DNA of 33,473 nucleotides, taken from a virus (Duplodnaviria; Caudoviricetes). The DNA lies in IMG/VR virus record IMGVR_UViG_3300005512_000172, positions 1 to 33,473 of that record; one strand, written 5' to 3'. The translations under genes were made by a program, and so were the position numbers. Position 1 is the stretch's first letter, and each line of letters opens with the position of its first letter. Below, piece after piece: positions 1 through 33,473 of the stretch. A model generated the notes under the pieces. It saw nothing but the letters and a program-made list of their open reading frames with translations. It did no database searches and was not told the DNA's origin.

Positions 1-726
1 AACAGAGCTAGCTAGCGTTACAACTCCAGTAGAGTCAGCAATAGACCCAGCAGACGTACCATCTTTTGCCTTCAGGTTTGTAACCTCAAGGTTTGTAGTG
101 TCAACAGTAGTAGCGTTGGCAGTGGTGAAGGTGCCTGCGGCGGCAGATGATCCGCCAATAACGGTGCCATCAATAGTGCCGCCGTTAATGTCGGCGGTAG
201 TAACCGTGCCGAGATCATCAATAGTTGCACCGGAGAAGCTGGCTGTTGAGGTTGCTGTAAGACCTGTCACTGTCAGGTCAACATTAACATCGGTGACGGT
301 CGCGCCCGTTCCGGCCCCGTTAAACTTCAGGGTGACATCTGCGCCGTTAGGGATCTCAAAGTCATTGGATGCGCTGTAGGTGCCTTGGAATACAATAATT
401 GACCGGCTACCAGACAAGCTGTTGCGGATGTGAACAATCTTCTCGGCATCATTAGGGGTAAGCTGAACATACGCTGTCGCACCCAGATCACCGCCATCAA
501 CAAACTCAATGAACTTGTTGCGGCCATTAGACGCAGTGCCGTCAGTGATCGGTAGGTCGTTGGGTGAGCCGGAGGTTCCCGCGCTAGCGAGAGTGATTGA
601 AACAATGCCGTTTACCGCAGTATCAATCAGATCAAAGTTGGTATTGGTGGTGGTTCCCCATGTACCGGACTGTTCTCCGGTGGCGATCTTCTCAATACCA
701 AGGTTTGTGGTGTATGTGCTAGGCAT
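1..726 (-). CDS. Tail fibre/tail structural protein, runs off the left edge of the window
   Basis: Not in the ORF track because no stop lies in the window. Read manually: ATG at 726 with an upstream GAGG SD, MPSTYTTNLGIEKIATGEQSGTWGTTTNTNFDLID..., open to position 1. T/G/A/S-rich with an INGGTIDGTVIGG fibre-like segment. Confidence 0.75.
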   Translation of the reverse strand, partial: MPSTYTTNLGIEKIATGEQSGTWGTTTNTNFDLIDTAVNGIVSITLASAGTSGSPNDLPITDGTASNGRNKFIEFVDGGDLGATAYVQLTPNDAEKIVHIRNSLSGSRSIIVFQGTYSASNDFEIPNGADVTLKFNGAGTGATVTDVNVDLTVTGLTATSTASFSGATIDDLGTVTTADINGGTIDGTVIGGSSAAAGTFTTANATTVDTTNLEVTNLKAKDGTSAGSIADSTGVVTLASSV

Positions 727-739
727 TCGTTAATCCTCT

Positions 740-1837
740 TTATGCCGCAATATCTAAATAATTTGGCGTTTGCGATGGCTCTATCTCTACCCATCCGGGC
801 GTTTGCGATGGGTTCAGGTTGGAGTAATTCGGGTTTTGGTCGGGAACTATCTCGCCCCACACCAGAACCACACCTACTTCACCCGTACCGCTGACGCCAG
901 TTACCGCAACATCAGCACCCGCAACAACTGAAGCACTGCCAACAGCGCCCGTAGCCGCTAGACCCGTAACACTCGTATTGGCATCCGCAGTCGTCGTGGC
1001 GGAGCCTACTTCTCCCGTACCTTCAACTCCGGTCGGGAGAACATCTATTGACTGAATAACCGCCGCGTTGCCTACCCCTCCGGTAGCGCTGACGCCAGTT
1101 ACAGATACGTCCGCGTTCGCAGTGGTGGTGACGCTACCAACCGATCCGGTTGCCGAGAGCCCTGTTGGGAAAACGCTGATCCCAAGCTGGATCTCAACTG
1201 TGCCAACTGCGCCTGTGCCTGCGACCCCGGTTACAGATACATTCGCTTCAGCATCAACTGTGACCGAGCCAAGACTGCCGGTGCCCTCTACGCCATCAGG
1301 AGACGCCGTTGCGCCCGCAGTGGTGGTGACAGAGCCTACAGCGCCTGTCGCCTCTAGCCCGGTGACACTAACATCTGCGCCTGCTTCAGCCGTGACCGAA
1401 CCAACTGCACCTGTGGCCTCCAAGCCTGTAACAGATACACTTGCGTCTGCGCTCACCGTTGCAGAGCCAACAGCGCCTGTGGCCTCTAGCCCCGTGGCCG
1501 AGACACCTGCATCGCCCGTGACTGTGACCGACCCTACCGCCGAGGTAGCCTCTAGTCCCGTGACCGAGACATCCGCTCCAGCGGTTACGGTTACAGAGCC
1601 TACAGAGCCCGTTGCCTCCAGTCCCGTGACTGAAACATTTGCATCGGCCTCGACTGTAGCCGAGCCAACCGATCCCGTCGCTTCAAGACCCGTGACCGAG
1701 ACATTTGCTTCTGTCGTTACGGAGACTGACCCTACCTGACCAGCGGCCCCCGCATTGGTGACACTCCCTTCACCCCACGCGAGATCGCCCCAGTCATCCC
1801 GGCCCCAGCCAGTAAGTGGAACGATCACTCCAGCCAT
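740..1837 (-). CDS. Repeat-rich virion (tail/fibre) protein
   Basis: About 13 tandem 22-aa repeats (xVSVTGLEATGxVGSVTVxAxA), an N-terminal WG-rich segment and C-terminal 11-aa repeats; lies in the structural operon. Confidence 0.75.
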   Translation of the reverse strand: MAGVIVPLTGWGRDDWGDLAWGEGSVTNAGAAGQVGSVSVTTEANVSVTGLEATGSVGSATVEADANVSVTGLEATGSVGSVTVTAGADVSVTGLEATSAVGSVTVTGDAGVSATGLEATGAVGSATVSADASVSVTGLEATGAVGSVTAEAGADVSVTGLEATGAVGSVTTTAGATASPDGVEGTGSLGSVTVDAEANVSVTGVAGTGAVGTVEIQLGISVFPTGLSATGSVGSVTTTANADVSVTGVSATGGVGNAAVIQSIDVLPTGVEGTGEVGSATTTADANTSVTGLAATGAVGSASVVAGADVAVTGVSGTGEVGVVLVWGEIVPDQNPNYSNLNPSQTPGWVEIEPSQTPNYLDIAA

Positions 1838-2271
1838 TAGGCTATCCGGATAATCGCGTTACTCGCATCTGCCGTAGGGAATACAATGGTGAAGTCTCCG
1901 GCAGTGGAGGTCTTGTCTGCGCCAAAATCCAATACCACAACGCTGGGGTCGCCAGCCGCCGTGTCGTTATAAATCAAGGCTCCGCGAGCAGTAATGGTCG
2001 CACTGCTGAACGTCAGATCAGCAAAATCAGTGAAGGCTGTCGTGCTTGATGTGGTCGGATCAACACGAGTTAGCGTGCCGCCGCCTGCGCTATACCCAGT
2101 TCCGCTGATCTCGTTGGTGGCTGTGTAAGCTGTAGTGGAGGCATCAAAAGAAGCGCTGTTGGTATACAACGCCAGCTTAAAGGTGCTTCCACCTGAGTTT
2201 TTGAAGTTGTGGACCGCTTCAAGCAATTCTTGCTTGAAAGACGTGCACATAAAGTTTCCGCTAAACGCCAT
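1837..2271 (-). CDS. Putative virion structural protein
   Basis: 144 aa, A/T/S/G-rich, beta-like; stop/start overlap with the next gene; tail-module context. Confidence 0.7.
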   Translation of the reverse strand: MAFSGNFMCTSFKQELLEAVHNFKNSGGSTFKLALYTNSASFDASTTAYTATNEISGTGYSAGGGTLTRVDPTTSSTTAFTDFADLTFSSATITARGALIYNDTAAGDPSVVVLDFGADKTSTAGDFTIVFPTADASNAIIRIA

Positions 2272-2550
2272 TTAAAGCCTCCTGATAGCTTCGGCTAAGT
2301 CTTTTTGCCCCGCTTCGATCAGGGCGTTGTAAATGGTTGTGCGATCAGACTTGATCGCTTCCTTCATGTAGTGCAACAGGACTGAGCGAATCTGGCCTCG
2401 GTATGCCAGAGCCTGCTGTTTTACTGTGGGATGAGCAGTATCGGAAACGGAAACAATCCGGTCCAAGCATCGCTCTGCCACTTCCTCTGGGGTAAACCCC
2501 CTGTGACTGGTGGTTTCTACGCCAACAGTGCCGATTTCCATTTCCAGCAT
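2272..2550 (-). CDS. Hypothetical phage protein
   Basis: 92 aa, abuts or overlaps both neighbours. Confidence 0.7.
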   Translation of the reverse strand: MLEMEIGTVGVETTSHRGFTPEEVAERCLDRIVSVSDTAHPTVKQQALAYRGQIRSVLLHYMKEAIKSDRTTIYNALIEAGQKDLAEAIRRL

Positions 2551-3191
2551 TAAGTTCTCATCTTCCTGACTGCACCGCTACGATAACTGTCAGTGGTGCT
2601 GTACCCCTCGCCCAGCTCTTCTAGGCGCTGGATTGCATCCTCATACCTTTGAACATACAACCCCATTAGATCCGCGTCGCCCTTGAGGTAGGTATACGCC
2701 TCGACCAAGCACCCATAAAGCAGTGTCGTCTCTGCGTTGGTGCCTAGCCAGCTCGTCCCAGATGTAGTGGTTGTGATTGACTCTGGTTTGTGGAAGTAAT
2801 GAAGCTCGACGGCAAAACTACTGCTTGGCGTTGGGCCAATCAGAAAGTAGTCGTCACTAAAAATGGCATACGCCTTGGGCACGCCAGTCACTGTTGAATC
2901 TGGGTATGCCTCACGCATGAAGTTCACGTCTTTAAATAGCAGGTACTCATACCCTGAGTTGTCTATAGCCAACGAGTATGGTGACAGGAAGTCTGTCGGC
3001 ATCGCCAAGTAGTTGTTACTCGCTGTCATGTTAGCAGTAACATTCTTGCGAAAATCAGGGAGCTGGCACCGCTTCAGGATTCTATCTTCTGCCTGCGTAA
3101 TAATGACTGGCAAGTTGTTGACGAAGCTGGTCTCATTCGATTCAACATAGTCTTGGATTGCCTGCTTGAGAGTGGTGAAGGTAAACGCCAT
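2550..3191 (-). CDS. Putative head-tail adaptor/tail tubular protein
   Basis: 213 aa with the helical N-terminus and GVPKxY...GPTP...ELHY...LLYGCLVEAY pattern typical of podovirus adaptor proteins; position after the head genes. Confidence 0.6.
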   Translation of the reverse strand: MAFTFTTLKQAIQDYVESNETSFVNNLPVIITQAEDRILKRCQLPDFRKNVTANMTASNNYLAMPTDFLSPYSLAIDNSGYEYLLFKDVNFMREAYPDSTVTGVPKAYAIFSDDYFLIGPTPSSSFAVELHYFHKPESITTTTSGTSWLGTNAETTLLYGCLVEAYTYLKGDADLMGLYVQRYEDAIQRLEELGEGYSTTDSYRSGAVRKMRT

Positions 3192-3535
3192 TAGGATATC
3201 TCCACCGTTACGCGACCGACATGCCCTGACATGTCGAGACCAACAGTGCGGCTACCCAAAGCAGTATTGCCGCCACCCACAGGGTTCCACGCATATAAAG
3301 CCCGACTTTCATCCAGACTAGCGTCGGGTCTTGGATTTCTAAGCGCTTGCGGATCATTCGCATTGACATCTCCCAGCTTGAGTTGGGGCTGGTCTTTGTC
3401 AACAACATCGCGTCCCACGAGTAGGCCGTTCCATCGACCATCTTCAATCTGACGCACCAAGTCGCGAAGCGGGTACCGGAAACCAGTCCGGTCGCAAAAC
3501 CCGTAAGCATGCTTGCCTTTTGCGTAGCTACTCAT
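3191..3535 (-). CDS. Hypothetical phage protein
   Basis: 114 aa (CDRTGFRY...DxDQPQL...DPQALRNPRPD), coupled to both neighbours. Confidence 0.7.
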   Translation of the reverse strand: MSSYAKGKHAYGFCDRTGFRYPLRDLVRQIEDGRWNGLLVGRDVVDKDQPQLKLGDVNANDPQALRNPRPDASLDESRALYAWNPVGGGNTALGSRTVGLDMSGHVGRVTVEIS

Positions 3536-4227
3536 AAGTCGTTGTATCCACCCGGAGACATGTACAAGGCGGCTTTCTCCCTCGCCGCGTCAGCCGCAAG
3601 CGACCACTGCTCCTCATAGACCTGCTTGAGCATTGGGGCCATCTGCATAACTTCCGGCCTCTTGCTCGCTATTTGGTAGGCTAGCCCCGACACCAAGCAC
3701 GGCAAGAACCTTGCCGGCACATCCATGTTGTTTGATGCGGGACTGCCAGTATCTTCTATACGCTCCATGTAGTAGTAGGCGAACGTATAGCTCGTCGTGG
3801 CGTCTGGCACAGGCCAGAAGTGGACGGTGATTCCTGTTGGCTTGCGCTCAACGTAATACTGCAATGGGCGCCCCTGAGTCAGCTTATTGGTCTGGTGAGC
3901 ATACTGGCTCACCGAAATCCGTTGCATCGTCAGGTCTGCCTGCTTGGAGGTGTCGCCTGCGTCCGTGCGAAGCAAGCCCTCGATAATATCTAACTTGTCA
4001 GCACTAAGGTCGTAAGATCCTGTCCCCGCAACAAGAGCCACCGAGGTGTCCCGAACTGTCCAGAGATTAAGGCCCCTGTTTTGCCACTCAAGCATGAGCA
4101 GATCAAGACTGCGGCGAGCAGTTTTGTAATCGTACCCGCTCCTAAGCTCCAGACCTGCACGCTCGTATGCCTCTTCTAGTATGTCAGACAAGTCAAGGGT
4201 AAAGCCTGTTGTTCCGCTCGTCGCCAT
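3532..4227 (-). CDS. Putative head-tail adaptor/neck protein
   Basis: 231 aa with ARRSLxL...W.NRGLNLW, QGRPLQY and WPVPD motifs of the adaptor type; structural context. Confidence 0.6.
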   Translation of the reverse strand: MATSGTTGFTLDLSDILEEAYERAGLELRSGYDYKTARRSLDLLMLEWQNRGLNLWTVRDTSVALVAGTGSYDLSADKLDIIEGLLRTDAGDTSKQADLTMQRISVSQYAHQTNKLTQGRPLQYYVERKPTGITVHFWPVPDATTSYTFAYYYMERIEDTGSPASNNMDVPARFLPCLVSGLAYQIASKRPEVMQMAPMLKQVYEEQWSLAADAAREKAALYMSPGGYNDL

Positions 4228-4497
4228 TTATACAGTCCGCCCTCTAGTCCTGCCGCGAATCGCAATGCCGTTTCTGCACTTCGGCTTTGGGATTCTGCCT
4301 CCGTTGGATTTTTTCTTGACACCAGCCTCAGAAAGCGCAATCGCCACTGCTTGCTTGGGGTTCGTGACCTTCTTGCCAGAACCGCCTGATTTAAGAGTCC
4401 CTTTCTTGAACTCTCCCATCACTTTCTTGATCTTGTTTTTTCTGGAAGATGGTGCGTTTTTTACCTGCTTTGCAGTCTGAGCCCTGCTAATAGCCAT
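4228..4497 (-). CDS. Small basic protein, DUF6496-like
   Basis: KKVMGEFKKGTLKSGGSGKKVTNPKQAVAIALSEA matches the DUF6496 signature as recalled. Confidence 0.7.
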   Translation of the reverse strand: MAISRAQTAKQVKNAPSSRKNKIKKVMGEFKKGTLKSGGSGKKVTNPKQAVAIALSEAGVKKKSNGGRIPKPKCRNGIAIRGRTRGRTV

Positions 4498-4500
4498 GCC

Positions 4501-4794
4501 TCACCACTTAGTCTTGTCGGCCCAGTACGCGGCAGACATCTTCCCTTTTTTGATGTTACGACGGTGGCGAGCCTTGAATGACTTGCGCTTGGCCTTCATT
4601 CTTGCTGACTCTCCGGATTTTGGCTTGCCAGCCGTCTTGGCACCCTGCTCCCCAAAGCGGATGATTTTTTCCTTGCCGCCCTCGCACGCCTTTACAATAT
4701 GTGACTTCTTGGGGTGATTGGGTGTACGGCGCGGCTTGTTGCAAGACATAGCCTTCTTATCTACTCGACCACCCTTCTTGTAGTACACCCTCAT
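4501..4794 (-). CDS. Small Lys/Arg-rich protein
   Basis: 97 aa, starts MRVYYKKGG; KIIRFGxQG...RKSFKARH...SAAYWA motif seen in aquatic phage proteins. Confidence 0.7.
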   Translation of the reverse strand: MRVYYKKGGRVDKKAMSCNKPRRTPNHPKKSHIVKACEGGKEKIIRFGEQGAKTAGKPKSGESARMKAKRKSFKARHRRNIKKGKMSAAYWADKTKW

Positions 4795-5045
4795 TTACGG
4801 TGCCTCGCTGTCTTTTTGGCCACCTTCTTGGGCTGGCTGGAGTGCTGTTTGCCCTTCTTGGTGTCAGCCCGCTTCTTGCGGGATGTGGCGGCATACTCTT
4901 TCGCAGACAAGGACTTGATCGCCTTCTCAGGCAGATAACGCTCGCCGGTAGCCTTCGCACCCTGTGTGCTAGGCTTTCCAGACTTGGTGCGCCACTTCTG
5001 CTTTGTCCACTTCTTTAAAGACTTCTGCGATTTTTTGAGCGCCAT
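4791..5045 (-). CDS. Small Lys-rich protein (C-terminal half of a DUF5872-like protein)
   Basis: SLKKWTKQKW...ERYLPEKAIKSLS...KKR motifs; TAATG coupling to the upstream gene. Confidence 0.65.
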   Translation of the reverse strand: MALKKSQKSLKKWTKQKWRTKSGKPSTQGAKATGERYLPEKAIKSLSAKEYAATSRKKRADTKKGKQHSSQPKKVAKKTARHRK

Positions 5046-5248
5046 TAGTCTCGGTACCCGCCGCCTTTAGCCTTGTATTGTTGTGCCAGCATCTGTGCCT
5101 TTCTGGCGCTCCACTGTCCGGGCTTGCCGCCTTTTCCACCCGCTTTGATCCTGTTGAACAGGCTCTTGCGCATAGTGGGTTTAGTGTAGTTTCCAGCTTC
5201 ATTCACCCTCGACTTTGTTTTACCGCCCTTCTTGTAATAGAGCCGCAT
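5045..5248 (-). CDS. Small Lys/Gly-rich protein (N-terminal half of a DUF5872-like protein)
   Basis: YTKPxMR...KGGKPGQWSARKAQMLAQQYKAKGGGY motif; starts MRLYYKKGG. Confidence 0.7.
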   Translation of the reverse strand: MRLYYKKGGKTKSRVNEAGNYTKPTMRKSLFNRIKAGGKGGKPGQWSARKAQMLAQQYKAKGGGYRD

Positions 5249-5655
5249 CAGTCGTAGCTCTTCTTAACCTTCATCACGATGCTGTAAGAGTCGCCAGTGC
5301 TGTGCCCAACCGTGGTAAAGTTAATATCGCCAGTCTTGCCTGCGCCGGCATTGTTTGGAATGCCAATGAACTCAGAAAAATCCAATGAGTCTGAGTAGTC
5401 AGCAGGAAGCTCCCACGCCAAAACATCTGTCGTCGCGTCAAACAGAATCTCCACGCCCATGCCAATCGTCGAATACCAGATGCACTCAATCTGCACGCTG
5501 GTGCAGGCGGCATCGTTAGCGGGGTTCTTTGAAAGGGTAGACACGTCGATCTTGGTCACGGCAGACTCGCCGGTACCGTCGCTGACGTTGGTAAACGCAA
5601 AGATTGCGGTACGGGGACCGTCTTCAATAGTCTGGCTAGTAACTGTATCAGCCAT
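5248..5655 (-). CDS. Putative virion structural protein
   Basis: Start moved to ATG 5655 (MADTV) behind a GGAGG SD; acidic, beta-rich, 135 aa. Confidence 0.65.
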   Translation of the reverse strand: MADTVTSQTIEDGPRTAIFAFTNVSDGTGESAVTKIDVSTLSKNPANDAACTSVQIECIWYSTIGMGVEILFDATTDVLAWELPADYSDSLDFSEFIGIPNNAGAGKTGDINFTTVGHSTGDSYSIVMKVKKSYD

Positions 5656-5665
5656 TTTGTCCTCC

Positions 5666-5687
5666 AAAGAGAGGGGCTTGCGCCCCC
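5666..5687 (-). terminator. Possible intrinsic terminator/attenuating hairpin
   Basis: Minus strand GGGGC-GCAA-GCCCC followed by TCTCTTT; GNRA loop, weak U-tract. Confidence 0.5.
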
Positions 5688-5703
5688 ATTACCTTAGTCG
5701 CAA

Positions 5704-6153
5704 TCAGGCGTTGTTGTTGCCCTGAACATACTCAACAGTGACGTATCCCGCACCAGCGGTGCCTGCTGAAAAGTCGATGAAGATGGGCAGGTCAGATGAA
5801 CCGATATCCACCCATGTATCTGCATCAGCAATCGTTCCGTCAGAGCCATGAATAATGACGTTTGCGGCAGTGCCTGCGGCCAGCGCCGTGAACAGTTCGT
5901 CAGAGTCAGACGATGTGCCCATTGAAATGTTGGCGGCTGTGGTGGCAGTGGTGATGTAGATGGTGATTTCGGTGATTTGGCTGTTAGCCGGAATGACAAT
6001 GCCGGTATCGGCGGCAGTAGTGCTTTGCGTCCAGCTCGCAGTTTGCGCGCTTTTTACGAAGCCAACATTCTTTACGTTAGTGCCGACTGTGCTACCAGTG
6101 GTGTCTTTGATGGTTCCGGACTTAATAGGACCGGAAAAAGTAGTAGTACCCAT
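5704..6153 (-). CDS. Putative capsid decoration/spike protein
   Basis: Start moved to ATG 6153 (MGTTTFSGP) behind AGGAG; T/A/G/S-rich, 149 aa, immediately after the MCP. Confidence 0.55.
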   Translation of the reverse strand: MGTTTFSGPIKSGTIKDTTGSTVGTNVKNVGFVKSAQTASWTQSTTAADTGIVIPANSQITEITIYITTATTAANISMGTSSDSDELFTALAAGTAANVIIHGSDGTIADADTWVDIGSSDLPIFIDFSAGTAGAGYVTVEYVQGNNNA

Positions 6154-6207
6154 GATGTGCTCCTGTCTTGGGTCGGTCTGATGTTCCCCGTGGAACAATC
6201 AGTCAGG

Positions 6208-6230
6208 AAAAAAAGGGGGCCGAAGCCCCC
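6208..6230 (-). terminator. Rho-independent terminator after the major capsid gene
   Basis: Minus strand GGGGGC-TTCG-GCCCCC followed by T7; cUUCGg tetraloop. Confidence 0.9.
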
Positions 6231-6236
6231 GTACTA

Positions 6237-7145
6237 TTAGGACGTGCCGGGCGAACCGTAGATGCCCAGAGGATCGGATACGCCGAAGCTGTATCGCTCG
6301 CGAGCCTTGTATCGGACATTGCCGGTATCAAAGTCGCCGTCCATTGAAGTCTCCAGCGCGGTACGCTGGAAGTGCTTCATGCCGTTCGGTACATCGGTGA
6401 TGATGAAGAAGGCGTTGGTATCAGTCAGGAAGTGGTTGACTGAGTAGCCTTCCGGAATCGAGCCGTTGTTGCGAAGGGCGTTGATGTCGTTGTCAGCCGT
6501 GCCAACTCGACCCTCAGTCTCAAGCAAGCGAGTTGCTACAAACTGAAGCGCGGGTGGAACGATCAGACGACGAGGACGTGCCGCGATCAGCAGACCACGC
6601 TCATCGGTGAATGCGGCGATGTTAATCACTGCATCTTCCAGAGAGGTCTCATTCAAGTCAGCCGCAACGGTAGGACGGTTAGCATTGGTGCCACCGTTTA
6701 CCAGCGGGTGAGATGTGCTGAACAGCGTTACGCCGTCACCAGAGTTGTAAGACGTGAAGCCGTCGTTAAGCGGGTTAGCCGCTTTAACCTGCTTGGTGTG
6801 AGCCATAGCACGGGCCAGCGCCTTGGTGTAACGAGCAGACAGAGAGTCATACAGGTTATCTTCCATAGCTTCTTCAGTGATGGAGAAGCCGAGAGCGATG
6901 GTCTCGTGGTTATAGCGAGCAGTGAAAGACTCCTGTGCTGAGTCGTAGCTGATGGCCGCGCCTTCAGCTTTGACTGGTGCCGCACCGAAGCCAGACAACT
7001 TCACTTCTTCTTCAAACGAACGCTCAGATGATTCAGTTTCGTAAATCATCGTGTGCTCGTCATCGTAGCGCTCATACTCCAGACCGAACAAAGCGTTCAG
7101 TCCGGGCAGAAGCTCTTTCAACATTTGTGCGCGTGAAATAGCCAT
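6237..7145 (-). CDS. Major capsid protein
   Basis: 302 aa; K.EG.I.YD, DGVxLFSxSHP, PxxLIVPP.L and RERYSFG motifs of gpT-like HK97-fold MCPs; strong AGGAGG SD; followed by a terminator. Confidence 0.88.
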   Translation of the reverse strand: MAISRAQMLKELLPGLNALFGLEYERYDDEHTMIYETESSERSFEEEVKLSGFGAAPVKAEGAAISYDSAQESFTARYNHETIALGFSITEEAMEDNLYDSLSARYTKALARAMAHTKQVKAANPLNDGFTSYNSGDGVTLFSTSHPLVNGGTNANRPTVAADLNETSLEDAVINIAAFTDERGLLIAARPRRLIVPPALQFVATRLLETEGRVGTADNDINALRNNGSIPEGYSVNHFLTDTNAFFIITDVPNGMKHFQRTALETSMDGDFDTGNVRYKARERYSFGVSDPLGIYGSPGTS

Positions 7146-7158
7146 TGTTTATGCCTCC

Positions 7159-7746
7159 TTAAACGCCAAGCGCCGTATCGTAGGCATGGCTTCCGGGCAA
7201 CCAAGTGACGATGCAATCGGTGAACGAGTCACCTACCGCACTGTCAGGCCCGTCAACAAAGTCAACGATTCGGAGTGGGAACGTGTTAGTGGTGGCAATC
7301 GAAGAAGCGTCGAGCGCATTCTTACTGCGGCCAATCGAAGTTGATCCGGCAGTACTGATTGCCTGTACGTTGTTGCCAAGGCCAGTCTGGGCAATAGAGC
7401 CGTCGCCTTGCATCTGCATGACCAGCTTGGGGTCGTCGCAAACATAGGCTACAGCGTCAGATGCCGCAGTAGAAGCAGGCCAGTATTGGCTGAAGGTTGG
7501 TTGTCCGGTGGTGGGATCTGTGTAAGCACAACCACAGAACACGCCAACAGTACCGGCGACAGCGGCAGTAGTGACTGCGGCCTTCTCGACGGTGCCTGCG
7601 GCAACCAGTTTTACGAAGTCGCCATAAAAGATGTCAGTGCCGTAGCCTGAAGCAACTTTAATATGGCGAACCTTCCCGGTGAAGGAACCGGAGGCACTGA
7701 GCGTACCTACGGGTTCTGCACCCATTGGAGTAGCTGAAGAAGCCAT
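7159..7746 (-). CDS. Putative capsid cement/minor head protein
   Basis: 195 aa, A/G/T/S-rich, IFYGDxVK and VGVFxGCxYTDP motifs; directly before the MCP. Confidence 0.55.
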   Translation of the reverse strand: MASSATPMGAEPVGTLSASGSFTGKVRHIKVASGYGTDIFYGDFVKLVAAGTVEKAAVTTAAVAGTVGVFCGCAYTDPTTGQPTFSQYWPASTAASDAVAYVCDDPKLVMQMQGDGSIAQTGLGNNVQAISTAGSTSIGRSKNALDASSIATTNTFPLRIVDFVDGPDSAVGDSFTDCIVTWLPGSHAYDTALGV

Positions 7747-7792
7747 TTCCTTTCTCCTTGAAAGTTAGCAACCGAAACCACCCCTTACGAGG

Positions 7793-8245
7793 TTAGTTTC
7801 GACCAAAGGTTGTCCGAGTGGACCGCTCCGGATTAAGAACGGGCATTCGGGGATCGTTTTGCTTGAGGAAGTTGTTGTCCACAGACTCCATCTGATTAGA
7901 TGCCATGTTCTGGAAGTGCTCCTCTCTGGCCCTCATCTTGTCGGCTGGGGCCTTGCAAAGAAGCAAGCCGCCGATCTCGATGTTGCCATCAAAGCGGGAG
8001 TCAATGTCTGACATTACATTCAGCTCTGGATGATCTTCCGACTTAACCGGAACCCAGCCTTCCCTGAACTTCTGAGAGACATTGGTGTTGTCTGCATGAC
8101 CCAAGGTGCTTGTTCGTACCCACCGGAACACCCAGCCGTCTTGCGGCTCTGGTGTCGGAAGCACGGATGCAGGCAACCATGAATCGGATGGACGTTCTTC
8201 TACCTCTCGGGCTTCTGCCGCCCGCGTTGTGCGCTCTTCTGCCAT
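7793..8245 (-). CDS. Conserved head-module protein, function unknown
   Basis: 150 aa; W.PAS.LP.P...FRWVR...REGW.PV...IGGLLLCK motifs. Confidence 0.7.
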   Translation of the reverse strand: MAEERTTRAAEAREVEERPSDSWLPASVLPTPEPQDGWVFRWVRTSTLGHADNTNVSQKFREGWVPVKSEDHPELNVMSDIDSRFDGNIEIGGLLLCKAPADKMRAREEHFQNMASNQMESVDNNFLKQNDPRMPVLNPERSTRTTFGRN

Positions 8246-8247
8246 GA

Positions 8248-9297
8248 TTAGCTCTCCTTGAGTAACTGGTTGGCATATTGTTCGGGTGTAATACCAAGAC
8301 GCTTAGCGAGTGCGACTTGGGTGCGGCTCAACCTCACTTTGCGTGGTTTGGCGCCATTGTTCCTTGCGGAAGGTGCCACCACCACGGAGGGGCTTCGGGA
8401 AGTCGAGGAGACCGGACTCTCTGAGTCGGTCGAGCCACTACTCTCTTCTCCGAAGTATTCTGGGAACTTGCCCTGCACACGCCGGTCAAGCTCGTCATAG
8501 TAGTCGTCTGTCTCGGGGTCAAACCCCTCGTGACGGATCATCTTTTCGTGAACGCCGTAGGCGAACGCGGTCATTTCCATGTGGTCCTCAGACTGGAACC
8601 ACTTGTTCTGGTCTGCCCATGCCAGCGCTTTTTCGCTTGGCTTGCGCAGTTGAGGCTGTGTTTGCTCTGGCTGTTTGGCCTGCCGGTCTGTCACATGCCG
8701 GGCAAACTCGTCCTCTCTCGATAAGGGCCTAGACGCCTTGTAGTGGTGGGTTCTCTGAGAAATCTGACCCAGCTCATACTGCGCGCTATTTAGCGCCTTC
8801 TGAGCCTCAATCTGCTTCTCAGTATTGCCCTCCTCTACAGCTTGGCGAAGCGATGCTTCTGCGCTCGCCATCGCCATTTGGGCGCGTCGCTCTGACTCTC
8901 CAAGGAGAGCCCCTTCGCCCTGATGAAGTACACGTTGGAGTTCGCGATTCTGGTCTGCATACTGCTGGGCAACCTTGATCGCTTCTTCCCGCATACGCTC
9001 CGCATCTTCTCGGAGTCGCCGCTCTTGGTGCTGTTCATAACGGAGTTTGTTGATGCGCTTTTTGACTTTATCGCCGTAGCCCTTCAGCTCATCATCGTCG
9101 TCAGACTCATCCTTGGCAGGTTTTGCTTTTGCGATTGGGCGCTGATCTTCTGGCTCCCGATCATCAACAACCTCAATGTCAAAACTGGTATCGGACTCTT
9201 CTTGATCGACCTTCTTGCCTATCGTAGTCCGAACCCCGAGGAACTTGTCCTCGTTTGACATGGACGATTCTTCCATCTCAATCTGTTCTTCGCTCAT
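8248..9297 (-). CDS. Putative capsid scaffolding protein
   Basis: 349 aa, acidic N-terminus, long coiled coil, C-terminal LSxxQVALAKRLGITPEQYA; between portal and MCP. Confidence 0.7.
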   Translation of the reverse strand: MSEEQIEMEESSMSNEDKFLGVRTTIGKKVDQEESDTSFDIEVVDDREPEDQRPIAKAKPAKDESDDDDELKGYGDKVKKRINKLRYEQHQERRLREDAERMREEAIKVAQQYADQNRELQRVLHQGEGALLGESERRAQMAMASAEASLRQAVEEGNTEKQIEAQKALNSAQYELGQISQRTHHYKASRPLSREDEFARHVTDRQAKQPEQTQPQLRKPSEKALAWADQNKWFQSEDHMEMTAFAYGVHEKMIRHEGFDPETDDYYDELDRRVQGKFPEYFGEESSGSTDSESPVSSTSRSPSVVVAPSARNNGAKPRKVRLSRTQVALAKRLGITPEQYANQLLKES

Positions 9298-9647
9298 ACC
9301 TTCTCAATCCCCCTTGGGTCGTCAACAACAGCCTCAACACTGTCGTCATTGATTAGTCGAAACTCTTTACCGTGCACCTTGAATCGGGTGCCGCTATAAG
9401 AACGCATCAGAACCCAGTCCCCCTCTTGGCAGTAAGCGCCATTCGGAAACCGTTTCTCGTCCTTGTAAGCGTCTGCGCCCATCTTCAAAACGAACCCACA
9501 GATGGAACCAATCTCTTCCACCTTGAGTGTTTCAGCCGCCTTGATGATGCCGCCTTCCGTTTTCTCGTCAGGCTCTGGCAGTGCGATAAGTAGTTTGTAA
9601 CCTTTGGGTTCTGGAAGTTGACTTGCCTTCTTTGGCTCTTCCGTCAT
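9294..9647 (-). CDS. groES: Co-chaperonin GroES (Cpn10)
   Basis: LPEPKGYKLLI, mobile loop KTEGGII, GDWVL...YSGT...GKEFRLINDDSVEAVV. Start placed at 9647 by SD spacing (9656 is the alternative). Confidence 0.88.
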   Translation of the reverse strand: MTEEPKKASQLPEPKGYKLLIALPEPDEKTEGGIIKAAETLKVEEIGSICGFVLKMGADAYKDEKRFPNGAYCQEGDWVLMRSYSGTRFKVHGKEFRLINDDSVEAVVDDPRGIEKV

Positions 9648-9736
9648 GTTGTACATCCCTGCACCGAAAAGTGGCGTTCGGAGTCGCCTTGCGTCGCTTC
9701 ATGCAACGAAATCGGAAGCGCTCACTCCGTGAGCGT

Positions 9737-9937
9737 TTATTCTCGTTCTAGTCTGTTGTTTAGATCGAGAAGTTCGCGTTCGGCATAGGCTAGGCCCTCA
9801 ATGATGCCGGTACAGCGAGAATAGTCATTCATGTCTTTGCAACCACCGCCTGCGACGTGATCCGTCACCTCGTTCATGTGGTCGCGGTAAATTTTTTGCA
9901 GTGCGGCTAACAAGTTGTTAGTAGCGATATTACTCAT
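9737..9937 (-). CDS. Hypothetical protein
   Basis: 66 aa helical protein (Y...G.IEGL) overlapping the portal stop. Confidence 0.65.
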   Translation of the reverse strand: MSNIATNNLLAALQKIYRDHMNEVTDHVAGGGCKDMNDYSRCTGIIEGLAYAERELLDLNNRLERE

Positions 9938-12377
9938 TATCAATCAGGCCCTTGACTACATTAAATCCTGACCTAAACCCTTCGATCTCTTCTCTTGACC
10001 GATTCGCGTCCTTGGCTGTCTGCATTTTTGCCGCCAACTTCGCCGCCTCGATTCGCTCCTGAGTCTGAAGTTTCTCCATGTCCACAACAGCTTTGCCCTG
10101 CGCCTTCTGGAGATCCGCCTGTATCTTGGCCATCTCTGTTTGCGCTTTGGCAACTGCCTCACCTTCCTTGATTTGCAACTCTCTTTGTTGCATCTGAACT
10201 ACAGGATCTTCCTGCATCTCAGCATTCTGCTCGGCCTGCGCCATACGCTGTGCCTTGCCTGTCACCTGAGCGGCGGCAGGGGCAACCAGCTTAGATATGC
10301 GGAACTCAATATCTTCAGGCAGTGGCTCGTCCGGGGCCGGAAGCTCTACACCCAGCTCGCGCTCAATCTTGGCCCGATACTCAAACGCAACGTGCTCGGA
10401 GATATGCGCGGCCATAGCCGCCGCCGCCGCTTGAGCGGTGGGGCTCTTCTCCATCAACTGCATGACCTGCGGGTTCTCCATCAGAGACATGTGCACCTGA
10501 ATGTGTGCCTCATGGTCTTGATACATGAACGCCTTGACCGGCTCGCCGTTGATGATGTTCATGTTTTCGCTGACAGGATCTGTTGGTTTAATGTCATCCT
10601 CAAGCGGGATAACCTTTTCCGCGTCCTGAATGCCTAGCACTTCCAGCATTTGCCGGTGTAGCAAAGGCAGGTCGTACATCTGCGGCGCCTGAGCCGCAAG
10701 CTGTAGTGCCGCCTGATACTGCATGATGCGTTGCGCCATCGTGCCCGCATTCGGGTCGCTGACGGGAATAATGTCTACGCGGTCGTCGAAATCCGTGGCT
10801 ACCAGCGGGCCTTGGTCGGGCTCGTAGGGGTAAACATCGGGGCCGTAATCCCTGACAAGTTCAGACAGGATCTTTAGCTCTCTCGACATCGCGTGGTGGA
10901 CGCGGCTCTGGACCGCGCTTAGCACCTTCATCTCGCGCTCAAGCACTGCCAGCGTAGTGCCCACAGGCGCTTCGCCGTTGATGTCTGATGCTTTGACATC
11001 TGCGGCTGACGCGAATCGACGCCCTTCCTGAACAATGTCACCCAGCAACTGATACAGGACGCCACTTGGCTCCTTGTATGGCAGGAAGGTGATATTGTCG
11101 CGGATGGCGCCGCTGGGCACGTCCACATCCCTAAACTCACCGGGCATGATGGGCGTGTCGTCGCCTTTAATTCTGAGTCCGCGAGACTTCAGACCGCCGG
11201 GAAGGTTAGATAGGGTGCCTGAGTCAACAAGCTGTCGCAGGATGGATGTGGCTGATTTAGACAGCCCACCAATCATGTGCACCAAGCCGAAGCCATAGAA
11301 CCCTAGTCCGGGCAGGTATTGATAGTGAACATAGTGTTCACGCCGCATTTTTTGCGGGTCGTTCTCGTACCAGTTGCGTCGGATCGACAGGATCGTTCTG
11401 GATGACTTGTCAATCGTGACGATATAAGGGAGCGCGATACCTGTGGGCTCGCCCTTATCCGTATCTTCAAATCCGGGCAGGTCAATATCTACCTGCATCT
11501 CCAGCAGTGTGTGCCGGTTATCGTACTCGTAGTTTTCTGAGTCGCCAGTAAGCCTGTTGTATTTGGCCTGTATCTCTGACAAGTCAGGTGTTGAGGGAGG
11601 CAGGTCTATGTCTGCGTAGAACCCAGCAACCTGCAACTTGCGAATCTCATTGACCGTGCGCTTCATCACATGCGTAGCACGCTCGCACGTTGTCAGGTCA
11701 GAGGCGCCGTAGCTAACAACGAAGTCCTCTGCCGGCACAAACATTGCGCAGGGTCGGCCCATACTAGGGTCGTAGTACACCTTGCGGAATGCTGAGCCTG
11801 CAATCGGGAGAGAGAACAACAGCTTCTCTGTCTCGGTCCTGTACTCCGTCATCCGCTGAGTGATGAGGTAGTTCAGGTAGTTCTGTACCCGATTAGCCTG
11901 CTTGGTCTTTTCATCGTCCAGCTTGCCCACAATCGCCGTCTTGACGGGGCCACTGGCGGGGTAAATCTCTTGTATCGTTTGCGCCTGAAAGCGCACAACC
12001 GCTTCTGACAGCATGGGGTGGAATACACCGCACGCGCCTTCCCACGGGGTGGAGCGGTCCTCAAACTTGAGTCCCAGCAGATCCAGACCGCGAATATAAG
12101 AATCCTCCCAGTCTGCTCTGCTGTTGCGATCCGCCTCAAATGCCGACACCAGCTCAGATGCGAGAGAGTCCAGCTCTCTGTCTGACAGGTAGTCAACAAG
12201 GTTTGAGTCGTGGCGAACACCCAGAAGCTCAGCCGCATCAGGATCGAAGTCGATCATCATGCCGCCTTCATCATCGAAAATGCCGACTGCTTCTGGGTTT
12301 TCGATCACTATCTCTAGTGACGGATCTTCTGGCGTCAACTCACCAGCGAAGGGGGTCGCCGCCTTATCAATCGCCAT
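9930..12377 (-). CDS. Portal protein
   Basis: 815 aa; SRxDWE, HPMLSEAVVRFQA, GSAFRKVYYD and PGLGFYGFG motifs; Q/A/E-rich C-terminal coiled coil resembling a P22-type barrel; follows terL. Confidence 0.88.
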   Translation of the reverse strand: MAIDKAATPFAGELTPEDPSLEIVIENPEAVGIFDDEGGMMIDFDPDAAELLGVRHDSNLVDYLSDRELDSLASELVSAFEADRNSRADWEDSYIRGLDLLGLKFEDRSTPWEGACGVFHPMLSEAVVRFQAQTIQEIYPASGPVKTAIVGKLDDEKTKQANRVQNYLNYLITQRMTEYRTETEKLLFSLPIAGSAFRKVYYDPSMGRPCAMFVPAEDFVVSYGASDLTTCERATHVMKRTVNEIRKLQVAGFYADIDLPPSTPDLSEIQAKYNRLTGDSENYEYDNRHTLLEMQVDIDLPGFEDTDKGEPTGIALPYIVTIDKSSRTILSIRRNWYENDPQKMRREHYVHYQYLPGLGFYGFGLVHMIGGLSKSATSILRQLVDSGTLSNLPGGLKSRGLRIKGDDTPIMPGEFRDVDVPSGAIRDNITFLPYKEPSGVLYQLLGDIVQEGRRFASAADVKASDINGEAPVGTTLAVLEREMKVLSAVQSRVHHAMSRELKILSELVRDYGPDVYPYEPDQGPLVATDFDDRVDIIPVSDPNAGTMAQRIMQYQAALQLAAQAPQMYDLPLLHRQMLEVLGIQDAEKVIPLEDDIKPTDPVSENMNIINGEPVKAFMYQDHEAHIQVHMSLMENPQVMQLMEKSPTAQAAAAAMAAHISEHVAFEYRAKIERELGVELPAPDEPLPEDIEFRISKLVAPAAAQVTGKAQRMAQAEQNAEMQEDPVVQMQQRELQIKEGEAVAKAQTEMAKIQADLQKAQGKAVVDMEKLQTQERIEAAKLAAKMQTAKDANRSREEIEGFRSGFNVVKGLIDNE

Positions 12378-12379
12378 AA

Positions 12380-12661
12380 TTAGCCCTTACCGGGTCTTGC
12401 AACTCTAGGTGGCGAACGATCTCCACGGCGTCGCAAGCCTTTTGGCTGTGGCTGATTGAACATTGCTCTGCCGCCCTTGAAGTAGCCCTTGGTCTTGGGG
12501 ACCATGCCGCCGGCCATCATTTTGCCTTCTCCGTCAGCCGCAAAGAATGGTACTTGCTTGCCATCCTCGCCCTCGACCATCTTCAGCTTGCCGCCTTTCG
12601 CATACCCCTTGGACTTCATTCGCCCGCCAGCGGCATACATCTTAGATGTTTTCTTCATCAT
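12380..12661 (-). CDS. Small basic protein with repeated xxxGG motifs
   Basis: YAAGG, YAKGG, MMAGG and YFKGG within 93 aa; start at MMKK behind AGGTGA. Confidence 0.6.
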   Translation of the reverse strand: MMKKTSKMYAAGGRMKSKGYAKGGKLKMVEGEDGKQVPFFAADGEGKMMAGGMVPKTKGYFKGGRAMFNQPQPKGLRRRGDRSPPRVARPGKG

Positions 12662-13337
12662 ACTCGTCACCTGCATATAGGTTGTTAAAGACCCGGTTCA
12701 CGTCCAGCGTGTAATCAAGGTCTGATTTTGAATAGTGGACATGTTGGGACGGCCTAAAGTCGGGCGCCCCTTCGCCTGCCGCGAACCAAGCTGGGTGTGT
12801 CACCCTGACTCGATTGTTTGGCAGTGCCACTATGTTTCCAGTCCACGGACCCGCATCCAACAATTCCATTACATGGCTTTGCTTGTGTTGTGCGGGATCG
12901 TCCGCGATCTCACTGTCGGTGTAGTCCACCGTAAACATGTACTTCGCTGGGAAGAGCTTGTCGTCAATTTTTGCCATCCACGGGCACGGTGTCGCACGCT
13001 CCAGCACATACACGCTGTGTTCTCTGGAGGAGCAGTCCCAAGGCTGGGCCGCGTAAACTGGCATTGGCTCTGGCCACTCCTCAAACGGGGTGTCGGCTAC
13101 CAAAGCGGTGATGGGCATCCTTGCCCACATTGCCCCTCCGTGAACATTCGGCTCGTCGGAGTCGTAGGTTTCAGCGCCTGTGAATATGATCTGAAAGCTA
13201 AGGCACCGACAAGGCATCGTGGTAACAGCGATTGCCATCGCATGAAGAAACTCACCATGATATTTCTGATGATTGTGCGTGTATTCACGCCGCACCCAAC
13301 ACTTGAAGTGCGGGATGTTGCTCTGCAAAAAAGCCAT
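12642..13337 (-). CDS. Conserved hypothetical phage protein
   Basis: 231 aa, abuts the terL stop; His/Trp-rich (HKQSH, PNNR). Confidence 0.75.
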   Translation of the reverse strand: MAFLQSNIPHFKCWVRREYTHNHQKYHGEFLHAMAIAVTTMPCRCLSFQIIFTGAETYDSDEPNVHGGAMWARMPITALVADTPFEEWPEPMPVYAAQPWDCSSREHSVYVLERATPCPWMAKIDDKLFPAKYMFTVDYTDSEIADDPAQHKQSHVMELLDAGPWTGNIVALPNNRVRVTHPAWFAAGEGAPDFRPSQHVHYSKSDLDYTLDVNRVFNNLYAGDEYDEENI

Positions 13338-14846
13338 TTAGTAATAGTCTCCCCTTCTGGCGTAGTCCACCGGCTCATCTTCTTCGTCAGTGTGTAGAGA
13401 GAGAAACCCTCCCTGACGGAATCTGAGTAGCGCCTGCGTGGAAGAGTCCACTAAATCGTCATGCTCACCTGATGGGAACGATGCAAATTCTTGGATAACC
13501 TCTTCCGCGAATCTGGTCTGCGGCGCCCAAACGACGCCCGACGCGAACAAGTCAGCAACAGCATTCACTCTTGCTATCTTGTCATTACCACGAGATGGGG
13601 TGTATTCCGCGACCGGAATCCCCATAGCTCGTAGCTCAAAAATGAGTGGCATCCCTGCCGCTTTAGCTTCCACGATGAATGCGTCTGGTTGCATTTCGGC
13701 CCATAGCTCGTGGGCTTTGCGCTTGAGTTCTGGAAACTCAAGACGTTCTTTGTAGGCATCCAGTAGGATGATATTGGGTTTTGTGACCCCTTCGTCGTCA
13801 GGCGAGTAGAACACGCCCCACGTTGTGCAAGCTGAATAGTCAGAGCGTTGCGTCTTGAGAAACGCTGTATCCCACGACTGAATAACAAATTCGCACGGGG
13901 GAGGACGATCCATGTCCCACTCCTGCCACCACTCACGCTTGATAAGTGCGCCCTCTTCGGACGTTGGGTTTTGCTGATATTGTGCGCTCCACTTGGAAGC
14001 GGGTAGTTCACTACGCAGAGCCTCTAGCTCTGATTGGCTCCAGAACTCAGGCCACAGGGGATTACCTGAAGGCATGATTGCTGGGAACTCGATAACCTCC
14101 CACTCATCGCTACCGACGCGCTGAGCAGAGGACTTAATGATCTTTCCGGTTAGATCCCGCATGTGCCAGCGGGTCATCACCACAACAATGGCGCCCCCCG
14201 GCTGTAAACGCTGTCGGGGACCGGATGTGTACCACTCATAGGTCCTGTCAAAGACCGCTGGGTCTCCTGACTGGCCCTCTTGTTCTGAGTGCGGGTCATC
14301 AATGATGAGTAGGTCTGCACCTTTACCCGTCACCGCACCGCCAACACCGATAGCGAAGTATTCGCCATTCCTGTTGGTACTCCAGCGCCCCGCCGCCTTT
14401 GAGTCTGCTCTCAGTTGTAGATCCGGAAAGACGGCTTTGAAGTCCTCGGAGTCCACGAGGTTTCGCACCTTTCGGCCAAAACCCACTGACAGCTCAGCAG
14501 TGTGCGCTGTCTGAATAATTTTTTTGCCGGGGTATTGCCCCAGAAACCATGCTGGTAACAAGTAAGACGCAAACTCAGACTTGGTGTGTCGAGGCGGCAT
14601 ATTGATGATTAGCCGCTTCAGCTCACCGCGAGCGATCTTCTCAAATGCCTCCGCCATAATCTTGTGGTGCCGTCCCTCAATGAACGCTGGCCACATGTAT
14701 TTGACGAAACCCATGAACGTGTCTTGAGCGGCCTCTGTTTTCTTGGCCTTCTCAATCTGTTCCAGCATTTCTGCGGCCCTGAGCTTTAACTCCGGGCTTG
14801 CGCCTTTAAGTCGCTTGGCGACCTCCGGCGTAATCAGTTCTGACAT
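13338..14846 (-). CDS. terL: Terminase large subunit
   Basis: Walker A variant MPPRHTKS, Walker B LLIIDDPH, coupling motif MTRW, RNase H-like nuclease SWDTA...HDDLVDS. Confidence 0.95.
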   Translation of the reverse strand: MSELITPEVAKRLKGASPELKLRAAEMLEQIEKAKKTEAAQDTFMGFVKYMWPAFIEGRHHKIMAEAFEKIARGELKRLIINMPPRHTKSEFASYLLPAWFLGQYPGKKIIQTAHTAELSVGFGRKVRNLVDSEDFKAVFPDLQLRADSKAAGRWSTNRNGEYFAIGVGGAVTGKGADLLIIDDPHSEQEGQSGDPAVFDRTYEWYTSGPRQRLQPGGAIVVVMTRWHMRDLTGKIIKSSAQRVGSDEWEVIEFPAIMPSGNPLWPEFWSQSELEALRSELPASKWSAQYQQNPTSEEGALIKREWWQEWDMDRPPPCEFVIQSWDTAFLKTQRSDYSACTTWGVFYSPDDEGVTKPNIILLDAYKERLEFPELKRKAHELWAEMQPDAFIVEAKAAGMPLIFELRAMGIPVAEYTPSRGNDKIARVNAVADLFASGVVWAPQTRFAEEVIQEFASFPSGEHDDLVDSSTQALLRFRQGGFLSLHTDEEDEPVDYARRGDYY

Positions 14847-15098
14847 TCATGCCATCCGTGCTTTCTTGGTTCTGGCGAATGATCTGTTCTTTGATGGTGA
14901 TGCAACCTTGAGGTTGCCTTTGCCGTTTGATCCACCCTTTGCCAAGGGCTTCTTGTGGGCCACGTCTTTGCCGTCGCCCTTACTCACTTTGCCTGCCTGC
15001 TCCATCATGGATCTGGCGGCGTTGCGCTTTGCGCGGTTCTTCTTCTGCTTTGGCTTTGAGTGGTAGTTGTCGTACTCCTTGCGGTAGTTACGCCTCAC
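14847..15098 (-). CDS. HNH-like endonuclease next to terL
   Basis: DVAHKKPLAKGGSN...NLKV...NRSF beta-beta-alpha metal motif. Confidence 0.7.
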   Translation of the reverse strand: MRRNYRKEYDNYHSKPKQKKNRAKRNAARSMMEQAGKVSKGDGKDVAHKKPLAKGGSNGKGNLKVASPSKNRSFARTKKARMA

Positions 15099-15607
15099 TA
15101 GATGCCGCCACCCTTGCCATAGCTACCGAATCCACCGCTATAACCACCGCCATAGCCGCCACCTTTGCCGGGAGATCCGTAGGTGCCGACACGGCCAAAT
15201 TGCGGCATATAGGAGTTATAGCCCATGCCATAACCACTAAAATACGGGTTTCTATTCACGAAACTGGATTGATAATAGGGCTGTCGGTATGGAGTTGGCC
15301 CCGTGCCAAATCCGCCTTCCAACCCCTGCGTCGGGGTCATTGTTGGCTGTGAGGCTGGCTGATTATTGATAGCGGGCCTAACTACATTGCCAGAGGAGTC
15401 CCTCACCTCACCCAAGTATACCTGACCCGCTATCTGCTCTTGGAGTGGTGGGGGTTTAATAGCCTCATTTTCGATTAGTTGAGCGCCAGACAGGGAAGTC
15501 GGCTTGCCATACAGCCCTCTGAGGGTGTCAAAGCGCTGTCTACCAAGATCAAACTGCTCGGGCGTCATCTGAGCGAGTGCCATAATGCCGCTTAGGTAAT
15601 CATTCAT
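15098..15607 (-). CDS. Hypothetical protein with Gly/Tyr-rich low-complexity C-terminus
   Basis: 169 aa, coupled to the HNH gene. Confidence 0.6.
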   Translation of the reverse strand: MNDYLSGIMALAQMTPEQFDLGRQRFDTLRGLYGKPTSLSGAQLIENEAIKPPPLQEQIAGQVYLGEVRDSSGNVVRPAINNQPASQPTMTPTQGLEGGFGTGPTPYRQPYYQSSFVNRNPYFSGYGMGYNSYMPQFGRVGTYGSPGKGGGYGGGYSGGFGSYGKGGGI

Positions 15608-15618
15608 GCCAAGTCTCT

Positions 15619-16404
15619 TTATCCGACGTTCTTGATATAGATGATATCTAGACCCGCCGATATCGCTATGTCAGCGGCGGCGCTATCGCCAATCGCCCGA
15701 ACCTCTATGTCTGTTTTCGCTTCAAACTTCAGTGGAATGTCGTACTGCTGGTGATGACTGCTTTCCGCCTTCACAAACTTGTCCTTGACCTGAAAAACCT
15801 CGCCGTCCGGTCTTGCCACAAGGTGAACCGTGGCATACTTGTTGTTCTGCGTGGTCGCTACCGTCACGTCAGTTTGTAGTAGATAAGCTGTGTAATTGGC
15901 TGGAACCGTCCACAGCGCCATCAGTGTCTGGTTGTCGCCCGCCGCGATAGCGCCATACTTGTTAGCAGGAACGCCGGATGTCACTGTGCCAGTGCCTGCG
16001 TAAATAACACCTGCGTTTTGGGCGCCCGTGCCCGCAGTTTTAACAATCATCCTGAATACACGCAGGAACGACTGGGTGGTATTGACTGCCGTTTGCCCGT
16101 TTAGGGTGACAGTCTCGCTAATTTCGTTGTAGTCGCCATCAAGACCCTGTAGCTCCACTGTACGAGCACCTGTCCCAGCAGACGTGTCGTTTGCGGAGCT
16201 ACTGGAGACCTTCAACACGGTCGCGGCGCTCAGGTATGCGTACAAGCCGCCCTCTGACCACACCGTTTCCAGAGCATCATCGACATCAGGGTTGAATCCG
16301 AACTTAAACACGGACTCATGGTAGGCGATCTGACCCCTAGCCACCTGCAATTCAAAGGGTTCGGTCAGTCCAAACCTAGAAATCGAGCTGTAATCTCTAG
16401 ACAT
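15619..16404 (-). CDS. Conserved phage protein, probably virion-associated; first gene of the late operon
   Basis: 261 aa; KFGFNPDV...ETVW...GTGARTV..QGLD motifs; A/T/G/S-rich. Confidence 0.7.
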   Translation of the reverse strand: MSRDYSSISRFGLTEPFELQVARGQIAYHESVFKFGFNPDVDDALETVWSEGGLYAYLSAATVLKVSSSSANDTSAGTGARTVELQGLDGDYNEISETVTLNGQTAVNTTQSFLRVFRMIVKTAGTGAQNAGVIYAGTGTVTSGVPANKYGAIAAGDNQTLMALWTVPANYTAYLLQTDVTVATTQNNKYATVHLVARPDGEVFQVKDKFVKAESSHHQQYDIPLKFEAKTDIEVRAIGDSAAADIAISAGLDIIYIKNVG

Positions 16405-16433
16405 AGGACGGATTTCCCCTCAATGATTCCCTA

Positions 16434-16560
16434 CTAGGACTGTTCTAGGCTTAGGACTGTCCTAAGCAACAGGGAAACTACCTAAAAATAAAAAAATTTA
16501 GGTAAATCCTATCTAGGACTGCTCTAAGCTAGGTATATACTAGGAATAGGACTGTCCTAG
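16434..16560. repeat. Cluster 1 of TAGGACWGTCCTA palindromes
   Basis: Copies at 16434-16448 (one mismatch), 16449-16467 (perfect 19-bp GCTTAGGAC-T-GTCCTAAGC), 16513-16528 (degenerate) and 16547-16560. Confidence 0.85.
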
Positions 16561-16586
16561 ATAGAACAACCCTCCGGATTGTACAG

Positions 16587-16655
16587 ATACTACCCCCTTG
16601 ACAACCACATGTCTACAGTTTTACATGATTTTTTTAGTTTTTTTTAGTTTTTTTT
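16587..16655 (-). promoter_or_regulatory. Sigma70-like promoter for the late operon with upstream phased A-tracts
   Basis: Minus strand TAGACA (16615-16610), 17 bp, TAGTAT (16592-16587); three A7-8 tracts at a 10-bp period at 16629-16655 in the UP-element position. Confidence 0.55.
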
Positions 16656-16860
16656 CTTCAAGTACATCAGCTACTTACAGAAAAACCCCATTTTTTTGCA
16701 AAATTTTTTGCTCAGGTAGGATTCCTAGGCCCTTTTTTTAGAAAAAACCCCCTGCTAGACAGTATGACAGTGTGACAGTACCCAAAATTAGGTCATTTTT
16801 TGAGCGGAATACTATGTATATAGATGTCAGGTACCCGCGCTCTGTCAGGGGGGGTGGGGG

Positions 16861-17352
16861 TCAGTGGATCACGTCCGGGTCGGCGTCGGAATCGTCGGGA
16901 AAGTCGTCTGCCTCCGAGATGTCATCAGCTACCTGCTCCAGCATCGTCTCCAGCTCGGCCAACAGCTCGTCACTCGACTTGCTATCGCTGGTCTCCACCA
17001 CGTCCCGAAAGAGCCCGACCGACTTGCCCAACAGCTCGGCGGCTCTGATCTTGTTGCTATCACCTGCCTCGGCGCTATCAGTCCAAGCCCTTAGCTTGCT
17101 TAGCACTCTCTCTCTATCCGAGAGCGAAGAAGCGAGTATCGACCGCTCTCTCTGCGCTATCAGCGCGTCCACCCTTGCCTTGATGTCATCCCTCGCCATT
17201 AGCCTGCTGGCGGCTTCCCTGTGCGTCGCAGACTTACCATCCGCTGTCACGTCGAACGCCTCACGATACGCCGCCGCTTGTGTCATGCCCGCCGCAACGC
17301 ACCGGCAGAAGTGCATTTGTTTGGCTGTCAGCCCATCCCTTGTCTTGCCCAT
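16861..17352 (-). CDS. terS: Terminase small subunit
   Basis: LTAKQMHFC...TQAAAYREAF...AASRLM...KIRAAELLGK.VGLF pattern; start ATG 17352 behind GAGGT. Confidence 0.8.
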   Translation of the reverse strand: MGKTRDGLTAKQMHFCRCVAAGMTQAAAYREAFDVTADGKSATHREAASRLMARDDIKARVDALIAQRERSILASSLSDRERVLSKLRAWTDSAEAGDSNKIRAAELLGKSVGLFRDVVETSDSKSSDELLAELETMLEQVADDISEADDFPDDSDADPDVIH

Positions 17353-17424
17353 TAGTGTTACCTCACTTGTTACCAATCTACTCAAAGCGTTACCCAAAGT
17401 AACGCGTATGCTCCACAGCAACGC

Positions 17425-17453
17425 CTATTACCAGATTACAACCCTTATTGCAA
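17425..17453 (-). promoter_or_regulatory. Possible terS promoter
   Basis: Minus strand TTGCAA, 17 bp, extended -10 TGg-TAATAG; the last -10 base is non-consensus. Confidence 0.4.
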
Positions 17454-17549
17454 ACTGTTGATTCATACAGTGGTGGCCGCGTAAGTCATTGATATACCTC
17501 AACAAAGTATGTATATACAGTGGTTTATACAGTACGCAAGCTATTGATT
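17451..17549 (-). promoter_or_regulatory. Three IHF consensus sites
   Basis: WATCARnnnnTTR matched exactly on the minus strand at 17451-17463 (AATCAAcagtTTG), 17482-17494 (TATCAAtgacTTA) and 17537-17549 (AATCAAtagcTTG). Confidence 0.65.
17455..17470. promoter_or_regulatory. LexA (SOS) box, gamma/beta-proteobacterial type
   Basis: CTGTtgattcatACAG fits CTGT-N8-ACAG; extra ATACAGT half-sites at 17515-17521 and 17527-17533. Confidence 0.65.
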
Positions 17550-17775
17550 TACAACGAAAAACGCCTGTGAGCGATTTTAAGCACTTACCCCTTGCCGTGG
17601 TATTGCTTTTCTTAACTTGTCTCAGAGAGCGATACAGGGCTTCCTAGTGGCAACTTGTTAATGTCAAGAACTTTTTGCATTGATTTCACTGCGACACGCT
17701 GATCGTGGTTTTTTTCGCATATAGATGCAGGTAGATACTCGCGGTGATTTCTCACATTATTTTGCTTGTGACATG

Positions 17776-17805
17776 TTGCATGTAGGACAGGGGCATGCTT
17801 ATAAT
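17776..17805 (+). promoter_or_regulatory. Early sigma70 promoter
   Basis: TTGCAT (17776-17781), 18 bp, perfect TATAAT (17800-17805), upstream of the rightward gene run. Confidence 0.7.
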
Positions 17806-18128
17806 CCGCTCAGGGCAACGGGGAGCCCGCGCACGCAAATCCCGCAGGGCCTCAACCCTACCCAACCTGAGCGGCCAGCATGTCGGAGTGATTCAAGCCA
17901 CCCCGTCCTGAGCAAACGAGCGGCACATCATGCCAGCCCATGTGGAGGTTAAACGGGCGGTAGTGTGACAGTCGGAGCATCGCCGACCCCGCATTGATGC
18001 ACCAGCTATCCCATGCCCGCGCCGTGGGGTGGAGTGGCTGGTCAGAGTTTTCATCATGCCCATCTCACGGGGTGGGCATCTGTGAGCGCTCTGCTCTACA
18101 CCAACCTATTCACACGGGAGTGAATCAA

Positions 18129-18428
18129 ATGCGAAAGATCGAAATGAATATGAATTCCGCTGTCATGCTTGGTCGTGACTGGTCAGAAGCCAACACCAGC
18201 ACCAAGAAAATCTACGGGGCTGACGCAAAGGTAAGCGTTTACCTTCACGGTAATCACATCGCCACAGTCTGGGGTGCTTGTCACGGTCGGGATCAATGGA
18301 CGGTCGAGGTCAACACCCGCACGCTGGGTGAGTATCCAACGCGCACCACAATGTCACGGCTCCGCGCTCTGGGCGTGGATGTTTGCACCCGAAAGGGTGA
18401 AGTTCTGCTCGACGGGGTGGCACTGTGA
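18129..18428 (+). CDS. First early gene, conserved hypothetical phage protein
   Basis: Start ATG 18129 behind GGGAG; MRKIE...W...NT...VYLHGNxIA...TTxSRL pattern seen in aquatic phages. Confidence 0.75.
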   Translation: MRKIEMNMNSAVMLGRDWSEANTSTKKIYGADAKVSVYLHGNHIATVWGACHGRDQWTVEVNTRTLGEYPTRTTMSRLRALGVDVCTRKGEVLLDGVAL

Positions 18429-18799
18429 TGGATTTCTACAAAACAGACGGCGGCAGAATCTGTCGCACCTTCAAGGATGATTGCGTCATCCGCTCCATCT
18501 CGATTGCAATGCGAAAGCCATACGCCGAGGTTTTCACCGAAATGATGGCGCTGGGCCTTGAGATGGGCGCCTATCCAAACCATGAAAAGGTCTGGATCAA
18601 GTACCTTGAGAGCAACGGCTTCAAAAAGAACCGGCCCCCTCGCGATGAGAGGGGCAAGCTAATCAAGTTGCGCGATTGGGACTTCAAGGGCACCGCAGTC
18701 GTCCGCAACAGCCGTCACCTAACAGCGGTGGACGGTGGCACCGTCATCGACTCATGGGACTGCCGACGCAGACCCGTCAATTCATACTGGTCAAAGTAA
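18428..18799 (+). CDS. Putative papain-like (Cys-His-Asp) enzyme
   Basis: DDCVIRSISIA...RHLTAVDGGTVIDSWD; TGATG coupling to the upstream gene. Confidence 0.55.
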   Translation: MDFYKTDGGRICRTFKDDCVIRSISIAMRKPYAEVFTEMMALGLEMGAYPNHEKVWIKYLESNGFKKNRPPRDERGKLIKLRDWDFKGTAVVRNSRHLTAVDGGTVIDSWDCRRRPVNSYWSK

Positions 18800-18823
18800 A
18801 AAGCGGGGGCCATGTGCCCCCAA

Positions 18824-18874
18824 GGTCTGACAGATAGCACTGTCACTGAGGATGGCCTGATGCTGGCCGAAACC
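18824..18874 (+). ncRNA. Type III hammerhead ribozyme
   Basis: GGUC (cleavage after C18827); stem I UGACAG/CUGUCA; core CUGAGGA; one extra U; stem II GGCC/GGCC; GAAA; stem III ACC/GGU; loop I AGCA complementary to loop II UGCU. Confidence 0.78.
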
Positions 18875-18898
18875 AATTCACTAAGGGAGTGAATCAAT

Positions 18899-19876
18899 AT
18901 GAGTTTTATCGAAACCGCTTCAAACAATTTCATGCTGGTGCAGGTCACGGTTCGCCGCTGGTCTGGTGTCCAGCAACTCAAGTCGGGCTCAGCCAAGGCC
19001 GCTCAACAGGCCAACGCCAACCCCGACGCCGCCCGTATGTATGTCAACCTGCTGGGTTCACACCATGCGGATCTCAAGCAGGTGTCAGCCAAGTTTGCCG
19101 CCATCCGCACCTACCTTTACGAGCACACCCTGCCCTTCTCTGATGCGGGCGAGGGCCAGCAACGTCGAGGCGACCGGCTGGTCGCTGTTGCCAATGTGCC
19201 CGAAGTGCTCAGCAAGCTGGGCGAATTGAAGTCGGAGGCATACGCCGCGCTCGACGCATTCCTGCCCGAGTATGACCGGCTCCGAGAGTTTGCGATCCAG
19301 CATGATCTCGGCGACTGGCGCAGTGAAGTGACATACCCCACCGCTGACGAGGTGCGCAGTATGTTTGCCGCATCGCTGACGCCGCCTCAACCGATCCCAA
19401 TGTGTGACATGTCAGCACTAAACCTGCCCGCTGGGCTCGCCGCTGACATCGCCGCACGTCACGAAGCCGCGCTATCGACTCAACTGGAAGGCGCCAAGGA
19501 CGCCGCTATCGACGGGGCTCGGGATCACATGGCGAACGTGGAAAAGCAGTTGACTGATGGCAAGCGCCTCCACCAATCGCTGATCGACAACGCCAAGCGC
19601 CACGCCACCCTGTTGCGCGGGATGGTGCAGGGGTATGACAACGATCCCCGCGTGCTCCAGATCGCTGACCTGATCGACGAGCAGATCGGTTCAATCGGCA
19701 ACATTGAGAAAGTCAAGAACAGCGCGACTCTCAGGGCGACCGCTATCCGCGCCGCTCAGACCGCGCACAAAACACTGGGTGCAGTATCCAACGCGCCTTC
19801 AACCGCTAAACCCGTGGCACCTGCCGCATCCAATGTGGTCATGGGCGACTCACTGCTCGCTGACCTTATCGACTAA
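18899..19876 (+). CDS. DUF3150-like helical protein
   Basis: MLVxVTVRRWSG...IRTYLYEHTLPF...G.RLV...YPTADEVR..F pattern of the family that accompanies AAA/vWA pairs. Confidence 0.6.
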   Translation: MSFIETASNNFMLVQVTVRRWSGVQQLKSGSAKAAQQANANPDAARMYVNLLGSHHADLKQVSAKFAAIRTYLYEHTLPFSDAGEGQQRRGDRLVAVANVPEVLSKLGELKSEAYAALDAFLPEYDRLREFAIQHDLGDWRSEVTYPTADEVRSMFAASLTPPQPIPMCDMSALNLPAGLAADIAARHEAALSTQLEGAKDAAIDGARDHMANVEKQLTDGKRLHQSLIDNAKRHATLLRGMVQGYDNDPRVLQIADLIDEQIGSIGNIEKVKNSATLRATAIRAAQTAHKTLGAVSNAPSTAKPVAPAASNVVMGDSLLADLID

Positions 19877-19902
19877 TCACGATTCCTAGGGAGGGATTCA
19901 AT

Positions 19903-21036
19903 ATGTCGCATATCACAACCAATATCGCTCAGCTTGAGCAAATGGCCCCCGTCATCCTCAACAGTGCCCAGCGCAAACCGCTGGTGCTGGTCGGCATGGT
20001 CGGGATTGCAAAAACCCAGTGGATCAAATCCACCTATCACGACCTGTACGCCGAGCACCTTGGGCTCTCGACTGATCGAGTCGGGTTCATTCAAGAGCGT
20101 GTGGCCAACCGTGACTCTGCCGAGATCGCGGGCGTCGCGCTCCCCGTCAAGACCGAGGACGGTGACGTGCTGACCAAGTTCACGAAGCCGCCGCTGATTA
20201 CCAAGATCGAAGAAACGGGTCTGGAGCATGGCATCATCCTGTTCGATGAGATGTTGCAGGCACCCGCCGACGTTCAGAAGGTGCTCGCCGACGTGCTTGA
20301 TCCTGACGAGCGCACGCTGGCTGGCTGGGATATCCCCGAGGGCTGGATCGTTGCGGCGACTGGCAACCGTGTCGCTGACAAGTCTGGAGCAAGCCGCTTG
20401 CTCTCACACCTGCTCAACCGATGCCGCATCTTTGAGTTGGAGTTCAACGTCAATCAGTGGGCCGACTGGGCCCGCAGTAACGATGTCAACCCGCTCGCCA
20501 TCGACTGCGCGGTGACGTATCACGGCGAGGATTTCTTTGCCACGTCAGTCCCGACCGAGGACGGACCATTCTGCACCCCGCGCTCGCTGGTGCATGCCGC
20601 CTCTGACCTGACCGCGTTCATGGATACCGATGCCTTTGATGGCACCTATATCCCCTCGCACATTGAGGCGCTGGTCGCATCAAGTATCGGGCAACGTGCC
20701 GCTGGCATGTTGTCACGTCACATCGCTATGGCTGACGAGGTGCCTCAAGCCGAGGATATCTTTGCTGGCCCCAACGATGCCAATGTGCCAGATTCGACCG
20801 GCTACCAACTGCTCGCCGCCAACCGAGCTATCAACGGCGCCGAGACTGCCAACATGGGCGAGGCCGCACTGCAATACATCGTGCGCTTGCGTCCCGACTT
20901 GCAGGTATCGCTGGGCACCAAACTGCTCCGCGCCTCTGCCAAAAACGGGTGGGTGCTGACATCTGATGTCGCTACCGCATTCATCCAGAAGTTCCACGAC
21001 CTGATCCCGCTCGCCGAAGCGGCCAACTGGAGGTAA
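19903..21036 (+). CDS. MoxR-like AAA+ ATPase
   Basis: Walker A variant GMVGIAKT, Walker B IILFDE, sensor ATGNR, Arg finger LLNR, sensor II TPRS. Confidence 0.85.
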   Translation: MSHITTNIAQLEQMAPVILNSAQRKPLVLVGMVGIAKTQWIKSTYHDLYAEHLGLSTDRVGFIQERVANRDSAEIAGVALPVKTEDGDVLTKFTKPPLITKIEETGLEHGIILFDEMLQAPADVQKVLADVLDPDERTLAGWDIPEGWIVAATGNRVADKSGASRLLSHLLNRCRIFELEFNVNQWADWARSNDVNPLAIDCAVTYHGEDFFATSVPTEDGPFCTPRSLVHAASDLTAFMDTDAFDGTYIPSHIEALVASSIGQRAAGMLSRHIAMADEVPQAEDIFAGPNDANVPDSTGYQLLAANRAINGAETANMGEAALQYIVRLRPDLQVSLGTKLLRASAKNGWVLTSDVATAFIQKFHDLIPLAEAANWR

Positions 21037-21042
21037 CAAGTT

Positions 21043-22428
21043 ATGAGAGCCAAAAAGCTGTTCGCTCCGACCGATGACCTGAGCAATTCGCGCCGTTACA
21101 TTGCGGCGCTGATCGCTCTCCAAGCCAAGGCGCCAGTGCATTACAGTGTACTGCTCGCCACCGAGGTGATCTGGACTGACAAAATCCCGACTGCCGCTAC
21201 CGATGGCGTGTATGTTTACGTCTCCCCCGACTTCTTCCGAGGTCTGGAGAGCGACCAACAGCGCGCATTCCTGCTCGCTCACGAGGTGTCGCACATCATC
21301 CTGCGGCACCCCCAGCGTGGGCAGGCGTACCAGAAGCGCGGGCGCTTCAACTCCAGCACCCCGTTCGACGCCGCACTCTACAACCGCGCCGCTGATTACG
21401 TCATCAACTCCGACTGCAAGGCGATGGGTCTGGAGCCGATACCCGAAGGGTGCTACTCCGACGAGTATGGCCGCAACGATCTGGTCGACTCGGTATACCT
21501 GTCGATCCACTCAAACCAGCCCGAGCCCGAGCAGTCTGAGGGCGCCGAGCAGGATGACGATGGTGAGCAGGGTTCAGGTCAGCAGTCTGCTGGTGACAAG
21601 TCAGATCCAAGTGGCGGCGCCGGAGAGGGCGACTCATCCGGACAATCAGAGCCGGAGCTTCCCGATGCCGAGGGCCACGACTACCACCTGACGCCGCAGT
21701 ATGAGGGCGACGACGACGAGCAGGAAGCCGCCGCTCGTGAGGATGAGCACCAACTCCGCTCATCTGTCGATGACGGTATCGAACAGCTTGAGCGTGACGG
21801 TGGCGACAAGGCCAGTATCAGTGACGAGATCCGCGAGGGCTCGCACCGCTACCGATCCTCGACTGCCAGCGACACCGACTGGCGAGCAGAGCTTGCTGAT
21901 CGGTTCACTCGCGCAGGTGATGGCGGCCAGAAAACATGGTCGCGCATCCATCGCCGACGCTATGCCACGCTGAATGTCATCAGCCCCACGTCAATCGGGC
22001 AGGTCGGTCGGGTGGCGCTTGTCATTGACATCTCAGCGTCAGTCGACACCGAACAGCTTGACCGCTTTATGACCGAGTGTGCATCGCTGATCGACACGAC
22101 CCAGCCGCGTGATGGCGTCGTGGTCTGCTGGACTAACCACATGATGCGCGAGGCTGTCGAGGTCTACTCGGGCGCCGAGCTTCTGGATCTGGAGGCGCCG
22201 TGTGGTGGTGGCACCTACATGACCGCAGGCGTCGAGTGGCTGGAGGCTAACGGTCTGGAGTCCGACCTGACTCTGGTGTTCACCGATGGCGAGATGATGC
22301 ACGATGACTGGCAGTCACTGGGTCAGCGTGACAATCTGGTGGTGGTGCTCGACCGCGAACCCTACCACTACATCCGACGCGACATCGCCGAGTCTGGTGT
22401 CGACACCATCGTCGCTCAGGCGGCGTAA
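21043..22428 (+). CDS. HExxH metallopeptidase-vWA protein (DUF2201-like)
   Basis: PTAATDG, HEVSH, NRAADYVIN; acidic linker; vWA MIDAS residues DISAS...GGGT...FTDG. Confidence 0.85.
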   Translation: MRAKKLFAPTDDLSNSRRYIAALIALQAKAPVHYSVLLATEVIWTDKIPTAATDGVYVYVSPDFFRGLESDQQRAFLLAHEVSHIILRHPQRGQAYQKRGRFNSSTPFDAALYNRAADYVINSDCKAMGLEPIPEGCYSDEYGRNDLVDSVYLSIHSNQPEPEQSEGAEQDDDGEQGSGQQSAGDKSDPSGGAGEGDSSGQSEPELPDAEGHDYHLTPQYEGDDDEQEAAAREDEHQLRSSVDDGIEQLERDGGDKASISDEIREGSHRYRSSTASDTDWRAELADRFTRAGDGGQKTWSRIHRRRYATLNVISPTSIGQVGRVALVIDISASVDTEQLDRFMTECASLIDTTQPRDGVVVCWTNHMMREAVEVYSGAELLDLEAPCGGGTYMTAGVEWLEANGLESDLTLVFTDGEMMHDDWQSLGQRDNLVVVLDREPYHYIRRDIAESGVDTIVAQAA

Positions 22429-22568
22429 TCCACGGGGGTGCGTGTTGCGCAACGCGCAACCACCCCAGTACCCAAACTCGTATCGCCAGTGCACACCAGT
22501 GGGCGGCTGTGCAGTGAAGTATGTCGGACATTTTTACTCTTAACAAGTTACCTACTAGTGGAAGCTAC

Positions 22569-22592
22569 GGGGCCACACGCCCCTTATTTTTT
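22569..22592 (+). terminator. Rho-independent terminator ending the first early operon
   Basis: GGGGC-CACAC-GCCCC followed by TTATTTTTT. Confidence 0.7.
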
Positions 22593-22604
22593 AGGGAGAG
22601 AAAC

Positions 22605-22844
22605 ATGCAACAGGTAGAAGTTAAAGCCAAAACTATTCAAGGCAAGCAGGGCTGGGTCGTTTGCTGGAGCGACCTGTTTGGACGCAGTGAGGTGCCAGTG
22701 GCGAAGTCATTTGGCATGTCAAGCATGGGGCCGAGGCTGGCGCTGGAAGAGCTTTGCATTAGCAAGGGCTGGGGCGTTGTCGCCTTTGATGAACAACCAG
22801 AGGGCGGCTTGCTCGCCTATGTGGAGGACGCGAGGGTATGCTGA
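22605..22844 (+). CDS. Hypothetical protein
   Basis: Start ATG 22605 behind GGGAG; overlaps the next gene. Confidence 0.6.
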   Translation: MQQVEVKAKTIQGKQGWVVCWSDLFGRSEVPVAKSFGMSSMGPRLALEELCISKGWGVVAFDEQPEGGLLAYVEDARVC

Positions 22845-23029
22845 CCATCGAAGAGATTGGGATTCGCATTCGCTGTGCCGTTCTTGATCTGAACAAGTTA
22901 TCAGCAAAGAAACGAAGCGAACATCCAGAGATCGCCGCCGAGATCGAAAAGATCGCCAACGAAATAACCGACGCCGTGAACGGCAGGGAGGCAAGCAGTG
23001 GGGAAGATCATTCAGTTTCCGGAGAGTGA
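22838..23029 (+). CDS. Hypothetical protein
   Basis: 63 aa helical ORF in a tightly packed run. Confidence 0.55.
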   Translation: MLTIEEIGIRIRCAVLDLNKLSAKKRSEHPEIAAEIEKIANEITDAVNGREASSGEDHSVSGE

Positions 23030-23255
23030 CGACGGACAAGCCGACATCATCGCCGCCTACGAGCGGGGGATTATGGCCGCAGTGGGCTTGATGGAGACGA
23101 TGCAAGCCAACGAGAAAGATCCGCAGGCCGCTTTGGCTGGCGTGGTCTATGGCATGGTGCGGAGCTGTTACGAGATTTGTGAAACCACCGAGGGTGCCCG
23201 CACCCTTCTGAAAGCCGCAATGGAAAGGGTCGAGCTGGGGGTCGGCCCCGAGTAG
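22998..23255 (+). CDS. Hypothetical protein
   Basis: GTG start behind GGGAGG; N-terminal GKIIQFP motif common in phage proteins. Confidence 0.6.
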   Translation: MGKIIQFPESDDGQADIIAAYERGIMAAVGLMETMQANEKDPQAALAGVVYGMVRSCYEICETTEGARTLLKAAMERVELGVGPE

Positions 23256-23265
23256 AGGTAATTAG

Positions 23266-23294
23266 TAGACATCATTTCATTGTGATGTTATGTT
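23266..23294 (+). promoter_or_regulatory. Sigma70-like promoter with an inverted repeat in its spacer
   Basis: TAGACA, 17 bp, extended -10 TGt-TATGTT; ACATCA-N8-TGATGT at 23269-23288. Confidence 0.6.
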
Positions 23295-23324
23295 CAGTTT
23301 GTCATATCAACTAGGGAGGTTTTT

Positions 23325-23411
23325 ATGGAAATGTGTCCTGTTTGTCTGGTCGTGAACGGCCATCATCCGAACTGTCCGAACCAGCGGAGGCCAGCCAATG
23401 TCACCGCATGA
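23325..23411 (+). CDS. 28-aa putative zinc-binding microprotein
   Basis: GGGAGG SD then MEMCPVCLVVNGHHPNCPNQRRPANVTA; CxxC...HxxxC; below the ORF-track cutoff. Confidence 0.55.
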   Translation: MEMCPVCLVVNGHHPNCPNQRRPANVTA

Positions 23412-23649
23412 GCACACGTTTGGGAAACTCAATCAACGCGACCGCATCAAGAAATTTCTTGAAATGGGTCAAACCCTGACACGCCTCAATGCGTGGGCGC
23501 GTCTGGGGATTCTGGAGGCTCCCGCTCGCATCTCAGAACTGCGAGCAGAGGGTCACGATATCAAGACGAAAATGGTGACAGTCCGCAATCGCTATGGCCA
23601 CAAGGTCAGCGTAGCGGAATGGTCTATGGGAGATACCAATGACAAGTGA
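23398..23649 (+). CDS. Winged helix-turn-helix protein
   Basis: LTRLNA...LGI...PARISELRAEGHDIKT...VAEW. Confidence 0.75.
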   Translation: MSPHEHTFGKLNQRDRIKKFLEMGQTLTRLNAWARLGILEAPARISELRAEGHDIKTKMVTVRNRYGHKVSVAEWSMGDTNDK

Positions 23650-23824
23650 GCAGATAGAAAAACAGATCGCCGACTTTCAGAAACGGGGCGGCAAGATCCA
23701 AAAGATTGAGAGAGGGCTCAGCGCGACCAGCATGGTGGGCGGGCCTTTTAACAACCGATCAGCAGAGCGGAACAGAACTAAGCGTGGAGGCTTAGGGATC
23801 ACCGTCAAGGAGAGAAGCCGATGA
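23639..23824 (+). CDS. SutA-like putative RNA polymerase-binding protein
   Basis: IEKQIADFQKRGGKIQKI resembles the SutA core (EFLxRGGKVQxI). Confidence 0.55.
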   Translation: MTSEQIEKQIADFQKRGGKIQKIERGLSATSMVGGPFNNRSAERNRTKRGGLGITVKERSR

Positions 23825-24057
23825 CCGACGTGTTTGAGGTGGACGAGCGATTCCTTTCCATCGCCACGCTGGACGTGGTGGTCAAGTACATGAACGCCGA
23901 TGACACCGAGAAGTTTGTTCGCAGACTTGTTGTGAGGAAGAAGATCGCCAAGCGATCAGACGAGGACTTTGAGCTGACAGTCAATGAGGCCGGTGACATG
24001 CTTCAAGAGCTGTCGCTCAAGGTGGTGATGGACTTTATCGGACAGGCGAGGCACTGA
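23821..24057 (+). CDS. Hypothetical protein
   Basis: 78 aa, ATGA coupling. Confidence 0.6.
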   Translation: MTDVFEVDERFLSIATLDVVVKYMNADDTEKFVRRLVVRKKIAKRSDEDFELTVNEAGDMLQELSLKVVMDFIGQARH

Positions 24058-24058
24058 C

Positions 24059-24274
24059 ATGAGCGCACTTGATAGGCAGATCGACGGAGATCACTACAAA
24101 AAGCTGGTCATTCAGCCGCTTGAGTATTGCCTCCAAAATAACCTTGGGATTTGCGAGCACGGTGCAATCAAGTATCTGTCTCGGTGGCGCGACAAAGGTG
24201 GCGTCTCTGATCTCCGAAAGGCGATTCACTACATCGAAATCCTAATCGAACAGGAGGTGTCCTGTGAGGATTGA
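24059..24274 (+). CDS. DUF3310 protein (T7 gp1.7-like)
   Basis: QIxGDHYK...IQP.EY...IKY.SR...KGG..DLRKA.HY. Confidence 0.82.
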   Translation: MSALDRQIDGDHYKKLVIQPLEYCLQNNLGICEHGAIKYLSRWRDKGGVSDLRKAIHYIEILIEQEVSCED

Positions 24275-24449
24275 GCTATCTGATGCGGTACTGCTTGTTG
24301 CTCTGGCCTTGATGTTTGTGGTTAGCGGAACCATGAGCTTTGAGGACGAAGTGAGCAGGATGGAAAATTACTGTGAGATGGTCAGGAGTAATGCGTGGCC
24401 CGACTACGACTCAACAATTAACTGCGAAGAGGAAAACAGCCATGAATGA
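24264..24449 (+). CDS. Small membrane/secreted protein
   Basis: N-terminal hydrophobic helix; YCEMV...WPDY motif. Confidence 0.6.
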   Translation: MRIELSDAVLLVALALMFVVSGTMSFEDEVSRMENYCEMVRSNAWPDYDSTINCEEENSHE

Positions 24450-24957
24450 TACCGACAAGAAGGTGCTACAGGCATCTGAAAACTACCCCAGCTTTCGGGG
24501 GTACTATGTTCCCGCACAGAAAAAGGAGGTGCCGGCGATGAAGCGATGGTCAGCGGAAGAGGATGTACTGCTGTACGAGCTGATGGCAAAGAAGAAGAGC
24601 TATGCCGAGATCAGCGAGATCATGGGGCGCACCCAGAAGTCAGTGGAAATGCGGGCGTTTTCTTTAAGGAAGAAGATGCGCGAAGCAGGCATGAAGGGCC
24701 AATCCAAAGTGATGAGCAAGAACAGGCCAGCCAAACGCAAGGCGACCGCCAAGAAGGTCACTGCCAAGAAAGCGCCCATCAAGAAGGCACCCGCTCCAAA
24801 GAAGGAGGCACCGAAACCAGAACAGCCTCCCTCTGCTCCACCCAACAGCGTGTTGGATAAGTACACTGGCGAGCTAATCATGCTCAGCGCGGCTGGCGCC
24901 GCAGGCATCTGGCTCATCCTTATCTTGCTCGGTATTGGGGTTATTCAGAAGCTATGA
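24442..24957 (+). CDS. Myb/SANT-like HTH plus Lys/Ala/Pro-rich segment plus C-terminal transmembrane helix
   Basis: RWSAEED..L...SYAEISEIMGRTQKSV..R; KKVTAKKAPIKKAPAPKK; hydrophobic C-terminus. Confidence 0.65.
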   Translation: MNDTDKKVLQASENYPSFRGYYVPAQKKEVPAMKRWSAEEDVLLYELMAKKKSYAEISEIMGRTQKSVEMRAFSLRKKMREAGMKGQSKVMSKNRPAKRKATAKKVTAKKAPIKKAPAPKKEAPKPEQPPSAPPNSVLDKYTGELIMLSAAGAAGIWLILILLGIGVIQKL

Positions 24958-25157
24958 CCGGAGCACGCCTTGCTGGTAAGAAGTTTGCTCTAAGCAAGGA
25001 GCAGGTGGCCCGCGCAATGGAACTGTCGGACGAGGGCCATTATTGGTGGCAAATCGCCATCATGCTAGGGGTGGCGCAGTCCACCCTGATGCGCTACGTT
25101 AGAGGCGCTGAACTGTACGGATATTCGTTCTGGACTGATCGACCGAGGGATGACTGA
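24954..25157 (+). CDS. Small HTH protein
   Basis: LSKEQV...WQIAIMLGVAQSTLMRYV. Confidence 0.7.
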   Translation: MTGARLAGKKFALSKEQVARAMELSDEGHYWWQIAIMLGVAQSTLMRYVRGAELYGYSFWTDRPRDD

Positions 25158-25375
25158 TGCAAGACCCTGTATCGCAAAGGGCCACCAGAGCCACGATAGA
25201 AGTAAACAGGTCACGAGGGGCGCTGAGTCGCCTCCCGCTTGACGGACAGGATAGGATTTCACAAGACAGACTTGAGAAATTTATCAACGGTAAATATCAC
25301 TGGAAGGGGCTTACCCCTTCAGATCAAATGCGGATTGCTGTGGAGCTTCATGCTTTGCGGCAACAGCATATCTAA
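25157..25375 (+). CDS. Hypothetical protein
   Basis: 72 aa, TGATG coupling, last gene of the rightward run. Confidence 0.55.
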   Translation: MQDPVSQRATRATIEVNRSRGALSRLPLDGQDRISQDRLEKFINGKYHWKGLTPSDQMRIAVELHALRQQHI

Positions 25376-25469
25376 CAGCCCCCACACTCCCTACGGTGAG
25401 CGGTGGCATCGTTAGGTCATGTCAAGGGGGGCCGATACATTGGATCTTGACTTGACCACCCACCGCACC

Positions 25470-25952
25470 TTACTCACTACGGCGCAGATGTCGCACCGGA
25501 TTCCTGCCGCCGGCCATCCTACGGTCGGCAATCCAATCCAACCCTTCCTTTAATACCTTGAGCTTCTCTGGGCTACTTGATACGTCCCAGCCGTGGAGCA
25601 CCACTTCCTCAACCAAGTAAGCGGCATAATGCCCGAACCTTTTTTTCACCAGCCCAATAGTCCTGCTGTACCGCATCAACTGGTCGCTCTCCAAACCGCT
25701 CTGGGATGACCCCCCAGATGACTTAGGCTCGTAATTCAGGGGCTTTGCGAATATGCCTGCCTTTGCCGCTTGGTTCATCAAATACTCTGCGGCTTGGTGT
25801 TGCTGTAGCGTGAGCAGTCCATCCATCAGCATCCTGTCCACCATTGCCTGATCCATAACCTTGGCACGAGGTAGCTTGCCGCCCTCGACCATTACGCTGT
25901 GGCGCTTGTAGATTTCTTTGGTGCCGAGGTCTGTATGTGACTTGTCATTCAT
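25470..25952 (-). CDS. Hypothetical protein, possibly a DUF6456-like regulator
   Basis: VDRMLMDGLLTLQQHQAAEYL motif; family assignment tentative. Confidence 0.55.
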   Translation of the reverse strand: MNDKSHTDLGTKEIYKRHSVMVEGGKLPRAKVMDQAMVDRMLMDGLLTLQQHQAAEYLMNQAAKAGIFAKPLNYEPKSSGGSSQSGLESDQLMRYSRTIGLVKKRFGHYAAYLVEEVVLHGWDVSSSPEKLKVLKEGLDWIADRRMAGGRNPVRHLRRSE

Positions 25953-25959
25953 AACGGGT

Positions 25960-26120
25960 TTGTCCCCGGATAAAATAAATTTGTCCCCGGATAAATTTAT
26001 TTATTTTTAACTTGTCAGACATAACAGAATTGTCCCCGGATAATTTTTCCTGATTCCGTATCGACACCAACGGCAACGTAGGGATTGGCACCGGATACTT
26101 TGTCTAGTCTTGACAAGTTA
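25960..26120. repeat. Iteron-like repeats in an AT-rich intergenic region
   Basis: TTGTCCCCGGATAA at 25960, 25981 and 26030, plus a degenerate copy at 26085; inverted repeat TAACTTGTCA (26008-26017) / TGACAAGTTA (26111-26120). Confidence 0.85.
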
Positions 26121-27869
26121 TCACAAGTCATCGAAGTCGCTCCACTCTCTGGCATTGCCTTTGATAGCGGAACTCAGCTCAACGCGAGGCACGAACTGCT
26201 CATACCTTCCTGTGGACAAGTTGTAATCAAGTGCGGCCACGCCCTGCTGTCCAACCCACTTGAATCTGGATTTCCAGCAATGGATCTCCACACACTCATC
26301 TGTCCTGTGCACTGTGATACCGAGATCGGCCTTGGCAAACCACGCCGCAGAGCCAGAGATATTCATCCCCTTGGGCACAGCGTAGGTGCCATCCTCTCTG
26401 GGATACATCTTCTGAGGGTGGGCGACAAACCAGACGTGGATGCCGTGTGCCTTGGCGAACGAGGTGATCTTACTGAGCATATGCGAGATACCGGAATGCT
26501 CTTCCTGTCCGCTCTGCTCAATGTAGTTGTACGGATCTATAACTAGTCCACGCACACCCAGACGCATGACAGCCTGCTTGGTTCTGTCGATCACACTGTC
26601 AATGGTGCTCATGCCACCGTCTTTGGATTCAAGGAACACAAAGTGTTCGTTAATAAACTCTATGGCCTCTTCCAGCTCCTCCACGGACATCCGTTGGTTG
26701 AGCCCGTCGTAGAACGGTTTGCCGGTAATCTTCTCTGCCAGCTTAGCTATGTGCATGTGGGGTGGGTTCTCGAACGAACACACCGCAAACTTCCATGATT
26801 CATTCTGGGCGAGGTTGACCATAATCTGGTCAATGAACTCGGACTTACCTGATGATGGCATGCCTGTGACGATGGATAGTTGACCCTCAGCCACTGTGAA
26901 TAACTCATCAATAGCAGGGAAACCAGTTGACGCGCCCCGCCCGTGTCCATTGGCGTAGATTTCCTTGATGCTGTCGAGGTATTCGGATGCCCCGTACACG
27001 CCTGACAAGGGCACCGGCTCTGGATTCTGAAACAAGCTATGGGTCTCTTCGACGCCCAGCTCCCTGACCGCATCGTTCCCGTCCTTGATATCTTCGGGGA
27101 ACTTGACCCGCCAACACTTGGCTCGGCCCACCCTGCGGGCTATCTCCTCTGCCAGCGCCTCGCCCTGATGGTCATTGTCGGTGGCCAATAGTATCCTTTT
27201 GCACCGCTCAATCCGCTCTCGTTCTTCCCATATATAGGAGAATTTATTGTCCTCTTCTGGACTGACTCTGTTTTGGCTGACCTTCGCAGGTGCCCCGTTG
27301 GGGCAACTAACGGCCTTGATTCCGACGCTGGCGAGGGCTATGACATCACACTCCCCCTCAACTATCGTTAATTCTTCGTCGTCTGGCCCCACGTTTTCGA
27401 TACCGTAGAAGCTACGAGGCGCCCCTTCGCAGGAAAATGCCTTCCCGTCGACGGAGCGCCACTTGATTGCTGATGGATTCTCGCGGCTACCGTAGATAAA
27501 TCCGACCGCTTCTTTCTGCTCACCGTCTAGCCAGCGCGTGCCGGTAGTCATTGCTGGTAACTCGTCAAGATTATCCAGCTCAACGCCACGACCGTGGAAA
27601 AACTCTTTGATTAAATCGACATTGTAGTTGAGTTGCGTTGGTATCTTTACGACTTTGTTCGTTGGTTTCACTTCGTATTCCTCCCAGAATTTTTTTCTTT
27701 TTACCGCCCCCGACAGCCCACAGTGGTGGCACATGTAGACTGAATGATCGTGGTGGACGGTTACTGATAATGTTTTTTCGTGTTTCTTCTTCCTCTGGTC
27801 GCCGCACTCAGGGCATTTGGCCCTGACGCTTTCCCCAAAGCCCAAGACGTAATCATCTATGGCCTGCAT
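26121..27869 (-). CDS. Primase-helicase (T7 gp4/Twinkle-like)
   Basis: Zn ribbon CPEC...CHHC, TOPRIM EGECD and DND, KDxND, Walker A GMPSSGKS, IDPYN, VAHP. Confidence 0.92.
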   Translation of the reverse strand: MQAIDDYVLGFGESVRAKCPECGDQRKKKHEKTLSVTVHHDHSVYMCHHCGLSGAVKRKKFWEEYEVKPTNKVVKIPTQLNYNVDLIKEFFHGRGVELDNLDELPAMTTGTRWLDGEQKEAVGFIYGSRENPSAIKWRSVDGKAFSCEGAPRSFYGIENVGPDDEELTIVEGECDVIALASVGIKAVSCPNGAPAKVSQNRVSPEEDNKFSYIWEERERIERCKRILLATDNDHQGEALAEEIARRVGRAKCWRVKFPEDIKDGNDAVRELGVEETHSLFQNPEPVPLSGVYGASEYLDSIKEIYANGHGRGASTGFPAIDELFTVAEGQLSIVTGMPSSGKSEFIDQIMVNLAQNESWKFAVCSFENPPHMHIAKLAEKITGKPFYDGLNQRMSVEELEEAIEFINEHFVFLESKDGGMSTIDSVIDRTKQAVMRLGVRGLVIDPYNYIEQSGQEEHSGISHMLSKITSFAKAHGIHVWFVAHPQKMYPREDGTYAVPKGMNISGSAAWFAKADLGITVHRTDECVEIHCWKSRFKWVGQQGVAALDYNLSTGRYEQFVPRVELSSAIKGNAREWSDFDDL

Positions 27870-27932
27870 AAAGCGTTTGCCTTTTGGTCATTTTCGTGAT
27901 AATTATGGAAACATCTAGTAATATACTAGGTA

Positions 27933-28005
27933 CTAGGACAGTCCTAGCTTAGATACTTTCTAAGTTTAAATACTTAGATATATACCAGCTTAGGACAGTC
28001 CTAGA
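27933..28005. repeat. Cluster 2 of TAGGACWGTCCTA palindromes
   Basis: CTAGGACAGTCCTAG at 27933-27947 and TAGGACAGTCCTA at 27991-28003, in AT/CTAG-rich DNA. Confidence 0.85.
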
Positions 28006-28032
28006 GGATACGACTCCTAATGTTTCCTCCCT

Positions 28033-28059
28033 AACCCCGTCCACAAACGGGGTTTTTTT
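28033..28059 (+). terminator. Rho-independent terminator on the plus strand
   Basis: AACCCCGT-CCACAA-ACGGGGTT continuing into a T7 run. Confidence 0.7.
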
Positions 28060-28309
28060 ACGCACAATCTGCAAGCTCTTCCACCAGCATCCTCACCACA
28101 ACACGTTGCTCTGTTTTGCTGAGCAGTAGCATTTCGTCGAGCGCATCCTGTAGCCCGAACGGGTAGCCGGCGATGTTGCAGTGTTTGAGGAAAGCGGGGG
28201 ATTGCAGGTATTTAATCGCGTCAGCCTTGATCTGTGACTGATCGCTTATCAGGTCTTTGATGGCCTGACTAATTACCTTGGCATAAACGGTCTTGTAAAT
28301 TCCAGACAC
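28058..28309 (-). CDS. Hypothetical protein
   Basis: 83 aa helical (VIxQAIKD), overlaps the rusA-like gene. Confidence 0.6.
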   Translation of the reverse strand: MSGIYKTVYAKVISQAIKDLISDQSQIKADAIKYLQSPAFLKHCNIAGYPFGLQDALDEMLLLSKTEQRVVVRMLVEELADCA

Positions 28310-28655
28310 TTATCACTGCCCTCGGGTCCTCTTTGTCGACCCCACCCCAGATTATGTGTTTTTCTTTGACCTGTCTATCATTCTTGTACACTAGTCCTTG
28401 CATACAATCTAATATCAATGACTCGTCGAGATCAGGCCGCCGACTAGCATAATATATCGTGATTTTTACCGCCACATCTTTTTCAAAAAGCGGGTCAACT
28501 TTTCGACACTGGCGTTCAAAGGACTTCACATAGTCAAGCGCTTTCTGGGATTTGATGAACAGTGGGCGCCCTGTCTTGCTCTTAACTAGCCTACGGCTAT
28601 TGGCTTTACTGCAAGGCTCACCGTGTATCGTTATATTCAATATATCGTTTGACAT
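28269..28655 (-). CDS. rusA: RusA-like Holliday junction resolvase
   Basis: GEP.SKAN, RRPDLD...ILDCMQG.VY.NDRQV catalytic Asp pattern. Confidence 0.8.
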   Translation of the reverse strand: MSNDILNITIHGEPCSKANSRRLVKSKTGRPLFIKSQKALDYVKSFERQCRKVDPLFEKDVAVKITIYYASRRPDLDESLILDCMQGLVYKNDRQVKEKHIIWGGVDKEDPRAVISVWNLQDRLCQGN

Positions 28656-28832
28656 TGCCCCTCTACCATTATTTACTTATCTACACCCAAGGCTAGGTTT
28701 CACGCCTGTGGAGTCGGTTAGCGCCGCCCCGATGGGTAGAAATGCGGCGCACCATTATCAACCGGAGAACATCCATGAGCAAGATGGGACGCTATGTTTA
28801 CCGAATACAGGAACAAGAGGAACGTGAGCTTT

Positions 28833-29066
28833 ATGACAATCACGATAGAGAAGAATGTGCCGATACCCCAACGCACCCGCTTGCCAGAGTTACCCTTTGG
28901 CGACATGGAGGTAGGAGACTCGTTCCTCGTGCCCCTTCAAATGCAAGACTCCCAAAGCGTAGCTTCACTACGGCAGAGGGTGTCGAGGTATCAGAGAGCG
29001 AATGACCCTAAGAGATTTAGCACTGTTAAGTCTGAGGGCGGCATGAGGGTGTTCCGCATCGCATGA
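28833..29066 (+). CDS. Small putative DNA-binding protein
   Basis: IEKNVPIP...PF.DMEVGDSF...G.RVFR motif common in phages. Confidence 0.7.
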   Translation: MTITIEKNVPIPQRTRLPELPFGDMEVGDSFLVPLQMQDSQSVASLRQRVSRYQRANDPKRFSTVKSEGGMRVFRIA

Positions 29067-29935
29067 TTATCACCAACCAAACCGACCTGCCCGAACCTGT
29101 TTTTCTGTCGCTCACGCACAGCGATTACACCAAGGGCGACAGCAATCGGTCAGTGACTCAACTGATTGACTCCCCGCGTGTGCGCATACTGCGCAAGGAG
29201 CACGAGAGTCAGATCGTCGAGGACGCCGCAGATATGGTTTGGTCTGTGCTGGGCACCGCAGTGCACAAGATGTTTGAACAGCATGACGCAGACGGGCACA
29301 TATCAGAAGAGAGACTGTATGCAGAGGTGGACAACTGGGTAATCAGTGGCGCCATCGACATCCAGCGCTCCGAGGATGATGGCACCGTGACTGTGCTGGA
29401 TTACAAGTGCACGTCAGTCTGGTCTGTGATTCATGGCAAGCCAGAGTGGGAGAAGCAACTTAACTTCTACGCATGGCTCGTTGAGTATTGCAAAGAGGTT
29501 GAGGTCAAGTCTCTGCAAATCGTGGCGGTGTTGCGTGACTGGCAACGCACCAAGGCAACGCTGGAATCTAACTATCCAGAGGCGCCTATTGTAGTCGTGA
29601 ACGTACCGCTATGGAGTCAAGATGAGCGTGATGCTTATGTGCGCGGGCGTGTCCAGCTTCATCAAAATGCCGAGTTTGATCGACTCACTGGTGGCGTCCT
29701 GCCTCTGTGTAGCGATGAGGAGCGATGGAAGAAGCACGACTCATACGCCGTAATGTCTGGCACAAACAAGCGCGCTACTCGGGTCTTTGATTCGGAACTG
29801 GCGGCGCAGGAGTTTATTGACAACAAGTCAGACCCTAAGTTCCACATCGAGTTCCGTGCTGGCAAGTGCACTCGGTGCGTGGACAACTACTGCAAGGTTG
29901 CCCAGTTTTGCGATCAATATCAGGAGGGCGAGTGA
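29063..29935 (+). CDS. PD-(D/E)XK Cas4/RecB-like exonuclease
   Basis: GTAVH, SGAID, DYK and QLNFY motifs; C-terminal Cys cluster. Confidence 0.82.
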   Translation: MIITNQTDLPEPVFLSLTHSDYTKGDSNRSVTQLIDSPRVRILRKEHESQIVEDAADMVWSVLGTAVHKMFEQHDADGHISEERLYAEVDNWVISGAIDIQRSEDDGTVTVLDYKCTSVWSVIHGKPEWEKQLNFYAWLVEYCKEVEVKSLQIVAVLRDWQRTKATLESNYPEAPIVVVNVPLWSQDERDAYVRGRVQLHQNAEFDRLTGGVLPLCSDEERWKKHDSYAVMSGTNKRATRVFDSELAAQEFIDNKSDPKFHIEFRAGKCTRCVDNYCKVAQFCDQYQEGE

Positions 29936-30159
29936 ACCCACTTACAACAGATCCTGACTTCTACCGCAAGGTGGTAGGCATGATGCAACAATCTAAAAAC
30001 AATCTAAGAATTAACATCAACGGAAACACGCTGTCGTTTTGGTTAAGTGGCAAGCACATTGGCGATATGAATGGCGCTGAATTTTACAAAATGACAGCCA
30101 ACGAAGTGTGGAAACAACTAGGAGTAAGTAATGAGCACAAAAAAAACTGGCTCGTCTGA
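29932..30159 (+). CDS. Hypothetical protein
   Basis: GTGA-coupled start behind GGAGG. Confidence 0.55.
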   Translation: MNPLTTDPDFYRKVVGMMQQSKNNLRININGNTLSFWLSGKHIGDMNGAEFYKMTANEVWKQLGVSNEHKKNWLV

Positions 30160-30403
30160 CGAGTTTTTCATTGGTGTAATCAAACAGGCGCACAACGGTC
30201 CTGTGCGGGTGGTATCTATGGCGGCATCGGACATCGAAGGGGCGAGGGAACAGTGCCATCGTCTCTGCGAACGGCTCACCCCGAAGGAGCCTGACCCTGA
30301 CGATTTAACCTCATCCGAAAGCGATTTTTTAATGAACTACTCGTGGTCAACGCTTGTCGTCGTCAACGTGGAGGATATCCGCTCAATAGCGTCGGAGGCT
30401 TGA
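30131..30403 (+). CDS. Hypothetical protein
   Basis: 90 aa with AGGAG SD. Confidence 0.55.
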   Translation: MSTKKTGSSDEFFIGVIKQAHNGPVRVVSMAASDIEGAREQCHRLCERLTPKEPDPDDLTSSESDFLMNYSWSTLVVVNVEDIRSIASEA

Positions 30404-30444
30404 GCATTGAAGGTAACGAAGGTATCTCAGGAGGAAGTTGTAGC

Positions 30445-31176
30445 ATGACTGCTAAAAACACATATAAGCACACATATAAGTCCGTGTGGGAAACGCTGTC
30501 GAAGGTTGACTGCAATGAACACAAGGAAAGCAAGAACGGCCTAAGCTATCTGTCTTGGGCGTGGGCGTGGGGCATCTTAATGGAGAACTATCCGGATGCC
30601 ACCTATGAGTTTTTCAATGAGTGCCGTGATGATCTGGGCCACGTCGAGGTATGGTGTCGAGTCCGGATCGGGGAGCTTGAGCGCATCATGTGGTTGCCAG
30701 TGATGGACTACAAGAACAATGCGATGAAGAACCCTGACCTGCGTAAGATATCCGACACAAGGATGCGATGCCTGACCAAGTGCATCAGCATGTTTGGGCT
30801 GGGCCACTACATCTACGCTGGCGAAGATCTGCCAAGCGGCCCTGACGAGCCTGAGAAAAAGCCAGAGCCTAATAAGCCAGCGCCCAAGAAGCCGGCGGAG
30901 AAGAAGACCGAGCCGCCTGCTCAGAACAAGTCAGAGACAAAATCAGAGACGGCGCCCAACACGATTGGCGATGCCGAGGAAGCCGCAAACGCTGTCACCT
31001 TTCTGATCGACACGGTAGACAACTTTGCCTCGGAGTCCCTTGAGCAACTAAAGGACTTCTACCATACCAACAAGGCGCTGATCGACCAGTTGGATACTCA
31101 ATTCCCTGAGCAATACGCTAAGTTGAAAGATCACCTTAGTGCACTCAAAGCCAAACTACAGGAGGAAGCGGCATGA
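30445..31176 (+). CDS. sak: Sak-family single-strand annealing protein (DUF1071)
   Basis: LSYLSWAWAW...YPDA...LPVMD...MRCLTK...GLGHYIYAGEDLP; start behind AGGAGG. Confidence 0.82.
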   Translation: MTAKNTYKHTYKSVWETLSKVDCNEHKESKNGLSYLSWAWAWGILMENYPDATYEFFNECRDDLGHVEVWCRVRIGELERIMWLPVMDYKNNAMKNPDLRKISDTRMRCLTKCISMFGLGHYIYAGEDLPSGPDEPEKKPEPNKPAPKKPAEKKTEPPAQNKSETKSETAPNTIGDAEEAANAVTFLIDTVDNFASESLEQLKDFYHTNKALIDQLDTQFPEQYAKLKDHLSALKAKLQEEAA

Positions 31177-31505
31177 GTAATGATAAGTACCCAAAGACTG
31201 AGGGCGGCTTGTACACCAACCAGTACAAGAAGGCCAACAACCAGCCTGACTGGACAGGTAATGTGAAGATCTCTTCTGCACAGATCAAAAACATTATCGC
31301 GATGGGCAAGGCTGGCGTTGAGCCGAAGCTAAAGCTGGCGGCATGGAATCGGAAGAGCAAGCAAGATGGCTCAGAGTATTTCTACATATCAGCCGAAGCT
31401 GAGTTTGATGAGTCGAAGGTTTCTGCGCCGCCTCAGACTTACTCCTCAGAAGTAGTAAGCGTGCCTGAACCCATCTCTCAGCCAGAAGATGACTGGCCGT
31501 TCTGA
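31173..31505 (+). CDS. Putative single-stranded DNA-binding protein
   Basis: PDWTG...AAW...YIS OB-like pattern; acidic tail EDDWPF like the SSB C-terminus; follows sak. Confidence 0.65.
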   Translation: MSNDKYPKTEGGLYTNQYKKANNQPDWTGNVKISSAQIKNIIAMGKAGVEPKLKLAAWNRKSKQDGSEYFYISAEAEFDESKVSAPPQTYSSEVVSVPEPISQPEDDWPF

Positions 31506-31825
31506 TGATTAGAAGCAAGCCCATGTTGGCCGGCGCAAAGGGCCAAGGTTGTGTGAACTGCGGTGCCGCTGATGGCACGGTGGTCGCGGCCCACTACACC
31601 GGCTTGCGCGGTCACTTGCTTGGAAAAGGTAAGGGCATTAAGGCTCACGACTTGATGGTGGCTGACCTGTGTTTTAAATGTCACCACGCATTTGACGTGG
31701 ACTATGACGGGTCTAGTTTTGACAAGAAGATAGACCTGAGTGAGCAGTTTTTATACTTGATTGCGCGGACGCTACTGCGCCGCGTAGACCAAGGCATCAT
31801 TACCGTTAAGGGATATGAACCATGA
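31505..31825 (+). CDS. Zn-binding HNH-like nuclease (DUF968/DUF1364-like)
   Basis: CxxC...VVAAH...GxGIKAHD...LCxxCH..FD. Confidence 0.7.
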   Translation: MIRSKPMLAGAKGQGCVNCGAADGTVVAAHYTGLRGHLLGKGKGIKAHDLMVADLCFKCHHAFDVDYDGSSFDKKIDLSEQFLYLIARTLLRRVDQGIITVKGYEP

Positions 31826-32043
31826 TTACCTACAATCCACTACTCCAACTGGAGCAGAAACGAACACGGCAGAGGGCGATCAAAGCAATGTGCGCTCACT
31901 GCATGGGCTGTACCAAGGATCACATAGAACCGGGGTTTCGCGAATGTGTGCGCAACTGCACCTCAGTGAATTGCCCGCTTCATTACTACCGACCATATCA
32001 AGACAAGGAGAGCAGTGATGCTGATACCGATACCACGCACTAA
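31822..32043 (+). CDS. Small Cys-rich protein
   Basis: AIKAMCAHC...VRNCTSVNCPLH.YRP. Confidence 0.65.
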   Translation: MITYNPLLQLEQKRTRQRAIKAMCAHCMGCTKDHIEPGFRECVRNCTSVNCPLHYYRPYQDKESSDADTDTTH

Positions 32044-32446
32044 ATCAATTCAGCTACTCAACACGTTTCAGTATTTATCCTCTGCGTTTCCAGAGAAGCT
32101 GAAGGAGCTGGTGGATGTAAACAAGGTGTCCGCTGAGGGTGTAGTCATTGAGATCAAGCCGCTGAAGTCGGCTCGCACTCGGCCACAAGAGAACTACTAC
32201 CGGAAGTGGTGTGCTGAGTTTGCTCGCTTTTGCGGCATGACGCCAGATGAAATGCACGAGGAAATGCTGTGCCAGTGCTATGGATCTACAGAGCACGCCA
32301 CCAAGTTTGGCCTGCGCAGGCGCCCAGCAAAGCGAAGCTCAGATGCTAGCAAGACTGACTACTCTGAACTTATTGAGACGTTGTGCCGCATAGCCGCCGA
32401 GGTTGGCTTCTACGTTCCACCCGCAGAGGAAGGACGCCGTGAGTAG
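32015..32446 (+). CDS. NinB/Orf-like recombination protein
   Basis: RTxPQxxYY...G.TPDEMHE...SS...DYSELIE pattern. Confidence 0.65.
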   Translation: MMLIPIPRTKSIQLLNTFQYLSSAFPEKLKELVDVNKVSAEGVVIEIKPLKSARTRPQENYYRKWCAEFARFCGMTPDEMHEEMLCQCYGSTEHATKFGLRRRPAKRSSDASKTDYSELIETLCRIAAEVGFYVPPAEEGRRE

Positions 32447-32666
32447 CATAAAGATTGTGTTGGAGGGGGATGCCTACCGCGATCTGGTGGTGTCGATTGA
32501 CGGGTTTATCGACGAAATGGCAGTAAGGCTGGAGGATATTGAGGCCACGGTTTCTGATATTCAAAAGATGATGCTTGAGCAACAGGCTGATGTTTCGTTG
32601 ATTATGAGGAAGGTGGGCGCCAGCGGGATACTGGCGGCGGGGGCGACACATGAGAAGAAAGATTAG
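32439..32666 (+). CDS. Hypothetical coiled-coil protein
   Basis: GTG start at 32439 overlapping the previous stop region. Confidence 0.5.
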   Translation: MSSIKIVLEGDAYRDLVVSIDGFIDEMAVRLEDIEATVSDIQKMMLEQQADVSLIMRKVGASGILAAGATHEKKD

Positions 32667-32757
32667 GGATCTTGGCGAGCACTGGCTCGCGCTTTCGGTG
32701 ATTACTGCAATCACCCTGACAGCTATACTGTTTGAGCTAGCCGATAAGTTGGATTGA
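32650..32757 (+). CDS. 35-aa single-pass membrane peptide
   Basis: MRRKIRDLGEHWLALSVITAITLTAILFELADKLD; fills the gap and its TGA overlaps the next ATG. Confidence 0.5.
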   Translation: MRRKIRDLGEHWLALSVITAITLTAILFELADKLD

Positions 32758-33242
32758 TGTCAGGAACTGAGCGGCTTGGAACTGGCCAAGCCTTTAATCA
32801 CATGACTATCTTGGATGGCGGATCTGGACAGCATGCTGGAAAGCTCGGTGAGATAGCATTTGCCAAGTGGCTTATAGTTAATGATGTTGAGTTTAGCTGG
32901 CATGCGTGTGACAAGGGGCCGGTAGATTTTTCTTTGAGTCTGTCTGGGCGGTACGCAGGGGTCGACGTAAAGACAAAAGAGCGTAATGTCCCTGCGGACT
33001 GGAACCACGACGCACATGTCACGGCAGAGCAAGAACGTTACGCCTGCCAGATATATGTTTTTTGCAATGTAACCGACGGCGAGACTACGCTTATGGGCTG
33101 GTGCGGCAAGCTGGAGTTTTGGCAGAAATGCAGGCGTGTAAAAAAAGGTAGCAAGGAGGGGCCATTTGTTGAGCGAGCCGATGCAGGCAAGTTACCGTAT
33201 CGCGAACTCAAAAAGATGGAGCACCTTCTTCGGTATCGTTAA
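32757..33242 (+). CDS. PD-(D/E)XK restriction-endonuclease-like protein
   Basis: GKLGE...VDF...VDVKT...GW motif order. Confidence 0.65.
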   Translation: MSGTERLGTGQAFNHMTILDGGSGQHAGKLGEIAFAKWLIVNDVEFSWHACDKGPVDFSLSLSGRYAGVDVKTKERNVPADWNHDAHVTAEQERYACQIYVFCNVTDGETTLMGWCGKLEFWQKCRRVKKGSKEGPFVERADAGKLPYRELKKMEHLLRYR

Positions 33243-33469
33243 TGAACGGTCTCGTCTCCATCCTCGTAGGGCGCCAATTCATATAAACATGCCATGTGAA
33301 CTGCCGCCGCCATCATGCCGACACTCTCGGCGGTGGCGTTGGTGGTGCACTCAAACGTCACGTCACCATCTTTCGTTCTGTACATAAGAACTACGGACGA
33401 CAGCTTATCTGCCAGCCCTGTTGACTCGTCAGTAATAGCGGCTACAAAGCCCTCTAAACTATCACTCAC
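33239..33469 (-). CDS. Hypothetical protein, convergent, at the window edge
   Basis: 76 aa; stop overlaps the stop of the previous gene; upstream context is outside the window. Confidence 0.5.
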   Translation of the reverse strand: MSDSLEGFVAAITDESTGLADKLSSVVLMYRTKDGDVTFECTTNATAESVGMMAAAVHMACLYELAPYEDGDETVH

Positions 33470-33473
33470 ATTC

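Follow-up and report, generated by a model that had tools for sequence, protein, structure and literature searches.

Results and Discussion

Setting of the locus

The window, by which we mean the whole stretch of 33,473 nucleotides that was analysed, is a linear marine phage record with an estimated completeness of about 57%, and genes for terminase, portal, major head protein and primase/helicase are present in it. The hammerhead described below lies within a run of small genes on the + strand that extends from a possible promoter at 17776–17805 to a terminator-like site at 22569–22593, and from this layout we take the block to be "early". The promoter candidate is of the sigma-70 type (TTGCAT, 18 nt, TATAAT); it was read from the sequence, lies below the threshold of the promoter scan, and retains both of its hexamers in L001, one of the relatives (L-numbered loci) that were drawn from viral and metagenome contigs. 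Upstream of the hammerhead we find a small gene of unknown function belonging to phrog_3754 (18425–18799, +), and downstream (18899–22428, +) three genes, referred to as the triad, for a DUF3150-like protein (a weak match below the cut-off), an AAA+ ATPase and a DUF2201/vWA-like protein. After the vWA-like gene stands an intrinsic-terminator-like hairpin (22569–22583, +) with a U-tract that reaches to 22593.

A BLASTN search with 17700–19900 against a collection of annotated phages gave no match. The sole hint to a host comes from a Luminiphilus MAG (Halieaceae, a gammaproteobacterium): one of its contigs, 8.9 kb long, encodes an AAA+ protein of 64% identity and carries a type I hammerhead-like motif (U4C) ahead of its DUF3150-like gene as well as the same terminator; this contig may be misbinned. 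The early block has a long leader without a convincing gene (17810–18040 in the window, 1350–1700 in L001), which is entirely different in these two despite near-identical flanks on both sides, and at least two leader types recur among the relatives. Within the leader of the window, the word GGCGGTAGTGTG at 17956–17967 resembles an ops/JUMPstart site (Rfam JUMPstart model with E 1.3, below threshold), and a loose version of it was found at any position in 13 of 84 related loci. Sites of this kind are linked to RfaH.

A type III hammerhead motif

A complete type III hammerhead motif is confirmed in the sequence at 18824–18874 (+), with all parts in order and each of them where the original prediction had placed it. 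The 5′ strand of stem III (GGU, 18824–18826) is followed by C17 (18827), the GUC triplet being 18825–18827. Stem I pairs UGACAG (18828–18833) with CUGUCA (18840–18845) over 6 bp around loop I (AUAGCA), and behind it come the core CUGAGGA (18846–18852) and an optional extra U (18853). Stem II is formed over 4 bp by GGCC at 18854–18857 and GGCC at 18865–18868 around loop II (UGAUGCU), and the core GAAA (18869–18872) leads into the 3′ strand of stem III (18872–18874), which makes 3 bp with 18824–18826; stems I and II are thus closed by loops, and stem III is open. Both predicted flanking hairpins are present as well. A GC hairpin of 6 bp with a 5-nt loop (18805–18821, +) lies directly 5′ of the predicted cut and starts 5 nt past the upstream stop codon. 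On the 3′ side of the ribozyme an RBS hairpin (18876–18894, +) holds the SD-like AAGGGAG mostly in its loop and is followed by the ATG at 18899–18901, so that the hammerhead is placed 25 nt before the next start.

Scanned on both strands, the window contains a single match to the hammerhead descriptor, and in 300 dinucleotide shuffles the stricter settings gave no match, and the loosest ones an average of 0.023 matches per shuffle. A second CUGANGA...GAAAC pattern on the minus strand (31419–31449) fails the stem tests and was rejected, and a scan for GAAAC combined with an RBS hairpin returned one unrelated locus only. Rfam, which the original prediction had proposed as a check, gave no support: the hammerhead models of release 15 gave no match in the window, neither at the gathering score nor at E values up to 10. 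As 16 other loci with the hammerhead pattern did not give a hammerhead match either, these models look insensitive to the short phage forms, as judged from loci that were defined by their pattern. The class assignment is made from core and topology and not from an Rfam family, and the miss implies that standard annotation overlooks a common class of phage hammerheads; about 1200 stretches of viral contigs match one narrow hammerhead pattern.

In the secondary-structure ensemble, which ignores the core and tertiary contacts, the pair probabilities are 0.75–1.0 for stems I and II and only 0.03–0.04 for stem III. As stem III is scarcely populated in it, activity of the hammerhead would depend on core and loop contacts. 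The RNA very probably cleaves itself, with the cut predicted after C18827 (18827/18828). Among the sequencing runs no RNA data set was listed as containing the region, and three RNA contig sets from the same sample or the same study had no coverage of it; these results weigh neither way.

Conservation in related phages

Covariation in related phages, which the original prediction had proposed as a check, was found, and stems and core are conserved. We aligned 27 distinct hammerhead copies, which were chosen by a pattern that requires the core, so that core invariance in this set is given by construction; the pattern left the stems largely unconstrained. Pairing across the 27 copies is 100% in each of the three stems, compared to 26–51% in slid controls, and pairs changed on both sides occur at five of six positions in stem I, two of four in stem II and one of three in stem III. 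Across the alignment 9 of 23 pairs show changes in both partners, where shuffles give 4.4; these counts overstate the number of independent events, as the copies share descent. The U16.1–A15.1 pair of the NUH triplet is found in 27 of 27 copies, and the extra U equivalent to 18853 is present in 19 of them; as it is absent from the other 8, it is dispensable for the fold. The plus-strand hammerhead of CChMVd reportedly has an extra nucleotide, too.

For a view of the whole class we used 201 distinct pattern matches, of which 149 pass the stem filters and 137 are viral loci, with 130 distinct loop pairs. The 3-bp stem III had been regarded as the weak point of the element, and its length was given correctly, but it turns out to be a family trait: of the 27 copies, 16 have a stem III of 3 bp, 10 one of 4 bp and a single copy one of 5 bp. 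Among the 137 phage type III hammerheads, only 8 have a stem III of 3 bp or less.

The core was tested on copies picked by the 5′ hairpin alone. Three of the 31 hairpin contexts obtained in this way lie behind the vWA-like gene and belong to no ribozyme, and the 28 remaining copies comprise 24 canonical ones, two with U4C, one with a two-base insertion and one that is broken (L140). With L140 and L127 dropped as non-ribozyme from the 28 rows of the per-position table, C17, C3, G5, A6, G8 and A9 are invariant in 26 of 26 copies and U4 in 24, and N7 alone varies freely (U, A, G). A scan in which loops and core were fixed and stems and GUC were left free gave 17 matches, 13 of them distinct, and all 13 show the GUC together with 6 bp in stem I and 4 bp in stem II. 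Conserved catalytic positions next to changing stems and a changing N7 fit what selection for catalysis predicts. The broken copy in L140 (minus strand, about 2800–3030) contains a small gene that splits the 5′ hairpin and the start of stem I from an eroded core and stem II.

The hairpin at 18805–18821 belongs to the same sequence family as the terminator hairpin at 22569–22583 but has no U-tract on the + strand. A hairpin of this family with a U-tract stands after the vWA-like gene in the window and in L001, L125 and L457. A role of 18805–18821 as terminator for the minus strand was rejected; a minus-strand T-run is present in the window, but of 29 hairpin contexts just two have one. Within the class, a hairpin of −8 kcal/mol or better lies directly 5′ of 80 of the 137 phage type III hammerheads, and 106 of them have an SD-like motif and a start codon within 56 nt of the GAAA, compared to 13 in shuffles, with a median of 25 nt from GAAA to start codon. 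The RBS hairpin is repeated at 18108–18131 in the window and stands ahead of many early genes in the relatives.

Proposed loop–loop contact

The pairing proposed between AGCA of loop I and UGCU of loop II is only partly a property of the family. The 4-bp complementarity exists in the window, but its fourth pair, A18839–U18861, is broken in 2 of the 27 aligned copies and in 6 of the 13 distinct copies from the stem-free scan, and the kissing helix common to the family has 3 bp. As the loops of the family are nearly invariant, this helix shows no covariation within the 27 copies. For phage type III hammerheads as a class, loop–loop covariation is clear from the sequences: at least four Watson–Crick pairs between loops I and II are possible in 23 of the 130 loop pairs, against 7.1 with partners swapped (maximum 16 in 2000), with both words of a pair changing in concert (UGCU/AGCA, UGCC/GGCA, UCCU/AGGA and others).

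According to the available text of Dufour et al. (PMC2632901), natural hammerheads dock through a loop 1 of the form UNmYN and a loop 2 of the form RNnA, which are joined by a U–A reverse Hoogsteen pair. Loop I of the window starts and ends with A and loop II starts and ends with U, so that the 5′ U of loop I and the 3′ A of loop II are both missing. As in CChMVd, sTRSV and most of the natural hammerheads covered there, one phage loop (UGAUGCU) fits UNmYN and the other (AUAGCA) fits RNnA, and the two resemble UGACGUC and AUGACA of CChMVd(+); unlike in the motif of Dufour et al., the phage hammerhead carries the two loop types on opposite stems. Such a swapped contact is plausible, as the double mutant in which the U and A partners trade places still cleaves, at 1.09 per minute in the table of the same source. 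Docking of loops I and II is likely to involve three Watson–Crick pairs (AGC with GCU) and a U–A contact in a mirror image of the usual order, a geometry that we infer.

With slightly different loop boundaries from those of the 130-pair set, the usual loop order was found in 96 of 123 phage type III loop pairs and the reverse order in 5. Two further type III hammerheads, in L348 and L373, have reversed loop polarity with unrelated loop sequences, and the more distant relative L133 (2470–2535) has a type III hammerhead with an AUA triplet and the two loops of the window in the usual order. Mirrored loops together with the natural exact swap in L133 would offer a test of the symmetry of hammerhead docking, and the mirrored-loop hammerheads might also serve as compact natural insulator parts.

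Interchange at gene junctions

From 78 loci with a DUF3150-like gene, 60 with at least 130 upstream bases and a distinct sequence were compared for the element in front of this gene. A type III hammerhead is present in 11 of them, a type I hammerhead in 3, a long hairpin called motif X in 19 and no recognised element in 27, the calls being based on patterns that variants can escape. In a quick tree of 53 DUF3150-like proteins these four labels are unclustered (22 changes needed, compared to 23.3 in shuffles), and the label differs within two pairs of DUF3150-like proteins of identical sequence. In relatives at 97% protein identity the triad gene abuts the previous gene with no element between them, and in L001, whose protein is 97% identical, the upstream gene, the hairpin, the ribozyme and the RBS hairpin are all absent together. 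Among 97 distinct junctions, 29 carry a type III hammerhead, which follows 15 and precedes 11 gene families, with the DUF3150-like gene as its commonest downstream neighbour (11 of the 29). The special tie to the triad implied by the original prediction does not stand up to these close relatives without the element, its presence at only 11 of 60 related loci and the 11 downstream gene families.

Six junction types share the flanking gene families and differ in the element between them, five of the six being hammerhead versus motif X; 40 of 60 motif X junctions had no assigned upstream gene. One direct comparison is that of the window with L442, where a phrog_3754 homologue of 89% identity is followed by motif X instead of the hammerhead. 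Loci L382 and L383 differ by one unit consisting of a small gene, the hairpin, the hammerhead and the RBS hairpin, which suggests that hammerhead cassettes may be gained and lost by recombination between RBS repeats.

Further hammerheads were seen in the early regions of the relatives. Type I hammerheads are located in the same region in L128 (2760–2830), L411, L425, L131, L136 and L457 (620–690), and in many of these early-region type I hammerheads loop II seems capable of pairing with a CCA-type word that follows stem I on the 3′ side. The phage contigs L029, L050, L087 and L113 have three hammerhead matches within 3 kb, each ahead of an RBS.

Motif X

Motif X is a long imperfect hairpin with an overlapping short alternative hairpin. 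In the window (18043–18097, +) it precedes the phrog_554 gene with its RBS hairpin, where the first early RBS lies; in relatives it fills the slot of the hammerhead; 57 distinct copies were collected from the relatives, often two per early region. In an alignment of 55 sequences, from which one truncated copy and one with a long insert were left out, 19 consensus pairs are formed with 99.2% of the cells paired and five pairs changed on both sides. The short hairpin of the 3′ arm is possible in all 57 copies, and the long form is favoured over it in 58 of 58 sequences by a mean of 7.1 kcal/mol. The long form has the shape of an RNase III site, with about two helix turns and small internal loops. 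For RNase III a weak sequence consensus around the cut is described in the available part of PMC4357697. Against it motif X scores 10.5 of 16, compared to 9.5 for shuffles and 9.7 for hammerheads, and in 40 of the 57 copies the register that scores best has the cut at the base with which the short hairpin begins. Motif X is likely to be a T7-style RNase III site, for which these features are suggestive only.

Motif X has no match in Rfam. In a by-eye comparison of topologies no core of an HDV-like, twister, pistol or hammerhead ribozyme was recognised, and these identities were rejected. It seems unlikely that the hammerhead belongs to a phage kit for cutting mRNA without stopping transcription in which motif X is an undescribed class of self-cleaving ribozyme and not an RNase III site.

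Proposed role and alternatives

What the comparison of sequences has shown for the hammerhead is its fold, its conservation, its position and its replacement by other folded RNAs. We consider it probable that the hammerhead acts as punctuation, cutting a predicted early polycistronic mRNA and leaving protected ends, rather than as a regulator of the triad. The cut after C18827 would split this mRNA into two pieces. The upstream piece would end in the terminator-type hairpin plus six bases and so resemble a terminated transcript at its 3′ end, without a stop of RNA polymerase. The downstream piece would have its 5′-OH directly on stem I, which would form a terminal hairpin, and the RBS hairpin behind it would stay as it is. 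Motif X and type I hammerheads would be alternative devices for the same junction slot, swapped for one another when small gene cassettes are gained or lost between the repeated RBS hairpins. If the proposed cut in motif X is correct, both devices would leave a hairpin end upstream and a hairpin start downstream. In this phage group one and the same junction is naturally occupied by a hammerhead of type III or type I, by a long hairpin or by no element, and matched constructs should therefore allow a direct test of whether ribozymes stand in for RNase III sites.

An active ribozyme could also serve specifically to control how much, or when, the DUF3150/AAA+/vWA triad is expressed, as the DUF3150-like gene is the commonest neighbour and the element recurs before it in several branches of the tree. 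The loci were collected via this very gene, however, which inflates the count of 11 of 29, and the close relatives without the element and the diversity of gene families before and after it make such a control very unlikely. Another role would be the gating of translation by a cleavage that opens the downstream RBS. The ribozyme indeed ends 1 nt short of the RBS hairpin, but this closeness is general in the class, the cost of opening 18881–18911 falls only from 8.5–8.8 to 7.8 kcal/mol on cutting (a gain of less than 1), and the RBS hairpin forms whether the RNA is cut or uncut; we see little chance for this mode of action.

Cleavage might instead send one or both pieces to decay and thereby damp the operon, as cleavage of glmS leads to decay (PMC6765202, available part). 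This route is described mainly for Gram-positive hosts, and the only host hint here is a gammaproteobacterium; moreover, a hairpin is predicted at each of the new ends, that of the upstream piece being a copy of the terminator hairpin, which renders a destabilising role quite improbable. The short stem III, the mirrored loops, the two U4C copies, the broken L140 and the frequent absence of the element would also be in line with an RNA that folds but cuts slowly or never and is kept as a structured spacer or as a mobile hitch-hiker of the RBS repeats. A U4C variant of a viroid keeps enough activity in vivo, according to the available text of PMC3088659. A spacer would not need catalytic positions to be conserved while stems and N7 change, and an inactive element is hard to credit.

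Comparison with known systems

Phage T7 has RNase III processing sites between its early genes. Like these sites, the hammerhead is proposed to cut an early message between genes, and motif X has their long, internally looped hairpin shape; unlike them, the hammerhead would need no host enzyme, and motif X fits the consensus weakly and has an alternative 3′ hairpin. The kind of phage hammerhead is known, and the less usual features are the mirrored loops, the terminator-derived 5′ hairpin and the interchange with a non-hammerhead hairpin at the level of the junction.

With regard to the preferred reading as mRNA punctuation, processing of long transcripts by phage hammerheads was already proposed by Perreault et al. 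(2011; PMC3088659). In the available part of that work hammerheads flank variable genes in prophages, and pseudoknots are reported in all three types, those of type III being linked to a length difference of two pairs between stems I and II. Prophage hammerheads similar to the present one cleaved transcripts of 2 kb, both in vitro and in E. coli, and for a halovirus a transcript end is reported that lies no more than three bases from a hammerhead site (PMC3088659, same part). The hammerhead of the window shares with these phage hammerheads the type III core between phage genes, the variable neighbours, a predicted base-paired loop contact and, with the pseudoknotted type III forms, a stem I that is two pairs longer than stem II. 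Unlike those described in the available text, it is present in a single copy in the window, its loops are reversed, the terminator-type hairpin on the 5′ side of the cut is a fixed companion, and a non-hammerhead hairpin can take its place at the same junction. Our literature search, which covered mostly open-access papers, brought up nothing on mirrored natural loops and nothing on an interchange of hammerheads and RNase III sites in phages; the supplements of Perreault et al. may hold examples. The role of phage hammerheads is called open in the available text of two reviews (PMC6765202, PMC6155905).

RiboJ, an engineered sTRSV hammerhead with a hairpin before the RBS, raised mRNA about twofold according to the accessible part of Clifton et al. 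(2018; PMC6206723). As in RiboJ, the type III ribozyme of the phage stands before a hairpin and an RBS and is predicted to leave a hairpin-capped 5′ end. The phage element differs from RiboJ, as described there, in being natural and internal to an operon and in its second hairpin, which would protect the upstream piece.

Other features of the window

A small gene at 23639–23824 encodes a SutA RNA-polymerase-binding domain with a score above the Pfam cut-off, and a gene for a GroES-like co-chaperonin (9294–9656) is located between the portal and head genes. The region 16420–16760 is non-coding and rich in repeats, with many CTAGG-type words and long T and A runs, and is possibly a packaging or origin region. 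Adjoining these repeats is a minus-strand ORF (16861–17421) that may encode the small terminase.
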